Shown here one piece after another: positions 1 to 64,000 of a DNA stretch of 64,000 nucleotides. This DNA comes from a virus. The notes under the pieces are model-generated. The model was not told the origin of the DNA, did no database searches, and was given only the letters and a program-made list of their open reading frames with translations. Both the position numbers and the translations under genes were made by a program. The stretch lies in the IMG/VR virus record IMGVR_UViG_3300008952_000005, positions 64,001 to 128,000 of that record. The stretch is one strand, 5' to 3'. Each line of letters opens with the position of its first letter. Position 1 is the stretch's first letter.

Positions 1-60
1 TAGCGTTAGCAAACCCCAAAATTTTGCGAATCTCCGAGGGTCTTTCAGTTGTTCTCATAA

Positions 61-1575
61 TTAAAAAGTTTTCATCCTATTGAGTAGTCTTCTATTCTTT
101 GCTTTATCGGCTCTTACTTCCATATTTTTATCCAATTTATTAATATCATATGTACCCCAACCTTTTATTCCATCTGCCCAACTACCTTCCTCAGCAAGAT
201 AATCAAATTTAGGTGTTTGTTTAACTGCATTGATAGTCATTTGATATTCACTCTTTTCGGAAGTATCAATATCGTGTTTTATAGAAGCAACCAAATATCG
301 TCCAGACCATTGTGGATTTAACCTTCGTGGTTTTGAATCCCCTACTGGTCTATAAAATGGCATTTCAAATTCTATCACATCTCCTGCGTGGATTAAACTA
401 TTGCCTGGCACTATCAATGACAGTAACCCTTGTTGCAATAATCCTCTTTGAGATATGGATTGTTGCGTTAAATTCTTATGACTATCCTTATCAATGGATA
501 TACCATAGGTATTTGATGTACTACATTTAAGATGAACAACGGAATCATATTCTTCTGCAATGTATTTTTTATTACCATCAAACGTTGCTTTAGGTAATGG
601 CATTGGTGTATTATAATGTGGACTACGTACATCTTTAGATTCAGTATTAAAATGGTCATACCAATCTTTAATATAATTAAATTTATTTGTCGTAATGGTT
701 TTATAAAAGGGATCAAATTCTATTAACTTACTTGAATAAGCACCGTAACTTATATTGTCCAATATATTAACTGAATCATCTAATCGCCAATCTTCAACTT
801 GGTGCATTCCTTTATGAATCTCTATCACACCAGTTCTTGGATTACGTATGTTTTTAATAGATGGACTGTACCACCATTTTGTTGGTCTAGCCGTAACTCC
901 ATCTACTGCCAATAAAGATTCAATACTTCTATAATGGAATCCTTCTGGTGTTTCAAAGAATAGATAACCTGAATTATTATATTTTTTTGATTCACTTTTC
1001 TTTCCTAATAAATTAATTGCCTGTACAGGACTACAATTAGGTATCACCATTTTAGTCTTCGTCTTTGTTGGTTCAACAAACAACCTCTTTTTACTATTAA
1101 GAAAAAACTTACTTTTAACTATATCCTCAACTCCCAATTCAGGATTACCATTATAAACCTTTGTTACCTTTCTCATTGAATCATAATATGCTTCTTTTGA
1201 GCAAAAATGTATATCGTACATCAATACTTTATTTGCTGATTGGTCTTCTTTGACTGTTTCTATTTTGTAAATGTAGAATGGATCACCTGTAGGAGCAACG
1301 GCATTTACTCCGCTAACACCTGGGGTATTAAATCTTAAATGTAATCTTTCTAAACCTGTGATAGGTAATAATGTACGTATATCATTTGCGTCATAAAGTT
1401 GTATGACACCTTCCATAAATGGATTCTCAATGTTTTCAGTTAATGATATTGTAGCAATTATACCTCTAATATCTATTCTAAATGGTTGTTCACCATCAAC
1501 CAATCTGTAAGATAATATTTCTGCTTTGGTTAAAGTATAATCACCTGGACGTATTATTCTATTATCGTTTGCCAT
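61..1575 (-). CDS. Baseplate hub protein, gp27-like (T4-like phage)
   Basis: 504 aa ORF directly downstream of gp53 in the baseplate module; resembles marine T4-like hub proteins (VIPN..P..AIN, YLFFET..GFHYRSIESL, WSGRYLV..IKH). Confidence 0.6.
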   Translation of the reverse strand: MANDNRIIRPGDYTLTKAEILSYRLVDGEQPFRIDIRGIIATISLTENIENPFMEGVIQLYDANDIRTLLPITGLERLHLRFNTPGVSGVNAVAPTGDPFYIYKIETVKEDQSANKVLMYDIHFCSKEAYYDSMRKVTKVYNGNPELGVEDIVKSKFFLNSKKRLFVEPTKTKTKMVIPNCSPVQAINLLGKKSESKKYNNSGYLFFETPEGFHYRSIESLLAVDGVTARPTKWWYSPSIKNIRNPRTGVIEIHKGMHQVEDWRLDDSVNILDNISYGAYSSKLIEFDPFYKTITTNKFNYIKDWYDHFNTESKDVRSPHYNTPMPLPKATFDGNKKYIAEEYDSVVHLKCSTSNTYGISIDKDSHKNLTQQSISQRGLLQQGLLSLIVPGNSLIHAGDVIEFEMPFYRPVGDSKPRRLNPQWSGRYLVASIKHDIDTSEKSEYQMTINAVKQTPKFDYLAEEGSWADGIKGWGTYDINKLDKNMEVRADKAKNRRLLNRMKTF

Positions 1576-1579
1576 ATCA

Positions 1580-2110
1580 TTATCTTATCAAACTTCTAAA
1601 TTCTTCAACAAAAGTTCCAACATATGTCGTATCTAATATTTTAATTAATCTTTTCTTATTCTGTATTCTCATTTCATATTCAAAATTAGTAACTGGACCT
1701 GCACCTGTGTCCGTTGAATTGCACTCTATCATATGGGAATAATCTTCAGGTCCATTACCTATTTGTCTACCACTTGATTGTACTTTTTCATAATGATGTA
1801 TTGCGCCTGGATCATCATATTTGTCATTAACAAATTCATTAAATGCAATACTAGAGAGTGGCCAATCGTAATAGATATTTGTAATATCATTTAACAATAA
1901 AATAATCCAATGATAATTTGAATTGCCATATACTTTATATGCTAAACTTTCAGGAGTTTCGCCATCTTTTACCTCATACTTATCTAACAATGGTACGTTA
2001 TCTTTTATTTTATTTTTTACTTTTATTCTTCTGAATATATCAGGCACAACCTTATAATTATTATTGCCTTTTATATCATAGACTAATTTTGGAAATTGAG
2101 CAAAATACAT
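1580..2110 (-). CDS. gp53: Baseplate wedge subunit gp53
   Basis: MYFAQFPK start, LysM-like Y.VKDGETPE.LA..VYG...YHWIILLLN, DWPLS, HHYE motifs. Confidence 0.9.
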   Translation of the reverse strand: MYFAQFPKLVYDIKGNNNYKVVPDIFRRIKVKNKIKDNVPLLDKYEVKDGETPESLAYKVYGNSNYHWIILLLNDITNIYYDWPLSSIAFNEFVNDKYDDPGAIHHYEKVQSSGRQIGNGPEDYSHMIECNSTDTGAGPVTNFEYEMRIQNKKRLIKILDTTYVGTFVEEFRSLIR

Positions 2111-2111
2111 A

Positions 2112-3350
2112 TTAGTAACCTTTTTCCATTTTATCTTTAGTCATATATTCTAATTCTTTAAATGTTAAATTTATTTGATAACTTACTGGAGAATTATCTT
2201 CAAAGAATTTAGGATTGCCGTCTGGATTATAACTAACTTCACAATCTGATAATGCACATCTTGATATTTTATTTAATTTTTCATTTACTCCATCTTTACA
2301 TAGATAATGTATTTCAAATTCAGATGGTATTCTAAACATCCTACCATAGTAATCTTCATCTGTTATTGGGTGCATATGATATTTAAATAATTTAATTATA
2401 TTTTGTACTCTATGAGATTCATCCTGGGTTCTAGGCCAAAATTTAAAACTATATTGAAATTGTCTAAATTGTGGTCCTTCATAATACATTTCTGCTCGTG
2501 GGTTGATTGCCATACCAAATGCCTTTGATGTTAATTTAAATGCGTCACCACCCCCAAAACCTGCTAAAAGTTCACCTCCTTGTTTCTTAATAAATCCTGT
2601 AGCAGCACCGATACCACCTTTGATTGCTTCACCAAACATTTCTCCAACAGTACCCGCTTTTTTCACACCTTTAATTACTTCTGCTATATCACCTGCCAGT
2701 TCAGCGTCATCTGTTTCCCAAGTTGCCTTGTATGATACCTTAACATCTGGTGGCATATACAATGCAATCGCCGAAGTTACAATCTGACCATCTGGTACTT
2801 CCGTTAATACTGTATTATCTAAAGCAACTTGTTGTACAGCATACTTAACTTTGTTAGTACCTTTTCCTTGGGTATATTGTGTTCTTAAATTAGTTGACCT
2901 TGTACTTGTATATGTGCCAATACCTGTAGTTCCAAATTTGCTGGATAACGCTGGTGAACCTATTGGTTTATTTTCTTGAGCATTATATTTAATATCACCT
3001 TCGCCAGTATCACCTGTTACAAGACCTAATGATTTTGAATATGCTAAATCCATACTTGCTTCTTTATCACTAACCATTCTATTTGTTAATGTAAAAAATA
3101 GTATGTAGTGACCTAGTTCAGCACTACCAAGGTCTGCTGGGTATTGTATGTTTTCAAACCCTAAAGGGTCTGCTGTTATACGCTCTATTGGTGTAGGTGG
3201 TATTTCAAATGGTGAGGCATTTATTTGTAGTTGTTTAGGCATTCCAGAATTATTACCACTATTCTTGTTGAGATTGAGCATTCCGCCAAGAGCGGTGTTA
3301 GTAACAAAGTTTGCTACACCATTTCTTATGAATTCTGATATTTTTGTCAT
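2112..3350 (-). CDS. gp48: Baseplate tail-tube cap gp48
   Basis: IALYMP, NPRAEMYYEGPQFRQFQYSFKFWPR..ES, PSEFEI, CAL..CEVSY motifs; next to gp53. Confidence 0.85.
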   Translation of the reverse strand: MTKISEFIRNGVANFVTNTALGGMLNLNKNSGNNSGMPKQLQINASPFEIPPTPIERITADPLGFENIQYPADLGSAELGHYILFFTLTNRMVSDKEASMDLAYSKSLGLVTGDTGEGDIKYNAQENKPIGSPALSSKFGTTGIGTYTSTRSTNLRTQYTQGKGTNKVKYAVQQVALDNTVLTEVPDGQIVTSAIALYMPPDVKVSYKATWETDDAELAGDIAEVIKGVKKAGTVGEMFGEAIKGGIGAATGFIKKQGGELLAGFGGGDAFKLTSKAFGMAINPRAEMYYEGPQFRQFQYSFKFWPRTQDESHRVQNIIKLFKYHMHPITDEDYYGRMFRIPSEFEIHYLCKDGVNEKLNKISRCALSDCEVSYNPDGNPKFFEDNSPVSYQINLTFKELEYMTKDKMEKGY

Positions 3351-3370
3351 TTGTATATTTAGGTCCTTGT

Positions 3371-3378
3371 TATAAATA
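3371..3378 (+). promoter_or_regulatory. T4-type late promoter TATAAATA for gp4
   Basis: Exact TATAAATA about 30 nt upstream of the gp4 ATG. Confidence 0.75.
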
Positions 3379-3385
3379 CTTCTAA

Positions 3386-3393
3386 TATTTATA
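3386..3393 (-). promoter_or_regulatory. T4-type late promoter TATAAATA for the gp48-gp53 operon
   Basis: Exact TATAAATA on the minus strand, face to face with the gp4 promoter. Confidence 0.75.
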
Positions 3394-3410
3394 TGATTTA
3401 TAGGTAATAT

Positions 3411-3845
3411 ATGAGAAAGAGTTACAAAGGAATTTACAGACCAACGTACCCTAGAAAGTATGTAGGCAACCCTAATATGATAGTGTATAGGTCACTATTA
3501 GAGCGTAGGTTTATGCACTATTGCGACCAAAATCCTGATGTTTTAGTTTGGGCAAGTGAAGAGTTACCTATCAGATACTATAATCCATTAGACAAGAAAT
3601 TTCATAGATACTTTCCAGACTTTATCATTAAAACAATAAAGAATAAAAAGTATATGATTGAAATTAAACCATCAAGACAAACTGTTAAACCTAAAAAACC
3701 TAAAATAAAGACAAAAGCATTTATGCGTGAGTCATTTAACTACATTAAAAATAAGGCAAAATGGCAAGCAGCCAGAGCATATTGTGTAAATAATAATATG
3801 GAGTTTAAGTTACTTACTGAAAAGAATTTAGGTCTTAAATACTAA
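3411..3845 (+). CDS. gp4: Head completion nuclease gp4
   Basis: YKGIYRP.YP.KYVG, YRSLLERRFM, WASEEL.I.Y, HRYFPDF, EIKP, KW.AA motifs. Confidence 0.92.
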   Translation: MRKSYKGIYRPTYPRKYVGNPNMIVYRSLLERRFMHYCDQNPDVLVWASEELPIRYYNPLDKKFHRYFPDFIIKTIKNKKYMIEIKPSRQTVKPKKPKIKTKAFMRESFNYIKNKAKWQAARAYCVNNNMEFKLLTEKNLGLKY

Positions 3846-4143
3846 ATGATGTGCCACAACCACAAGAGGATTTGGCTTTAGGGTTATTGAATACAAAATT
3901 AGAACCAAATAAATCGTTTTTATAATCTAATTGCATACCTAATAGATACATTTCATATACTTTATCTACTAATAATATACCATCAACAAGAATATCATCT
4001 GGTTTAGATTCATTTTCAAACGACCAATCATACCCAAACCCAGCACAACCACCACCCTTTACAGATAGTCTAACAAATACTTTTCTATTTGTATTGGTTA
4101 ATTCTGTTAATCTATTTTTTGCGTTTTCTAGTATTGTTATCAT
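3835..4143 (-). CDS. iscA: Fe-S cluster assembly A-type carrier (HesB/IscA/SufA family)
   Basis: VKGGGCAGFGY and C-terminal NP.AKSSCGCGTSF with three conserved Cys. Confidence 0.92.
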   Translation of the reverse strand: MITILENAKNRLTELTNTNRKVFVRLSVKGGGCAGFGYDWSFENESKPDDILVDGILLVDKVYEMYLLGMQLDYKNDLFGSNFVFNNPKAKSSCGCGTSFSI

Positions 4144-6138
4144 TTAATAGGCACCAACCTGGCGCATAGATGGTGGTAGCAAAGAATTTGGTTTATTAAC
4201 ATCTGGTTGATGTCTACCTGTTCCAAAAATAGTACCTGTATAATTTACTACATTATTTTTCTTTGCATTACTTTGATTAACAATAGTAGAGGCATCAATA
4301 TTTTGTGGATAACTTCGGTTGTTCTCCATCAACTTCCACTTTCTACCTATTTTTTCAATTTGTACATTTAACGACTGATAATAAAGAGTTAAAAAATCTT
4401 CTAGTCCTAACAATTTAATTTGTTTCTCATAATCAAAGTCCTTACCAAGTCGCATACCTACATCACGGTCTAACTCTTTTTTCAATATCCTCATAGTATG
4501 CATTTCTTGTTCCATCGCTTGTAATTTTTCCCAATTCTCGGGACTCATAGTCGCCTTTAGACTATATGGAGCAGCTTCTCCTTCTTTTATACCGTGTTTA
4601 TATCCTAAATCACTTAAAAATTTCATTCTTTCTGCTTCCAAACCTGCCAAACCTGAAATTGATTCATATCTTGGCATAAAATTCATTTTCCTTAAAACTT
4701 CCATTTCATCCGATGAACCTTCTGTCTTCCCTTGTATAATATCATTTACATAGGATGCTGTCTTTTTCTGATTTTGCTGATTTTCTGTATGTATTTCCAT
4801 ACTCATTTTTTGGATTTGATTCTTATGAGCACTCAATAATTTTGAAAATTCAGCACTTTTTTCAGGACCAAATGCTTGTGATTGTATCAAATATTCCATA
4901 TCATTTAAAAAATCCATATGTTCGGAAGCTCTATGTTTATCTGATAGAACATCTTTCAATCCTTTATTTGATAAGTTAAGAAGATTATCAGCAATACCTT
5001 CTATAATCATTGCATTTCTAGGGTCTACTTCTTTTTTCTTTTTAATATTAGATACCATATCACCACTTGTTATATTCGCTTTTTGCATATCGGTTAAATC
5101 AATGCCTACGGTACCTGCTAATGATGGAAACATCCTAGCAAACCAATGTGATTTTTGTTCTTTTAATCTCTTCTCAAATTCATCTTGAGTCAACTTACCA
5201 AATTCATCTAAATCATCAAGTACAGATATTTTATACTCACCTATTTTACCAGCCAACCATTTTATTCCTACACCTAATGCGACACCAATTCCAACTGTTA
5301 ACACAACTGGCCAAGCGGCAAGCATACCACCTAATGTTGCAATTGCACCACCTTTCGCCCCAACCATTGTTAATATTGAACCTATACCAAATGTGGCAGC
5401 AACACCTGACAAAGAGGCAGCACCCCAATCAAAACCAGATACGTCTTTAAAATTTTTCTTACCAGTTAAATATTCTATTACACTAAACATACCTGTAGCA
5501 GCAACTGCTATCAACGCACCTGGTAAAGTTCTTGTCATCATAAATCCAAATATACTCATAGGTATATATTTACTAAATGCTTGTTCAGTCATTGAGCCTT
5601 CTTCTGCACCTATCTTTTTAACTATTGCGTCACCTATCATCTTGGCAACTATAGCATAGAACCCACCTCTTAATAATGTACCACCAAATTTAACTAAAAA
5701 TGCTTTGGCAGTTGTCATCCAACTACCAACACCAGTAATAAAGAGAGCAGATAAAAATGGATTTTTAGCAATCCATCCTAATAAACCTCCACCTTCGTTA
5801 TCACCTACTTCCCCAGCAGTTTCATCTATAGATTTACCAGTTCCACCTTTAAATTTAGCTTTTTTAAATTGGTCTTTTCTTTCTTCTCTTAATCTCCTAG
5901 CCTCATTTTCATCAAATTTTAATTGAGCAGCAAGCACTTCCCAAATTTCAGTTAGTTTCTCTACTGCTGTGGTCTGTAATTTTTTGATATTGTCTAGTAT
6001 GCCTGTGGCACCTTCTGATTGTGTATCAGTAGTTGCTTTAGCAGTTCCTCTCAACCCAATAAGAGTTGCGCCTACTTTAGATTGTATATTATTTGCTATT
6101 AACTCTACGTTATCAGCAACTACTACCGATTCTGCCAT
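4144..6138 (-). CDS. Probable baseplate hub / tail length tape-measure protein (gp29-like)
   Basis: 664 aa, coiled-coil N-terminus, Gly/Ala-rich hydrophobic middle, helical C-terminus; position in the baseplate module. Confidence 0.5.
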   Translation of the reverse strand: MAESVVVADNVELIANNIQSKVGATLIGLRGTAKATTDTQSEGATGILDNIKKLQTTAVEKLTEIWEVLAAQLKFDENEARRLREERKDQFKKAKFKGGTGKSIDETAGEVGDNEGGGLLGWIAKNPFLSALFITGVGSWMTTAKAFLVKFGGTLLRGGFYAIVAKMIGDAIVKKIGAEEGSMTEQAFSKYIPMSIFGFMMTRTLPGALIAVAATGMFSVIEYLTGKKNFKDVSGFDWGAASLSGVAATFGIGSILTMVGAKGGAIATLGGMLAAWPVVLTVGIGVALGVGIKWLAGKIGEYKISVLDDLDEFGKLTQDEFEKRLKEQKSHWFARMFPSLAGTVGIDLTDMQKANITSGDMVSNIKKKKEVDPRNAMIIEGIADNLLNLSNKGLKDVLSDKHRASEHMDFLNDMEYLIQSQAFGPEKSAEFSKLLSAHKNQIQKMSMEIHTENQQNQKKTASYVNDIIQGKTEGSSDEMEVLRKMNFMPRYESISGLAGLEAERMKFLSDLGYKHGIKEGEAAPYSLKATMSPENWEKLQAMEQEMHTMRILKKELDRDVGMRLGKDFDYEKQIKLLGLEDFLTLYYQSLNVQIEKIGRKWKLMENNRSYPQNIDASTIVNQSNAKKNNVVNYTGTIFGTGRHQPDVNKPNSLLPPSMRQVGAY

Positions 6139-6149
6139 TGATTATCCTA

Positions 6150-6290
6150 TTAGATACTATCCATTATTGCTTTAACAAAGTCAGCATTTGCTTTCTTTGT
6201 TTTATCACAAATAGTTCCTGCTGTATTAACAGTTTCATTACATAGTTCTTTTGAAACTTCAATACACCATCTTTTTATTGCGTTTATCAT
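6150..6290 (-). CDS. Small hypothetical protein (46 aa, MINAIKRWC...)
   Basis: Translated by hand; fills the gap and overlaps the upstream stop (TAATG). Confidence 0.55.
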   Translation of the reverse strand: MINAIKRWCIEVSKELCNETVNTAGTICDKTKKANADFVKAIMDSI

Positions 6291-6778
6291 TATTCGTCCT
6301 TCTTATGTTTGCCTAGAATTTCTACAATTTCCCACGAACCATCATTATAATGATGTACTCTTGCGTCAACTAAATCACACATAAATGCTAAACTTTCTCC
6401 GTCTATCTTGTAAGTGATACCATTTATTTCTACACTATCTGTTTCTTCAGATTTGTTTCTCCACTTTTTCTCTACTTCTCTTTTAGTCTTTAAGCAATCG
6501 GACATACTATTTGCACCTTTATGGTCAATTAATGAACCATCTGCAAATACACATACTGCAAATACTACTTCTGGTTTATTGTGTTCGTGGTCAGCACCTT
6601 CTACTGGACAAATTTGGTGTCCATCATCTCCGCAACCTGTACAATCTGCATTGGCTCTTGTACTATGCAATACTACACCAAATACTATTGCAATTAAAAA
6701 TAAACCTGCTAAAATCTTTAATAACCATTTAGTATCACCGTTTCTAAATCCTATCATATCGTATAATTTTTTAAACAT
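6290..6778 (-). CDS. Exported/membrane-anchored hypothetical protein with Cys/His-rich motif
   Basis: Likely start MFKKLY (SD GGGAG); N-terminal hydrophobic helix, then DCTGCGDDGHQICP..HEH. Confidence 0.65.
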   Translation of the reverse strand: MFKKLYDMIGFRNGDTKWLLKILAGLFLIAIVFGVVLHSTRANADCTGCGDDGHQICPVEGADHEHNKPEVVFAVCVFADGSLIDHKGANSMSDCLKTKREVEKKWRNKSEETDSVEINGITYKIDGESLAFMCDLVDARVHHYNDGSWEIVEILGKHKKDE

Positions 6779-6786
6779 AGTTCTCC

Positions 6787-7821
6787 CTATCTTATTGGTG
6801 GTACGTACATTACGCCACCGTTTTTCCAAAGATTATTTAATCCTCGTTCTAATGCAAGTGGAGTATTAGGTCCTACATTTCTCTCAAATGATTCCCCATA
6901 GTTTCCTACTTGTTTGATAATATTATAACCAAATTTCATACCAAGTCCTAACATAGGACCGATATAACCTTCAACACCTAATATTCTTTTAACTTCTTTA
7001 TTCTTTGAAGTTAACATTAAATCTACATTGTACATTGTAATACCTGCCTCTTCAGCATTTATCATAATGAAATGTGTCCATCTTATTACATCTTCCCACT
7101 CTTGGTCGCCTTGTCTTACAAGTGGACCTAATGGTTCTTTAGATATAATTTCAGGTAATACTAACCATTTACTAGGGTCTTCTGCACCTGCTCTAGCACT
7201 TGCTAAACCAGAAGCGTCTGTTGTGAATACATCACAATCACCATTAAATAGTTTTGCCTTTGCGTCTTTATTACCTTCAACATATACTGGCACATATGCC
7301 ATATTTTGTTCTGCAAAGTAATCATTTAAATTTAATTCACTTGTAGTTTCTTTTGTAATACATACATACGCACCATCTAATTCTGTAGCGGTTTTAATAT
7401 CTAAATCAGTAGGTATCAAGAATCCTTGTCCATCATAATAGTTAACACCTGCAAATTCAAACATCAAGTTAACATCACGACTAATTGTCCACGTTGTATT
7501 TCTTGCAAGTACATCAATATTGCCAGACGCCAATGTTGGAAATCTTTGACTAGCATTTAATCCTACAAATTCTACTTTACTTGCGTCACCAAATATACCA
7601 GCGGCAACTGCCTTACAGAAATCTACATCTAAACCACTCCAGTTTCCTGCGTCATCTTGAGCAGAAAATCCTGGTAGACCTGCATTAACTCCACAAATAA
7701 CATAACCTCTTTCTTGTACGGTTTTTAAGAGACCGACTTCTTGTTCTATTTTAATACTCTTTGTTGTATTACAACCTACTAAAAATAGAGCAACTAATAA
7801 ACTCATTAATATTTTTTTCAT
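6787..7821 (-). CDS. aapJ: General L-amino acid ABC transporter substrate-binding lipoprotein (AapJ/BztA family)
   Basis: Lipobox LVGC; CGVNAGLPGFS, G.DVDFCKAVAA, RF..L.SG.IDVL.RNTTWT.SRD, YYDGQGF, DAS.LA, IISKEPLGPLVRQGD, VGNYGE.FERNVG, W.NGG.MY.PPIR. Confidence 0.93.
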   Translation of the reverse strand: MKKILMSLLVALFLVGCNTTKSIKIEQEVGLLKTVQERGYVICGVNAGLPGFSAQDDAGNWSGLDVDFCKAVAAGIFGDASKVEFVGLNASQRFPTLASGNIDVLARNTTWTISRDVNLMFEFAGVNYYDGQGFLIPTDLDIKTATELDGAYVCITKETTSELNLNDYFAEQNMAYVPVYVEGNKDAKAKLFNGDCDVFTTDASGLASARAGAEDPSKWLVLPEIISKEPLGPLVRQGDQEWEDVIRWTHFIMINAEEAGITMYNVDLMLTSKNKEVKRILGVEGYIGPMLGLGMKFGYNIIKQVGNYGESFERNVGPNTPLALERGLNNLWKNGGVMYVPPIR

Positions 7822-7831
7822 ATCATCTATC

Positions 7832-8131
7832 CTATTGCGTTAATACTTTAGTCTTTTTTTCTTTTTTCTTTTCTGTTAAAGACTTCGCCGTGCCACCTAG
7901 TTTTAAACTACCAGATTGGTCAGGCATTTTGTTTTTTATACTGACAATGTTGCCATCTTTATCTATTTCTGCCATAGATGGTCCACAAATAACTCTACGA
8001 CCATCTTTCATTTTTTCTATTTTTCTTTTGTCTTTAAGACAATCCATCAGTCCATCATACTTAACAAATTCGCTTGAAGTATTGGTCACAATAAACATTG
8101 TGATGATGGTCACTAGTGTTGTTGCGTCCAT
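7832..8131 (-). CDS. Hypothetical exported protein
   Basis: 99 aa, hydrophobic N-terminus, two Cys, tight gene packing. Confidence 0.6.
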   Translation of the reverse strand: MDATTLVTIITMFIVTNTSSEFVKYDGLMDCLKDKRKIEKMKDGRRVICGPSMAEIDKDGNIVSIKNKMPDQSGSLKLGGTAKSLTEKKKEKKTKVLTQ

Positions 8132-8134
8132 ATC

Positions 8135-8587
8135 TTATCCTCCTGTATTTCCGTTTTTGACACTTCTTATTTTGTCCTTTAATTTCTCTACGTCTGCTAG
8201 AACCTTCTCCATATCTTTCTGCAACCTCTCAATGTTAACTGCATTGTTCATCATATTCTGTAAATCTTTTTGGATTTGTTCTACTTGTCCACTTAAAAAT
8301 TCAATCAACATAAATTGCTCGGAATCAGCAGGCGGTGAACCTAAATCACCTCTCGGCCACTTGATCCTAAATTCGTTGTTCTTCTCTATATCAGCAACTA
8401 GAGCTGTTTCTGCTTGTGTTAAATCTTTTTCTAATAATGTTGTATTAGTTTCCAATTTATTCAATCGCTCAATCACACCGAAATATGCCCACACGCCAAC
8501 GGCAACGGCACCGATTATAGCAATTAAGTTCTTCATAGGCATACTTACTGCCGTTTGGTCTGATATATCTAATCTATTTTTTGCCAT
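8135..8587 (-). CDS. Hypothetical membrane-anchored coiled-coil protein
   Basis: One TM segment (LIAIIGAVAVGVWAYFGVI) followed by heptad repeats. Confidence 0.7.
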   Translation of the reverse strand: MAKNRLDISDQTAVSMPMKNLIAIIGAVAVGVWAYFGVIERLNKLETNTTLLEKDLTQAETALVADIEKNNEFRIKWPRGDLGSPPADSEQFMLIEFLSGQVEQIQKDLQNMMNNAVNIERLQKDMEKVLADVEKLKDKIRSVKNGNTGG

Positions 8588-8589
8588 AA

Positions 8590-8910
8590 CTATTTCTTTT
8601 TAGGTAACTTCGCACCTGGTTTGCCAACATATAATCCAAAGAAGGCAGCACCAGCACCAACTATAGTTGATATGTACATTGCCTGTGAATTGGTTGGGTC
8701 TGGTAATTGCATAAACCAAGTTACTGATTTATAGAAGGCATAGATATATGCCAACATTACCATTCTAGGTATAACCCTAAATTTGTCTAATAGACCTGCT
8801 GTCTTATTATACCAAGTAGCAGCGTCTTCTCCTTCATCAGGAACAAGGTCGCTTTTCTTTAGTTCATACTCTTCAGTTGTCTTTTTTACTTTTATTAAAT
8901 CGTCTGCCAT
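8590..8910 (-). CDS. Small two-TM membrane protein, holin-like
   Basis: Two hydrophobic segments, basic C-terminal tail, SD GAGG. Confidence 0.55.
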   Translation of the reverse strand: MADDLIKVKKTTEEYELKKSDLVPDEGEDAATWYNKTAGLLDKFRVIPRMVMLAYIYAFYKSVTWFMQLPDPTNSQAMYISTIVGAGAAFFGLYVGKPGAKLPKKK

Positions 8911-8922
8911 ATAATTCCTCTA

Positions 8923-9072
8923 CTATTTACCTGCGTTTCTCAACGCCATCTTATCATTTTCTTGTTTTATATAGTTTGATAACAAATTCACATATATTTC
9001 CCTCTCCCAAGGCAGCATAAGTTCTAGTTCAGATAATGAATATTTATGATGTTGCATTAATGCAAAATTCAC
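8923..9072 (-). CDS. gp51: Baseplate hub assembly catalyst gp51-like (possibly made as a -1 frameshift fusion with gp26)
   Basis: Hand translation VNFALMQHHKYSLSELELMLPWEREIYVNLL, typical of marine T4-like gp51; not in the supplied ORF track. Confidence 0.8.
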   Translation of the reverse strand: MNFALMQHHKYSLSELELMLPWEREIYVNLLSNYIKQENDKMALRNAGK

Positions 9073-9086
9073 TTGATAGTAATTCT

Positions 9087-9824
9087 CTAAACTTTCGTGA
9101 GAGAGGGCAATACGAAAAAATCCGTTAACCCTTGCAAAGTCACTAAACTCTTGACCTTTGTCTTCGGGTTCTCTAATTCTATCTCTTGCTTTAATTTAGG
9201 CATAGTATCAAAAAAAGTATTAATCTTTTTGTATGTTTTTGCGTCTAAACTCTCTATAAACTTGTTTAATTCTTCCTTGGTATAATCTGCAGGTGAATGC
9301 ATTTTATCGCCTTCGTATATTTGATGTATTGAATTTGCTAACATATCAAATAATTGTGCTGTCTTCATACCTTTGACACTCAACTTTGGATCAACTGTAT
9401 TGATTGTAGGATAACTCATAATAATCCCAATCTTTTTCGTTTCATCAATCACAATCTTATTTGTATGACCATCATCAACGTGTACCTCAACTTTAGATAA
9501 ATCTATTTCTTTTTCAACATAAGTTTCTCTATCATCTGGACACAACAATTTAACTGTTGCTTTTTCTCCAACTGATTTTGCCCTTATTTGTAAAAAAATA
9601 TATTCTAAATCAAAGGTAGGCAATGTATCAACATCTATAAAACCAAATGTACAAGTATGTACTATTTGTTTCAATGCGTCAATCAAAGCCTTATTGTCTT
9701 CTGATTCCATCGCTTGCAACAAAATTTTCTCTTCTTTTACAAGAAAAGGTCTGTACTTAACTTTCACATTTTTAGATGGTAAAGTCAACTCAAATGTCGC
9801 TGTTTCTAATATCGGCAATGCCAT
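9087..9824 (-). CDS. gp26: Baseplate hub subunit gp26
   Basis: MALP....FEL.LPS....VKYRPFLVKEEKILL, FDLEYIFLQIRAKSVGE, G..DFF ending. Confidence 0.9.
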   Translation of the reverse strand: MALPILETATFELTLPSKNVKVKYRPFLVKEEKILLQAMESEDNKALIDALKQIVHTCTFGFIDVDTLPTFDLEYIFLQIRAKSVGEKATVKLLCPDDRETYVEKEIDLSKVEVHVDDGHTNKIVIDETKKIGIIMSYPTINTVDPKLSVKGMKTAQLFDMLANSIHQIYEGDKMHSPADYTKEELNKFIESLDAKTYKKINTFFDTMPKLKQEIELENPKTKVKSLVTLQGLTDFFVLPSLTKV

Positions 9825-9856
9825 AATTTACTCCTTTTTTATTATATTATATTATA

Positions 9857-10870
9857 TTAAAAGAACGGTGGAAAACTCTTTCCATATGGTGGAAATACTC
9901 TTCCTCCTGTTGCTCTTCCAATTGGTATATCTCTTCTAATTTTATTAGCTATATCTCTACCTGCACGTCTTAACTCTGGTGGTAATTTAGAAATCATACC
10001 CATAAGACCTTTCGTGCTATCAGTAGTAGTGTGTGGCATACCTGCTTCGGTCTTACCAATATTTGATTTACCCATTTGGTCTAATGTTAAATTTTCCCAA
10101 GTTCTAAATGCAAATGATATAGGCATTTCCATAGGTATCATATCGTCTGTTAATGCTTGATATTGTACCTCACCAATTGTTTCTGGATATACTTCGTGCA
10201 ATCTTATTGCATAGGTAATTCTTAAATTGTCTGACATTCCTGCCCTATTTTCAGGAGTTTCCTTATCTTCTTTATACATACCCAACTGATAAATGTCCAT
10301 AGAACCTATATAACTATCATAGTAAGTTAAATCGTGAGTTTTAGAATTAAACATTAAATTTTGCCACTCCTCAAAAAACGCCCTTTGTCTTAAATACTTA
10401 TCCCCCATAAATGTACACTCAATCTTTGAATTAAAATGATATGCTTGAGGCATTTGTCTACCAGGTCCATAAGTTACAACATTTTCTGATTTAATATCTC
10501 TTGATGGCAACGTTGCTTTAGAACAAAATAACTCCACATTTCTATTCATTTCATCCATATGATAATTACTGCCGTACTTACCAGTACTTCCTTGATAATC
10601 AGCAGTTTCAAGATGGTCAATATCTTTATCAATTTTTACTTTAAATTTTGGTGGAAAAAATCTAACTAAAAATCTATTTGCTCTAGCAATACCTTCACCC
10701 TTTGATATAGCAGACATAAATCTATTAATGGAACTTACGCTTCTATTTCCAGAAATAAATTTTTCTTTTAATCTTTTATCGCCTTCAACGTCATCTAATG
10801 ACTTATCTCTTGGAAGTCCTACTCGGATATCAAAATTACCGATACGTTTCCCTGCTCTAAATATTGCCAT
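9857..10870 (-). CDS. Tail-tube initiator / tube-like protein (gp54/gp19 family)
   Basis: ARANRFLVRF, ELFCSKATLP.R, TFMGDKYL..R.FFEEW, L.EVYP.TIG; position before gp26. Confidence 0.7.
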   Translation of the reverse strand: MAIFRAGKRIGNFDIRVGLPRDKSLDDVEGDKRLKEKFISGNRSVSSINRFMSAISKGEGIARANRFLVRFFPPKFKVKIDKDIDHLETADYQGSTGKYGSNYHMDEMNRNVELFCSKATLPSRDIKSENVVTYGPGRQMPQAYHFNSKIECTFMGDKYLRQRAFFEEWQNLMFNSKTHDLTYYDSYIGSMDIYQLGMYKEDKETPENRAGMSDNLRITYAIRLHEVYPETIGEVQYQALTDDMIPMEMPISFAFRTWENLTLDQMGKSNIGKTEAGMPHTTTDSTKGLMGMISKLPPELRRAGRDIANKIRRDIPIGRATGGRVFPPYGKSFPPFF

Positions 10871-10872
10871 TT

Positions 10873-11013
10873 CTATTTCCTATCCTTTGGGTGTCTGCCC
10901 ATATAATGTTCGGATGGTTCGTAGTTCCATCTATGTCCGTGGTGTCCTCTAACGTCAGCATACCACATCCTGATTTTAACTATCAAAACTCTCCATAATG
11001 TTCTCTTTGCCAT
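10873..11013 (-). CDS. Small basic hypothetical protein (46 aa, MAKRTLWR...)
   Basis: Likely ATG at 11013 just after the gp2 stop; abuts the next gene. Confidence 0.55.
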   Translation of the reverse strand: MAKRTLWRVLIVKIRMWYADVRGHHGHRWNYEPSEHYMGRHPKDRK

Positions 11014-11020
11014 TTTACTA

Positions 11021-11575
11021 TCAGATTGCTCTCCTACTGTCTGCCCATACTCTACTTGCTGGTGCTTTGCGAAATTGCTGAATAGGCAGATAAACAGCAA
11101 TAGCCATTTCGTCTGCGTCTATTCTTAAAAAGTTTGACCTTACGTGTCGCCACAAATATTTCTTAATCGTTGGTTGTATCATAGGTATATTTTTAAGTGT
11201 AGAATATGTTGCCATTATTCTTGTTGTACTATCAAATTGTGTATTACTAGCATATTTTTGTATGTCTTGTAATAATCTAAATCTCATTATATATGGTAAA
11301 TAGTGAAAATTTAACCCTACAAACCCACCTTTAAATGTATCTACTGGTAAAACTAATGGGAATAAATCATAATATGGTAATTTATCTTTAGTTTTAGGGT
11401 CATAAAAATACATATTCAAACGTCCTGCACTAGGTCTTTGATTTAGTTTTCCACTTCTCATAAGAGCAGTACGAGTCGCCTTACGTGCTATACTTTGGAC
11501 AGCATTTCTATACCATTGTGCTGACTTTAGTACACCTTTTTGTCTATCTACTATGGGTCCAAATATATTTGCCAT
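11021..11575 (-). CDS. gp2: DNA end protector protein gp2
   Basis: GRLNMYFYDPK.K..LPYYD.FPLVLP, GF.GLNFHYLP, P.IKKYL, VW.DSR; likely start MANIFG. Confidence 0.92.
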   Translation of the reverse strand: MANIFGPIVDRQKGVLKSAQWYRNAVQSIARKATRTALMRSGKLNQRPSAGRLNMYFYDPKTKDKLPYYDLFPLVLPVDTFKGGFVGLNFHYLPYIMRFRLLQDIQKYASNTQFDSTTRIMATYSTLKNIPMIQPTIKKYLWRHVRSNFLRIDADEMAIAVYLPIQQFRKAPASRVWADSRRAI

Positions 11576-11580
11576 ACTAC

Positions 11581-11588
11581 TATTTATA
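11581..11588 (-). promoter_or_regulatory. T4-type late promoter TATAAATA for the gp2 operon
   Basis: Exact match just upstream of the gp2 ATG. Confidence 0.75.
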
Positions 11589-11591
11589 ATG

Positions 11592-11620
11592 AAAAAGGGC
11601 ACCTATTACTAGGTGCCCTT
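11592..11620 (-). terminator. Intrinsic terminator after gp32
   Basis: 11-bp perfect stem AAGGGCACCTA/TAGGTGCCCTT, 4-nt loop, U-run on the minus strand. Confidence 0.8.
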
Positions 11621-11651
11621 GAAGTTTTAACGTTTTTTGAGAGAGAAAGGT

Positions 11652-12542
11652 TTACTCTTCGTCTGCCAATTTACTAAAATAAGACAACGTATCGTCTTCC
11701 TCACTAGCAGGTTTAGAGTTCACAACGTTAGTACTTTTCACCTTGCCATTGACCTGTTGTGGGAGGTCAACTGTTTCAACAGTTTCGGTGCTTCGTGTAC
11801 CCATAATTATCCTATTCAGTTTCTCTTTGAGTTCCTCATAAGATTTAAAATTACTAGGGTCCACAAATGGTTTCAAAGGATACTGTTTCGCCCATATCGC
11901 TTTTATAGCAGCGTCATCACTTGCTACTGGCGTAACACCTTCAAATTCAGATTTGTCGTAGTTCCAATAACCATCAACTTTTCTAATTTTTAGTTTAAAG
12001 TTTGCACCTTTCCAAAAATCAAATGGGTTGATTGCCTTTTCATCCGCAAATTGAGGTTGCATTGCTTCTGATATCTTATCAAATATCTTTTTACCAAATT
12101 TGTATAAGAAAACTTTGCCTTCATTTTCGGGATGTTTTGGATCACTAACAATATAGATGTTAGAATAGTATGATAATTTTCTTTTTCTCTTACGAGCAAT
12201 ATCCTTATCACTATCTACACCTGTATTCCATAATCTAGTATTATCTTCACTAACTGGATCTTTAGTATTTAAAGTTGTTAATGAATTTTCAATGTACCAA
12301 CCACCTTTGTCTTGAAATGCGTGTGACCATACTCTTTGCCAAGGCATTTCTTCGTTGTTAGACGCAGGTAAAAATCTAATAACAGCATAACCGTTACCAG
12401 TTTTATCTAACTCTGGTTTCCAAAGTCTATCGTCTTGATACTTGTTTTTGTTTGCTTGATCCTCGGGACCGAGGTTCTTTTCAAGTGCCTTTGTAATCTT
12501 ATCAAAGTTACTTGATGATGATTTTAATGTTTCAAAATCCAT
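11652..12542 (-). CDS. gp32: Single-stranded DNA-binding protein gp32
   Basis: DDRLWKPELDKTGNGYAVIRFLPA, GWYIENSLTTL, GKVFLYKFGKKIFDKI, NPFDFWKGANFKLKIRKV, acidic tail. Confidence 0.96.
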   Translation of the reverse strand: MDFETLKSSSSNFDKITKALEKNLGPEDQANKNKYQDDRLWKPELDKTGNGYAVIRFLPASNNEEMPWQRVWSHAFQDKGGWYIENSLTTLNTKDPVSEDNTRLWNTGVDSDKDIARKRKRKLSYYSNIYIVSDPKHPENEGKVFLYKFGKKIFDKISEAMQPQFADEKAINPFDFWKGANFKLKIRKVDGYWNYDKSEFEGVTPVASDDAAIKAIWAKQYPLKPFVDPSNFKSYEELKEKLNRIIMGTRSTETVETVDLPQQVNGKVKSTNVVNSKPASEEDDTLSYFSKLADEE

Positions 12543-12608
12543 ATGTATTCTCCTTTTGTATTAACATATTCGTTGTATTTGTGTAGGCTATATAATCGCC
12601 TTCATTAT

Positions 12609-12616
12609 TATTTATA
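12609..12616 (-). promoter_or_regulatory. T4-type late promoter TATAAATA upstream of gp32
   Basis: Exact match on the minus strand. Confidence 0.6.
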
Positions 12617-12630
12617 CACTCACTATGTCT

Positions 12631-12659
12631 AATATAACATAATTAGAGCATAGAGTCAA
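12631..12659 (-). promoter_or_regulatory. Sigma70-like promoter TTGACT-17-TATATT upstream of gp32
   Basis: Near-consensus hexamers with a 17-nt spacer. Confidence 0.65.
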
Positions 12660-13530
12660 GTGTGGTATAATCTATGTACTTCAGGTTAGGTATGCCTTTC
12701 CACTCTTCAATAGGTCCATTGACCTTATCCCTGCCATCATTATATCTATTGACCTTATAAAAATGTATGTCTGGATACCATTGGAACATAGTTCTCCATT
12801 GATTGATCCAATTCAACCCTGGTGTTGGACTGTTATCTTTTGCTGTATAATGCTTACTACTCTTGTAGATATTATTAATCTTCTCATTATGACTATGTAA
12901 ATCGTGTCCTATTAGGTACACTTCACAAGGATTCTCTTTCTTAACTGCAACTAAACCAGCACTTGCCCCACACGCCCAACCGTGGTCTCTAGGTTCGCAT
13001 ATATCATCTAATGAGTGTGAATAGTCTGGTTCTTTTATCCAACTAACTTTAATTTGAGCTTGGTCAACTTTCCTTTTAAGTACTGCACCATCTGTCAATA
13101 CACTTACTACACCTTTTAAATTAGAACCGTGTAAAACATATTCTTTACTATCACCACGTCCATTGGTTATAACAGCACCTTGTTCTATTGCTTTATCTAA
13201 TTCTTCTTTAGGTAAACCATCTTGTATTATTGCGTCATATGTATGAGCAGGCACTTTAGTCCAATTTCTAAAATAACAAGGTATCTTTTGTGCCATACCT
13301 GCGTGATATATTTCGTGTATCATTCCGTGGTCTACACCAGTTAACACATCACATAAATTAGGGTGGTCTCTATAAATGGCATTGCAACCATATATCTTAC
13401 CAAATTCTTTATACTTTAATAAATCTATACCTATTCTACTCTCACCGTTACCGATACAGAATACTCTACTAGACCTTTTTTCTTCTTTAATTTCTTTTGC
13501 CAAGTCTTCAACGTCTTCAGATATTATCAT
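12643..13530 (-). CDS. Hypothetical protein, MptE/DUF115-like (motility-associated glycosyltransferase-like) fold
   Basis: VFCIGNGESR, YGCNAIYRD, G.SAG..A, VYLIGHDL, N.YK motifs. Confidence 0.55.
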   Translation of the reverse strand: MIISEDVEDLAKEIKEEKRSSRVFCIGNGESRIGIDLLKYKEFGKIYGCNAIYRDHPNLCDVLTGVDHGMIHEIYHAGMAQKIPCYFRNWTKVPAHTYDAIIQDGLPKEELDKAIEQGAVITNGRGDSKEYVLHGSNLKGVVSVLTDGAVLKRKVDQAQIKVSWIKEPDYSHSLDDICEPRDHGWACGASAGLVAVKKENPCEVYLIGHDLHSHNEKINNIYKSSKHYTAKDNSPTPGLNWINQWRTMFQWYPDIHFYKVNRYNDGRDKVNGPIEEWKGIPNLKYIDYTTLDSML

Positions 13531-14098
13531 TTGTAGTCTTTTCTATTTTAAAAAAGAAAGATAATGTTAATCTTTCTTTAAAGGTATAATCTAAACAAGG
13601 AGAGTGGTATCTACCACCGTGATATAAAACTAGTCTATTTGGAACAGCACTTATATAAATGTCTGGCACTCTCTCCATTTGATTATTAAAAAATGCCGTA
13701 CCACCATCATATGCCTGGTCAAAGTACATCATACCTGCTATTAAAGGTTCTTCTTTTTCACCTGCTGGATAGTCCCTATGTACAAGACCATATTTACCAA
13801 AGTTTTGTGGAGATTGTTTTATTTCACTCAATATAATCTTTCTAGCAACTGTCCTGAAATCAGTAATTTTAGTTTGTAGTATACCTTCTATTTTATTTGT
13901 GATGTAATCGTTCTCTTTATCATATTGATTTTCATAACAAGGATACGCCTGCAATCTATTACCATAATACCCACTTCCTGGTTGATGTTGTGCTTCATAG
14001 TTCAACCTATCTAAATCTGATTTAATATTAGTATACTTTTCTTTTGTGAAGAAATTATAATGAATTGATATTCCACCATTTAAAATATAATCAATCAT
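13517..14098 (-). CDS. 2OG-Fe(II) oxygenase superfamily protein
   Basis: HRD, AGMMYF, GGT.FF, PNRLVLY....YHSP, R.T..FF. Confidence 0.8.
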   Translation of the reverse strand: MIDYILNGGISIHYNFFTKEKYTNIKSDLDRLNYEAQHQPGSGYYGNRLQAYPCYENQYDKENDYITNKIEGILQTKITDFRTVARKIILSEIKQSPQNFGKYGLVHRDYPAGEKEEPLIAGMMYFDQAYDGGTAFFNNQMERVPDIYISAVPNRLVLYHGGRYHSPCLDYTFKERLTLSFFFKIEKTTNDNI

Positions 14099-14637
14099 TT
14101 AAATATATTACCTTGCACATTTAAGTAATTAAAGTTTATATTAACTCTTCTTGTATCGTTTGTTGTGCTTGTACTAGTATGGTCAATACTTGGATCAAAT
14201 AGTATTGCTCTATTTGCAACACTATCAATTTTCTTATCTCCTATCCTTGTATATCCATTGCAAGTGTTCAAAGCAAACAGACACCCCACACAAGGAAAAG
14301 GATAATCTCGGTGCATACCGTGTTCAATAAGCTTACCTTGATTAGGAAATGAATTTACTTTTACTCTTAATAAAGTTTCCATCTTAATATTTGGATCTTT
14401 AAATTCTTGTAATTTACGTAAAACTGGATCCATTATTTCCCAAGATGTAGTAAATGTTGGTCTGTCATTGTCATATAACATATGCATATTAAAGAATTGA
14501 TAACCAATTTTTCCTCTATCAGATGTTCTTACTATTGTGTCATAATAAAACCAAGGAAAGTATTTACCCATTACCTTTTCTTCTAATACATCAAAATCTT
14601 CTTTATATAAAAAATTATCTATTACTATTGTTTTCAT
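14095..14637 (-). CDS. 2OG-Fe(II) oxygenase superfamily protein
   Basis: VIDNFL, H.MHRD, NTCNGYT, SVANRAILFD...HTS...RVNINFNY. Confidence 0.85.
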   Translation of the reverse strand: MKTIVIDNFLYKEDFDVLEEKVMGKYFPWFYYDTIVRTSDRGKIGYQFFNMHMLYDNDRPTFTTSWEIMDPVLRKLQEFKDPNIKMETLLRVKVNSFPNQGKLIEHGMHRDYPFPCVGCLFALNTCNGYTRIGDKKIDSVANRAILFDPSIDHTSTSTTNDTRRVNINFNYLNVQGNIFK

Positions 14638-15028
14638 TTAAAAATAATTAAAGTTTATATTAACTCTTCTTGTATCGTTTGTTGTATTTGTACTGCAATG
14701 TGGAATGGTTGAATCAAATAATACTGCTCTATTTGCAACACTATCAACTTTAGTACCATCTTCAAACTTTGTATATCCATTGCAAGTATTTATACTAAAT
14801 ACACACGCCCTACGGTTTAAATTACCCTTACTCCCTAGCAACGGCCAATCTGTATGCATAGTGTGTTCCCTAAATATACCTTGATTAGGATATGAATTTG
14901 CTTTTACTCTTACTAAAGAAGTCATACGAATATTTGGATCTTCTAATTTCATTAATTTATCCAAGACTGGATCCATTAATTCAAAAGATGTAGTAAATGT
15001 TGGTCTGTCATTGTCATATAACATATGC
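14442..15028. repeat. Direct repeat between the oxygenase paralogs (44-nt identical block at 14442-14485 and 14985-15028)
   Basis: AAGATGTAGTAAATGTTGGTCTGTCATTGTCATATAACATATGC occurs twice; other shorter shared blocks present. Confidence 0.9.
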
Positions 15029-15177
15029 GTTACATAAAATGTCATATCTTTCATATATTCTTCTTCTAGTATTATTTCATTATAATGAAACCAAGGAAAG
15101 TATCTACCCATTATCTTTATATGTAATTCATCAAAATCTTTTTTATCTAAAAAATTATCTATGACTATTGGTTGCAT
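14638..15177 (-). CDS. 2OG-Fe(II) oxygenase superfamily protein (tandem paralog of 14095-14637)
   Basis: Same motifs (HTD, HCS, RVNINFNY); likely start MQPIVIDNFL. Confidence 0.85.
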   Translation of the reverse strand: MQPIVIDNFLDKKDFDELHIKIMGRYFPWFHYNEIILEEEYMKDMTFYVTHMLYDNDRPTFTTSFELMDPVLDKLMKLEDPNIRMTSLVRVKANSYPNQGIFREHTMHTDWPLLGSKGNLNRRACVFSINTCNGYTKFEDGTKVDSVANRAVLFDSTIPHCSTNTTNDTRRVNINFNYF

Positions 15178-15234
15178 ATAATCTCCATTGCCTCTAGTAT
15201 CTCTTGTACAGTCCACGTACCATTTATTTTCTTA

Positions 15235-15858
15235 TTAAGATTTGAGTTCACTAGTTATAATCTCTTTCATTACTAATTTAGCTTTCGTCTTGTTAAATGA
15301 TATAAATGGTTTCATTTTCCGCAATTTTCTGGACATATCAGTCCACACAACTTTTTCCGTAACTTGTTTATCCCAGTCTTTAATAAAACCAAGGACTGAA
15401 TCAAGTATGATGGCGGTTGGGTATGAAACTTTCCGTTGAATAAGTAATCGTAGCATTCGTGGATGTTGCCCATTAACCACCCTAAAGCCATCATCAAAAG
15501 AAATGCCCCTCCTGCTAAAGTCATAAACAATACTATTAATACTGCTTCGTAAACTGTAGTCAAAAGACTCAAAATATTTTCTGTACTGAAGGTAGGTTTT
15601 GTGTCCATTGTCATTTAATAAATTCCCTATCCATTTCTTACTATCGTCAATAAAATTACTTACAAAGAAATCAAGCACTTCACTTGGACTATATCTTGTA
15701 GATAACTTATAGAAGAAGTATCTATCTTTTCTTTTAGTAAATGAATCCAATGTTGCATTTACCTTACCTGTATATTTATGATAGTCATAGGTGTCTGTTG
15801 TAAAATGCAACTTAACACCTAGATATATCTTATATACGTCAAATCCTCCATATGCCAT
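15235..15858 (-). CDS. gp59: Helicase loader gp59
   Basis: FDVYKIYLGVKLHFT...YDYHKY.GK, F.KRKDRYFFYKLS, HP..LRLL. Confidence 0.9.
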   Translation of the reverse strand: MAYGGFDVYKIYLGVKLHFTTDTYDYHKYTGKVNATLDSFTKRKDRYFFYKLSTRYSPSEVLDFFVSNFIDDSKKWIGNLLNDNGHKTYLQYRKYFESFDYSLRSSINSIVYDFSRRGISFDDGFRVVNGQHPRMLRLLIQRKVSYPTAIILDSVLGFIKDWDKQVTEKVVWTDMSRKLRKMKPFISFNKTKAKLVMKEIITSELKS

Positions 15859-15859
15859 A

Positions 15860-16474
15860 CTAATCTATCAAATACTTATAACAAATTGGGAAATGGTCTT
15901 TCATATGTCTTGATAACTGGTGAGTGACCATTCTCGTTTCTGCTTGAGCATTACTCTTACTCCTTAAATTACATACTCTACTAAATGCAAATACACTACC
16001 TGACCATATCCACTCGGTCATCATACATTGAGGTAGTACCATACGTGCCATTTCTGGTGCAATACCTTCCTCTAACATATCATTGTATGTTTCTGTAGCC
16101 ACATTTATTAAATGTGTAATATCATATTCTACTTCTTCATCACTTGAACCTTGTTTAATACTCTTCTCTGGTTTCTTTCTCCACATAAAAGGTATATAAA
16201 ACTCTGGTTTATCTGAAACATATCGTCTACTCACTTCGTTCCAACTTAAACCTACTTGATGTTTAACTAATTGTCTTGCAACAAAGATAGGTGCTTTAAT
16301 TCTAAATGATAGAAAGGCGTGTGCAAATGGTGACCAATGTCCGTGCAATGCCAAATACTTAATTAACTTGTCATCTTTTTCATCAAGTACATCTTTTCTT
16401 TTTGCAAAGGATACTCTAGCAGCATTGACTACTGATAGGTCACTACCTAACTTATCTATAAGTTCTATATCCAT
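15860..16474 (-). CDS. thyX: Flavin-dependent thymidylate synthase ThyX
   Basis: VVNAARVS, H.SPF.H, APIFVARQLVKHQ, SWNE.SRRY, PEMAR..LPQ, AQ.E.R. Confidence 0.95.
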   Translation of the reverse strand: MDIELIDKLGSDLSVVNAARVSFAKRKDVLDEKDDKLIKYLALHGHWSPFAHAFLSFRIKAPIFVARQLVKHQVGLSWNEVSRRYVSDKPEFYIPFMWRKKPEKSIKQGSSDEEVEYDITHLINVATETYNDMLEEGIAPEMARMVLPQCMMTEWIWSGSVFAFSRVCNLRSKSNAQAETRMVTHQLSRHMKDHFPICYKYLID

Positions 16475-16662
16475 TAAAATAACTTCCCTAGTTTATATAC
16501 ACCCCATAATGCCATAAAGACAAATAATGCACTTAACATCCCACCTTCAAACAAAGCAACTAATGTAACTGTTGCCCACAATGCATAGAACACTAAAGAT
16601 TTCCAGTTCATAAAGAACCAAACTAATGCTAATCCAATTACTTTTAAATATTCTTTTATCAT
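16474..16662 (-). CDS. Small membrane protein
   Basis: 62 aa, mostly hydrophobic, translationally coupled. Confidence 0.65.
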   Translation of the reverse strand: MIKEYLKVIGLALVWFFMNWKSLVFYALWATVTLVALFEGGMLSALFVFMALWGVYKLGKLF

Positions 16663-16877
16663 TACGGTAATACTCCAGGTTTACCACCTTTTAATAAGTT
16701 TAACTGTTGTGATTGATGTTGTATTTTTTCTTTGAGTTGTTTTGTAATTAGACGTGCTGTAGTTTCAACTTCAATAGTATTTTCTTCACAATATTTAACA
16801 ATAGCATCCACATATAACATATCTTTATGCTTCTTTACTATGTCCTCTATGATTAAAGAAAATTCTTTTGAGTTCAT
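16662..16877 (-). CDS. gp33: Late transcription coactivator gp33
   Basis: FS..IE..V......Y.DAIV.YCEEN.IE.E...RLI...LKEKI. Confidence 0.85.
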   Translation of the reverse strand: MNSKEFSLIIEDIVKKHKDMLYVDAIVKYCEENTIEVETTARLITKQLKEKIQHQSQQLNLLKGGKPGVLP

Positions 16878-16883
16878 TTTATT

Positions 16884-16912
16884 ACTATAACATATTTATT
16901 AGCAAATGTAAA
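16884..16912 (-). promoter_or_regulatory. Sigma70-like promoter TTTACA-17-TATAGT upstream of gp33
   Basis: Near-consensus hexamers with a 17-nt spacer. Confidence 0.55.
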
Positions 16913-17165
16913 GTGTGTAGTTTCTGTTGCCACGTACTACACAACGCCGTTTGCCTATTAACTAGGCAGCAAGAGCATAACTTTCGTTAGCTTTTATGTG
17001 TTTGTCCTTTAAAGTAGCAACCTACTATCTAACTCCAGTTAGTTTTGATTGTGAATCGATTCCATATCATCCCCCATAAGCACACTTGAAATCAATGTGT
17101 TTATGGTGGAGATGTTGGGAATTGAACCCAAGTGTTCTCCAACTATTATCTAACCTTCAACGTCA
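16912..17165 (-). ncRNA. ssrA: Two-piece circularly permuted tmRNA (alphaproteobacterial type)
   Basis: Acceptor piece ends GGGTTCAATTCCCAACATCTCCACCA (CCA at 17104); intervening hairpin; coding piece starts GGGGATG at 17074 and pairs with CATCTCC with a G3.U wobble; tag ORF ANESYALAA* at 16991-16962; outer ends approximate. Confidence 0.9.
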
Positions 17166-17171
17166 AATTCA

Positions 17172-17567
17172 TTATAAACTTATTCCTTGTTTGTTTGGCA
17201 TAAACTTTAAATCAAATGACTTGTATAACATACAAGATTCCATTCCATTCATTGTTGACATAACTACAAGTGATATTGTATATGTAGGGTCAACATAATA
17301 ACTTACTATAAAAACTGGTTCACCATCTGGTCTAGCACTATCTCTACCAACAGAAACATTAACCAAAGTCATTTCGTTCTTTTCTATATATGCAAGTACA
17401 CTTTCACTAGTTCCACATATAACAGGCATTTGTAACCAATATAATTGTCCTTGCAAATTATCTTGTGGCATTTCAGGCAATGGTGATGTTTCCTGCTCCG
17501 CCATAGCAAGTGTGCTCATAGTTATGAGTACTGCTCCAAATATTATTGATTTTAACCTTTTTAACAT
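17172..17567 (-). CDS. Hypothetical exported protein
   Basis: Signal-peptide-like N-terminus; WLQMPVICGT motif. Confidence 0.7.
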   Translation of the reverse strand: MLKRLKSIIFGAVLITMSTLAMAEQETSPLPEMPQDNLQGQLYWLQMPVICGTSESVLAYIEKNEMTLVNVSVGRDSARPDGEPVFIVSYYVDPTYTISLVVMSTMNGMESCMLYKSFDLKFMPNKQGISL

Positions 17568-17602
17568 AAGTGACCTCTCGTGGATAATCTCTAGCCACTT
17601 TG

Positions 17603-18301
17603 TTAATGATTTTGCTTGATTTTATCTTTGTTTAGTTCTTCATAGTATTTATAAAAATACTGTATAGATTTTTCTAGTTTTGGCTCAAATATTTTTTTAT
17701 CTTTGACAAAAGAACGCATTGTGCCGTCTTCACCTGCCATTAGTATAACTAATTGTTCTATGCGTTTGCCAAATAGCTCTTCATACATAATTGCATAGGC
17801 AGTTGTTTGGACAAAATAGTTTTCTATCCAATCTTCTTTACGTTCCTTATTTGCTGTCTTGAAATCTATTACTGATAACTTACCATTGTACTCAGCAACA
17901 CAATCAACTTGACCTGCAATGGTCAATTTATGACTGTACATAATTTCTTCTAGTAAATGTATGTTATTAATTTGTGCTAAATATGGCAACATCAATCTAA
18001 ACATACCTAATGGCAACACATCACGAATACTTGGAGTTTCACCTCTTAAATATTGTTCAACAAGTGTATGAGTTGCTTTGCCTCTACGTGCCGCTCTACC
18101 CATTTCCCAATTGGCTGCTTCTTCACCAACTGCTTTTCTCCACTTATCTAATCCTTCTTTTTTCTGTACACCTAAAACTGTAGTGATAGATGGATAGTTC
18201 TTACCATCAATATCATAGAAACGGAAACCGTTTATACGTCTACCTTTTGTTTTTGGAAGTTTTGTCTTATCAATATTAATCCAAGTAAATTTATCTGCCA
18301 T
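17603..18301 (-). CDS. PD-(D/E)XK exonuclease (T4-like 'exonuclease A', Cas4-like)
   Basis: YPSITTVLG, RGKATH.L.E.YL, AGQVDC, IDFKT, QTTAYA.M.EE. Confidence 0.88.
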   Translation of the reverse strand: MADKFTWINIDKTKLPKTKGRRINGFRFYDIDGKNYPSITTVLGVQKKEGLDKWRKAVGEEAANWEMGRAARRGKATHTLVEQYLRGETPSIRDVLPLGMFRLMLPYLAQINNIHLLEEIMYSHKLTIAGQVDCVAEYNGKLSVIDFKTANKERKEDWIENYFVQTTAYAIMYEELFGKRIEQLVILMAGEDGTMRSFVKDKKIFEPKLEKSIQYFYKYYEELNKDKIKQNH

Positions 18302-18459
18302 TATTTGTTCCTCAATTTCTTTCTTAATACACTAATTCGGTGTTTGATTCCATCTATTGTTGTGTACATCCATCCACAATCGTGTGGTTCAATTTGAGTT
18401 CTGAACCACTTGATTGTATCTTTTAATACTTCAATCTGTTTTTTTATACTCATAATCAT
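18301..18459 (-). CDS. Small hypothetical protein (52 aa, MIMSIKKQIEVLK...HDCGW)
   Basis: Hand translation; its stop overlaps the exonuclease ATG. Confidence 0.65.
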   Translation of the reverse strand: MIMSIKKQIEVLKDTIKWFRTQIEPHDCGWMYTTIDGIKHRISVLRKKLRNK

Positions 18460-18488
18460 ATAATAACATTATATTGCCAATTTGTCAA
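18460..18488 (-). promoter_or_regulatory. Sigma70-like promoter TTGACA-17-TATTAT
   Basis: Perfect -35 with a 17-nt spacer; very close to the downstream ATG. Confidence 0.45.
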
Positions 18489-18572
18489 TGCTTATTACGT
18501 ACCCTTTTGAGCGTACATATCAATGATTTTATTACGTTCATTGACCCTATCATTATCAATAATTTTAACCTC

Positions 18573-19043
18573 TCAACTAGGGTCGTATGGCTCATATATC
18601 GTCTTACCATCACTATTTCTATATGCTCTTAATATCTGCTTTCTATTGTCTTCAGCATTCTTATATGAGCAATGGATCCAACCGCTATTCGGTTCATCCA
18701 CATTGTGGTACTCTAATATCAACTGGTCAAAATCTAAATTGTCAATGATGTATTTTGCTAGTTCAGCATTTGGTAACCCAAATATTTCAAAATCAGCGGC
18801 TTGCCCTTTGGCGTGCTGTGATTTTAAACTTGAACCTATCTTAACACATAACTCTGGTGAACGGTACCCACTTGATACTGATACTACTTTACCATAATGT
18901 GTTCTAATAGGTTGTAGTATATTCTCACACAATTCTTTTAAATTATCTTGGTGGTCTTCACTAGGATTATTACTAATGCCGTGTCTTTCAGCGGTTTGGC
19001 TTTTAACCATCTCCGATAATGAAAAGTTTTCTGTTAATCTCAT
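18573..19043 (-). CDS. Peptidase M15A (Zn D-Ala-D-Ala type), probable endolysin
   Basis: LTENFSL.E...S, SSGYRSPELC..IG....SQH.KGQAAD, FDQLILE, WIHCS. Confidence 0.88.
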   Translation of the reverse strand: MRLTENFSLSEMVKSQTAERHGISNNPSEDHQDNLKELCENILQPIRTHYGKVVSVSSGYRSPELCVKIGSSLKSQHAKGQAADFEIFGLPNAELAKYIIDNLDFDQLILEYHNVDEPNSGWIHCSYKNAEDNRKQILRAYRNSDGKTIYEPYDPS

Positions 19044-19046
19044 CTA

Positions 19047-19439
19047 TTATCCTCTTGTTAACTTTAATAGTTTCTCTATTTGACCTTTTATAATTGGACC
19101 CCTATTCGGCCAATGTATATAAGGTTCATCACTCTTTTGTAAATTATATAAAAACGGTAACACAATCTTTTCAATGTCTTTAAACCTTGCTTTAGTTTCT
19201 TCATCACTAATCTCTTTTGTTATCGTTTCTTTATCGTTCACTATTTGCATAATTTCGTTCATCATACTTTTAATAGTAGAAACATCTGACTTAACTTTAG
19301 ATAGTTCTATGTTTGTACCTTCTACTACTTTAGGATCAATGCTTGGTGTGTCTGATGGTTTAGATGATACTGGAGTAAAACCCCAATCGTTATCTAAATC
19401 AAATCCACGCATAAAATCAGGTATATCTTTGTCTGCCAT
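19047..19439 (-). CDS. Conserved T4-like hypothetical protein
   Basis: DWGFT, LPFLYNL.K....YIHWPNR motifs. Confidence 0.7.
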   Translation of the reverse strand: MADKDIPDFMRGFDLDNDWGFTPVSSKPSDTPSIDPKVVEGTNIELSKVKSDVSTIKSMMNEIMQIVNDKETITKEISDEETKARFKDIEKIVLPFLYNLQKSDEPYIHWPNRGPIIKGQIEKLLKLTRG

Positions 19440-19762
19440 TAATCTGGTACTCCGTGTTCTTTTTTGTTTATTAGTCTATGTTTAGCTCTTATTTGTTCTG
19501 TTTTAATTTCTTTTATGCCTCTACGTCTATGGTGTTTTGCAAAATTACTATTTGGGTGTGCTTCTGCAATCTTGCTATAAACATCTTTGAATCCTTGGTC
19601 GGTCTTATGAGTTATCCCTTGAACACCAGATACTATATTTAGGGGAAATAAGACTTGTCTAACGTGTGGGTTCTTCTCTAACAGTTCTTCCATTTCTGCA
19701 ATCATCATAAAGTCTACCCATTGTTTACCTGTCTTCGTATTTTCAAACGTATATCTAGGCAT
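19439..19762 (-). CDS. FmdB-like small regulatory protein
   Basis: Likely start MPRYTFENTKTG; ..GF.DV..KI...HP pattern. Confidence 0.55.
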   Translation of the reverse strand: MPRYTFENTKTGKQWVDFMMIAEMEELLEKNPHVRQVLFPLNIVSGVQGITHKTDQGFKDVYSKIAEAHPNSNFAKHHRRRGIKEIKTEQIRAKHRLINKKEHGVPD

Positions 19763-19881
19763 TGAGATATCTCTTCTTGTACCATTTATAAAAAGGTTTG
19801 TCAGAAAAGTACTCAAATACTGCCGAGGCAGGTACTTGGTCACTTCTGATACAATCAGCGATATCTTGATATTCAGTTTTC

Positions 19882-20076
19882 TTAATTTTTAATTTCATAT
19901 TTCTTTTTTAGTTTGTTATAGTCTGACTCACTACTTATTCCGAATTCATCATCTGCTGCCCCAAAATTATAATACTTCTTTATCATAGGAGCAATCGTAC
20001 CTTTTTGACGACCTCCTTTATTTCTATGTATACGTCTAGGAGTTCTATTACTAGACATATTTTTTTTAGATGTCAT
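19882..20076 (-). CDS. Small basic hypothetical protein
   Basis: 64 aa ORF overlapping its neighbour. Confidence 0.5.
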   Translation of the reverse strand: MTSKKNMSSNRTPRRIHRNKGGRQKGTIAPMIKKYYNFGAADDEFGISSESDYNKLKKKYEIKN

Positions 20077-20260
20077 TTAGAGTTTCAATAATCTCTTTAT
20101 TATCTGCTATGACTTTTAATTCTTTAACAACTGTATCAACTGAATCCATATGCGTTGCAACACCAACTGGATTATTTAAAAATATATCCACGTTTGTCTT
20201 TGCTTTTGCAATATTACCTTCAGCGTGTTGTCTAATTGCGTCTACTATTTTTTGTTTCAT
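20066..20260 (-). CDS. Small conserved hypothetical protein
   Basis: HAEGNIAKAK.NVD..L.NP.G pattern. Confidence 0.65.
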   Translation of the reverse strand: MKQKIVDAIRQHAEGNIAKAKTNVDIFLNNPVGVATHMDSVDTVVKELKVIADNKEIIETLNDI

Positions 20261-20460
20261 TAATGATATGTCACCTTTTCTGTTTTATATTTACTTCTTA
20301 ACTTCTTCCACACTCCGTGCCAAAAGTTCTTTGACCAGTCTGTTACTGACCTGTCTAATGCTTTTTCTGCTTGTTTAATCATCCTATCAGCACATCTAGG
20401 GCAAGCGTATAAATGTGTATTCATAAGTACCATAATATCACTTTTTTTCATTATTGTCAA
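20260..20460 (-). CDS. Small hypothetical protein with CxxC
   Basis: CPRC...W.K.FW..VW; translationally coupled. Confidence 0.6.
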   Translation of the reverse strand: MTIMKKSDIMVLMNTHLYACPRCADRMIKQAEKALDRSVTDWSKNFWHGVWKKLRSKYKTEKVTYH

Positions 20461-20746
20461 TGCTTGTATTAGTTGGTGGATGTATTTTTACATCTTTACA
20501 AATATACTCTATACCTTCTTTTAATGCTCTACTAACTTTACACTCATAACCAGTTATACGTGATAACACAAAATCGTTAGTTGTTGGTAAATCAGCTAAA
20601 CTTAATGTAAAATCTGCACCTGTCTTTATTACAGACATAACTTTATATTCAGAATATGTACCAGCACTTGTTGCTAAAAACGCTGGTGCTGTTGCTCCAC
20701 ACGCATTTAAAAGTAATAGTGATAATAGTATTGCTATCTTTTTCAT
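20438..20746 (-). CDS. Hypothetical lipoprotein
   Basis: Lipobox LNAC after a hydrophobic stretch. Confidence 0.7.
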   Translation of the reverse strand: MKKIAILLSLLLLNACGATAPAFLATSAGTYSEYKVMSVIKTGADFTLSLADLPTTNDFVLSRITGYECKVSRALKEGIEYICKDVKIHPPTNTSIDNNEKK

Positions 20747-21801
20747 TTCTTAACTCCCGATTCTAAATAAGGTTTTTCCTTTGGTTCATTCCATTCCATT
20801 ATCTGGTCTAGTTTGATTCTTATCTCATCTGGATCTAAACCTAATTTCATTAACTCTTCTGTACCCATACTCTTAAAAAAATCTTCATAATCTCTATTCT
20901 TTAAATCTCTCTTACCTAATTTACTAAAAAATGTTTTATAAAATCTTTGCTTATCTCGGAGACCTTGCGATATAGTTTTCGCTCTAGTCGCCTCCCTTTG
21001 CCAATTAATCTCTTTTTCTTTCTTCTTATTCTTCGCTTCATTTGCTAATTTTCTTTCCCTTATTGATATGTTAGCAGCAATCAATAACAATACTGCTAAT
21101 GGGTCAAATACAAATATTAATACAATAATAATCCATCTAACTGCCTCGTCAAAATGGTCTTTTGCGTCATCACCATATATCAGTTCTGCAACATATTTAA
21201 GTGGACCAACATCTGCTTCTATCTTTAGTTGGTCTAGTTCTATATTACCTTTCTTTAATGTCAATTGTGCAATCTTATCCATTGCAACTCTTATTTCATT
21301 ATTTAAAAAATCTCTTTCTTCTTTCTGCTTTTTTCTTTCTTTAAGACCTCTACTAACATATTCTTTATCTAGGTAAACCTCTAATGCTTTGTCTAATAGG
21401 TTTAAAGTTTTTTCTGCTCTATCTATAACAACGTTTTCTTGTAAAATCTGCCTATCTATTAATGCTATGTGTACTGTATTATCACTACTAGGTCTTACTT
21501 GGTCTAGGTGTGCCTTGGATAAGAACCCAAAAATACCCATACTAGTTACAAATACTAATACAATAACAGACGTTGTTAAATATGCTCTTATTGTATGTGG
21601 GAGATTTACATTTCTCCAATTATGATATAACCAACTGGCGGCAACTAACTTACCAACTTCTAATGAAGTACCCATAGCAATAATTGCTATCTTCGCACCT
21701 GCAAATAGAGTTGCCAGTCCTATAATACTATAAGCGGCAGCAATACCTGATATAGATATAGCACTAAAAAGTACTATGAATATAAAAAGTAAACTTCTCA
21801 T
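20743..21801 (-). CDS. Multi-TM coiled-coil membrane protein (conserved in phages)
   Basis: AAYSI.GL..LF, LEVGKLV.ASWL, TSMGIFGFLSK, VGPLKYVA, FDPLAVLLLIA. Confidence 0.7.
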   Translation of the reverse strand: MRSLLFIFIVLFSAISISGIAAAYSIIGLATLFAGAKIAIIAMGTSLEVGKLVAASWLYHNWRNVNLPHTIRAYLTTSVIVLVFVTSMGIFGFLSKAHLDQVRPSSDNTVHIALIDRQILQENVVIDRAEKTLNLLDKALEVYLDKEYVSRGLKERKKQKEERDFLNNEIRVAMDKIAQLTLKKGNIELDQLKIEADVGPLKYVAELIYGDDAKDHFDEAVRWIIIVLIFVFDPLAVLLLIAANISIRERKLANEAKNKKKEKEINWQREATRAKTISQGLRDKQRFYKTFFSKLGKRDLKNRDYEDFFKSMGTEELMKLGLDPDEIRIKLDQIMEWNEPKEKPYLESGVKK

Positions 21802-21806
21802 TTAAA

Positions 21807-22487
21807 CTACTCCTTTAACACTTGAGCAATTTTTGTCATCATATTGATAACTCTTTTATCATAATTTTCAGTAGTTGAAAACTTATCTAACGTAGCAATC
21901 AACTGTACTGAATCTAACAGTTCACCTTTTTCTAATAGTTTTGCTCTTAATGCTCTAAACTCTTTGTATGCTGGGTGTTCATTTAATATTCTTATATATT
22001 CTTGAACACTATTACACTTCGTTTTAAAAACTCTTACTCGCCAAGGTGTGTCTTCACTCATACCAATAGGTAATAAACCTTTATCTTTATTCCAAGTCTT
22101 AATTCCAAATAAGTTATTTGCTTCTATACCAAATCTACTTGTACCCCAACCACTCTCTAAAGCGGCTTGTGCTGTCACCATTTGAATTGGTACTCTTTTA
22201 TCTGGTGGAGTTTTCCAATTTAAATAATCAACACACTTGTTTACTTCTATTATAAATTCTTTTTTATTTGTATATTCAAAACTAGGTTCGTGTAGTCCTA
22301 AATTTTCTGCCCAAATGGCGTGTTGTATTCTAGTTTCTTCCGTTGCTTTCTTAACTGCAATTGGATTTGGTGTAAATGTTCCCCAACCATATGCTAATGA
22401 AGATACAAAAACAACTACTAAAATTGCTTTAATCCACCAATATGTTTTTCTGAAAGCACCTGAATATTTTTTTAAGTTCAGTTTCAT
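21807..22487 (-). CDS. Glucosaminidase (GH73/Bax-like) peptidoglycan hydrolase with N-terminal TM
   Basis: AQAALESGWGTSRF..EANNLFGI, SV..Y...LN.HPAY. Confidence 0.85.
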   Translation of the reverse strand: MKLNLKKYSGAFRKTYWWIKAILVVVFVSSLAYGWGTFTPNPIAVKKATEETRIQHAIWAENLGLHEPSFEYTNKKEFIIEVNKCVDYLNWKTPPDKRVPIQMVTAQAALESGWGTSRFGIEANNLFGIKTWNKDKGLLPIGMSEDTPWRVRVFKTKCNSVQEYIRILNEHPAYKEFRALRAKLLEKGELLDSVQLIATLDKFSTTENYDKRVINMMTKIAQVLKE

Positions 22488-22768
22488 TAAAACCTCGCTA
22501 TCTGGTATTCATAACCACCAATTGATGGTGCATTTTTCTTTTGGACAAAACTTATCTTGTTCTGAAATTGTGCCATACGTTTAAATATCTTTTCTGCTTG
22601 TAGTTCAGTAAAGTTATCATATATGTCTTTTGACCAATCTCCAGTATAATAAGTCATAGAGAATTCACCGTTTTCATCATCTATAAACTGTTGTATTTTA
22701 TCTGGAACTTTTAATATTATTCTCTTTAAATAATAGTCTAGTTCCTTTGTCTTTCTCACTTCTGCCAT
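22487..22768 (-). CDS. Hypothetical protein
   Basis: 93 aa ORF, SD AAGGA, coupled to the next gene. Confidence 0.6.
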   Translation of the reverse strand: MAEVRKTKELDYYLKRIILKVPDKIQQFIDDENGEFSMTYYTGDWSKDIYDNFTELQAEKIFKRMAQFQNKISFVQKKNAPSIGGYEYQIARF

Positions 22769-22786
22769 AATATATCCTTTTTTTAT

Positions 22787-23209
22787 TTATATATCTAATC
22801 CGACTGCTTTTAGTTTTGGTCTAAAACTAAAAAATGTATCGTTGTGATTTCCTGTATCACCTAAATTTACCATTTGATACAGATGGATCATTTCGTGTGC
22901 CAACGTATCAACAAATTCTTTTTTATTACTATAAAACTTTAACATTTCTAATACAAAGTTTCTAGTTCCTTTACCTATCTTATCATTTATTACAACTTGT
23001 CCTATGTAATTTCTTGGTCTATGTACCAACTCAATATCATTAAAGGGAGATAACTTATTATCAAACACGTGTTCATTAATAAGTTTAAAATACTTTTTGA
23101 TATCCTTATATGTAGTTTTATATTTTAACATCTTCACAGCAGAAAGTTCCTTCTTTAACTTTCTTTTGATTTTCTGCCTTTTTGTAACTGTTTTTGTTCT
23201 TTTAGCCAT
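22787..23209 (-). CDS. SprT-like zinc metalloprotease domain protein
   Basis: TLAHEMIH...H zincin motif, N..VF. Confidence 0.7.
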   Translation of the reverse strand: MAKRTKTVTKRQKIKRKLKKELSAVKMLKYKTTYKDIKKYFKLINEHVFDNKLSPFNDIELVHRPRNYIGQVVINDKIGKGTRNFVLEMLKFYSNKKEFVDTLAHEMIHLYQMVNLGDTGNHNDTFFSFRPKLKAVGLDI

Positions 23210-23352
23210 TCTCTTTTTCTTTTTCTATCCCCTAATTCTAAAATAACAAATAAAATCATACTCCCAAGAATTACTATTACTAATTCTCTAGGAATATATT
23301 GATATATCCAATGTAAAACGTTAACTATATTTTCAATTACACTCATAGTCAC
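23155..23352 (-). CDS. Small membrane protein
   Basis: One TM segment and a basic tail. Confidence 0.5.
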   Translation of the reverse strand: MTMSVIENIVNVLHWIYQYIPRELVIVILGSMILFVILELGDRKRKREWLKEQKQLQKGRKSKES

Positions 23353-23662
23353 TATTCTTTAGAAGAGCACATTTAAACTCCTCATCATTTTTTTGTCTGA
23401 TTTCACTAGCAAGACTATCTAGTATATTTGGTAGGTGTTCTTGTATAACGCCACTAAACTCATTTATCATAGCGTATACTATCCTATGTAGTTCTGCCTC
23501 CATTAAAGCAGTAGTATCTACACCGTTGCCGTCAAGGTTTTCCTTGATAACGTGTGCTATAACTGCTTTATTATAATCATTTGCATTAGCAATATTGGAT
23601 AAACTAGTAAGTCCAAACCATATTACTAAATTCAATAGTATAATAAACATCACTTTTTTCAT
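23333..23662 (-). CDS. Hypothetical exported protein
   Basis: Signal peptide; first gene after a consensus promoter. Confidence 0.65.
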   Translation of the reverse strand: MKKVMFIILLNLVIWFGLTSLSNIANANDYNKAVIAHVIKENLDGNGVDTTALMEAELHRIVYAMINEFSGVIQEHLPNILDSLASEIRQKNDEEFKCALLKNSDYECN

Positions 23663-23703
23663 AATATATTCTCTCTTTCTATATTTATTGTTTATATGTA
23701 TCT

Positions 23704-23732
23704 ATTATACACAAAAACATATGGAAAGTCAA
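23704..23732 (-). promoter_or_regulatory. Early sigma70-like promoter TTGACT-17-TATAAT
   Basis: Near-perfect consensus in an intergenic gap. Confidence 0.85.
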
Positions 23733-23774
23733 GCACTTAAAATCAAGTAAAACCAAGTCTTTTTGACTATTGTT

Positions 23775-24311
23775 CTATTTTTGTTCTTCTTTTTGGTACA
23801 ATTCGTTCCATCTAAACGCTTCTTTTACTACAGAGTCGCTTAACCCTTTATATGCTCTATGTAATTCTTTATTCTTTACACTAAGCAATAATCTCGCTTC
23901 GTCCATATGTAATCCTTCTAACATTTGGATAAACAAAGTTTCTTTTTGAGTTCTTGTAGTTTTATTGTCTGCACCTCTAATAAAATGCCACAAACGTTTT
24001 GCTTCAGTTTTAAGTGTAGTATGTTCAGTACCTTTCGGTGCTGGATTTTCCATATAAGGAGGTGTACCGTCTGGTAACTCCCACTCAATACTAGGATCAA
24101 ATGATCCTTTTAAAAGCATCCTTAAAGATGGATGGTCATATTGTTTTAAGACCGCCAACTTTTTAGCTTTATCTTTTGCGTTATTTACTCTAGTTAAGAC
24201 TTCTGAAAATAGCAAGTCATCTGAACCAGCCGTAGCTGCCATTGCTTGCATTGAAGACTTACTTATTAATGATGGATGTTGTTTTGCTTCTTCTGCCATT
24301 TTATACTCCAA
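23775..24311 (-). CDS. Conserved T4-like hypothetical protein
   Basis: K...L......LR..L...FDP...W.LP.G.PPY..N, RE.LFIQMLEGLH pattern. Confidence 0.7.
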   Translation of the reverse strand: MEYKMAEEAKQHPSLISKSSMQAMAATAGSDDLLFSEVLTRVNNAKDKAKKLAVLKQYDHPSLRMLLKGSFDPSIEWELPDGTPPYMENPAPKGTEHTTLKTEAKRLWHFIRGADNKTTRTQKETLFIQMLEGLHMDEARLLLSVKNKELHRAYKGLSDSVVKEAFRWNELYQKEEQK

Positions 24312-24332
24312 TTTCTAATATTAATCATATAT

Positions 24333-25217
24333 CTATTTATATAACTTATCTACTTGTTCCGCTGTCAATCTTCTCCCTATACTCCAAAATAGCGTCTTTT
24401 CTTTTGTAGTATCTATATTCTCTCTCATCCATTTATGTGCTTTACCTTCATATATATCGTCAATAAAGCCATTACCAACATCTTCCCATATGGGTTTTGA
24501 ATATGGATATGGTGTTTTGTACATTTCATAATCTTGAAACTTCTTAAAACCTGATTCAAGATTACTAAATTGATTTAAATACTCATTAATCTTTTTACTA
24601 CGGTCAACAAAGGTGACCCCTATAATTCTTTTTACCTTTTTCTTAAACTTCTCTATACCTTTTACTATACCTGCAAACTGTATACCACTACCAACTGAAA
24701 TTACTATATTATCTAACTTGTCAGGTATGTTTTTAACTTGATTAGCAACACTATCAAATATTGATTCAGGATTCGTAGCAGCACTATTACCAAACTTGAT
24801 TAACATATAACCTTTTTTAGATATTACTTTCTTTTTTAATCCACTATCTATTGCAACTGTATATCCGTGACCTGCAACGTTTTCAATATCAGCACCATAA
24901 TGTCTTGATAATCTTATCATATGGTGGGTGTCTATTGTTTTAGGTGTTGTACCACCTACACCTATGACGCATTTAAAACCAAAGTCTTTAGCAACTGCCG
25001 CTATGATAGGTGCTTGTGGACTATTAACAGATGAACCTGTAACTACTCCACCATTATATTTGTTTTTAATTTCATCTTTTAATTCTCTAAACAAACAAAT
25101 TGCCTGTCTTGTTTTTCCTCCATTAACATTATCTCTACCATAGGGAGCATAATAATCATCCCTTTTGTAATAAATGTTATTGTGAATTTCTACTGGAGTT
25201 AAATCAGTTGTTTTCAT
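24333..25217 (-). CDS. PLP-dependent enzyme, ACC deaminase/D-cysteine desulfhydrase-like (fold type II)
   Basis: Y.KRDD....GGK.RQ, I..VGSG...AG, D..YEGKA, LFW..G. Confidence 0.75.
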   Translation of the reverse strand: MKTTDLTPVEIHNNIYYKRDDYYAPYGRDNVNGGKTRQAICLFRELKDEIKNKYNGGVVTGSSVNSPQAPIIAAVAKDFGFKCVIGVGGTTPKTIDTHHMIRLSRHYGADIENVAGHGYTVAIDSGLKKKVISKKGYMLIKFGNSAATNPESIFDSVANQVKNIPDKLDNIVISVGSGIQFAGIVKGIEKFKKKVKRIIGVTFVDRSKKINEYLNQFSNLESGFKKFQDYEMYKTPYPYSKPIWEDVGNGFIDDIYEGKAHKWMRENIDTTKEKTLFWSIGRRLTAEQVDKLYK

Positions 25218-25513
25218 AGAGTTAATTTTAATGGTATCATACAGTTCTCACACTCTTCTGCTAAATGATAGTTTAATATACCCATTAAAAAAACTGCTAT
25301 TGCAACTGCATTTAAAAATATCAATGCTCTATCGTGCCACAACATACCAACAACAAACCAACCTGATACACCAACTAAATGTATGTACATATTTAAAGGA
25401 TAAACATCCATTGATGTTAATGCCATTGCCGATAGTATTATAAAGGAGCTAATCCATTTTATATACCAAGATAAATCGTGTAGAGGTGTTATTTTATTAA
25501 TTTCAAATTTCAT
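25214..25513 (-). CDS. Small three-TM membrane protein
   Basis: WYIKW.SS, YPLN......G..GW..VG.LW.DRALI..N. Confidence 0.7.
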   Translation of the reverse strand: MKFEINKITPLHDLSWYIKWISSFIILSAMALTSMDVYPLNMYIHLVGVSGWFVVGMLWHDRALIFLNAVAIAVFLMGILNYHLAEECENCMIPLKLTL

Positions 25514-25528
25514 AATTCCTTTTATTAA

Positions 25529-25567
25529 GACACAGGCGAATTTTATACATATATGGTCGCCTGTGTC
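25529..25567 (-). terminator. Probable terminator hairpin
   Basis: 11-bp inverted repeat GACACAGGCGA/TCGCCTGTGTC. Confidence 0.6.
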
Positions 25568-25597
25568 AATCGTATTGGTTACGATTCAATTACGCAA

Positions 25598-25894
25598 TTA
25601 ATTATATGCGTATTCAGTACCGTACAGTTTAGTTATCCCAGCAGCTATAATAGCTTTTGTAGGAGTACCCAATCTATAAGATGTACCTGAAGATGATTTA
25701 TTAATATAAATCATATGACCTTTTGAACGTAGTTTATCAACCATCGCTCTTGGTGATTGTAGGTCAAATCTGTTTCTTAAAACTTTCCAAGAAACTGGCT
25801 CACCTTTCTCAAATAAGTTTACAACTTTTTGAGTTTTAGACAGTCTTTTTCTGCCTTTAGTTGCTGTTGCAACTTTACTTTTTGAAAAAAACAT
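25598..25894 (-). CDS. Winged-HTH DNA-binding protein
   Basis: SKTQKV.NL...G, P.A.V..LR..GH.IY.N, YRLG.P. Confidence 0.7.
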   Translation of the reverse strand: MFFSKSKVATATKGRKRLSKTQKVVNLFEKGEPVSWKVLRNRFDLQSPRAMVDKLRSKGHMIYINKSSSGTSYRLGTPTKAIIAAGITKLYGTEYAYN

Positions 25895-25939
25895 AATGTT
25901 TCTTCCTCCTTTGTTTTGCTTTTTAAAGTCTGCATAGGA

Positions 25940-26098
25940 CTATTCCTCAACGGAATTCTTTAATTTCTCACACTTACTACTATCACCTAAACAATCAAAA
26001 AATTTACCCATTGCGTCTAGTTTAGGTGTATCTTTTAACCCTTTAGCACAACCCATAAAAGTAAGCATTATTAATATCATTAAACTATTTCTTATCAT
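25940..26098 (-). CDS. Small lipoprotein (52 aa, MIRNSLMILIMLTFMGC...)
   Basis: Hand translation; lipobox FMGC plus an internal Cys pair. Confidence 0.55.
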   Translation of the reverse strand: MIRNSLMILIMLTFMGCAKGLKDTPKLDAMGKFFDCLGDSSKCEKLKNSVEE

Positions 26099-26600
26099 CA
26101 TCACCGTTCAAATCCATATCAGACTCAAACATATCTGATCCATCTTGTAAATCATTTAACTCTTCTTTAAATTCTTTATTAAAAATATTTCTTTGTTTAT
26201 TTGGTTTTGCTTTCATAAAATCTGAATAATCTATCCTGGCAGCGGATGCTCTACCCATTTTATTAAATTTTATCATTACCATTTTATTTGACATTAATTG
26301 AGCAGCGTGTGCCATATCAAAATCTCTATAAATTAAACCTCTTATACAATCAATAACTAACGCAAGGTCTTTAGTAAATGTTTGTTTTGAAGTCTTTAAT
26401 CCCATATCATTAAATTTTCTTAATAAATCAAATCCAATTTCATCTACACTATGTTCAATAAAATCTCTAGTTTGTTGCTCTTTTAATCGTTTTGTAAATG
26501 GGGATTCTTGTGGTTTTGTAATTCTTTTTTTAATTCTGTTTTCAGGAAATAAAATTAATTTGCCTTTTTTATCTTTATCTTTAGTCACGGATAATCTCAC
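26085..26600 (-). CDS. Hypothetical protein
   Basis: 171 aa ORF; KDLALV.D..RGLIYR, acidic tail. Confidence 0.65.
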   Translation of the reverse strand: MRLSVTKDKDKKGKLILFPENRIKKRITKPQESPFTKRLKEQQTRDFIEHSVDEIGFDLLRKFNDMGLKTSKQTFTKDLALVIDCIRGLIYRDFDMAHAAQLMSNKMVMIKFNKMGRASAARIDYSDFMKAKPNKQRNIFNKEFKEELNDLQDGSDMFESDMDLNGDDDKK

Positions 26601-26874
26601 CTTTAAAATTCACTACACCTTTATTATTAAAATATTCTATAAGTTGATTATATCCACCGACTAGTTCTCCATCAATCTTGATTTGAGGCATTGCTCTTAC
26701 CTTCTTACCAATGTCCTTAATCATTTCGTCAACTGACTTAAATTCTTCTAATTTCTTTTCTGTAAAGATTAGACCAAGTCCCTTTAGAAGGGACTTTGCC
26801 TTCACACAGTATACACAATTTTGTTTTGAATATACTGTGATATCTTTAATTGCTAACTTCTTTATCATTGTCAT
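26581..26874 (-). CDS. Glutaredoxin (NrdC-like)
   Basis: YSKQNCVYCVKAK, MPQI.IDG..VGGY. Confidence 0.92.
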   Translation of the reverse strand: MTMIKKLAIKDITVYSKQNCVYCVKAKSLLKGLGLIFTEKKLEEFKSVDEMIKDIGKKVRAMPQIKIDGELVGGYNQLIEYFNNKGVVNFKGEIIRD

Positions 26875-27469
26875 CCTCTTTTTTCATAAGATTTTCAAAT
26901 GACTTGTTAGCGTGATACTTTAAGTTATAAGCGTCTGTAGCTTGTTCAATTGTATAGTTGAACATTTTATTATATTCACCTAATGGCAATCTCAAACCTA
27001 TCCAAGCTCTATAGTAACCGTTCTTTGTTAAGGTTACGTCTTGAGCAAAGATTTCATATCCTCTAACTGGTGTATCTTTAATAATATTGACCAATACAGA
27101 TTCTACTTCACTAACAACTGTCTTACTGTTTGATTTACCAATTTCAGTAATAAATTGTTTTGACTCTTTATTCATCTCCCCTTTGATAATGTCTGCTATT
27201 TCAGCTTTCGCTATCATTTTAGCTTTCTCAATTGCGAGATTTAAGTCTGGTGAAACGCTAGTACCAACTCCAAATATACATTGCTTTTCCTTCTCTTTAC
27301 CGAATCTTGCTATATCACAAGCTTCCTTTTCAGAAAAATCAGCCATATACCATTTTGGAACAGTATTAACTACTTTACCTTTTTCACTTTTGATTTTATA
27401 ATTAGCAGCACAATTAGTCAATAATAGACCTAGTACTGTAACTGATAAAATCTTAATGTATTTGTTCAT
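26846..27469 (-). CDS. LPP20-family-like lipoprotein
   Basis: Lipobox LTNC; VPKWY, G.SVSPDL.LA..KA...AKA..AD. Confidence 0.7.
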   Translation of the reverse strand: MNKYIKILSVTVLGLLLTNCAANYKIKSEKGKVVNTVPKWYMADFSEKEACDIARFGKEKEKQCIFGVGTSVSPDLNLAIEKAKMIAKAEIADIIKGEMNKESKQFITEIGKSNSKTVVSEVESVLVNIIKDTPVRGYEIFAQDVTLTKNGYYRAWIGLRLPLGEYNKMFNYTIEQATDAYNLKYHANKSFENLMKKEDDNDKEVSN

Positions 27470-27612
27470 TAGTTTTTCACACTCCTTTGTACATTATATA
27501 ACAGTTCTTGCAATAAGTCAATGCTAGATTGAGCATAACCCAAAAATTCTGTAGCACTTACTCCATATACAATAACTAATAGGAGAGCAATTATGATTAT
27601 ATTTTTAATCAT
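27469..27612 (-). CDS. Small membrane protein (47 aa, MIKNIIIIALLLVIVYG...)
   Basis: Hand translation; coupled on both sides. Confidence 0.6.
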   Translation of the reverse strand: MIKNIIIIALLLVIVYGVSATEFLGYAQSSIDLLQELLYNVQRSVKN

Positions 27613-28112
27613 TATTTTACCTTCCATTCTCCGTACTCATCTAAACACACTTTTCCGTACGATTTAAAAGCGTGATTCTTACGACTATAATATCTGCAAT
27701 ACTCTGGTGTAGCAGTATTACGGTAGTAAAACTGGGCAAAAAGTTCCCAATAAGAAGGTGTATCTATACCACTACTTCCATCGGAACAATATAATTTCTC
27801 TTCTTTGGATATATTTCCATTTGACTCTTGTTTAATAATAACTTTTATATAACAAAATTGTTCAGTATCATTTTTAGTTACTGGTTTAACATTATCATAT
27901 AATATCTTTTGAGAACCATCTACAACTTTTGTACTACGTTGTATAGTTCCATCTGGATTATGCCACTCTATTTCCATTACTTCAGCAGTTTTTTCAAATT
28001 CTTTTTTATTTAAATCACAATCAACACACGCTTGAGCACCACTTACTGCATAAGCACACATTAATAATATTATTAATATTGTTGTTGCTAAAATTTTATC
28101 TATATTCCACAT
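27612..28112 (-). CDS. Hypothetical exported Cys-containing protein
   Basis: Likely start MWNIDK; signal peptide; C-terminal half with several Cys and a YWELFAQFYY motif. Confidence 0.65.
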   Translation of the reverse strand: MWNIDKILATTILIILLMCAYAVSGAQACVDCDLNKKEFEKTAEVMEIEWHNPDGTIQRSTKVVDGSQKILYDNVKPVTKNDTEQFCYIKVIIKQESNGNISKEEKLYCSDGSSGIDTPSYWELFAQFYYRNTATPEYCRYYSRKNHAFKSYGKVCLDEYGEWKVK

Positions 28113-28606
28113 TAATTTTGTACCAATCCTTCTGGTTTTTCTATCCATCTGCCATCTGGCAACTGACAAGCAGTTCCAAAAATAACTTCTCTATTAACTC
28201 TACCAATTCCAATCATTGGCCAACCTGATGTTATATCTACTGTATGGTCATAATTTTTACATATTATTGGTCCAATCATATATGACCTTGTTATGTGTAT
28301 AATTCCTCCATTGCCTGATTGTGAATTATACCAATTTGTATAAGATGAACCGTGTCCACTTGTATTTAAATGGTCTACAAAAACAGCATTATGTACATCT
28401 TTATCACTTTTATATAAAATTTCTGCACCAGCAAAAGCAGAACCAACAGCACACGTTGCTATCAAATAAGGATTATCTCCTATATACTGTAAGCATATTG
28501 TTGTTCCTGTTGTTGCACCTAACACGGCACCTGTATGTGACCTGTTAGCACAATTTGTTAGTAATATACTAACTAGTAAAATCCATATTATTCTTGCGTA
28601 TCTCAT
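28112..28606 (-). CDS. Glycine-zipper outer-membrane lipoprotein (17-kDa antigen / RT0821-like)
   Basis: Lipobox LTNC; GAVLGA.TG...GA.AGAEI; W.N..SG..G; GTAC..PDG.W. Confidence 0.75.
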   Translation of the reverse strand: MRYARIIWILLVSILLTNCANRSHTGAVLGATTGTTICLQYIGDNPYLIATCAVGSAFAGAEILYKSDKDVHNAVFVDHLNTSGHGSSYTNWYNSQSGNGGIIHITRSYMIGPIICKNYDHTVDITSGWPMIGIGRVNREVIFGTACQLPDGRWIEKPEGLVQN

Positions 28607-28778
28607 CACATATTTTCTGACTATTAACACTCTTTACAATGTAATAATCTTCGTTATTATCAATTACATAATTATTAAAACCTTTTTGCTGCCAGAACGT
28701 TTGAGCTCTAGCAGTAATAGGTCTGAAATAATGTGTACCATCATTGGCACTTGTACAAACAAAATCTCCTGTACTCAT
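28569..28778 (-). CDS. Small hypothetical protein
   Basis: 69 aa ORF in a packed array. Confidence 0.55.
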   Translation of the reverse strand: MSTGDFVCTSANDGTHYFRPITARAQTFWQQKGFNNYVIDNNEDYYIVKSVNSQKICDEIRKNNMDFTS

Positions 28779-28993
28779 TAATTACTCCAGTTAAACATTT
28801 TTTTAAATTTCGCAATAGTACTAGCAATTTGGTCTTTACCTTCTTGCCATTTAACTTTTTGGAAATCTACCGTAGATTGCTTCTCATTAGCAAACCACGT
28901 ATTTACTGCATTAATTTTATCTTCAACCATTGTACCTGCGTTAGCAGAAGTTGACAGCATAATTAATACTAGTATTGACATCAAAGTTTTCAT
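28778..28993 (-). CDS. Small exported protein
   Basis: Signal peptide MKTLMSILVLIMLSTSANA; SD AAGGAG. Confidence 0.65.
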   Translation of the reverse strand: MKTLMSILVLIMLSTSANAGTMVEDKINAVNTWFANEKQSTVDFQKVKWQEGKDQIASTIAKFKKMFNWSN

Positions 28994-29006
28994 AATATTC
29001 TCCTTA

Positions 29007-29315
29007 TTAATGTATACTCGCTTTTTTAAACGGTTCTATCTTATCTTTTGATTGATAAACCGTGTCCATTATTCCGTCATAATCTGCACTAGGCATTACT
29101 GACTTCATAATTTTTAATGTTTGACCCAAAATTGTCATATGTACCATAATAGGATCATTAACTTTTTCAGTTTCTAATCTCACCCATTCGTGAAAATCAT
29201 CACAAACAGTTTGTTGTGGGTCAAAAATTTCTTTAATTGTTGGTTTTGGCATATTATCTTTTATAGTTTCTATTCTTTCTTCTACTTCTATAATATGAAT
29301 CTTCTCCTCCGTCAT
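29007..29315 (-). CDS. Hypothetical protein
   Basis: Likely start MTEEK. Confidence 0.55.
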   Translation of the reverse strand: MTEEKIHIIEVEERIETIKDNMPKPTIKEIFDPQQTVCDDFHEWVRLETEKVNDPIMVHMTILGQTLKIMKSVMPSADYDGIMDTVYQSKDKIEPFKKASIH

Positions 29316-29631
29316 CTTCTCCTTCGGATTCAGAAGTTTCAAAAGCCATTTGTTCAGCATAAGTTCTGCCGAATACTCTTTTATAGAAATGGTCTCTTGG
29401 ATTTTCAGAAGAATAAGCAGTTATTAAACTGTCCCACTTAATATTTACATCATATAGTCCTGGGTCTTTCTCGTTCAGTTCTTTATGGTCTTTACAAAAC
29501 TGCAATCTATTTGTATGGATATCGTTCTCTTTTTCTTCGTCTGTTTTCTTGTCTGATAGTTCAATGTCTTTTTGTTTTGCAACATTAAACTCTTTGTAGA
29601 TGTTCTCTTTATTATATATTACACTACTCAT
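29254..29631 (-). CDS. Hypothetical protein
   Basis: Likely start MSSVIY with SD AAAGGA, downstream of a promoter. Confidence 0.6.
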   Translation of the reverse strand: MSSVIYNKENIYKEFNVAKQKDIELSDKKTDEEKENDIHTNRLQFCKDHKELNEKDPGLYDVNIKWDSLITAYSSENPRDHFYKRVFGRTYAEQMAFETSESEGEDDGGEDSYYRSRRKNRNYKR

Positions 29632-29659
29632 AATGTATGTTCCTTTCTCAATTGTCTTA

Positions 29660-29688
29660 ATATTAACATAAATCGTTGCTAATGTCAA
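29660..29688 (-). promoter_or_regulatory. Early sigma70-like promoter TTGACA-17-TAATAT
   Basis: Perfect -35 with a 17-nt spacer. Confidence 0.65.
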
Positions 29689-29792
29689 TCCTTAAATTAT
29701 GCTCTATTTTACTCGTTTTCCTGCATTTCCGAACCCCTAGCAAGGGCGCTGGTGAGCTTTTCCAACTACTTTGATAGTCTGCTATAGCGGGA

Positions 29793-29963
29793 TTATTCAT
29801 TTTTTTCATCATTTATCTTATCTATTTTATTCATTAGTCTTTTAGTTCTACCCAATAATCTATCAATTAACGTACTCATTTCATTTGATAAAATTATCAT
29901 ATAAACTAAACCTGCCATTGAAAAAATAAACAGGATTAACAATATCATTCCGTTTCCGTCCAT
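29793..29963 (-). CDS. Small membrane protein (56 aa, MDGNGMILLILF...)
   Basis: Hand translation; SD AAGGA; one TM. Confidence 0.55.
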   Translation of the reverse strand: MDGNGMILLILFIFSMAGLVYMIILSNEMSTLIDRLLGRTKRLMNKIDKINDEKNE

Positions 29964-29964
29964 A

Positions 29965-30432
29965 TTATTTTCCTTTACTCATTTCATTTTCTAGTTCTAA
30001 CATAGTGTCTATATCAGACTCTTCTTTAGTTCCATAAAGTTCTTTTTCTTCAACTTCTTTTAGTTGATTTAAGCTATCTTTAGCGGTATCTAAATCATTA
30101 TCATCAATATTATCAATTATTGAATTAATAGTATCAACTTTATTTGTCATACCATTAATGTATAGTTCGTTTTCATTTAATAATGTCATATATTTTTTAC
30201 CTCCTATTCTTTTTGTCAAATCATATTTTAATATATGCTGTCTTACTTTCTCTCTTCTTTCTGTATCACTTAAATACTCAACTGGTTTCCAATCTTTACC
30301 GTAAATGGTTATATTCATATCATCTACATCATAATAGAATATCAGTTTATCGTATATAATTTTATTACTTACCATATATTTGCTGTTAAAATTAAAATAA
30401 TCATTGTTGGCACAACTATTGTCATTGGCCAA
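29965..30432 (-). CDS. Hypothetical protein
   Basis: 155 aa ORF; start uncertain. Confidence 0.55.
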   Translation of the reverse strand: MANDNSCANNDYFNFNSKYMVSNKIIYDKLIFYYDVDDMNITIYGKDWKPVEYLSDTERREKVRQHILKYDLTKRIGGKKYMTLLNENELYINGMTNKVDTINSIIDNIDDNDLDTAKDSLNQLKEVEEKELYGTKEESDIDTMLELENEMSKGK

Positions 30433-30472
30433 AAATCTAATAATTCTAATATAAGTTTTTTTGTTTTCTTTT

Positions 30473-30799
30473 TCATTTTGTAACTGATAATTCTTTTATT
30501 GTTTGTTGTATTTCTTCCATATTAGGTTCCATTAAAGTGGATCCGTTTTCTTCACTATTGATTAATAAAACAATATAGTGTATTGCTTTATATAAATCTA
30601 ATTTGTTTCTACCGTTTTTTTTACCGTATCTCATAAGGTATTTTATTGCATTTGATAAACTGAAATCTTTGTCTATATCTAAATGTCTTAATATGTCTTG
30701 TACTTGGAAACCTTCTTTAGTAGTTGAATAATGTTTAGAATAAGTTGTCTTAATATATTCTAATACTTCATTTAATATTTTATCTTCTTTATATTTCAT
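30473..30799 (-). CDS. DUF3310-like protein (nucleotide kinase/hydrolase-associated)
   Basis: TY..HY, F...NAIKYL.RYGKKNG....DL.KA.HY. Confidence 0.75.
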   Translation of the reverse strand: MKYKEDKILNEVLEYIKTTYSKHYSTTKEGFQVQDILRHLDIDKDFSLSNAIKYLMRYGKKNGRNKLDLYKAIHYIVLLINSEENGSTLMEPNMEEIQQTIKELSVTK

Positions 30800-30963
30800 T
30801 AGTCCGTATCTCCGTTATTTAAATCTCTTAATGATTTTTGAACACTTGTTAATTCTTCTTTTGGTTTATTAGATTTACTTCCGTAATATAAAGCAACAGC
30901 AAATCCAATTACTGTTAAAATAATTCCGATAAACATAAGTCCAAATCCGTGTGCTAAATCCAT
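30799..30963 (-). CDS. Small membrane protein (54 aa, MDLAHGFGL...)
   Basis: Hand translation; coupled on both sides. Confidence 0.6.
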   Translation of the reverse strand: MDLAHGFGLMFIGIILTVIGFAVALYYGSKSNKPKEELTSVQKSLRDLNNGDTD

Positions 30964-31412
30964 TATTTACTCTCTACTAGTTTATAACTGTTATTAGGGT
31001 TTAATGCTTCGTGTAAATCATCAAGTGGTGATTCTTCTTTATCAACAACTTTACCGTCTGCTGTGACTATATCATTTTCTAAAGCGTATGTGTCTAACTC
31101 AACATCACCGTTTTCTATAGCATTTTCTAAACCGTCATAGTCATCATAAACAACTTTTGCAACATATTCAGTTTTATCTGAATCTGTATAGTTGGCGTCT
31201 GTCATATAGGTTTCAACACCGTTTTTTTCTTCTGCTATATCTTTAGTAATTTTACTATAATCAATTCCGCAATCACTTAATTTAGTGTCTGCTTCTTCTT
31301 GATTTTTAGCAAGACAATCTTGTTCTATGCATAAAGTATAATAAGTTTTCTTTCTGTATAGGTTTTTACCGATATCGTCTTTTCCGATATATTGGTCTGT
31401 TATATTACTCAT
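30963..31412 (-). CDS. Acidic hypothetical protein
   Basis: 149 aa, D/E-rich. Confidence 0.65.
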   Translation of the reverse strand: MSNITDQYIGKDDIGKNLYRKKTYYTLCIEQDCLAKNQEEADTKLSDCGIDYSKITKDIAEEKNGVETYMTDANYTDSDKTEYVAKVVYDDYDGLENAIENGDVELDTYALENDIVTADGKVVDKEESPLDDLHEALNPNNSYKLVESK

Positions 31413-31648
31413 ATTGTACCGTCCTCTCTCATTTTTTGTACTTCGTTTTGTCTTTCAGCAATAACAAGGTCAATCCACTCTTCTGCGTCATCTGAAGAAT
31501 CAATTCCTTCCATTGCAATGTTATAATTTGTTTCAGTAAGTTTTTTTAAAGCAACGTCTTTAGTCATTTCACCTTCTAATAACTTGCTTTCAATCTTACT
31601 TAAAAATTCAGTTGCTTGGTCCCAAGCGAGATTTTTAGTTGCACTCAT
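31409..31648 (-). CDS. Small hypothetical protein
   Basis: 79 aa, coupled. Confidence 0.6.
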   Translation of the reverse strand: MSATKNLAWDQATEFLSKIESKLLEGEMTKDVALKKLTETNYNIAMEGIDSSDDAEEWIDLVIAERQNEVQKMREDGTI

Positions 31649-32103
31649 TAGTTTAGTCCTTTCATTTGTTCTACTTTTCTTTTATTAGGGTTTAATTTAT
31701 ATGTTAATTCTTTATTAAAATCTTTTCTGAAAGATTGTCTGTCATAAGATTGACCGTAATCATTAAACATATTCATATCATCTTTAGCAGTATCACCGAA
31801 TACTTGTTCGTATGTTTTATAATATTCATCTTGGTCTATCAATTCAACTTTAGTTACGTTTTGAAAGTTAACAGCAGGTTCTTTATAATTCCAATCACAA
31901 AATTTAAGAATTTTCATCTTCATAGATTTTGTATTGAATTTGTCTTTGAATTTATATGGAACGTTTCTATAGATAGTTTCATATGCATAAAAGAATTCTT
32001 GGTCATCTGGATCAATATATTCTCTTAAATAAACTACATTAAAAGTATAGTCAACGTCATTTAATTTTACTTGTTTTGATTTATTCATAGTGTTTGTTTT
32101 CAT
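31648..32103 (-). CDS. Hypothetical early protein
   Basis: First ORF after a consensus promoter. Confidence 0.65.
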   Translation of the reverse strand: MKTNTMNKSKQVKLNDVDYTFNVVYLREYIDPDDQEFFYAYETIYRNVPYKFKDKFNTKSMKMKILKFCDWNYKEPAVNFQNVTKVELIDQDEYYKTYEQVFGDTAKDDMNMFNDYGQSYDRQSFRKDFNKELTYKLNPNKRKVEQMKGLN

Positions 32104-32114
32104 AGTATGTGTAT

Positions 32115-32143
32115 ACTATATCACCGATAATCGGGATTGTCAA
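32115..32143 (-). promoter_or_regulatory. Early sigma70-like promoter TTGACA-17-TATAGT
   Basis: Near-perfect consensus with AT-rich upstream sequence. Confidence 0.85.
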
Positions 32144-32199
32144 GTACTAATTTACGTTGATTTTACTGGGTTTTTAGAGATATTTGTTCTTGTTTTGTT

Positions 32200-32877
32200 C
32201 TAATTCCACAATTCCTTGACCCATTTTTCGTCTGAATCGTGTGGTAAAGGTCTACCGTGAAATACTGCAACTTTAGCTTTTTCTTTCTTTTCAAACTTCC
32301 ACTCACTTTTATGAAATCTAGGGTTTTGTCTACTATGCCATTTATAAGAATATGTCCATTCGTCTGGCATAACTTTTAGGTATTGACTACCTTTAACTAA
32401 TCTGGACATTGCGTTTTGGTCGCCTTGCAATTTCATTAAATCAGTTTTATCTTCTAAAAACTTATTCCATACTAATTTAGTTGCAACTTCATTATTGAAT
32501 TTCATTATACTTGAATTATACTCTTCCGTTTTTATATTGAAATCGTTTATTACACCAAATGTCATATCATCACCAAATGTCGCTAACTCATTAATGTTAT
32601 CTAAAATCACTACATCTAAATCCATATATAAACAAGGTCCAACCAAGTTTGCTTCTTCACTAAACAGTTGCATTTTATTCCACCAACCATCATAATCGTG
32701 AAATCTAAACTTTCTAAACTGTATGTCGCCTTTTAATATCTTTTGAGGTTTTACGTGGTCTGAAAAACATATAAACCTATGGGGTATGGTTAAATGTCTT
32801 TCTACCATATTGTATAGCACTTGTACATAATCTAATGAATACTTTGTTCCATAATATACACAGCAAAAATTCATCAT
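32200..32877 (-). CDS. Glycosyltransferase (GT-A fold, GT8-like)
   Basis: C.YYGTKY...YV..L..MV, WW.K..LF, YMDLD (DXD), NSS.M, GDQ, VFHG.P.P. Confidence 0.8.
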   Translation of the reverse strand: MMNFCCVYYGTKYSLDYVQVLYNMVERHLTIPHRFICFSDHVKPQKILKGDIQFRKFRFHDYDGWWNKMQLFSEEANLVGPCLYMDLDVVILDNINELATFGDDMTFGVINDFNIKTEEYNSSIMKFNNEVATKLVWNKFLEDKTDLMKLQGDQNAMSRLVKGSQYLKVMPDEWTYSYKWHSRQNPRFHKSEWKFEKKEKAKVAVFHGRPLPHDSDEKWVKELWN

Positions 32878-33695
32878 ACGTTTTGTTCTCGTAATGTTCT
32901 ATAAGCAGTTCCATCTGTAATTTCAGATATTGTAAATTGATTTTCTGCAATCATCTTTAACCATTCTGTTATAGTCTTTCGTCCTGGTCTCATTGGTTTG
33001 TTTATAAACTTTATATCTTTTGATGAAACAAATGACGCTATATTTCGTTGATGGCATATTACAGGTACTTGATTTAATATTGAATCAATAGCAGATAAAC
33101 TCATATTGGTTACCAAACAATGAGCATTTTTTAAGTCTTCTTTAATATCTGTATTCCAAAACTCATTACCAGGTCTAGGTTTATTTCTAAATCTAACTGG
33201 TTTATCTGTATGTTCTGCTATCTGTTTTGTTGCTTGTTCAACCCATTGTGATTGGCTCATACCATTGATTTGGTAAGTTACCGTTTCAGAAGAAGGTGCT
33301 ACTAGTATATGAGTTGTTTCTCCAGTATTCCACCCTTTAAACTGTACGTCAATCCCTTGATGCTCTAGTTTCTGTAATCTTGAACCAGGTCCAACTTTGC
33401 ACCTAATCGTGTGTATATTACCTTTACATATTCTAAAATATGTCTTATCGTAATCGTGTATTTTAGGTTCTGGATATCTTGTAATTTGTTGTGTTAAATA
33501 ACCAACATCTACGTACCACCATTCCTCACCACTCTCCATACATTTACGTATTTCTTTTCTATTCTGTCCAGCTAAACCCCAAAAAAAGTGAACAGGTTTA
33601 TCTGTATCAGTCCAACCTTTTTCTATGGCAGGAAATAACTGTTTACTTAAACATTTATCCCAAGGTATATTATGCGTTATTATCATAAGTTTCAA
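32874..33695 (-). CDS. Capsular-polysaccharide-synthesis-like protein (putative GT-B transferase)
   Basis: D.GY, HILVAP, TDKPVRFR.KP, AHCLVT..S..A.D..L..VPV. Confidence 0.6.
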   Translation of the reverse strand: MKLMIITHNIPWDKCLSKQLFPAIEKGWTDTDKPVHFFWGLAGQNRKEIRKCMESGEEWWYVDVGYLTQQITRYPEPKIHDYDKTYFRICKGNIHTIRCKVGPGSRLQKLEHQGIDVQFKGWNTGETTHILVAPSSETVTYQINGMSQSQWVEQATKQIAEHTDKPVRFRNKPRPGNEFWNTDIKEDLKNAHCLVTNMSLSAIDSILNQVPVICHQRNIASFVSSKDIKFINKPMRPGRKTITEWLKMIAENQFTISEITDGTAYRTLREQNV

Positions 33696-34725
33696 ATACT
33701 GTATTCAATGGTTGGTTACATCTAACAAAACTTGCACATTTAGGAATATCTTTTAATCGTCTTGCACCAATATATGTACAACTTGAACGGACACCTCCTA
33801 ATATATCTTCTATCGTTTCTTTAACAGGTCCTCTATCTGGTAATATAACTGCTCGTCCTTCATTACCTCTATAACCATCTTTTCGTTTTCCGTGTACTTC
33901 TCTTGCTCTATCAGAAGACATCCCATAAAACTCTCTTTGTCCATCTTTTAATTCTACTTCACTTTCATTATGTCCTGCTAGCATTCCACCTAACATCACA
34001 AAATGAGCACCACCACCAAATGCTTTCGCAATATCTCCTGGCATATTACAACCACCATCTGCAACTATATGACCACCAACACCATTAGCAGCGTCAGCAC
34101 ACTCTACTACTGCACTAAATTGAGGTACCCCTACACCTGCCATTGTTCTTGTTGTACATACACTACCTGGTCCAATACCTACTTTAACTACGTCTGCACC
34201 TTGTATAATTAGTTCTTCGGTCATTTCAGCAGTTACTACATTACCTGCAATTATAGTTTTGTCTGGATACTCTTCTCTAACTGCACCAACAAAATCTGAA
34301 AAATTTGTATGGTAACCATTTGCAACATCTACTGTAATAAACTTAACATCTGGAAAACTCTTTAATACTTCTTGCATTGTAGTATAATCTTCAGCATTAT
34401 CATCCCATAATTTACCTGTACCTGTACATACTGATAGATACTTTAATTTAATACCTTCACCTACTGCTTTTCTCCATTGTTCTATCGTTGTTGTCTTTGT
34501 AATCGTGGTTAACATCTTATACTCTTGTATAACTTTCGCCATACTAAATGTTCCCACTCCATCCATATTACTTGCTATTATTGGACAACACTCATATGTT
34601 TCACCAGAATTTCTAAATGTAAATGACCTAGTCATTTCTACATCACGTCTTGATGATAATGTTGACCGTTTAGGTTTCAACAATACGTCTTTATAATCTA
34701 ATTTTACTTCGTTATCTAATCTCAT
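33670..34725 (-). CDS. guaC: GMP reductase
   Basis: LDYKDVLLKPKRSTLSSR, PIIASNMDGVGT, DVANGY, KVGIGPGSVCTTR, FYGMSS, EGR, GG.RS.CTY.GA. Confidence 0.95.
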   Translation of the reverse strand: MRLDNEVKLDYKDVLLKPKRSTLSSRRDVEMTRSFTFRNSGETYECCPIIASNMDGVGTFSMAKVIQEYKMLTTITKTTTIEQWRKAVGEGIKLKYLSVCTGTGKLWDDNAEDYTTMQEVLKSFPDVKFITVDVANGYHTNFSDFVGAVREEYPDKTIIAGNVVTAEMTEELIIQGADVVKVGIGPGSVCTTRTMAGVGVPQFSAVVECADAANGVGGHIVADGGCNMPGDIAKAFGGGAHFVMLGGMLAGHNESEVELKDGQREFYGMSSDRAREVHGKRKDGYRGNEGRAVILPDRGPVKETIEDILGGVRSSCTYIGARRLKDIPKCASFVRCNQPLNTVFETYDNNA

Positions 34726-35474
34726 TGTACTTTTCTCCAAGCTGTTCCATTTTTTATTTCTGTCATAGTAAATTGATTTGCTAATAAACTATGTATCCAT
34801 TTTAATCTAGCAGGTTTTATAGGTTGTTCTATTTTACTAAAATCGGTTAACCCCATTGGTACTCCCATATTCATTTTATCACAAAATACAGGTACCCCAT
34901 TTAAAACAGCGTCAACTACAACTGCTGAATTATGAGATACTATAGCATATGCACTTTGTACTTCTTCTCTTAAAGGTTTACTACTTTTTTTATCTCTTAC
35001 TTTAATAGGTCTATCTGTATATTGTTTTAAAGTCTTTATAGTATCATCAACCCAACTACCTATATTATGATATGCTATTTGAAAATGAGAAGGTGCTATA
35101 ATTAAGATATAATTGCCATCACTTTTCCAAGGTTGTAATTTTATATACTGTTTATACTTTTTAATTCTTTCATTATCTTCATCTGTTAGTTCTTGTATAG
35201 TTTGTATATGATAATGATTTTTTGTTAATCTATATATTCTCTCACCAGTTACCTTTGATGGAGAGTGTCTATTACCATATAAGTAAGCGTGGTCAAAATA
35301 ATAAAACTCTTTACTTTGTTTTAAAAGTTCGCCTGTGCCTCTTAATATTCCAAAACAAGTAATAGGTTTATCTATATCAACATCTTTAACATTATGTAAT
35401 GTTCCTCCTGCACTTGAAACAAAATGTCTTACAATATCATCTGTTGCTGGTCTAGTTAATAATCCTTGTATCAT
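34722..35474 (-). CDS. Capsular-polysaccharide-synthesis-like protein (putative GT-B transferase)
   Basis: D.AY, YILIIAPS, TDRPIKVR.K, A.AIVSHNS...VDAVLNGVPV. Confidence 0.6.
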   Translation of the reverse strand: MIQGLLTRPATDDIVRHFVSSAGGTLHNVKDVDIDKPITCFGILRGTGELLKQSKEFYYFDHAYLYGNRHSPSKVTGERIYRLTKNHYHIQTIQELTDEDNERIKKYKQYIKLQPWKSDGNYILIIAPSHFQIAYHNIGSWVDDTIKTLKQYTDRPIKVRDKKSSKPLREEVQSAYAIVSHNSAVVVDAVLNGVPVFCDKMNMGVPMGLTDFSKIEQPIKPARLKWIHSLLANQFTMTEIKNGTAWRKVQ

Positions 35475-36148
35475 TTAACCATATTTGTTTCAGTTGTTTC
35501 TTCCTTTAATTTTAACCATTCTTCTGCATAATCACAATTTAAATAATCTACAAACCAAGGTCCTCCTTCTGTAAAATGGACGTTCTTAACATCATCTTTC
35601 TTTTGATATTCTCCACTTAACCAATTCCACTCTAAAGGTAATTCTCCTATCAAACTATCATTTTCTAACCATTTAAATTGGTGTAGTTGTAATCCTGTTG
35701 CACTATTCACATAATCTGGTGTTAACGCTGTACACTTATCACAATTCATCAACATAAAACTTGACCAGTTTTTCTTTTCATATTTTGTTTGTGGTTGACC
35801 TAAAAACTTCTTTGTCTTTCTTGGTACATAATCGTGCTTACACACTTGTACAGCATAACGTTCATCCCTTAATCTCCATAACTCAGCAATATCTGTTAAC
35901 ATTAACTGGTCACAATCCATAAACAATGCCCACCCCTTATAATTCATAAGGTGAGGTACTATAAATCTACTAAAACTAAATTCAGTTGATTCTATATTAC
36001 TACGTTCTCTAGTAAAATTATCTTTTATATTTTTTAAATATATTGGTGTAATAGATACAGGTCTGGTACTATGTTTTAATATACTATATGCAAGTACATT
36101 AAAAGCAACCTTCTCTTTACTATCATACCCAATAAAAATATTAATCAT
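35471..36148 (-). CDS. Glycosyltransferase family 8-like
   Basis: IFIGYD.KE, STEFSFSRF.VP, FMDCD, KKNWSS.ML.NC, LP.EWNWL, HFT.GGPW. Confidence 0.88.
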   Translation of the reverse strand: MINIFIGYDSKEKVAFNVLAYSILKHSTRPVSITPIYLKNIKDNFTRERSNIESTEFSFSRFIVPHLMNYKGWALFMDCDQLMLTDIAELWRLRDERYAVQVCKHDYVPRKTKKFLGQPQTKYEKKNWSSFMLMNCDKCTALTPDYVNSATGLQLHQFKWLENDSLIGELPLEWNWLSGEYQKKDDVKNVHFTEGGPWFVDYLNCDYAEEWLKLKEETTETNMVK

Positions 36149-36150
36149 TA

Positions 36151-36387
36151 CTATTTCGTTTTTATAGGTATTCTTATATTTTTACGCAACGCTCTTACTA
36201 ACTCACCTAACTTATCAATAATCGCTATCGCATTCTCATCCGTAATATAATGTGTTTGCTCTTTAAGTTCATCATATTCTCTTAAAGGAATCGTAACAGT
36301 TCTATTAAGTTGAGTTTCGTTTTCATATGTCAAGTTATGAGCATTGTCTTGTTCATCTACGCCGTTTGTCATCTGTTTCTTCTCCAT
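36151..36387 (-). CDS. Small hypothetical protein
   Basis: 78 aa ORF. Confidence 0.5.
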   Translation of the reverse strand: MEKKQMTNGVDEQDNAHNLTYENETQLNRTVTIPLREYDELKEQTHYITDENAIAIIDKLGELVRALRKNIRIPIKTK

Positions 36388-37124
36388 TCTGGACTATTTG
36401 GTTGGTATTTTCTTTTACCTTTTCTATGGTCTATATATGGATTAATAAACGTATCTCTTGCCATTATATGTCCATTTCCACCATCCCCTAGTGGTTTTTC
36501 ACTATACCTGGGATCGTTTTTAAACATTTGCCTAGTACCGTCCAATGTATGGCAATCTGTCCAAAAATTCTTTCCTAATTTCTTTATTGAATATACTTTA
36601 TCTGTTACATACCAATTTTTATATGCTTGAAAAAAATCATTGGCTACAAGACTTGAATTATTAAATGCAACAAAACCTGTTTCTGTATATTGATTTGGTC
36701 TATTATAAAATGATAAAAATGTTAACATTGGTAAACATTGCTGCCACCAAAGACGTGGTATTGTGTCCATAAACTTACAATCACTATCTACATAAAATAT
36801 TTTATCTGACCAAGCTCTTGCTGCCGATTGAGCAAATACTTTATAACTAAATCTTATCGCTTGTTCATAAAAATTATTTGCTACTCTATGTTTATTTCTT
36901 TTAATAAAATCTTTTAAATCTGGTTCAAAATCAAATATATTTTCATACTTTACTTTGTCTACTTTAGGATATAAACTTGGACTATCTTCAACAAAAACAA
37001 GCATATGTGGTTTTTGATTTGTTGCCTTGTATGAGTCAATTAATTGATGAGCATAATCATCATATAATCTTTTATTAAATGTTGTAACAAATAAGGAACT
37101 GTTATTGCCTAAAGGAATGCTCAT
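36369..37124 (-). CDS. Glycosyltransferase-like protein
   Basis: A.RFSYKVFA, YVDSD (DXD), ETGF..F, H.KG.RK; likely start MSIPLG. Confidence 0.75.
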   Translation of the reverse strand: MSIPLGNNSSLFVTTFNKRLYDDYAHQLIDSYKATNQKPHMLVFVEDSPSLYPKVDKVKYENIFDFEPDLKDFIKRNKHRVANNFYEQAIRFSYKVFAQSAARAWSDKIFYVDSDCKFMDTIPRLWWQQCLPMLTFLSFYNRPNQYTETGFVAFNNSSLVANDFFQAYKNWYVTDKVYSIKKLGKNFWTDCHTLDGTRQMFKNDPRYSEKPLGDGGNGHIMARDTFINPYIDHRKGKRKYQPNSPEWRRNR

Positions 37125-38173
37125 TATATACAATTCTCTGGAGCATCCCAAAGTCTTGGTACTCCTGATTGATGGTCACTACAAAATCTACCAACATCTG
37201 CGTCAACCATTTCTTTCATTAAACTCTCTACATTATGTTTATGTTCCCAACCTAATACTTCTCTTGCCTTACTAGCATCCCCTTGTAATACATCTACCTC
37301 AGCAGGTCTTAAATGTTTCTTATCAGTAGTAATAATTAATTGATTGCCGTCTGTAAAACATTTACCATCTTTCCAATAATGTTTTATATCTTTATAATCT
37401 AATGCCATATCTGCAAATTCCTTTACTGTATGAATTTCACCAGTTGCTAATATATAGTCATCTGGTTTATCGTGTTGTAGCATTTGCCACATACCTCTAA
37501 CAAAATCCTCAGCGTGTCCCCAATCTCTTTTTGCATTTAAATTTCCTAAAACAATTGGTCTTCCTTCTTGCAACCAATGTGCTAAACCTTTTGATATTTT
37601 TCTAGTTACAAAGTCCTCACCTCTATGTGGACTTTCGTGATTAAATAATAAACCACAACAAGCAAACATATCATACGCCTCTCTATAATTAATTGTTATG
37701 TGATGAGCATATAGTTTTGCAACACCATATGGTGACCTCGGCCAAAATTTCGTTGTTTCTTTTTGTGGGGTTTCAAATACTTTTCCATACATTTCACTTG
37801 TACTTGCTTGATAAAATTTTATTTTAGGATTAACTTGTCTTATACTTTCTAGTATTCTCAAAGGACCCATTGCGTCTATTAAAGTAGCAAGTTCTGGTTG
37901 TTTAAATGATAACCATACAAATGATTGAGCAGCTAAATTATAAACTTCATCTGGTTGAGTTTCTTCTATTGCTCTTCTTATATTTGCCTGGTCTATTACG
38001 TCAAGTTCAACAAACTCTATTTGGTCTGTAATACCCATTTCATCTAGTCGCCAATGTTTTGGTGATGTACTTCGTCTTTGTCCACCAAATACTTTATAAC
38101 CTTTTTCTAATAACAATTTAGCAAGATAGGCGCCGTCTTGTCCAGTTATTCCTGTTATTAATGCTCTTTTCAT
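37124..38173 (-). CDS. gmd: GDP-mannose 4,6-dehydratase
   Basis: ALITGITGQDGAYL, YNLAAQSFV, FYQASTSEMYG, PRSPYGVAKLY, LFNHESP.RGE.FVTRKI, RDWGHA. Confidence 0.96.
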   Translation of the reverse strand: MKRALITGITGQDGAYLAKLLLEKGYKVFGGQRRSTSPKHWRLDEMGITDQIEFVELDVIDQANIRRAIEETQPDEVYNLAAQSFVWLSFKQPELATLIDAMGPLRILESIRQVNPKIKFYQASTSEMYGKVFETPQKETTKFWPRSPYGVAKLYAHHITINYREAYDMFACCGLLFNHESPHRGEDFVTRKISKGLAHWLQEGRPIVLGNLNAKRDWGHAEDFVRGMWQMLQHDKPDDYILATGEIHTVKEFADMALDYKDIKHYWKDGKCFTDGNQLIITTDKKHLRPAEVDVLQGDASKAREVLGWEHKHNVESLMKEMVDADVGRFCSDHQSGVPRLWDAPENCI

Positions 38174-38185
38174 TTTACTCCTTAA

Positions 38186-39388
38186 TTAATCCACAATAGG
38201 ATCGTGTGTTAATGTTTCCATTTGTTCTAATCTAGTTACTGGTTTATTAATCAAATCATAAACCATATCAATATTTTCTTTTAAATCTCTTATATCATTT
38301 CCTATAAACAAACCATTTTCGTGTATGTAATCTGCATTTGGACAACTATTATTATAATAATCAAGATAATCTATTACAGGATTGTTCATAAAATTACCTG
38401 CAACAATAGGTCTACACTCTACTTCTGCTTCAGTAAGTCTATTAACAATTACATCACGCCAACCATATAATTCTTTTTGTAATACCATTGAGAAACCAAA
38501 CCAACTTGATTCTCCTATTTCTTTCTGTAATAAAATATTTGGATTATCTTTAAATTTATGTTGAAAATATTTTGCATTACGAATTCTTTGTGTTCTCATT
38601 TCAGATTCTTTTTTAAGTTGTACACTACCAATTGCACCACTCATTTCTAATGGTCTAACACTATATCCTGGAGTTACAAACGTAAAACTATCTTTAAACT
38701 TATCACCTGTCTTTTTATAAATCTTATTGTCATCTGGTAAATCTCGGCACCAACCGTGTGCTCTTAATGACCTTAAATAATCTGCGTCATCTTTATCTCT
38801 ACAAGCAATCATTCCACCTTCCATTGTTTGTAAATGGTGTGAAAAGAAAAATGAAAAACTACCCATTTGACCAAACGTTCCACAAAACTCATAATTATAT
38901 GTCTTCGCACCTAAACTCTCACAATTGTCCTCTAATAATATAAGGTTACGTTCTCTTGCAATATGATATAATGAATAGTGGTCACAAGAGTTACCTAAAA
39001 GATTAACTGCAAATATAGCACAAGTATCCTCATTAATTGCTTCTCTAACTTTATTAGGGTCTATATTTAAAGTTTCTCTATCTACATCTACAAAATTTAA
39101 TTTAAAACCGTATTGTTGTAATGGAAAGAAAGTTGTTGACCAAGATACAGCAGGCACAATTATATTACCACCTCTTTTATATTTTAATTTTAATAATGCA
39201 ATCATTAATAGATTGGCAGTTGAACCACTATTAACCATAACTGCGTCTGTACATCTAAAATATTTGGCAAACTCTTGCTCAAACTTCTTGACGTGTGGAC
39301 CCATTGTATATCGCCCACTTTTTATGACTTCCTGTATTGCGTATAATTCTTTATGATCCCAAGTATCACAAGCTAATGGATATTTCAT
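38186..39388 (-). CDS. colD: ColD-type GDP-4-keto-6-deoxymannose 3-dehydratase (DegT/DnrJ family)
   Basis: NSGS.ANLL, EDNCESLGA, SFSFFFSHHLQTMEGG with His where DegT aminotransferases have the PLP Lys. Confidence 0.78.
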   Translation of the reverse strand: MKYPLACDTWDHKELYAIQEVIKSGRYTMGPHVKKFEQEFAKYFRCTDAVMVNSGSTANLLMIALLKLKYKRGGNIIVPAVSWSTTFFPLQQYGFKLNFVDVDRETLNIDPNKVREAINEDTCAIFAVNLLGNSCDHYSLYHIARERNLILLEDNCESLGAKTYNYEFCGTFGQMGSFSFFFSHHLQTMEGGMIACRDKDDADYLRSLRAHGWCRDLPDDNKIYKKTGDKFKDSFTFVTPGYSVRPLEMSGAIGSVQLKKESEMRTQRIRNAKYFQHKFKDNPNILLQKEIGESSWFGFSMVLQKELYGWRDVIVNRLTEAEVECRPIVAGNFMNNPVIDYLDYYNNSCPNADYIHENGLFIGNDIRDLKENIDMVYDLINKPVTRLEQMETLTHDPIVD

Positions 39389-39396
39389 AATTTTCC

Positions 39397-41223
39397 TTAT
39401 ATATTCATCTTAAAAACCTTGTACCAAATCGCAAATGCCATTATAGTAAATAGTTCTTTTTGTGAGCGTTGACCAATATTAGGTAATATTTTCTTTTCTC
39501 CAGCTTTATTTAAACCTTTTGACCAACTTTCTCTTTTATTACACATATATTTATCATCTATTTCGGACTGGTTATATTCAAATATTTCTTGCATTTCTTT
39601 ATTTGATAGTACAGTTCTAATATAATCTTTTAATATGTTATTATCATCAGCTCGTTTGCTAAGTCTACCTACAATAAATTCATCTGTAGGAAATCTCCAA
39701 CCAGTTTTCTCTCTCTCTAATATTTTTAATGGTAATCTTTTATAATATGCTGTCTTTAATAGTGGTTTATTATAATATGCCCAATTATCTTCCATAAAAT
39801 TCTTGTTGATTTTATGTTCACTAGGGATACTTCGTATATAATCTCTAAAAGTTTTATTCATAAAAGGAAATCTTCCTTCTAAACTAAATCTCATACCTAA
39901 CTTATCATTTCTCATTAAAAAATCTTCTGATAATGTATTTAAACACTCAATGAACATAAAATCATTTCTTTCATCACCTTGCAAACCACCTTTTGGAAAC
40001 CAACTATCAAGATACTCTAATTGTTCTTCGTGTGTTGCCCATAGTTCTTTATTTTTTAATTCTCTATGATTAGCACATAATGCTTTTAACTTCGTTGCCC
40101 AATCTGGTTGTCTATGATGTTTATAACCACATAACAATTCATCTCCACCATCACCACTTAAAGTTACCGTTATACCTTGTTTCTTTATATATTCATTAAC
40201 TCCAAAATATACAGGTAAACTTTTACTTTGTCTAGGTTCTTCTAATGCTAACGCTGTATTTTCCCAATTATCTGTAAAATATTGTTGATTAATATATAGT
40301 TCTCTATGTTCACCACCATATGTTGCTGACATTTCTTTTGCCAATATACAATCTTCGTTAGACCTTGATTTCCAATCATAAGTTTCAAATTTTGAACTAA
40401 ATGTTTTTGGTTTTGTTTGCCACAATTTTGACATTTCATAACAAATAGCCGTACTATCAATACCACCACTTAAAAACAATCCAATTTCTCTACGACCCAT
40501 TAAGGTTTCTTTTACTGCCTGGTGTAATCTATTTCTAACTTCTTCTTTAATTTTACCTACATTTTTAACATTTCTTAACCCTATTTGTCTATTATTAATA
40601 TTAGTAGAAATTTTAGCACTAGTTACTACGTTCATCTTAACAACTTCACCTGGTACTAATTTTTTAATACCTTTAAACAATGTCAAATAACCAGAATTAT
40701 ATCCTTGTTTATAATACTGTTTGAATGCCTCTTTATCTACTTTTCTTTCAAATCCTAATGTTAATAAACTTTTAATCTCGGATGAAAAAGCAAACTTACC
40801 ATTTATATAACCATAATAAAGAGGTTTAGTTCCATTACTATCTCTGGCAATAATTAATTCTTTTGTCTTCTTATTATAGCAAGCAAATGCAAACATTCCA
40901 TCTAATTTTTCTATAAATGATATGCCATATCTTTCTAAACCTAACATTAAAACTTCCGTATCTGTATTAGTTTTAAGTTTAAATTCTTTACCTAGTTCTT
41001 TGTAATTGTATATCTCACCATTATATACTAACACCCTATCGTTATGAATCCAAGGTTGTTTTGAGTTTTCTGTAGTGTCTATGATTGATAATAAATTATG
41101 ACCTAAAGTAATATCTTCATCTTGCCAATGTCCATTACCATCAGGTCCTCTATGATGTGCTTCGCACAACATTTCTTTTATCAAACTAGTTGATGACCAT
41201 AATATTCCGTGTATCGCACACAT
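39397..41223 (-). CDS. asnB: Asparagine synthase (glutamine-hydrolysing)-like amidotransferase
   Basis: N-terminal MCAIHG, HRGPD, LVYNGEIYN, TDTEV, LSGGIDS, LSGDGGDEL.GY, DK.GM..SLE.R.PF. Confidence 0.9.
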   Translation of the reverse strand: MCAIHGILWSSTSLIKEMLCEAHHRGPDGNGHWQDEDITLGHNLLSIIDTTENSKQPWIHNDRVLVYNGEIYNYKELGKEFKLKTNTDTEVLMLGLERYGISFIEKLDGMFAFACYNKKTKELIIARDSNGTKPLYYGYINGKFAFSSEIKSLLTLGFERKVDKEAFKQYYKQGYNSGYLTLFKGIKKLVPGEVVKMNVVTSAKISTNINNRQIGLRNVKNVGKIKEEVRNRLHQAVKETLMGRREIGLFLSGGIDSTAICYEMSKLWQTKPKTFSSKFETYDWKSRSNEDCILAKEMSATYGGEHRELYINQQYFTDNWENTALALEEPRQSKSLPVYFGVNEYIKKQGITVTLSGDGGDELLCGYKHHRQPDWATKLKALCANHRELKNKELWATHEEQLEYLDSWFPKGGLQGDERNDFMFIECLNTLSEDFLMRNDKLGMRFSLEGRFPFMNKTFRDYIRSIPSEHKINKNFMEDNWAYYNKPLLKTAYYKRLPLKILEREKTGWRFPTDEFIVGRLSKRADDNNILKDYIRTVLSNKEMQEIFEYNQSEIDDKYMCNKRESWSKGLNKAGEKKILPNIGQRSQKELFTIMAFAIWYKVFKMNI

Positions 41224-41225
41224 AA

Positions 41226-42281
41226 TTATCTTTGTAATAACTCCTTTATATAAGGTATAATCAAGTGTGAATTAAATTCTGTCATAGAAAATTCTGTATG
41301 AGATACCATTTTATACCAATTTAAAACTTCTAGTGGAGTAGCATAATATATCTTCTCTATCCTATCAATACTAGTATTGTTTAATTCAATTCCAAAATTC
41401 CATTTTGAAGTAATACAAGGTATTCCTAAATTAATAAGTTCAAAAATACTTGTACTTTCTCCTAACACACCACAATAAACTCTATCTACAATAGTTCGTA
41501 ATTTGGTCTCTCTTGGTAAAACTTCAACATCTTTCACCAAATCTTTAACTACAATTTTACTTAATGGGTGTGGTTTAACTATAATTTTTCTATTTGTTGC
41601 TAGTCTAACTCTTTCAACACTAGTTTTAATAAATTCTGGTACAGAAACAGAAGATGTAGGGTCATATTCTAAACCAGGCATAATTAAAACTGCACCATCT
41701 TTATTATTTTTCCATTGATGTGGTTCTATATTCTGCAACTTTATATTATTTTTCTTTTCAGTTCTTTCAATCATAGTATGTAATCTTGATGGTTTTGAAT
41801 TATCAACTTTACACCATTTAGTTCTTCCATATGTCCAATGACCTAACCCCATACGATAATATCTTGGACCTGTATTTTTATACCAAGAATCTATGTAATT
41901 ACATTTTATTCTTGATAATGTAGCACTTTCAGTTACAATAACTTTTTTATTATACATCTTTGCTAGTTCTTGAACAAAGACATTTATAAATTCCATTCTT
42001 GCACTTCTAACTCCTGTGCTTGGTCTTCCGTGGGCTAGTTTACTATCTTCAGCATAAATTTTATCTGGTTTCCATTGTCTTGCTGGATTTGTACTACCCC
42101 AAGTACCATCAACTAGATAAGCGTCAGCATTTTTTATCCAATATAAATCTTCTAAAGATATTGGTTTATCTTTTACTTCAGAAACTCTATGTACTGACAT
42201 ATCAGATTGTGGATTAGAATTAATAACTCCACATATTGCTGCCAATGCATTACCTGATCCAAAAGCTACTATCTTTTTCAT
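41226..42281 (-). CDS. Capsular-polysaccharide-synthesis-like protein
   Basis: VLI.P, T.RKIIVKPHP, GVL.ESTS..E....GIP. Confidence 0.55.
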   Translation of the reverse strand: MKKIVAFGSGNALAAICGVINSNPQSDMSVHRVSEVKDKPISLEDLYWIKNADAYLVDGTWGSTNPARQWKPDKIYAEDSKLAHGRPSTGVRSARMEFINVFVQELAKMYNKKVIVTESATLSRIKCNYIDSWYKNTGPRYYRMGLGHWTYGRTKWCKVDNSKPSRLHTMIERTEKKNNIKLQNIEPHQWKNNKDGAVLIMPGLEYDPTSSVSVPEFIKTSVERVRLATNRKIIVKPHPLSKIVVKDLVKDVEVLPRETKLRTIVDRVYCGVLGESTSIFELINLGIPCITSKWNFGIELNNTSIDRIEKIYYATPLEVLNWYKMVSHTEFSMTEFNSHLIIPYIKELLQR

Positions 42282-42287
42282 TAATCT

Positions 42288-42605
42288 TTATTCATTTTTC
42301 ACATTATAAAACGTATATTTAACTGTTAATTCTTCCCACGCTTTTATAGGTCGTTCAGTATATAAAAAATACTTATTATAATTTTCAACATCTTTAAGTC
42401 CTAATTCACCTCTCACCTTTATACAGTTTGGTTTATCACTATGATTAATATGACCACCTAAAGGTGTTCTTATAAGTTCATCATTAACAACAATATGACA
42501 TAAACCTAACTTTACATCTTTCTCAATAAACTTTGTTGTAAATAATCCTTGACCTTCTATAGAAGATTTTTTAATTATTAATCCGTCTGGTAATGGTTTA
42601 TACAT
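42288..42605 (-). CDS. Minimal SET-domain protein (lysine methyltransferase fold)
   Basis: S.IEG.GLF, INHS..PNC, I..WEELTVKY. Confidence 0.85.
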   Translation of the reverse strand: MYKPLPDGLIIKKSSIEGQGLFTTKFIEKDVKLGLCHIVVNDELIRTPLGGHINHSDKPNCIKVRGELGLKDVENYNKYFLYTERPIKAWEELTVKYTFYNVKNE

Positions 42606-43254
42606 TTGTATCTCCTAGATGTAAATAAGACATCATAACATATTTTGGTCCACTAATTGGTTTTAATCCAGCGTGTGGATGAGTCCAAAAAGGTGGAAAC
42701 ATTAACAATCTTCCTGCTCTTGGTGCAATCTTTATTTCTTGTTTTATTAAATGTGTTTCACCGCCTTCTTCAACATCATTAAGATATAAAATAAAAACTA
42801 AAAATCTTTTTGATGAAGGACCTTTAGAACGGAGTACATCAACGTGGATTTTAAATTCATCTTTATCATTAGGTAAATACTTTTTTATTCTTATATTTTC
42901 TCTATCAATTACTGGTGGAAAATCTCCTTTATCACGTATATTCAAATTTTTCTTAAATCTATCTGTATATAATTCCATCATTTGTATAAATTTGGTTTTA
43001 GTTTCTATCCAAAAATTTGGATTAGAAGATGTATCTAAATCAATTTCAGTAAATTCTTTATTACCAGTTTTAAATGCTTCTACTTGGGATTTATCCTTAT
43101 GAGATATCTGTTCAAACTGTTTAATAAACAAGTTACACTCGTCAACTGGCATTGCCCAATTATACACCATCATATTATTCCTAGCAAATTCATCCATTGT
43201 TTCCTTTGGCAAATCTTTTAATCTAGTTTTTATTCCTAATGCTTTATTGTCCAT
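42598..43254 (-). CDS. 2OG-Fe(II) oxygenase, prolyl-4-hydroxylase-like
   Basis: HVD, R.L..ILYLNDVEEGGET, P.AGRLLMFP..WTHPH.G..P..G.KY. Confidence 0.88.
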   Translation of the reverse strand: MDNKALGIKTRLKDLPKETMDEFARNNMMVYNWAMPVDECNLFIKQFEQISHKDKSQVEAFKTGNKEFTEIDLDTSSNPNFWIETKTKFIQMMELYTDRFKKNLNIRDKGDFPPVIDRENIRIKKYLPNDKDEFKIHVDVLRSKGPSSKRFLVFILYLNDVEEGGETHLIKQEIKIAPRAGRLLMFPPFWTHPHAGLKPISGPKYVMMSYLHLGDTNV

Positions 43255-43654
43255 AACTACTCGGTGCCATAAATGTTCGTCTAACTATTGCTGCTTGTTC
43301 ATCTTTAGTTTTAACATAATATCCTTCAATATGTGTGTATCCATTTTCTTTTGCCCAATACACTCTCTTGTTGCCTGTATGTACTGCAATACCAGGTATA
43401 GGAATTCCTGAATATGCGTCCTTCGGCCATCTTTTTTCTACTAACCAATAATACTTCATATTAGTATATATGATTGGATACATCATACCTATCCTATCTA
43501 TACTTTTCTTAAATTTAGGATATCTTTTCATCATCCAATCATTATCAGCAGTTAACATTAAATCTTTTAATGGTACTTCTACTACTCTTGGAGTTACACC
43601 TACTAAAGGTTCATCTTTACAAGTAACTCTTTTTTTTGCTTTTAATAATTTCAT
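43244..43654 (-). CDS. Hypothetical protein (ParB-like/Srx motif)
   Basis: SI...GM.YPI, GNKR...A...GYTHI. Confidence 0.55.
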   Translation of the reverse strand: MKLLKAKKRVTCKDEPLVGVTPRVVEVPLKDLMLTADNDWMMKRYPKFKKSIDRIGMMYPIIYTNMKYYWLVEKRWPKDAYSGIPIPGIAVHTGNKRVYWAKENGYTHIEGYYVKTKDEQAAIVRRTFMAPSSYGQ

Positions 43655-43968
43655 ACTTGTAATTCAAAAACATCAAATTCAATGCCTTCTAACTCTTTTG
43701 GTTTACCTTTAGGATAAGTCGGCCAAAGTTGGAATTCTTCTCCAGTTGTATCACTTTTACAACCTGCAACTAACCAATCCCATTTAAATTCTCCGTCTAT
43801 AACAAACTCGTTCATCACTTCATATCTTCCATCTGGTTTTTGTAAAAGTAATTCTTTTTTACATTCTTCCATATTTTTATACCAACCTTCCATTTGGAAA
43901 GTTTGTTGTGTTTCTATTGGACTATGACCAATTAGATATGCTAATATTAATATTTTAAAGTCGCCCAT
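43651..43968 (-). CDS. Hypothetical protein
   Basis: 105 aa, hydrophobic N-terminus. Confidence 0.55.
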   Translation of the reverse strand: MGDFKILILAYLIGHSPIETQQTFQMEGWYKNMEECKKELLLQKPDGRYEVMNEFVIDGEFKWDWLVAGCKSDTTGEEFQLWPTYPKGKPKELEGIEFDVFELQV

Positions 43969-44497
43969 AATTTGCCTTTGCTATATACCAACTATCAACT
44001 ATATCTGATACTGGATTACCTGCCTTTGCTGTGTCTAATAACTTCTTTAAATCTGTTTTTGTATCTTTACAAAATTGTTCGTACATCATTTCTTTATCTG
44101 CATTACCTTTACCTGTAGCAAATTTCTTAACAACACTTGGTACAATAACATTATATTTCCATTTTTGTTCTAATAATCTATATTTAAGTATACCACAATT
44201 TTCCGCTATTTGAAATAGTGCTTGACCTTTAGAACCATAAGAATAGTTTTCTATTGCTATTGTAATCCCACCAGGTTGATATAAACGTAAAACTTTTAAA
44301 ACCCAATCAGAAATTTGAGTAAATCTTTGTATAGGGTCTGTCCACGGTTGATGTTCAGAACCAGTTATATTTCCAAATATACCTAAATGTTTTTTCTTAT
44401 TAGTAAGAAAATAGAAACGGCTATGTTCAAACGTAAAGTCTTCTGTTACACATATAGCAGGACTTGTTAAACTATAATCAATCCCAACGTGTTTCAT
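43955..44497 (-). CDS. RuvC-like/RNase H-fold nuclease
   Basis: Likely start MKHVGIDYSLTSPA; IAIE.YS, VKK.ATGKGNA.K, D.VD...IA. Confidence 0.8.
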   Translation of the reverse strand: MKHVGIDYSLTSPAICVTEDFTFEHSRFYFLTNKKKHLGIFGNITGSEHQPWTDPIQRFTQISDWVLKVLRLYQPGGITIAIENYSYGSKGQALFQIAENCGILKYRLLEQKWKYNVIVPSVVKKFATGKGNADKEMMYEQFCKDTKTDLKKLLDTAKAGNPVSDIVDSWYIAKANYGRL

Positions 44498-44660
44498 CTT
44501 CTTCTCCAATCTCATCTTCTTCATCATCCAATTCATAACTACAAAATGGACACGACATAGGTTTCATATCTGTTTCTTCATCATTATAATTAATTGTAAA
44601 TTCAGTCTTACAGTTGCCACAAGTGGTCTTAAATTTCTTTGTTAACTCATTTAACTCCAT
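44478..44660 (-). CDS. Small zinc-ribbon protein
   Basis: CGNC...CPFC and acidic tail. Confidence 0.7.
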   Translation of the reverse strand: MELNELTKKFKTTCGNCKTEFTINYNDEETDMKPMSCPFCSYELDDEEDEIGEEDETRWD

Positions 44661-44669
44661 AATAAACTT

Positions 44670-45773
44670 TTACAATTTAAATTTCTTGAATTGATCCTTC
44701 TGTACGTCTTGTTTAATTCCACCTATAACATAACTTTCAATTTCGGTCTCCTGTGGTGCATTTTGTAATGACCTACTATTTAACCAATGGTCAACCCAAG
44801 GTAATGGATTTGTTTTCTGGTCGTATCTTGGTTCTAATCCTATTGCTCTCATACGTCTATTTGCCATATACTCTACAAATTGATGTAATAGTTTTTCTGA
44901 TAATCCTATCATAGAACCTTTTGAGAACAAATAAGTTGCCCAACGCTTCTCTTGTCCAACTGCATTTTCATACATTGTATAAACTTCTTTTTCTGTATCT
45001 CTCATTACCTTATTCATAATTTTATCATTTTCATTATCACGATAGTTATTAAGTATTCTTTGTGTTATTGATAAATGCAAAGTTTCATCCCTTGCAATTA
45101 AAGAAAGTATTTTAGCAGAACCTTCTAACAACTTTAATTCTCCAAATGCAAACGAACAAGCAAAAGAAACATAAAATCTTAATCCTTCTAATATATTAAC
45201 AGTCATCAATGTTAAATATAATTTCTTTTTCAACTCATACATATCAACACTATCTGGTTGTAATTGCCATTTATAACCTAAATTAATCATATCATCATAT
45301 CTACTTGTTATACTCATTGCCCTTTTCTCAATTTTCTCATCTGTAATTATAGTATCAAAAACTTCACTAGGATTTGAATATAAGTTCTTTATAATGTATG
45401 TATATGAGTGTGAGTGTATGTTTTCAAAGAAGTCCCAAGCAATAATACAACTCTCTAATTCAGGTATAGATACAAATGGTAAAAATGCCAAACAAGGACC
45501 ACGTCCTTGCACACTATCCATCATTGTTTGATATTTTAAATTAGATGTAAATATAAATTTACTTGGTTCATTTAATTCTTTAAAATCTGATATATCTTTT
45601 TGTAAAGATACTTCTTCTGGTCTCCAAAAATAACCTAATTGTTGTTGAAACAGTTTATTAAAGATAGGATATTTCATTTCATCATATCTTTGCACCTGTA
45701 AATCTTTACCAAAAAACATAGGTTGTTTGGTATAATCTAACTTCTTATCTATATTAAATACACTTTTAGTCAT
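44670..45773 (-). CDS. nrdB: Class Ia ribonucleotide reductase beta subunit
   Basis: FWRPEE, DSVQGR, E.IHS.SY, ILEG.RFY.SF, RDE.LH, APQE.E. Confidence 0.96.
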   Translation of the reverse strand: MTKSVFNIDKKLDYTKQPMFFGKDLQVQRYDEMKYPIFNKLFQQQLGYFWRPEEVSLQKDISDFKELNEPSKFIFTSNLKYQTMMDSVQGRGPCLAFLPFVSIPELESCIIAWDFFENIHSHSYTYIIKNLYSNPSEVFDTIITDEKIEKRAMSITSRYDDMINLGYKWQLQPDSVDMYELKKKLYLTLMTVNILEGLRFYVSFACSFAFGELKLLEGSAKILSLIARDETLHLSITQRILNNYRDNENDKIMNKVMRDTEKEVYTMYENAVGQEKRWATYLFSKGSMIGLSEKLLHQFVEYMANRRMRAIGLEPRYDQKTNPLPWVDHWLNSRSLQNAPQETEIESYVIGGIKQDVQKDQFKKFKL

Positions 45774-46437
45774 TTATCGGTTCTAATTGGTTTTGCATTC
45801 TTTCTGATTCTGTTAATTCATAATGGTGGTCATCACTATCACCTGCTGTCCATTTATTCATATTATCTACACTATACTCTCTAGTAGATACTTTATAATC
45901 TGGTCTTTTTGGTTTACTAGGTGTTAATGATTTATCATAAAACAAAACTCTATTATTAGGTTGAGCAGCAAAATGCCCATTATCTAACTTTAGTATATTA
46001 AATGATTTATGTTGAGAAGGAGTTTCACTATACCCTACATTATTTTCTTTATTCGTTGCACAACAACTATCTATACTAAACATATAGTTTCCTTCATATA
46101 ATTTCTTACTTGGTGATAAAAACGTACATCTATTACCACTTACCAATTGTTTCTGTATAATAGTAATATCATAATCAAAACAATCCCATAACTGTAATTC
46201 TGGTAATGCTATATCTTCTTTTGTTTTTTTCCATACAAAAGCATTTATAGGTAACTTATCATATAGTGCTCCTGTTTCATACAAATAAGTTTCAAAGTAT
46301 AATGCTCTGCCTTGAATACTTTTAACAGTACACCAAATACCTGGTTCAAACTCTCCAAAACCTTTTTCTAAATCATAAAGGTATTGTTTTTTAACTAGTA
46401 CTTCCGTATGTGGTACATTTGCACATAAAAATGCCAT
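45766..46437 (-). CDS. Conserved hypothetical protein between nrdA and nrdB
   Basis: 223 aa; GALYDKLPI.AF, WDCF, G.FAAQPNNR. Confidence 0.75.
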   Translation of the reverse strand: MAFLCANVPHTEVLVKKQYLYDLEKGFGEFEPGIWCTVKSIQGRALYFETYLYETGALYDKLPINAFVWKKTKEDIALPELQLWDCFDYDITIIQKQLVSGNRCTFLSPSKKLYEGNYMFSIDSCCATNKENNVGYSETPSQHKSFNILKLDNGHFAAQPNNRVLFYDKSLTPSKPKRPDYKVSTREYSVDNMNKWTAGDSDDHHYELTESERMQNQLEPIND

Positions 46438-46446
46438 AAAGTTCCT

Positions 46447-48762
46447 TTAAATTACGCAGGTTTCACATTCTTCTTCGTCTTTTTTCTCCATTATAGTTTT
46501 TGTTTCTGGCACATCATCTTTCCAACCAATAGGGTGTACAGGTTCCTCTATATCTCTTTTACTATCATATGTATTCTGATAATAGGAAGTCTTCCATCCT
46601 AATTTATAAGTTGTTAATAAATCTTCCGCCATTATTGATAAAGGTATTTCTCCTTCTTCATAATTTTCAGGATTATACGACCAGTTTCCACTAATTGATT
46701 GGTCAAAATATTTCTGCATTACTGCTACTATGTTTATATATCCTTCGTTAGATTTCATATCCCATAACAATGTATAATTATTTTTCAATTTTTTATAATC
46801 AGGTACAACTTGTTTTAGAGTACCTTTTTTACTTTTCTTAACTGAAATATAGTCCCTAGGTGGTTCAATGCCGTTTGTGGCATTACAAACCACGCTAGAG
46901 CTTTCAGAAGGCATTTGAGCTGTGAGTGTGCTATGTCTTAACCCAAATTCCTTAATATCTTTCCTCAAGTCTTCCCATTTATAAGATAGTTTCCTAGATA
47001 CAATCTCATCAACTTCTTTTTTATAGGTGTCTATTGGTAAGATACCATCTGAATACTTTGTTTTAGAAAAGGATTCACATTTGCCCTTTTCTTTTGCTAA
47101 TTCATTACTTGCTTTTAATAGATAATATTGGAATGCTTCTGATAACTTGTCTACTTCTTTCCAAGCAGTTTTAGTTTCATAACCAAGTCCTAATGTTGCT
47201 AAGTAATGAGCAAGACCAATATATCCAATTCCTAAACTTCTTCTATTTCTTGTAGAAATTTCTGCCGCTCTAACTGGATATCCTTGATGGTCTATAACTT
47301 CATCTAATGACCTTACTGCTAAATCGCATAAGGATTCTAATTCATCTAAATCTTTTAAAAGTCCTACATTAATTGCTGATAAAATACATAATGCAATTTC
47401 TCCTTTACCATCTATATGACTTATTGGGTCTGTAGGTAAAGTAATCTCTTGACATAAATTAGACATATAAATTTTATCTTTAAAAGAGGAGTGAGTATTA
47501 CAATGGTCTATATTCATAATGTAAATACGACCTGTTTCTGCTCTTTCTTTTAAAATTGACATAAACAAGTCCTGTGCTTTTACTTTAGTTTTCCATACAC
47601 TTGTTTTTCTTTCTGCCGTTGTATATAGTTCATCAAATTCTTTTGTTCCCCACGCTTCATAAAGTTCTGGTACTTCGTGTGGTGAAAATAAAGTTATATC
47701 TTCATCATTAATAAATCTTTCGTAAAATAATTTTGATAACTGTATAGAGTAGTCTAATTTTCTTACTCTATTATCTTCACTACCTTTATTATTTTTTAAT
47801 ACAATAATATCTTCTATTTCTTTGTGCCAAATAGGAAAGTGAACGGTTGCCGAACCTCCTCGTACCCCATTTTGAGTACAACACTTAACAGTTGCTTCAA
47901 ATTTTTTAAGAAAAGGAATAACGCCAGTATGTTGTACTTCGCCACCTCTAATACGTGAGTTGATTCCTCTAATTCTTCCTGCATTGATACCAATACCTGC
48001 TCTTTGGGCAACATACTTGCCAATAGCCATATCACTGGAAAAAATACTAGGCAAAGTATCATCAACATCCACCAAGACACAACTCGCATACTGCCTAATA
48101 GGAGTTCGTACACCAGCCATAACAGGTGTTGGAATATTGATTTTAAAACGTGAAATAGCGTCATAATATTTTTTAACATAACTCATCCTTTTGTTTTTTG
48201 GATATTGTGAAAATAATGTAGCAGATATCATCATATACATAAATTGTGGTGTTTCAAAAATTTGTCCTGTACTTCTATCTTGCACTAGGTACTTATCAAT
48301 GACTTGACGTAAACCTGCATATGTAAAAGTATAATCTCTTTCGTGATTTAACCAATTTTCCATTCTATCAAAATCTTTTTTGTCATACCAAGTTAAAATT
48401 TCTTTATCATAGACGCCTTTGTCTATACCATTTTGTACGTGTTGAAAAATATGTGGATGATCCCACATTTTATGAAATAATTGTTTTCTTAAACTATAGA
48501 GTAATAGTCTAGCGGCAACATATTGATAATTTGGATTTTCTAAAGTGATTAAATCGTTTGCTGATTTAATTAAGATTTGTTGAATTTCGTTTGTTGATAT
48601 GCCATCATAAAATTGTAGACCACTATTCATTTCTACAGAAGAAGCAGAAACTTGCGTTATATCTTCACACGCATATTCTACCATTTGATGTATCTTCTCA
48701 ATGTTTAGAGATTCCTTACCTCTACCATTTCGTTTCACCACACTAATATTTTCATTCACCAT
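46447..48762 (-). CDS. nrdA: Class Ia ribonucleotide reductase alpha subunit
   Basis: ATP cone, PTP.MAG.RT, SCVL, SNLC.EI, MPSE.SS, C-terminal CETC. Confidence 0.97.
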   Translation of the reverse strand: MVNENISVVKRNGRGKESLNIEKIHQMVEYACEDITQVSASSVEMNSGLQFYDGISTNEIQQILIKSANDLITLENPNYQYVAARLLLYSLRKQLFHKMWDHPHIFQHVQNGIDKGVYDKEILTWYDKKDFDRMENWLNHERDYTFTYAGLRQVIDKYLVQDRSTGQIFETPQFMYMMISATLFSQYPKNKRMSYVKKYYDAISRFKINIPTPVMAGVRTPIRQYASCVLVDVDDTLPSIFSSDMAIGKYVAQRAGIGINAGRIRGINSRIRGGEVQHTGVIPFLKKFEATVKCCTQNGVRGGSATVHFPIWHKEIEDIIVLKNNKGSEDNRVRKLDYSIQLSKLFYERFINDEDITLFSPHEVPELYEAWGTKEFDELYTTAERKTSVWKTKVKAQDLFMSILKERAETGRIYIMNIDHCNTHSSFKDKIYMSNLCQEITLPTDPISHIDGKGEIALCILSAINVGLLKDLDELESLCDLAVRSLDEVIDHQGYPVRAAEISTRNRRSLGIGYIGLAHYLATLGLGYETKTAWKEVDKLSEAFQYYLLKASNELAKEKGKCESFSKTKYSDGILPIDTYKKEVDEIVSRKLSYKWEDLRKDIKEFGLRHSTLTAQMPSESSSVVCNATNGIEPPRDYISVKKSKKGTLKQVVPDYKKLKNNYTLLWDMKSNEGYINIVAVMQKYFDQSISGNWSYNPENYEEGEIPLSIMAEDLLTTYKLGWKTSYYQNTYDSKRDIEEPVHPIGWKDDVPETKTIMEKKDEEECETCVI

Positions 48763-48778
48763 TTTTATTTACACACTC

Positions 48779-49774
48779 CTAACATTTCTTATAATAGTTT
48801 AATTTAGTTAACGCTTCTAATTTACTAAAGGTATTATTACTTATGATATCTCTTAACTCGCTTATTTTCATTCCATTCATTATCATTTCATTTACATCTT
48901 TAAGTTGCACGTCATTTGGCCAAACTACTACGTTATAATTTTTTTCAATTACAGCGTACATCCTTTTTATGATTTCTTTATTACGAGGTTCGTTGTCAAA
49001 TATATATGTAACTTGGTCACTTGACACTCTTAATGTTAAGTCAGCACCACCTGCTGCTAAACAATTATCTAAAAACAAACTATCAAGTGGACCTTCAACT
49101 ATGTAAATATGTTTTTGAAAATTTACACGTTCAAGTCCATATACTTTTTGTTTTGTTTCATCAAGTTTAATTGTAATGTATTTTGGTTGTTCTTTTCCAA
49201 ATGCTCTGCCTTGGAATGCAAACAACGTACCAGTTACGTCAAAGAAAGGAATTATTAATCTAGGGTGTTCATAACGTTCTTTAAAAGTTCCTGGTTTCAC
49301 TTTATTGGCAAAATTGTGAAATTTGTCAACAAAATAAATTATTTCATAATATTGTGGAGGAATCAATCTCTTCTTTACGTACTCCTTTACAGGATGTCCG
49401 TCTTTTAACGTACTTACTTTAATACAAGAATCTAATAAATTTGTTTCTTTAAATTTTGTTGGTTTAAAGTCAAATTTCGGCTGGGGCGTGGATGGTGCCG
49501 ATCCCTTGTATCTCTCTAATAAGTATTCTCCGTATTTTTTTGGATCCAAGAATTTAATGAAATTTGCTAAATTCTGACCCATACCACAATTGTGGCATTT
49601 GAAGAACATATCATTTTTTACTCTATAAAGATATGCCCTTGCTTTTGTTTTACTCTTCTGCGAGTCTCCACAATGTGGACACCTAAAATTGAAAAGATAA
49701 TCTGTCTTCTTTTTAAACTGGCTTAATGCTGAAGAAATAGCATTAATATACTTTAAATCTATATAACTTGACAT
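48779..49774 (-). CDS. gp61: DNA primase gp61
   Basis: NFRCP.CGDS, FKCHNC, RLIIPF, FQGR, IVEGPLDSLF, DNEPRN. Confidence 0.95.
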   Translation of the reverse strand: MSSYIDLKYINAISSALSQFKKKTDYLFNFRCPHCGDSQKSKTKARAYLYRVKNDMFFKCHNCGMGQNLANFIKFLDPKKYGEYLLERYKGSAPSTPQPKFDFKPTKFKETNLLDSCIKVSTLKDGHPVKEYVKKRLIPPQYYEIIYFVDKFHNFANKVKPGTFKERYEHPRLIIPFFDVTGTLFAFQGRAFGKEQPKYITIKLDETKQKVYGLERVNFQKHIYIVEGPLDSLFLDNCLAAGGADLTLRVSSDQVTYIFDNEPRNKEIIKRMYAVIEKNYNVVVWPNDVQLKDVNEMIMNGMKISELRDIISNNTFSKLEALTKLNYYKKC

Positions 49775-49787
49775 AACACTATCTCAT

Positions 49788-49816
49788 AATATACACCATA
49801 TCACAAAAAAAGTCAA
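49788..49816 (-). promoter_or_regulatory. Sigma70-like promoter TTGACT-17-TATATT for primase-nrdA operon
   Basis: Near-consensus with a 17-nt spacer. Confidence 0.7.
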
Positions 49817-49889
49817 GTCTGTACACGAAAACCTGGTGACAAAAAAATACCCAGGCTATTTTCCTCGGGTAAAAGGTAAGAGTTTTTTA

Positions 49890-50318
49890 CTAGCTCAGCA
49901 TATTCAAAATTTGCTCAAAATTACCTGCTACTATCCATCCTATTACTATAGCAGCACCTAATATAATCCATCTATATTTTTCTAATACACCAACTCTAAC
50001 ACCAATAGCATTATAAACTGTTTTAATCTCTAGTAATAAACGTCTTTCAGTTTGTTCTATTTCTCTAGTTAAATCTCTACGTATATTGTCTATTTCACCT
50101 GCACGTTCTTTTAACTTCTCAAATATAACTTCATCAATTTGTTCTTGTCTATTGATTTTTTCTGAATGGACTGCCAACATAGACTTAATAGATGTTGATA
50201 CATCTGTTAATTTGTCTATTGCTGTGTCTAAACGGTTGTGAATTCTATCAAATTCTTCAACGTCTTTTTTGAGTTTAGCAATATCTACTTTTGTTTTAAT
50301 TCCGTTATTTTCGTCCAT
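49890..50318 (-). CDS. Coiled-coil protein with C-terminal TM (XhlA/DUF7201-like)
   Basis: Heptads followed by LEKYRWIILGAAIVIGWI. Confidence 0.65.
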   Translation of the reverse strand: MDENNGIKTKVDIAKLKKDVEEFDRIHNRLDTAIDKLTDVSTSIKSMLAVHSEKINRQEQIDEVIFEKLKERAGEIDNIRRDLTREIEQTERRLLLEIKTVYNAIGVRVGVLEKYRWIILGAAIVIGWIVAGNFEQILNMLS

Positions 50319-50425
50319 TAGAAATCTCTATCTATCCACTTGTAAATACTCCAATTCATATAGAGTAATAGACCCATTATTAACCAAAAATTAATTGTTC
50401 CCCAATCCATTATACGTTTCTCCAT
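50318..50425 (-). CDS. Very small membrane protein (35 aa)
   Basis: Hand translation MEKRIMDWGTINFWL...; stop overlaps the next ATG. Confidence 0.4.
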   Translation of the reverse strand: MEKRIMDWGTINFWLIMGLLLYMNWSIYKWIDRDF

Positions 50426-50540
50426 TGTGTTGGCAACCACCATTCGGTGTACCAATGTCTAAATTGTGCTGGGTGTCTACCTATGATAAAGATATACCAG
50501 AAACCCTTTATTAATTCTTTTATTGCTGTTAACCTACTCA

Positions 50541-52688
50541 TTAATCCGTTTGTATTATAGTAATATTATTTTGTGTAGAGGAACTCCCTACGTCCACGTG
50601 TTGAGCTTCTGAATCTTGTAAAATCTGTATATCTGCTTCTTTACTTGTTTCAGTTTTTACATACGCTCTATGGCTATCATTATATCTATTTATGATTGTG
50701 TAGTCACCAGACGTTGAAGCAGTTGCGTTAAAGTCGTTATCTAACGTTGATACTCTTCCTGTAGAAGTAGTACTTGTTGACACACCACCGCTTGTTGTAG
50801 TTAAGGTTTGAGTTACATCTCCAGTAGAATAATTTAATGTTTCACCACTAGCAGTTACTTGCGTTTCTGAACCACTATTGTCTACCCATTCAGTACCACA
50901 ACTAGAGTTGGCATTGTCCCAATAGTATCCATAATTTAAACACTCTTCTTTATCATAACTTGCTAATAATAATTCTAATTCTGCGTCTATATCATAGTCA
51001 TCTTCGTAACCATATTCATCTTCCCAATTGGTCTCATCTGATTCATTATTGTAATCGTAACCTGTATACCACCAATCATATACTGCGTCCCAATATGTAT
51101 TCCAATCTGACCATTCCCAATCTGTTATGTACGTATTCTTTAAATCTTTCATCTTCCAAGGTTTAGGTTGATTTTCACACATTTTATAATTAGGATAACT
51201 TCCACACCAACCATATAATTTACCCCATATCTTTTTAGATTCTTTAGTCCAACTATCATTGGTTACTTTTAAAGTCCAGTCATCTTTGTACCACGAATTT
51301 AACCAATCAACATAGTCTTGGTTACACCAGTAGTCATCATAGCCATTGTACTCACAATAATTTTGTATAGTTAATGTTGGTGGACCGCCTGCCGCTTTGT
51401 ATTCTGCATTGTTATAATAGTCATCATCTAAAGCAAAATCTTCCCAAGTATATCCTTCAACTACATCTGCTTCTGTTTCATCTTTTGTATCTTCAACTAC
51501 GTTAACCTCTTCTTCTTCAACTGCCCAAGAAGTTAAACCATAATCTTCTAATAATTCATTATACTCATCATAGTATGCGTCCCAATCAACTGCGTCCCAA
51601 TCTACATCATCCCAATTAATAGTATCCCAAGTACAATCTGAACAACCAATGGCGTCAAAGTATGCTTGATCCATTTCTGCATACATTTTCTTTGCGTCAT
51701 CCCAATCCATAGTTTGTTCACCTTCGGCATCCCAAACTGAAATCTGATTATCTTCATCTATATAACCCCAATCTTTTAAATCTTCTTCCCAGGAATCATA
51801 ATAAGATGTATCAACTTCTTCTACTTCAACTAATGCTGTTTCTTCTGCTGACTTTGTTTCAACTATTGCGTCTGTTTCACCAACAGATAAATCTGTAGCG
51901 ACAATTGTATTACTATCTTCTACTACACTTGCTTCTTCATTAATTAATGCCTCTTCCATTGCCTGTGCTTCAGATTCTTCTTTAGACATTTCAGTTTTCA
52001 TATCTACATCACCAAAATGTTTTTGAGATTCATCTTTTATTTCTTCTTCAAATTCATTTAACTCAATAATATCTGACTTATTAGTTTCTATTTTTGGAGG
52101 TGTTGGTGCTAAATCATTTGATAAAACGGTTACTGAATTGTAAGCGTTAGTTATTGTTTGAGAACCTGCGTCATTGGATACAGTTACTTGTCCTACTACA
52201 CCAGAACTATCTGGCAACAAAGTAATAGTTGCTTCACCTGTAGATGTTACCGTTCCTGAAAAAGCAGTACCTTGTACTGTAATTGTGGCATTACCAGCAT
52301 TGATATTAACTTCACCACCTAAATTAGATATAGAACCTGATTCATATGTAAATGTACCAACATTAACCGATATGTTCATTGCAATTTCTATTGGTACAAC
52401 AGAAGTATCAAAAGCAAATTCATCAATAGTTAATTCTGTATTTGGTCCCATTGTAAATTTAGTTTTATCAACATATGATAAAATCATACCACCATCTTCT
52501 CCAGTTTGGAGAAAGTCATTCATCTGCAACTCATAACCCATTGAGGTATTTTGAGTTGAACCATCTCTTTCGTTCCAAGTCGTACCCATTTGACCTATGA
52601 CTTCGCCAACTTTTGGACCTGTTATTTGTGAGAAAACACTAGTACAAAAAAGTACCAGAAAAGATATTAAAAATAAAAACTTCTTCAT
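50541..52688 (-). CDS. Secreted FecR-domain protein with long acidic Trp/Tyr/Asp-rich region
   Basis: Signal peptide; FecR-like D.LQTG.DG....Y.D.T...MGPNT.L.IDEF, A.I.V.GT.F; DW/YYD repeats; curlin-like C-terminus. Confidence 0.75.
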   Translation of the reverse strand: MKKFLFLISFLVLFCTSVFSQITGPKVGEVIGQMGTTWNERDGSTQNTSMGYELQMNDFLQTGEDGGMILSYVDKTKFTMGPNTELTIDEFAFDTSVVPIEIAMNISVNVGTFTYESGSISNLGGEVNINAGNATITVQGTAFSGTVTSTGEATITLLPDSSGVVGQVTVSNDAGSQTITNAYNSVTVLSNDLAPTPPKIETNKSDIIELNEFEEEIKDESQKHFGDVDMKTEMSKEESEAQAMEEALINEEASVVEDSNTIVATDLSVGETDAIVETKSAEETALVEVEEVDTSYYDSWEEDLKDWGYIDEDNQISVWDAEGEQTMDWDDAKKMYAEMDQAYFDAIGCSDCTWDTINWDDVDWDAVDWDAYYDEYNELLEDYGLTSWAVEEEEVNVVEDTKDETEADVVEGYTWEDFALDDDYYNNAEYKAAGGPPTLTIQNYCEYNGYDDYWCNQDYVDWLNSWYKDDWTLKVTNDSWTKESKKIWGKLYGWCGSYPNYKMCENQPKPWKMKDLKNTYITDWEWSDWNTYWDAVYDWWYTGYDYNNESDETNWEDEYGYEDDYDIDAELELLLASYDKEECLNYGYYWDNANSSCGTEWVDNSGSETQVTASGETLNYSTGDVTQTLTTTSGGVSTSTTSTGRVSTLDNDFNATASTSGDYTIINRYNDSHRAYVKTETSKEADIQILQDSEAQHVDVGSSSTQNNITIIQTD

Positions 52689-53056
52689 TTCTTAAACACC
52701 TCATCTAAATCATTATAAAACGATTCTTTATCTGCATACCCTATTATTCTTACCAATTCTTTTCTACCATTCCATACAATAAATGTTGGTGTTCCTCTAA
52801 TAGGTTTAATTCTTCCTTCAGCATATGCCTCTTTAAACCATTTAGGTTGATTATATAAATTAATAATAACTAAAGGTAAATCTTCATACTCATAGTCAAC
52901 TCCTACCTCTTGTAAAAAGTTTTGACATATACCACACATAGGATTGTGTGCCATTAATAATTCATTTGCTTTCGCTGATGATATGCCTAATACTAATAAT
53001 ACAGTAACACAAATTATTATTGCCCATTTTTCCCAAGGGTTGTGAAATAGTTTCAT
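52685..53056 (-). CDS. Exported thioredoxin-like protein (SoxS-like)
   Basis: Signal/TM; CGIC; GTPTF.VW....E..RI.GY. Confidence 0.8.
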   Translation of the reverse strand: MKLFHNPWEKWAIIICVTVLLVLGISSAKANELLMAHNPMCGICQNFLQEVGVDYEYEDLPLVIINLYNQPKWFKEAYAEGRIKPIRGTPTFIVWNGRKELVRIIGYADKESFYNDLDEVFKK

Positions 53057-53184
53057 TTAAATTTCTTCTTCTTTTCTTTTCTTTTCCATTTTTCTGGATA
53101 GTAATTGTGGATTAGTGTACAGATTATGCCACCCGATAAACATATTGTACCAAATATTAAAAAGAAAGCAAAAAAACCTTTCAT
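53053..53184 (-). CDS. Small membrane protein (43 aa, MKGFFAFFL...)
   Basis: Hand translation; ATGA overlap with the thioredoxin gene. Confidence 0.5.
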   Translation of the reverse strand: MKGFFAFFLIFGTICLSGGIICTLIHNYYPEKWKRKEKKKKFK

Positions 53185-54276
53185 TTAACACCCATTAGAT
53201 ACTGTTGCTGTTACGTCTGCTGTTTGATTGTTTCTGTTATAAGAATAAGTACAAGTATATGATCCAGTTTGAGCAAAGTTTAATGTGTAATCGTAAATTG
53301 AATCACCTGTTATAGTAACCTTACCAGTATTACCACCACCTGTTTGAGCAAAATTTATTACTGTATCATCTGTATAAAGGAAAATTCTAGCAGTATTATT
53401 ACCGCCTGCCATATGTAATCTAATTGTATTACTATCGCCATTTATTATCGTTCTTAACCAATTGTTATCGCCAGATATTATAGCTGAGTCTCCATATGGG
53501 TCTGTATCAGCACTAGTATAACTAGAGTGAATATCTAAAAGATTTGAACTGCCTATAAAATCGTGTAGTTGATAGTTACCTGTACCATATGATGAAGTGT
53601 GTATTACATTTGAATTTCCTACTATGTAAATATCTGCACTTGCACCTTCACTACCTGAACTGTCTGCAAAATAACCGTGTGAAGAAGTTAGTGGACCAAT
53701 TGCTTTGTTAGAGTTTGTATTAAATCCTACTGAATCAGTTGTACTATACCACTCTACAGTATTACTATCACCGTTCATAAGAACATATAAGAAGTGATTA
53801 TCACCTCTATTCTGAACCCAAAATGTATTTGAGTCACCAACAATATCTAAATCAACATTGAAATTTGCTGAATCATCTGTCCAAGTATCATAGTCTACTA
53901 CATTTGAATTACCTGTAATAGTATGACCTAAATAATGACCTGTAGCATCCGTATCATCTATACCTAATCTTAATTTATTAGAATTACCAGTTGCTGTATA
54001 TAATAAAGTCATATCCTCACCATAAAAGTGTTGGTGACCAGAATAATCTGATACATTATTATTACCTATCTGATTTATAATGATTGTAATGTTCTCTCCA
54101 TTGACTTTAAATGGATATGTTGTTGAATAACCAACAGTATTACCTGTTCCATCTTGTTTTATAAAGATAGAACCATCGCTGTCTTGATTGTCTTGTTGAA
54201 TCCAAACTGAATTACCTGCTAGGCAATTACTCGTTAATGCTATTAGAGTCAACAGAATCATTATCATTTTTTTCAT
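53185..54276 (-). CDS. Secreted curlin-like (CsgA/CsgB-type) repeat protein
   Basis: Signal peptide; many Q/I-x-G-x-x-N repeats (QDGTGN, QIGNNN, TGNSN, GDSN, GGNN, QTGGGN); next to csgG. Confidence 0.7.
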   Translation of the reverse strand: MKKMIMILLTLIALTSNCLAGNSVWIQQDNQDSDGSIFIKQDGTGNTVGYSTTYPFKVNGENITIIINQIGNNNVSDYSGHQHFYGEDMTLLYTATGNSNKLRLGIDDTDATGHYLGHTITGNSNVVDYDTWTDDSANFNVDLDIVGDSNTFWVQNRGDNHFLYVLMNGDSNTVEWYSTTDSVGFNTNSNKAIGPLTSSHGYFADSSGSEGASADIYIVGNSNVIHTSSYGTGNYQLHDFIGSSNLLDIHSSYTSADTDPYGDSAIISGDNNWLRTIINGDSNTIRLHMAGGNNTARIFLYTDDTVINFAQTGGGNTGKVTITGDSIYDYTLNFAQTGSYTCTYSYNRNNQTADVTATVSNGC

Positions 54277-55357
54277 CTACTTCCTCCCAGGCTTTCTCGT
54301 CTTCTATTTTTTCTTTTATCTTGTTTTTGTTTTCTTCTTTTTGAATTTCTTTTGTTTTAAGTGCTTCTAAATGTGCTAAATGTGCTTGATATTCGTCCCA
54401 AGTTTTAAACTTTGTTTTATTGGCTTTGTTATAATTTTTTACTTCAAGTTTTTGTGCTTTCTTTAATTCTTTTTTAGCTTTCTTTTCTTTCTTAAAATCT
54501 TCGTATGTTTTCTCTGGTTTTGCTTCGCCAATATCAACTGTTATTTCATCTGCTACTACTTTTAAATCTTCTGTTGGTACTATTTCCACTAGTTCAAATT
54601 CCCATAGTCCTTTTTCTGCACCTTCATTAATTAATTCTACTACACCTTTTTCTATTGCTTTTCTTACTGCATAAGTTACAGGTTCATTTCTTGCCACACC
54701 TGCTTCAATCTCTACTAACATTGTATCAGTATCTAAATATTTAAATATATCGCTGCCAGTTTCACCTGATATTATAGTCTTCTCAACAGTAAGTGATACC
54801 ACTACTTCACCTGTTTGTACATTAACAAGTCTTAATATAATTGTAACTACATCTTGTCGCCATTGTTTATGTGCTTGTATACCTAAAATTCTTGCACCAA
54901 AACCACCTGTCTTTACATCACTATCATAACCTACTATACCACCTGTTATATATGCACCTGCAAATAACAATGGTGGTAATGGTTCTGCACCTTCTCCATT
55001 AACTTGTTGTCTTGTAGAACGGATTAATTTTCTTTCTTGTAATAAACTTGGCAAACTTGCTCGTTCTACTATTCTAAACCATTTGCCATCACCTGCGTCT
55101 TGTAATGCTTTAATTAATAACTGATATGATCCTTGAGTTACTGCTGTACTCATAGACGCAAAGTTACCACCAGGTTTCTTTTGTCCTGTCATATCTAAAA
55201 AATCATATACTGCAATGATAATAGGATCGCCTTTAGGTAATTTCACTTCCGTTAATTCTTTATACAGAACAGGTTGAGACCTAACATCAAAGTCAGGTTT
55301 ACCAGCACAACTAACTAACAATAATGTTAGTAATAATATAACTATACTTCTAAACAT
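54227..55357 (-). CDS. csgG: Curli secretion channel lipoprotein CsgG with charged C-terminal extension
   Basis: Lipobox LVSC; IAVYDF.D.TGQ.K, S.AVTQG....LI.AL, F..VER..L..LL.ER.LIR, GG.VGYD, D.VT..LR.V...TGEV, NEP...AV; likely start MFRSIV. Confidence 0.9.
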   Translation of the reverse strand: MFRSIVILLLTLLLVSCAGKPDFDVRSQPVLYKELTEVKLPKGDPIIIAVYDFLDMTGQKKPGGNFASMSTAVTQGSYQLLIKALQDAGDGKWFRIVERASLPSLLQERKLIRSTRQQVNGEGAEPLPPLLFAGAYITGGIVGYDSDVKTGGFGARILGIQAHKQWRQDVVTIILRLVNVQTGEVVVSLTVEKTIISGETGSDIFKYLDTDTMLVEIEAGVARNEPVTYAVRKAIEKGVVELINEGAEKGLWEFELVEIVPTEDLKVVADEITVDIGEAKPEKTYEDFKKEKKAKKELKKAQKLEVKNYNKANKTKFKTWDEYQAHLAHLEALKTKEIQKEENKNKIKEKIEDEKAWEEVDEKNDNDSVDSNSINE

Positions 55358-55821
55358 TATGAGTTGTCTTCTTTCGGCATTGTAAATGTTGTTACAGTTC
55401 CGTCGGTCTCCGTGACAGTTACGCTTACAGTATCGTTTGCTCCTGTAGTTGTTGTTGCCCAAGTTACTACTTCACCACCAACTGGTGATGTAAATGTACC
55501 AGAGTCTTGTTGTAGACCATCTGTACCAAAAACATTATCTGTAAGTTGTTTAGCAAGTGCTGTATAAAATCTTGATTCAACATTTGCTTTAAATTTTGCT
55601 ATTGCTGTTGCCTTGGCGTCTGCTATTACTTTATCTGCCGCCGCTTTATTCGCTGCCTTTATAGCATCCTTCCTAGTCTTCTCAATATTCTCTATCGTTA
55701 GATAATGTGAAGATTTACCTTGACCTGAAAATGATGGACTATGAAATTTAAAACTTAATTCACTTGCATAGGCACTAGGAACTAACAATAATACTGTTAA
55801 AATAATGGTTATTAATCGCAT
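55357..55821 (-). CDS. csgF: Curli assembly protein CsgF-like
   Basis: Signal peptide; mature SEL.FKF.SPSF.G, F...VESR....LA.QL...FG, C-terminal T.T.TDG..T. Confidence 0.8.
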   Translation of the reverse strand: MRLITIILTVLLLVPSAYASELSFKFHSPSFSGQGKSSHYLTIENIEKTRKDAIKAANKAAADKVIADAKATAIAKFKANVESRFYTALAKQLTDNVFGTDGLQQDSGTFTSPVGGEVVTWATTTTGANDTVSVTVTETDGTVTTFTMPKEDNS

Positions 55822-55844
55822 TTTCCTTCTCTCTTTGATGTATA

Positions 55845-55852
55845 TATTTATA
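55845..55852 (-). promoter_or_regulatory. T4-type late promoter TATAAATA upstream of csgF
   Basis: Exact match about 24 nt upstream of the csgF ATG. Confidence 0.7.
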
Positions 55853-55876
55853 AGATATCTGTACTAAATAGTACGT

Positions 55877-57532
55877 ATGATTAAAATATTGACGAAAACG
55901 TGGGCAGTATATTTGACGTTGATTATATTACTTGGAATATATATATCAAATCCTATCTTGCTACAAACAGCAAAACTAAACACCTTTGATTTTTACCAAA
56001 CCTTTGGTAAGAATTATGAATCCAAAAGTTTAGTACTAGTAGACATATCAGACAAAGCATTAAAAAAGAATGGGCAATGGCCGTGGAAAAGAGATTTACT
56101 TGGTCGTGTCATAATCAATGCGTATAAAAATGGTGCCGCTCTTGTAGTTTTACAAGTAGTCTTCCCACATAAAGATAGATTAGGTGGTGATGAAATGTTT
56201 TTGAAAATGATACAAAAATATCCAGTCATACTTACTGAAACGGATGATGTAAAAAATCTACAAAGTATCTCACGTAAAGCATTAGCAATAGGTAACGTAA
56301 GTGTGCCAGTTGATATAGATGGCACTATAAGAAAACTACCTCTTGATAAATCCATACCTGATGTTATCTTAAAAGTTATCAATGCAAAAACTTTAGCAGA
56401 AGATACTATCTGGATTGATTTCAGACATCATATTCCTAGAATAGATTTTACTGATAAAGATTGGTCGTCTGTAAAAGGTAAAATAGTTTTCATAGGTACA
56501 ACATTCCAAGGTTCAACATTTGTTACTACTCCTAATGGATTAAAAAACACACACGAAATTATGGCAATCAGTACAGAAACTTTATTGTCAGGTAATTTTA
56601 TTAGTAGACCTTATTGGTTACCATATAGTGAATTTGCTTTTATACTATTAGGTGCTCTATTTTTTCTCATAGTTATACCTAGATGTGGTGTAATGTGGTC
56701 TGCGATATGGTTTGGTGGATACTTATTTGATTTAACACTTGCAAGTTCTTATCTATGGACGCAACACTTAATCATAACTGATTGGTTCAGTCCACTTGTA
56801 ATAGGGTCTGTAATATGGGGTCAGTTAACATACAATAACTATTCAAAAGAAAATAAATTAAGACTACAAATTAAGAAACAATTTGAACACTATCTATCTC
56901 CAGATATGGTTAAAAAACTACAAAAGAATCCATCACTATTAAAACTAGGTGGTGAAAGAAAAAAAATGACGTTTTTGTTTTCAGACATACGTGGCTTTAC
57001 TCCTATATCGGAATCTATGAAAGGTAATCCAGAAAAACTTACCAAGTATGTTAATAAGTTCTTGACTGTAATGACTGATATAATATTAAAAAATGGTGGA
57101 ACTATTGATAAGTATATGGGTGATTGTATAATGGCATTTTGGAACGCACCCCTAGACAATCCAAATCATCAAAGATTAGCAGTATTATCTGCATCCCAAA
57201 TGAAAAAAACAGTTGAAGAAATGAATAAGAGTAGAGAGTTTGACCCACCTTTAAAGATTGGTATAGGTATCAATACTGGTGAGTGTCTTGTAGGTAATAT
57301 GGGGTCTGAACAACGTTTTGATTATTCTGTTATTGGTGACGCTGTTAATTTGGCAAGTAGATTGGAAGGTAAAAGTAAAGATTTTGATACTACAATAGTA
57401 ATATCTCAACATACTGCTGAAGGTATTGACTTTGTTCCATTGGCAAGACCAGATGGATTTAAATTCTATAAACTAGGTATCTCTACTGTAAAAGGTAAAA
57501 AAGAAAAGGTTAATTGTTTTTCTATTAAATAA
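55877..57532 (+). CDS. CHASE2-domain membrane class III adenylate cyclase
   Basis: CHASE2 (VDISDKAL...G.WPW.R); 3-4 TMs; cyclase FSDIRGFT, DKYMGDCIMAFWNAP, GIGINTG...VGNMGS..RFDYSVIGDAVNLASRLE. Confidence 0.93.
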   Translation: MIKILTKTWAVYLTLIILLGIYISNPILLQTAKLNTFDFYQTFGKNYESKSLVLVDISDKALKKNGQWPWKRDLLGRVIINAYKNGAALVVLQVVFPHKDRLGGDEMFLKMIQKYPVILTETDDVKNLQSISRKALAIGNVSVPVDIDGTIRKLPLDKSIPDVILKVINAKTLAEDTIWIDFRHHIPRIDFTDKDWSSVKGKIVFIGTTFQGSTFVTTPNGLKNTHEIMAISTETLLSGNFISRPYWLPYSEFAFILLGALFFLIVIPRCGVMWSAIWFGGYLFDLTLASSYLWTQHLIITDWFSPLVIGSVIWGQLTYNNYSKENKLRLQIKKQFEHYLSPDMVKKLQKNPSLLKLGGERKKMTFLFSDIRGFTPISESMKGNPEKLTKYVNKFLTVMTDIILKNGGTIDKYMGDCIMAFWNAPLDNPNHQRLAVLSASQMKKTVEEMNKSREFDPPLKIGIGINTGECLVGNMGSEQRFDYSVIGDAVNLASRLEGKSKDFDTTIVISQHTAEGIDFVPLARPDGFKFYKLGISTVKGKKEKVNCFSIK

Positions 57533-57614
57533 ATGCTATTATTAAATAGCAACTTAACCCTATAACTATTCCCAATACTGCAACAACACCTGCTAAGGTA
57601 TATATTGTCTTCAT
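57525..57614 (-). CDS. Very small membrane protein (29 aa)
   Basis: Hand translation MKTIYTLAGVVAVLG... Confidence 0.35.
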   Translation of the reverse strand: MKTIYTLAGVVAVLGIVIGLSCYLIIAFI

Positions 57615-57775
57615 TTTTTGTCTGTTAACTTATTAATAAGTTCAAACGCTACTTTAACTTTCTCTTCCAACACTTTAATTCTATAGTGTGATTGTGCTAA
57701 AGTAACTATCAATAACACAAATGCTACTAGCATTGGCCAAAGTCTACTCAACATTAATACTGCTTCACTATCCAT
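57611..57775 (-). CDS. Small membrane/coiled-coil protein (54 aa, MDSEAVLML...)
   Basis: Hand translation; coupled on both sides. Confidence 0.6.
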   Translation of the reverse strand: MDSEAVLMLSRLWPMLVAFVLLIVTLAQSHYRIKVLEEKVKVAFELINKLTDKK

Positions 57776-57960
57776 TACTGTACTATTTCATCTCCTGTTT
57801 TAACATTGGGTCTTGGTTTCTCACAAACTGAACAATCACATTTACTACAAATAATCGTTACCGTTTTTTGATTTCGTAATCCATCTGGACTAGAAGTAGT
57901 ATACTCCATTAACTTTTCAGGACAATGAGCTTCCCTACCACAATTCTTACACTTTTCCAT
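57775..57960 (-). CDS. Small Cys-rich zinc-binding protein
   Basis: CKNC..HC...CSKC.CSVC. Confidence 0.65.
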   Translation of the reverse strand: MEKCKNCGREAHCPEKLMEYTTSSPDGLRNQKTVTIICSKCDCSVCEKPRPNVKTGDEIVQ

Positions 57961-58136
57961 TACTTTTGTCTGTTAATTGTTTTCTTAACTAAATCAACAG
58001 TACTTTTACTAATATCTTTAGTCTTTGTTAATAAATTTCCACCAAGGTTTATTATTTTTGTTCTAGGTGTTATCTTTTCTTGTACAATCTTTTTTGTTTT
58101 TGGATCATACTTTTGCTGTAAAAATTCCATTACCAT
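57960..58136 (-). CDS. Small basic protein (58 aa, MVMEFLQQK...)
   Basis: Hand translation; coupled on both sides. Confidence 0.55.
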   Translation of the reverse strand: MVMEFLQQKYDPKTKKIVQEKITPRTKIINLGGNLLTKTKDISKSTVDLVKKTINRQK

Positions 58137-58507
58137 TATTCCTTCTCCTTTTCTTTTTTCTTATCATCTGGTTCATAATATTCTTTATACTGGTCAAGTA
58201 AATCATTAGTGTGTTTCAAGTGTGCTCTTATTTGAGCAAAGTTTTTTGCAATTAATTGAAAGTCCTTATCACTCAATCCAAATAGTACTGGATCAAGTCC
58301 TTCTGCTTCCATCTTTTGGAATACTTCTTCTGCATTGTCAGAAGTAATTATAATCCACCTCAACTTTTCAAGTTCAGGCATAGTTGGTTTAACTAAATCT
58401 AATTTCTGTCTAGGTTCTTCTAACTTAAATATTTTAAGTTGTTTCTCACCGATTGAGCAACCAGTAAGTATTAGAACAGCAATGATACTAATTATTATAC
58501 GGTACAT
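58136..58507 (-). CDS. Lipoprotein, probable o-spanin
   Basis: Lipobox LTGC, Pro-rich segment; overlaps an upstream TM coiled-coil gene. Confidence 0.7.
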   Translation of the reverse strand: MYRIIISIIAVLILTGCSIGEKQLKIFKLEEPRQKLDLVKPTMPELEKLRWIIITSDNAEEVFQKMEAEGLDPVLFGLSDKDFQLIAKNFAQIRAHLKHTNDLLDQYKEYYEPDDKKKEKEKE

Positions 58508-58964
58508 ATGATGGATTTGCTATGGATGGGCACTCCCTATTAATTTCTGATTTTTTGGTTGCGTTCTTCTCTTGTTCGGTAAGTGGTGAACCACCTGCTA
58601 TCTCTACACAACGAATAGCTTTATCACTTGCACCGTTAATAATTCTTTGTATTGTTTCTGTTTTTTCTATGGCGAGTTTACCAAAGTCACGACCTTTTTT
58701 ATTAAATCTTTTATCTAAATCATCTAAATCTTTTTTAAGAGCTGAAACAAGTTCGTTCATCTTGTTGTTTGCTTTTAAAATTTCTTTAAAGTCTTCTTGT
58801 TGCTTAGCAATGAGTTCCTTTTGAGAACTCACTGCTTCTTCCAATTTGATTTGATTCGCTTTTAAAATGGCATTATCGGATCGTAACTTCATTACATACA
58901 TACCTGCACCTGCAAGTCCTGTAATCATCACAACTACCATCGCCATTTTTAAATAACCAAACAT
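58488..58964 (-). CDS. Probable i-spanin
   Basis: N-terminal TM, long coiled coil, two C-terminal Cys. Confidence 0.7.
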   Translation of the reverse strand: MFGYLKMAMVVVMITGLAGAGMYVMKLRSDNAILKANQIKLEEAVSSQKELIAKQQEDFKEILKANNKMNELVSALKKDLDDLDKRFNKKGRDFGKLAIEKTETIQRIINGASDKAIRCVEIAGGSPLTEQEKNATKKSEINRECPSIANPSYVPYNN

Positions 58965-58970
58965 AACTTT

Positions 58971-59129
58971 CTAGTCTTTCTTTAGAACTGCCCAAGCTCC
59001 GTAAGCAATTGCCGCCCAAGCAGCAATTTTAGCAACTGGACTGAAAAACAAAACTACAACGCCTAATCCTATTAATACTCCACCGTGTAATGATGTTAGT
59101 TCTTTTAGTCTTCCTGTTATAAAACCCAT
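58971..59129 (-). CDS. Small two-TM protein, holin candidate (52 aa, MGFITGRLKE...)
   Basis: Hand translation; SD AGGAG; directly upstream of the spanin pair. Confidence 0.6.
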   Translation of the reverse strand: MGFITGRLKELTSLHGGVLIGLGVVVLFFSPVAKIAAWAAIAYGAWAVLKKD

Positions 59130-59144
59130 ATTGGTTCTCCTTTT

Positions 59145-59726
59145 TTATTTTATCTTGGCACCAACTTTTCGGTGCTTATTCCAAGCCAAAAAACCACCTA
59201 GTCTTAAAGAATAATATGCTAGATAGTTCATAAGATAGAATCCATTTACTCCGATATTAATATCTCTAAAGATTTCATCTGCTCTTTTTTGAGATATAAC
59301 ACCAAGGGTATCTGTCTTATTTATTTTTAATAATGTCTGATACTTATAAGCATAATCGTGTACCAAACCACCCATTAAAAGTACACCTACTGGTGATAAA
59401 AATGTATGCAAGAATTTTGGAATACTTGCACCGTCAAATTTAAATCCAGCTGGTATCGTATATTTTATATCGTTTAATTCGTATTCAAAATCTTCTGCGA
59501 TTTCCCAATTTCTTGTAGTGAGTATCCACAAAAGAATTCCTTTAAAAAAACCTTTGCCTTTTGTTCTTATTGGCAACGCTCTCATAACTGGCATTTTTTT
59601 ATATGTAAAGTTATGACATTTAGGTTTCTTCTTATCAAATAAATTGATAATTAGTCCTGCTATAATAACTAAAATTACTATAGACCACATCCAAAACTTC
59701 ATTGCTAAACTTATTATTAGTTCCAT
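59145..59726 (-). CDS. DUF1353-family protein with N-terminal TM
   Basis: IPAGF.FDGASIP, G.VHDY.Y, AD.IF, .LRLGG. Confidence 0.8.
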   Translation of the reverse strand: MELIISLAMKFWMWSIVILVIIAGLIINLFDKKKPKCHNFTYKKMPVMRALPIRTKGKGFFKGILLWILTTRNWEIAEDFEYELNDIKYTIPAGFKFDGASIPKFLHTFLSPVGVLLMGGLVHDYAYKYQTLLKINKTDTLGVISQKRADEIFRDINIGVNGFYLMNYLAYYSLRLGGFLAWNKHRKVGAKIK

Positions 59727-60020
59727 TTATTTCTTCCTTGTTCTCATACTAGATGTTGGTTGAGCACCTCTTACGTGAACCATACCACCCATAGTATTTT
59801 CTTTCTTTTTATTTCTTGGTTCTACTTTTGGATCAGCAGACAAAAAAGGTCTTTGATTTACTGCTGTTGTATAAGCAGCGTGTAATCCAACACCTCTAAC
59901 ATTTTTTCCACCTGCTTTCTTTTTAGGTGGTGTATCACCTAAACTTGCTATAGGTTGTACATTTGAATAGTTTCCTATTCTAACACCTGTTGTACCTATA
60001 AACTCTTTAAAACTTTTCAT
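59727..60020 (-). CDS. Basic hypothetical protein, possible head internal protein
   Basis: N-terminus MKSFKEFI resembles the T4 capsid-targeting sequence. Confidence 0.55.
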   Translation of the reverse strand: MKSFKEFIGTTGVRIGNYSNVQPIASLGDTPPKKKAGGKNVRGVGLHAAYTTAVNQRPFLSADPKVEPRNKKKENTMGGMVHVRGAQPTSSMRTRKK

Positions 60021-60343
60021 ACTCTTGCTTTTTCTTTAATAGTCTTTTTTCTTTTAGGTGTTTCAATTTTAATTTCTTCTTTCACAACTCCACTTATTTC
60101 ATCAATCTTATTTTCAAGTTTATTTAACACTTTATAAACACCTTTCAATACAACATTGTTATTGTCTTCACTCTCTTGTACTTTTCTTTTTAAAGTACCC
60201 ATAACTCTTTTCTTACCAGTTGGATTCATATCTACACCACCGTGTGCTACTGCATTTGCTGGTGCGTCTTCTTTTTTTTCTTTATCATCAATCTTATTGA
60301 TGAGTTCGTCCATCATATCTTTATAATGTTTTGGCATACTCAT
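60017..60343 (-). CDS. Hypothetical protein
   Basis: EDAPANAV..GGVDM.P pattern seen in T4-like late genes. Confidence 0.6.
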   Translation of the reverse strand: MSMPKHYKDMMDELINKIDDKEKKEDAPANAVAHGGVDMNPTGKKRVMGTLKRKVQESEDNNNVVLKGVYKVLNKLENKIDEISGVVKEEIKIETPKRKKTIKEKARV

Positions 60344-60800
60344 ACTCCGATACTAGTTTATTATTTTGTTCATATATACCTACACCTAGACAAGTCATTA
60401 CTGGTTCATCTTCTATGTCTGGTATATCTCTTACTTCATTTAACATAGTTTCATACTGGTTAGTTTCTTTTAAATATGAAACAACACCTGCTTCTATTGC
60501 GTCTTTGTGTGCCATTAACTGTTTATCTTCTCTCAATATCATTGCCATAGCACCAAAAAAAGTACCAAACTTACTACCTAATCCAACTTTACCAAATAAT
60601 CTTTTCATATTAAAAACAAATCTATGTAAATATGTATATGCTTTTTTATCTTTACTATCTCTCAATGTCTTATTAGGTCTTAATACTTTACCTTTCTTAT
60701 CAATAATACCTCGTTTAAAAGCTTCTTGCTTTTCCCAAGATGTTACCAATAGTTTAACTACTCGGTAAGTTATTAACATATCTATTGCTCTACTTGCCAT
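60321..60800 (-). CDS. Conserved T4-like hypothetical protein
   Basis: D...TYR..KLL...W....AF..GIID..GK, AYT..HR.VFN.KRL. Confidence 0.75.
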   Translation of the reverse strand: MASRAIDMLITYRVVKLLVTSWEKQEAFKRGIIDKKGKVLRPNKTLRDSKDKKAYTYLHRFVFNMKRLFGKVGLGSKFGTFFGAMAMILREDKQLMAHKDAIEAGVVSYLKETNQYETMLNEVRDIPDIEDEPVMTCLGVGIYEQNNKLVSEYEYAKTL

Positions 60801-61162
60801 TACAGTTCCTTTAACATTTGTTTTATCTTTTCATCTTCATCTACATCACCTAGTTCGTGTTCATAAAGTAATTTAAGATAGTTCAATACTGTTTTTAATA
60901 CTGACCAATATTCTCTATCTATTTTAAATAATAATAAAGTTATCGCTACATCTGCACTAAAAACATTTTGTAATACTACAATGTGATTAATAATTAATCT
61001 TATTTTAACGTCACCTGTAGTTTTATACTTACGAAATAACCTTTTAAGATATTTAAATCGTTTTATATCTTCCAAAAATTCTACATTATCTTCCAATGTA
61101 GGATTGCTATAATTTTGCTGAGCAAATAGCAACCAATTATCTTTGGTTATTTCCTCAAACAT
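60800..61162 (-). CDS. Conserved T4-like hypothetical protein
   Basis: NW.LFA...Y.NP, F.EDIKRFKYLKRL, RLI.NHI.VL.NVF. Confidence 0.8.
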   Translation of the reverse strand: MFEEITKDNWLLFAQQNYSNPTLEDNVEFLEDIKRFKYLKRLFRKYKTTGDVKIRLIINHIVVLQNVFSADVAITLLLFKIDREYWSVLKTVLNYLKLLYEHELGDVDEDEKIKQMLKEL

Positions 61163-61167
61163 CTGAC

Positions 61168-61593
61168 CTACACCAATTTAGCGTAGACCTTTGATGTTCC
61201 GTTTTTCAAAGTTTCATAATTAACTTCTAAATTTAGACCGCCAGATTTTTTGTGTGATATACCATCATCATTAATATCAGAACCGTCTGTATCTTTTCCA
61301 AACCTTCCACCAAATTGACTAACTTTCGCACTAACTTTTCCAGATGTTCCTTCCATATTAACTGGTGATACTGTTAAACCAATTCGGTTTAGTTTTTCTC
61401 TCAAACTATCTACCGCTTGTTGTGGTTTAAGGTATTCCATATCTCCTATAGAACCTACAAAAGCATTAACTCTATTTAATACTTCTGGATCGGAAACGTT
61501 ATGTACGCCTAAATTACCATCTTCAACTGCATTAGATGTTGCTGTTCCAACCATCTTGCCGTCTTCTGTTATGTGTTGTTTAAACGTTTTCAT
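61168..61593 (-). CDS. Hypothetical protein, possible head internal protein
   Basis: N-terminus MKTFKQHITE. Confidence 0.6.
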   Translation of the reverse strand: MKTFKQHITEDGKMVGTATSNAVEDGNLGVHNVSDPEVLNRVNAFVGSIGDMEYLKPQQAVDSLREKLNRIGLTVSPVNMEGTSGKVSAKVSQFGGRFGKDTDGSDINDDGISHKKSGGLNLEVNYETLKNGTSKVYAKLV

Positions 61594-61708
61594 CTTTTTC
61601 TTTTCCCTTTTCTTTTGCTGTGTCCTCTTTAGGACAATCAGCTATTACTTCTTCCTCAAAATCGTCCAAGTCTTTATCTTCATTAAAAATCTTAAACTTT
61701 TTTAACAT
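61580..61708 (-). CDS. Small acidic protein (42 aa, MLKKFKIFNE...)
   Basis: Hand translation; overlaps both neighbours. Confidence 0.45.
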   Translation of the reverse strand: MLKKFKIFNEDKDLDDFEEEVIADCPKEDTAKEKGKEKDENV

Positions 61709-61904
61709 CTTCTGTTTTAACTGGAATATCTCCAGTCATTCCTATTAACTTATTAACTTGTTGAATAGCGCCATTGATTGCATTTAAATTTGCTTTCATC
61801 TGACCTAAATCCACTTCAACTTGTTTTATATTTTTTGCCAACTTATCAAAATCTACTTGTAATCCTTGTGCTTCTGATTTAAGTTGCTCTATACTTATAG
61901 TCAT
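61692..61904 (-). CDS. Small coiled-coil protein
   Basis: Heptad pattern; SD AAGGAG. Confidence 0.65.
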   Translation of the reverse strand: MTISIEQLKSEAQGLQVDFDKLAKNIKQVEVDLGQMKANLNAINGAIQQVNKLIGMTGDIPVKTEDVKKV

Positions 61905-61926
61905 AATTATCTCCTTATATTATATA

Positions 61927-62388
61927 TTATGCAACTGCGTATCCGTTACCTGCAATTACGTTCCAATTTGAATTTTTAAATAACAAAGTAACTGTTTCAC
62001 CTACATTATTTAAAACGACATTTGTTCCGCCTCTTAAATTTGTTGGTGTTATAGTTATTGCATTACTACCAGACGTTGATGTATTAAGAACAGTTTTAAT
62101 TTGTCCATTTGAACCGTCTGCTAATGATACTGCTGCTGTTCCCGCCGTTGCGTTCACTTCTGTAACAGCACTATCTACATCTGCAACTAAAGTTCCAGAA
62201 CCTGTGCCTGTTAATGTTTGGGATGCTTGACCAAGACCTAAAAACGTTGGTACGTTATTAAATACATTTGCCGCTGATACTTTTTTGTTTATCGGTGTGC
62301 CTGATGGATCATCTATTACGTGAAACAGGTCTACACTTGCTATTGCGTTACCTAAATCGGTAAGCTGGGTGACTTTTTTATCTGCCAT
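61927..62388 (-). CDS. Virion structural protein (fiber/decoration-like)
   Basis: MADKKVTQLT.L start, small-residue beta-rich sequence; late promoter upstream. Confidence 0.65.
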   Translation of the reverse strand: MADKKVTQLTDLGNAIASVDLFHVIDDPSGTPINKKVSAANVFNNVPTFLGLGQASQTLTGTGSGTLVADVDSAVTEVNATAGTAAVSLADGSNGQIKTVLNTSTSGSNAITITPTNLRGGTNVVLNNVGETVTLLFKNSNWNVIAGNGYAVA

Positions 62389-62448
62389 TTGTTTCTCCTA
62401 TTAACCCTTTCGGGAATGCTACTGTAGGTAATTCCTACATCATAATAT

Positions 62449-62456
62449 TATTTATA
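62449..62456 (-). promoter_or_regulatory. T4-type late promoter TATAAATA
   Basis: Exact match upstream of ORF 61927-62388. Confidence 0.7.
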
Positions 62457-62488
62457 TGGGCAACCCTATAAAGAATCGCCCATATATT
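62457..62488 (-). terminator. Hairpin after ORF 62497-62778
   Basis: ATATGGGC(G)A...TGCCCATAT inverted repeat. Confidence 0.45.
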
Positions 62489-62496
62489 ATTGATTA

Positions 62497-62778
62497 TTAA
62501 GCAGCGTTTGTTAATGCTACTATCGTTTCGTACTGTACTCTTCCTGCTCTACCACCAGAACCAGTTGTCTTTAAGTTCCAACCTGCGTGTCCAGCACCTG
62601 CTGGTACTTGAGCATCCGCATAATTGAATAACCCTAAAGTTATTCCAGTAATAAAGTTATTAGCAGTTGCGTCTTCAAATAAATTTGTTCTATTTGCTGA
62701 CGTGAATGCTAATTTAGCAGCAGCACAAGCCCATAATGGTGCTCCAGCCGCCGAGTCTGCACTTGAATGTGATGACAT
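62497..62778 (-). CDS. Small Ala/Gly-rich probable virion protein
   Basis: HAGW.L...G.GGRAGRVQYE..VAL; late promoter upstream. Confidence 0.65.
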   Translation of the reverse strand: MSSHSSADSAAGAPLWACAAAKLAFTSANRTNLFEDATANNFITGITLGLFNYADAQVPAGAGHAGWNLKTTGSGGRAGRVQYETIVALTNAA

Positions 62779-62834
62779 AGTATTCTCTCCTTTAAATTAA
62801 ATTGTTAAAGTACTCAATTCTTAATATATGTGTA

Positions 62835-62842
62835 TATTTATA
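62835..62842 (-). promoter_or_regulatory. T4-type late promoter TATAAATA
   Basis: Exact match upstream of ORF 62497-62778. Confidence 0.7.
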
Positions 62843-62855
62843 AGAAAAAGGTGTG

Positions 62856-63350
62856 TTAGAAACCCAATTGTTTTAATTGTCTTATTGAATTAGACGCTGA
62901 AGTATGATATATTCCTATACCACCACGTTGTGTAAAACTATCTGTATTAGGTTTATAATCGTCAATTAATACTGCAGGACTTCTGTATCCTGTTTGAGCA
63001 TAATTTTGTTTCTGACTTCTCTTTACAAGATTAACTCTTGCACCACTTAAACCTAATTGACTTCTGCACCATTTAGTCTTACCTGGTATACAGTTAGGGT
63101 CTACATTACGGTCAACATATGCTGATAGAATATCTGGCGAATGCTTTTTTATATAATTCCACAGTTGTTTACCGTCTGATTGCCACGGCAATGTTTCCCA
63201 AAAAGTTTTATCATTTCTGATTGGGTTCCACTTATCTTGTTTTGTTAGGGACATCCATTTACTGATAGGGACTCCTGTTGCTTTCTCGGCACCTTTTTTA
63301 AAGTCTGCCAATACGCCGTCCATATCACAATAGAGTTTAGGAAGAGGCAT
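62856..63350 (-). CDS. HAD-family 5'(3')-deoxyribonucleotidase-like protein
   Basis: YCDMDGVLADF, FW..LP, GK..W, LIDD...N...F...GG.GI. Confidence 0.85.
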   Translation of the reverse strand: MPLPKLYCDMDGVLADFKKGAEKATGVPISKWMSLTKQDKWNPIRNDKTFWETLPWQSDGKQLWNYIKKHSPDILSAYVDRNVDPNCIPGKTKWCRSQLGLSGARVNLVKRSQKQNYAQTGYRSPAVLIDDYKPNTDSFTQRGGIGIYHTSASNSIRQLKQLGF

Positions 63351-63367
63351 AATCTGAATTGCCTCCT

Positions 63368-64000
63368 TTAATTAGTATAACTTATCTCTGGATCAGTTTC
63401 AATTTTTGAAGCAGGGTTACCAGTCATAGTTCTACCTTTTGTAGGTTCATCTTTCTTTTTAGCAAGTTTTGCTTTTTCTGCTTTTTCTTTAAGTCTTGCT
63501 CTTAAAGTTTCATATTTTAGTTTGTAAGGACTTACTGCTTCTTTTTTAACTTCGTCTTTGTCTTCTTTGTCTTCTTTGTCTTCTTTTTTTTCTGCTTTAT
63601 CTCTTAAAAGTTTTTGTGCTAGTCCAACTGTTAAAGGAACTTCTCCTGTTTCTTTATCTGCAACAGGTTTAATTACTTTACCTTTTTCATTTTCTAATTT
63701 TGCTTTTAATACATTAATTTGACCTTGCAACGTTAAAATTTGTTTCTCTTGTGCTGCTGGGTCTTTAGCACTTGGACCATCTTTACCATCTTTAGCATCC
63801 CTTGTTGCTCTTATCTTTGCAATCTTTACACCTGGTTTGTTATCTTTTGCAATAGGTGGAATTTTACTTTCATTTCTTGTAGGCAACAGTACAGAGTCTC
63901 CTCTTGTTGCTGTTTCATTAGCTGCTTTATTCCAAATATTTCTGATAGTATTTTCTAAATTTGTTGATGGTTCTGGTTTATCACTACCAATAACATCTTT
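63368..64000 (-). CDS. Lys/Asp/Glu-rich hypothetical late protein (5' end beyond the window)
   Basis: Frame is open from the window edge; EDK tandem repeats. Confidence 0.6.
   Translation of the reverse strand, partial: KDVIGSDKPEPSTNLENTIRNIWNKAANETATRGDSVLLPTRNESKIPPIAKDNKPGVKIAKIRATRDAKDGKDGPSAKDPAAQEKQILTLQGQINVLKAKLENEKGKVIKPVADKETGEVPLTVGLAQKLLRDKAEKKEDKEDKEDKDEVKKEAVSPYKLKYETLRARLKEKAEKAKLAKKKDEPTKGRTMTGNPASKIETDPEISYTN

Follow-up and report, generated by a model that had tools for sequence, protein, structure and literature searches.

A diverged pelagiphage-type module of curli secretion genes, a FecR-domain protein and a CHASE2 adenylate cyclase, carried by a T4-like marine phage

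The stretch of phage DNA analysed here (the window; 64,000 nucleotides, positions 64,001 to 128,000 of IMG/VR record IMGVR_UViG_3300008952_000005) carries a gene module that is already known from SAR11 and OM43 phages, of which the window copy is a diverged and rearranged member. We infer that this auxiliary module probably couples a curli (type VIII) secretion set with an extracytoplasmic signalling pair of two genes. A preliminary description of the same DNA had listed seven genes, with the cyclase gene on the strand opposite to csgF and 55 nt away from it, and all seven were confirmed in place with this spacing:

50541-52688, minus strand: exported FecR-like protein, 715 aa
52685-53056, minus strand: exported thioredoxin-fold protein, 123 aa, with a CGIC motif; sporadic insert
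53053-53184, minus strand: single-TM protein, 43 aa; sporadic insert
53185-54276, minus strand: curlin-like repeat protein, 363 aa
54227-55357, minus strand: csgG, 376 aa, ATG start, overlapping the csgF stop by 1 nt
55357-55821, minus strand: csgF, 154 aa, secreted cap and nucleator partner of CsgG
55845-55852, minus strand: TATAAATA, T4-type late-promoter motif, exact match, 23 nt upstream of the csgF ATG
55877-57532, plus strand: CHASE2 class III adenylate cyclase, 551 aa

The window lies in a complete marine T4-like phage record of 177,460 bp with terminal repeats, and the same phage flanks are common to six independent contigs; thus, the block is not host DNA from a chimeric assembly, which the preliminary description had named among its possible refutations. 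That description also knew of no account of a full module of substrate, FecR protein and cyclase. However, Wittmers et al. (2022, mSystems) reported CsgF, CsgG, CsgA/B, FecR and adenylate cyclase as one conserved module of pelagiphage podo- and myoviruses (PMC9599517), and the GenBank record of phage Melnitz (MZ577097) annotates all module parts. The HTVC008M record (KC465899) identifies the cyclase and the curli genes by name, with the FecR homologue entered as hypothetical, and "CHASE2" occurs 0 times in the main text of PMC9599517. Clustered homologues of all five proteins of the published module are found in the present marine phage genome.

CsgG is identifiable by homology as the outer-membrane lipoprotein channel of type VIII secretion. 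It matches Pfam PF03783 (E = 9e-50, 169 bits vs. a cut-off of 20.8), its residues 8-255 match E. coli CsgG structures (E = 9e-48), and its N-terminus reads as a hydrophobic segment followed by an LVSC lipobox, while the C-terminus is extended by ~120 Lys/Glu-rich residues. Compared with Tyr51/Asn55/Phe56 in the constriction loop of E. coli CsgG, Tyr51 aligns to Gly, and an Asn-Phe pair is present, offset by one residue. CsgF matches the Pfam CsgF family (E = 6e-11) and phrog_35372 (E = 9e-34), is 36-38% identical to the CsgF proteins of HTVC008M and Melnitz, and shows an N-terminal F-x-F-x-x-P-x-F-x-G that aligns with residues 20-33 of E. coli CsgF, i.e., the CsgG-binding peptide. The periplasmic gate and adaptor CsgE (PF10627) had no match at E <= 0.1 in the complete phage genome, in a search that detected the E. 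coli control; the published pelagiphage modules are likewise without CsgE (PMC9599517).

The 363-aa protein is a curlin-like subunit of predicted beta-solenoid fold, for which fibre formation is only predicted. This label rests on orthologues, profiles and fold rather than on a direct Pfam match: Pfam Curlin_rpt (PF07012) gave no match at E <= 0.1, and the NCBIfam CsgA model gave a sub-threshold one (E = 0.003). The clade-B phage homologues pass Curlin_rpt, and the clade-A curlin profile finds, in a search of a small database, two Curlin_rpt-positive curlins encoded beside bacterial csgFG (loci L196 and L199; E = 2e-6 and 3e-5, respectively). The AF2 model of the 363-aa protein (pLDDT 71) has as its top structural match Pontibacter CsgA (8c50_A; Z = 24.4 over 286 residues, 22% identity, rmsd 9.5), followed by a second-best match at Z = 17.6. 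The protein possesses a signal peptide, an invariant G-x-x-N ladder and an invariant C342/C363 pair, and a curlin homologue lies directly after csgG in every complete locus. The curlin-like nature first read from the repeats is thus upheld by a CsgA-like solenoid in structure prediction and by profile matches to bacterial curlins.

The FecR label of the 715-aa protein also rests on orthologues and profiles rather than on a direct match, Pfam FecR giving none at E <= 0.1. By BLASTP, this protein matches the FecR-domain protein of Melnitz at E = 5e-19 and the homologue in HTVC008M at E = 3e-16, both of which exceed the Pfam FecR cut-off (40.5 and 35.8 bits, respectively). An orthologue 47% identical by alignment (L026) scores 31.5 bits vs. 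a cut-off of 24, and PF04773 is precomputed on relatives that are 54-76% identical. A cleavable-type signal segment (residues 1-24) is followed directly by the FecR-like region (~25-210), an acidic linker, a Cys/Trp/Tyr/Asp-rich region (~290-600) and a C-terminal beta domain (~610-715); six Cys are invariant, and no fold was recognised for the C-terminal part. The FecR-like region begins at once after the signal segment, which leaves no space for an anti-sigma domain. A FecR-type anti-sigma factor of the FecA/FecR/FecI relay, which would carry an N-terminal cytoplasmic anti-sigma domain and a TM helix before the FecR domain, was considered and rejected. Of the initial proposal, a secreted FecR-domain protein is supported by way of its orthologues, whereas the FecA/FecR/FecI analogy is loose, the anti-sigma part being missing; the FecR-domain partners encoded beside bacterial CHASE2 sensors would be the better analogy.

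The thioredoxin gene and the 43-aa gene are sporadic inserts rather than conserved members. The 123-aa protein scores 27.0 bits with Pfam Thioredoxin_2, exactly at the cut-off, and weakly matches the periplasmic structure 3d4t (E = 0.17). Its gene is absent at this place in loci L003-L009, with homologues at other positions in L008 and L023, and the FecR protein of L003 bears the signal peptide of the thioredoxin gene, which looks like a deletion footprint. Among clade-A loci, the 43-aa TM protein is shared only by the window and L004, at 67% identity. Both genes had been counted as operon members; however, they are missing from the five closest complete relatives, only L004 having the TM gene.

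The cyclase matches Pfam CHASE2 (E = 5e-28, 98.7 bits) and Guanylate_cyc (E = 2e-22, 80.2 bits) above cut-off, and the P. aeruginosa CyaB structure at E = 1e-33. It is ordered as TM, periplasmic CHASE2 domain, TM segments and cytoplasmic catalytic domain, with hydrophobic segments at residues 1-32 and 247-280. The two metal Asp, the Lys/Asp adenine pair and the Asn/Arg transition-state pair are present, six of six catalytic residues as first read, and D370, K412, D416, D482, N491 and R495 are invariant across 14 phage cyclases. Judged by these residues, the active site is intact and ATP-specific, cAMP synthesis being only predicted. No cNMP-binding domain was found in the complete 177,460-bp phage genome. 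Just past the cyclase lie a pair of spanin-like genes and a small TM gene.

Relatives of the cyclase are encoded on at least 600 viral stretches, and csgF, csgG, curlin, FecR and cyclase genes occur together in 35 of 80 retained viral loci; as read from the locus table, the five-gene set is found in every sufficiently flanked one except L055. Co-conservation thus applies to these five genes, across many independent viral contigs, and not to the thioredoxin and 43-aa genes. In the collinear relatives L017, L022, L023, L026 and L027, the FecR gene is followed by the cyclase within ~10 nt. The window and its closest relatives have the cyclase at another place and in reverse orientation, so that strict co-transcription is not required. 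Phage Mosig, the nearest cultured relative by primase, was searched for CsgG and the cyclase with no match to either, which makes the module dispensable. Three studies have RNA libraries with contigs that match parts of five module genes at 90-99% identity, which is weak evidence of module transcription.

The exact T4 late-promoter motif reported ahead of the operon is present. The window contains 11 copies of TATAAATA vs. 18 expected by chance, so that its occurrence alone is not significant; its position is kept in relatives: it is invariant upstream of csgF in an alignment of 7 of them, and among 17 clade-A loci, 12 have it at -29 to -32 relative to csgF and one other has it at -15. This conserved position makes it likely that the module is expressed late in infection, as had been proposed.

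According to the favoured explanation, late in infection Sec would export all minus-strand products, each of which has a single N-terminal hydrophobic segment. CsgG and CsgF would then give the host an outer-membrane channel that it otherwise lacks, through which the 363-aa subunit would leave and form a surface fibre. In the periplasm, the FecR-domain protein may sense together with the CHASE2 domain or feed into it, and the cyclase would make cAMP; with no cNMP-binding domain encoded by the phage, this cAMP would be read by host receptors. The phage pair appears to match a widespread alphaproteobacterial pair, often tied to large adhesin-like proteins that bear FecR and are exported by type I secretion, so the module looks like that pair re-coupled to curli export. 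A FecR-like protein is encoded within 10 kb of the cyclase in 40 of 58 fully flanked bacterial loci and it is adjacent, directly upstream of the cyclase, in 23 of 79 loci. An ABC/HlyD pair of type I secretion is frequent in such loci. In one phage lineage, TolC and a HlyD-type protein replace the curli genes. This bacterial pairing and the TolC/HlyD phage form suggest that the constant core is likely the putative signalling pair of FecR protein and CHASE2 cyclase, with an interchangeable export machine. Counted against the favoured explanation were the Pfam misses for curlin and FecR, the altered CsgG loop, the lack of CsgE, the absence of clumping with Melnitz, a possible role of FecR as output, the cyclase inversion and Mosig.

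It is unlikely, at roughly one chance in a handful, that the curli set is a module independent of the FecR-cyclase pair, the two lying together in a hypervariable island with no common function. They are indeed apart in bacteria, where CsgG, CsgF and curlin occur in 0 of 80 cyclase loci and FecR or CHASE2 within 10 kb in 0 of 7 csgFG loci; the displaced cyclase of the window's lineage and the L055 and L062 contigs, which carry FecR and cyclase but no curli genes, point the same way. However, the pair directly adjoins the curli genes in each of the two phage clades, which are only 33-40% identical to each other, the collinear forms make one late transcription unit, and gene ratios are near 1:1 over 65 ocean stations (Wittmers et al., PMC9599517). 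Moreover, TolC and HlyD substitute where curli genes are missing, and bacterial loci often have a type I system.

Somewhat more doubtful is a role of CsgG/CsgF as only a repurposed outer-membrane pore without fibre, in lysis timing (pinholin- or secretin-like) or solute uptake, with the repeat proteins as accessories. Such a role was put forward for Melnitz and pelagimyophages (PMC9004378, PMC7029224), and it agrees with the lack of clumping of Melnitz-infected cells (Buchholz et al.), with the absent CsgE and altered constriction loop, and with the neighbouring spanin-like pair and small TM gene. However, the curlin homologue stands directly 3' of csgG in every complete locus, with its invariant ladder and CsgA-like fold, CsgF retains its CsgG-binding motif, and the gene order is the same in bacterial csgFG loci. 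A non-signalling cyclase, acting in ATP depletion, in interference with host nucleotide-based defence or through another nucleotide product, would fit a phage without a cNMP-binding receptor but is very improbable, given the Lys/Asp pair and the metal and transition-state residues of signalling class III adenylate cyclases, the conserved sensor domain and FecR partner, and the cNMP-binding effectors that adjoin the bacterial homologues.

Compared with known systems, the module as preferred here is closest to that of pelagiphages, sharing the set and order of csgF, csgG, curlin-repeat, FecR-domain and cyclase genes, with each protein homologous at 28-48% identity in the best local alignments. 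In contrast to the published module, the window has a single curlin of 363 aa in place of two shorter proteins, a FecR protein of 715 aa with a Cys/Trp/Tyr/Asp-rich extension instead of ~370 aa, a CHASE2 domain shortened through internal deletion, and a cyclase relocated upstream of csgF and inverted; it carries the sporadic thioredoxin and 43-aa inserts and is without the small 'u98' genes. Alphaproteobacterial curli systems share CsgG (45-52% identical) and the csgF-csgG-curlin order, and their curlins are detected by the phage curlin profile; however, their loci are without FecR/CHASE2 within 10 kb, and the phage is without CsgE. The Rhizobiales cyclases CyaD1, CyaD2 and CyaK of S. meliloti also combine CHASE2 with a class III cyclase, with ~30% identity to rhizobial homologues, and the FecR-domain gene SMc02177 adjoins cyaD1 (PMC5498481). 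That gene is a cAMP-Clr target and dispensable for signal perception (PMC5498481), so FecR could be output rather than input. These Rhizobiales cyclases are reported to sense an extracellular protein signal via the outer-membrane protein NsrA (PMC13001267); the bacterial FecR partners bear TPR, cadherin, VWA or RTX parts, and the output is received by the CRP-like regulator Clr, a kind of receptor that the phage does not have. In a Burkholderia operon, a CHASE2 histidine kinase is encoded with a LysM/FecR (COG4254) protein (PMC5192318); the output there is a histidine kinase and response regulator rather than a cyclase, and the FecR protein has LysM, whereas the exported FecR-domain protein encoded directly by the CHASE2 sensor is common to both.

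Seven open reading frames lie at 50541-57532, six on the minus strand and one on the plus strand. In the best-supported reading, this region is a previously described phage module that joins two bacterial parts, a set of curli export genes and a pair of FecR and CHASE2 cyclase. The module would be expressed late and its cAMP read by the host, as the complete 177,460-bp genome contains no cNMP-binding domain.

Reading frames at 50541-57532, minus-strand genes in transcription order
csgF, minus, 154 aa: first; Pfam CsgF, 6e-11
csgG, minus, 376 aa from ATG: start overlaps the csgF stop by one base; Pfam CsgG, E = 9e-50
Repeat protein, minus, 363 aa: third, after csgG
Single-TM protein, minus, 43 aa: fourth
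Thioredoxin-like protein with a CGIC motif, minus, 123 aa: fifth; Pfam thioredoxin fold exactly at the cut-off
FecR-side protein, minus, 715 aa: last
CHASE2 cyclase, plus, 551 aa: 55 nt from csgF; Pfam CHASE2, 5e-28, and cyclase domain, 2e-22

These gene calls agree with those of the preliminary description, as does its statement that the cyclase active site is intact: P. aeruginosa CyaB aligns with the cyclase (E = 1e-33), whose six catalytic residues (D370, D416, K412, D482, N491 and R495) are all invariant in 14 phage homologues. As read from the sequence, every minus-strand product has one N-terminal hydrophobic segment, and CsgG has a lipobox. The C-terminal 120 aa of CsgG (window 54227-54590) form a Lys/Glu-rich extension after the CsgG core; total CsgG length ranges from 328 to 474 aa among relatives in the window's own sub-lineage (clade A), and the extension is absent from the CsgG of E. 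coli and of the HTVC008M (KC465899)/Melnitz (MZ577097) type (clade B). This extension might substitute for the missing CsgE.

HTVC008M and Melnitz both carry csgF, csgG, curlin-repeat genes, a FecR-domain homologue and a cyclase, all on one strand, and every module protein of the window is homologous to its counterpart there. Every part is annotated in the Melnitz record, while in the HTVC008M record the curli genes and the cyclase carry names, and the FecR homologue and a second curlin-repeat protein are listed as hypothetical. That second protein (AGE60352, L001:5829-7154 in the HTVC008M locus), annotated only as hypothetical, contains a PA14 domain (E = 3e-6), a module of the kind that binds carbohydrates or occurs in adhesins. 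The CsgGF genes were discussed by Zaragoza-Solas et al. 2020 (PMC7029224) and Buchholz et al. 2022 (PMC9004378). Wittmers et al. 2022 described CsgF, CsgG, CsgA/B, FecR and adenylate cyclase as one conserved module, transcribed and globally distributed in podo- and myoviral pelagiphages, and reported that FecR and the cyclase are absent from bacterial curli operons (PMC9599517). The earlier suggestion that no full module of substrate, FecR and cyclase had been described is thus mistaken, and since the module is published, its finding here is not a discovery.

The late-promoter motif noted ahead of csgF is confirmed. The exact motif, TATAAATA, lies 23 nt before the csgF start and is not enriched in the AT-rich window (11 copies found versus 18 expected). 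It is invariant in seven aligned relatives despite diverged flanks, and 12 of 17 clade-A loci have the motif between −29 and −32 relative to csgF, with one more locus having it at −15, independent of the cyclase orientation. Because its position upstream of csgF is conserved, late transcription of the module is a reasonable inference. A second candidate late promoter, ACTAAATA, before the cyclase is not supported, being kept in four close relatives and nearly so in L008 and lost in L007 and L009 (all IMG/VR viral loci with cyclase relatives). Scans for sigma-70 promoters and terminators gave nothing above shuffles. RNA-library contigs from three studies cover parts of five module genes, the lack of cover over the thioredoxin and 43-aa region not being interpretable; this cover agrees with published metatranscriptome data (PMC9599517) and gives a slight indication that the module is transcribed.

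The 363-aa protein is curlin-like, as judged from its repeats, predicted fold and profile matches. Although Pfam makes no curlin call on it, twelve orthologues have in common a series of invariant G-x-x-N turns at intervals of 11-28 residues, and its AF2 model (pLDDT 71) consists of stacked strand–turn–strand units. A Foldseek search of the PDB with this model returned nothing at E <= 0.001. In an all-against-all structural search (VIA), the top match was CsgA of Pontibacter korlensis (8c50_A; Z 24.4 over 286 residues, rmsd 9.5, 22% identity), with generic beta-helices well below it at Z 17.6 or less. In addition, a profile built from the twelve orthologues alone matches Pfam-positive curlins adjoining bacterial csgFG.

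The FecR label of the 715-aa protein comes from its homologues. Over its first ~230 residues it resembles the FecR-domain protein of Melnitz as a homologue (E = 5e-19), and its orthologues exceed the Pfam FecR threshold. The protein is not a FecR-type anti-sigma factor because it has no anti-sigma module. The other ~500 residues comprise an acidic linker, an Asp/Tyr/Glu/Trp-rich domain with conserved cysteines and a beta-rich end, for which fold, profile and structural searches found no match. The AF2 model of the full protein has a pLDDT of 53 (below 50 in the FecR region) and gave only matches of Z < 5 in a structural search. A curlin-like C-terminus is not supported at this alignment depth, as the profile–profile match between the FecR-protein and curlin-side alignments covered signal peptides only. 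Complex prediction for FecR and CHASE2 with two alignments of 51 rows each returned a score of 0.00, which counts neither for nor against binding.

Host DNA in a chimeric assembly is ruled out as the source of the module: the parent virus record (177,460 bp, with direct terminal repeats) is rated complete, the same phage flanks occur in six independent metagenome contigs, and near-identical DNA is present in marine metagenomes of at least six studies. One flank consists of genes for a ribonucleotide reductase, a gp61-type primase and a DUF7201 protein; the other has a spanin-like pair. By primase, Pelagibacter phage Mosig is the closest cultured relative (74%); it gave no match to CsgG or the cyclase, and the module is therefore accessory.

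Several small genes adjoin the module. The gene for the DUF7201 coiled-coil protein (window 49890-50318, minus; E = 6e-15) has the FecR gene on one side and the primase on the other, a position kept in all close relatives. The overlapping spanin-like genes (window 58136-58507 and 58488-58964, minus) encode a 158-aa protein with an N-terminal TM segment and coiled coil and a 123-aa partner with a lipobox in relatives; since relatives keep this pair beside the module, a lysis cassette may adjoin it. A 54-aa single-TM protein (window 57611-57775, minus) is kept in all clade-A relatives. Its gene is directly upstream of csgF in the collinear loci L022 and L023 and separated from csgF in the window by the inverted cyclase, which marks the cyclase insertion point.

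IMG/VR contains at least 600 relatives of the cyclase, and the best 80 of these fall into three forms. Clade B (cyclase 33-40% identical) has two small genes, F, G, curlin, FecR (~370 aa), a second curlin and the cyclase. Clade A (cyclase at least 58% identical) has F, G, one curlin (~363 aa), a FecR protein of ~715-800 aa and the cyclase, which is collinear in L017, L022, L023, L026 and L027 and inverted upstream of csgF in the window, L003-L012, L014 and L015. Of the six-gene minus-strand operon first proposed, csgF, csgG, the curlin and the FecR gene are retained, but the thioredoxin and 43-aa TM genes are not conserved members, both being absent from the five closest complete relatives; L004 has the small gene only. 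In L003, the FecR protein (L003:6200-6290) opens with the first 29 residues of the window thioredoxin (window 52970-53056), as if a deletion had taken out the thioredoxin body together with the FecR signal peptide and left this scar, and the fusion suggests that the two export signals are interchangeable. Invariant cysteines are found in the curlin (C342 and C363) and the FecR protein (six), a feature that may account for the occasional recruitment of an exported thiol-disulfide protein.

The third form lacks curli genes in both of its loci.

Third-form module (L055:1519-10932; L062:1-6515; IMG/VR contigs), in gene order
FecR-cadherin protein, 1299 aa
TolC/OEP, 578 aa
250-aa protein with an ABC-like PHROG match
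HlyD-type MFP, 241 aa
ORF of 130 aa
CHASE2 cyclase

The L055 contig and the window's phage have NrdA (68%), NrdB (61%) and several further genes in common, and the contig thus probably belongs to a related myophage. The gene content of this form supports the idea of a constant core of FecR and cyclase with an interchangeable export machine.

One genome per prokaryotic species was scanned for cyclase relatives, and the best 80 loci, mostly alphaproteobacterial, were kept. A FecR-like protein lies within 10 kb of the cyclase in 40 of the 58 loci with full flanks and abuts it in 23 of 79 (18 on the same strand, 5 divergent). These partners are large, combining FecR with TPR repeats or with cadherin-like, Big_9, VWA or RTX parts. 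An ABC/HlyD pair occurs in 26 loci, and FecR, ABC, HlyD and cyclase are all present, mostly contiguously, in 17. CsgG, CsgF and curlin occur in none of the 80. True csgF-csgG-curlin loci were found in 7 of 401 sampled Alphaproteobacteria, none of the seven with FecR or CHASE2 nearby. Effectors with cNMP-binding domains lie beside the cyclase in 11 loci, including an HlyD/cNMP-binding fusion, cNMP-gated K+ channels (two SAR86 cells), an MscS-type channel, a SpoIIE phosphatase and a symporter. The fusion stands with a FecR-RTX protein and the cyclase homologue in a marine single-cell alphaproteobacterium (L132:5969-20982), and the K+ channels adjoin the cyclase in marine single-cell SAR86 genomes (L107:14081-15253 and L114:12881-13903).

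A CHASE2 kinase shares an operon with LysM/FecR in Burkholderia (PMC5192318), and S. meliloti CHASE2 cyclases sense a protein signal via an outer-membrane protein (PMC13001267), with a FecR-domain gene beside cyaD1 being a cAMP target dispensable for perception (PMC5498481). The phage FecR protein could be either an input to or an output of the cyclase. A more general reading, which we consider rather unlikely, is that the FecR-domain protein and CHASE2 adenylate cyclase form the constant core of a secretion-coupled envelope sensor connected to whatever outer-membrane exporter is available, i.e., CsgG/CsgF in most marine phages, TolC with an HlyD-type protein in L055 and L062, or a full type I system in Alphaproteobacteria. 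The FecR-bearing repeat protein would be an exported or tethered substrate, whose FecR end would signal the export or surface state to CHASE2, and cAMP would let the cell or phage know when a surface structure has been assembled or engaged. A weak literature search on CHASE2 and type I secretion, with the CHASE2 term not required, gave no description of this link; none of the 10 papers listed out of 670 contained the word CHASE2.

In the ocean, SAR11 and its phages rank with the most abundant of all biological entities, and marine viral contigs often contain the module (at least 600 IMG/VR stretches). The phage would equip the infected cell with three predicted additions that, to our knowledge, are not known from SAR11/OM43 hosts (a secretion system in the outer membrane, a fibre on the surface and a generator of second messenger), and could thereby influence cell aggregation, particle export, superinfection or lysis timing. 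What the present analysis adds is that the cyclase sensor is a CHASE2 domain, that with its FecR neighbour it represents the phage version of a FecR/CHASE2 pair widespread in bacteria, and that this pair recurs next to different export systems, turning the vague label "iron regulator" into a testable hypothesis of secretion-coupled cAMP signalling. Compared with HTVC008M and Melnitz, the window has one 363-aa curlin rather than two, and a FecR protein of 715 aa rather than ~370 aa.
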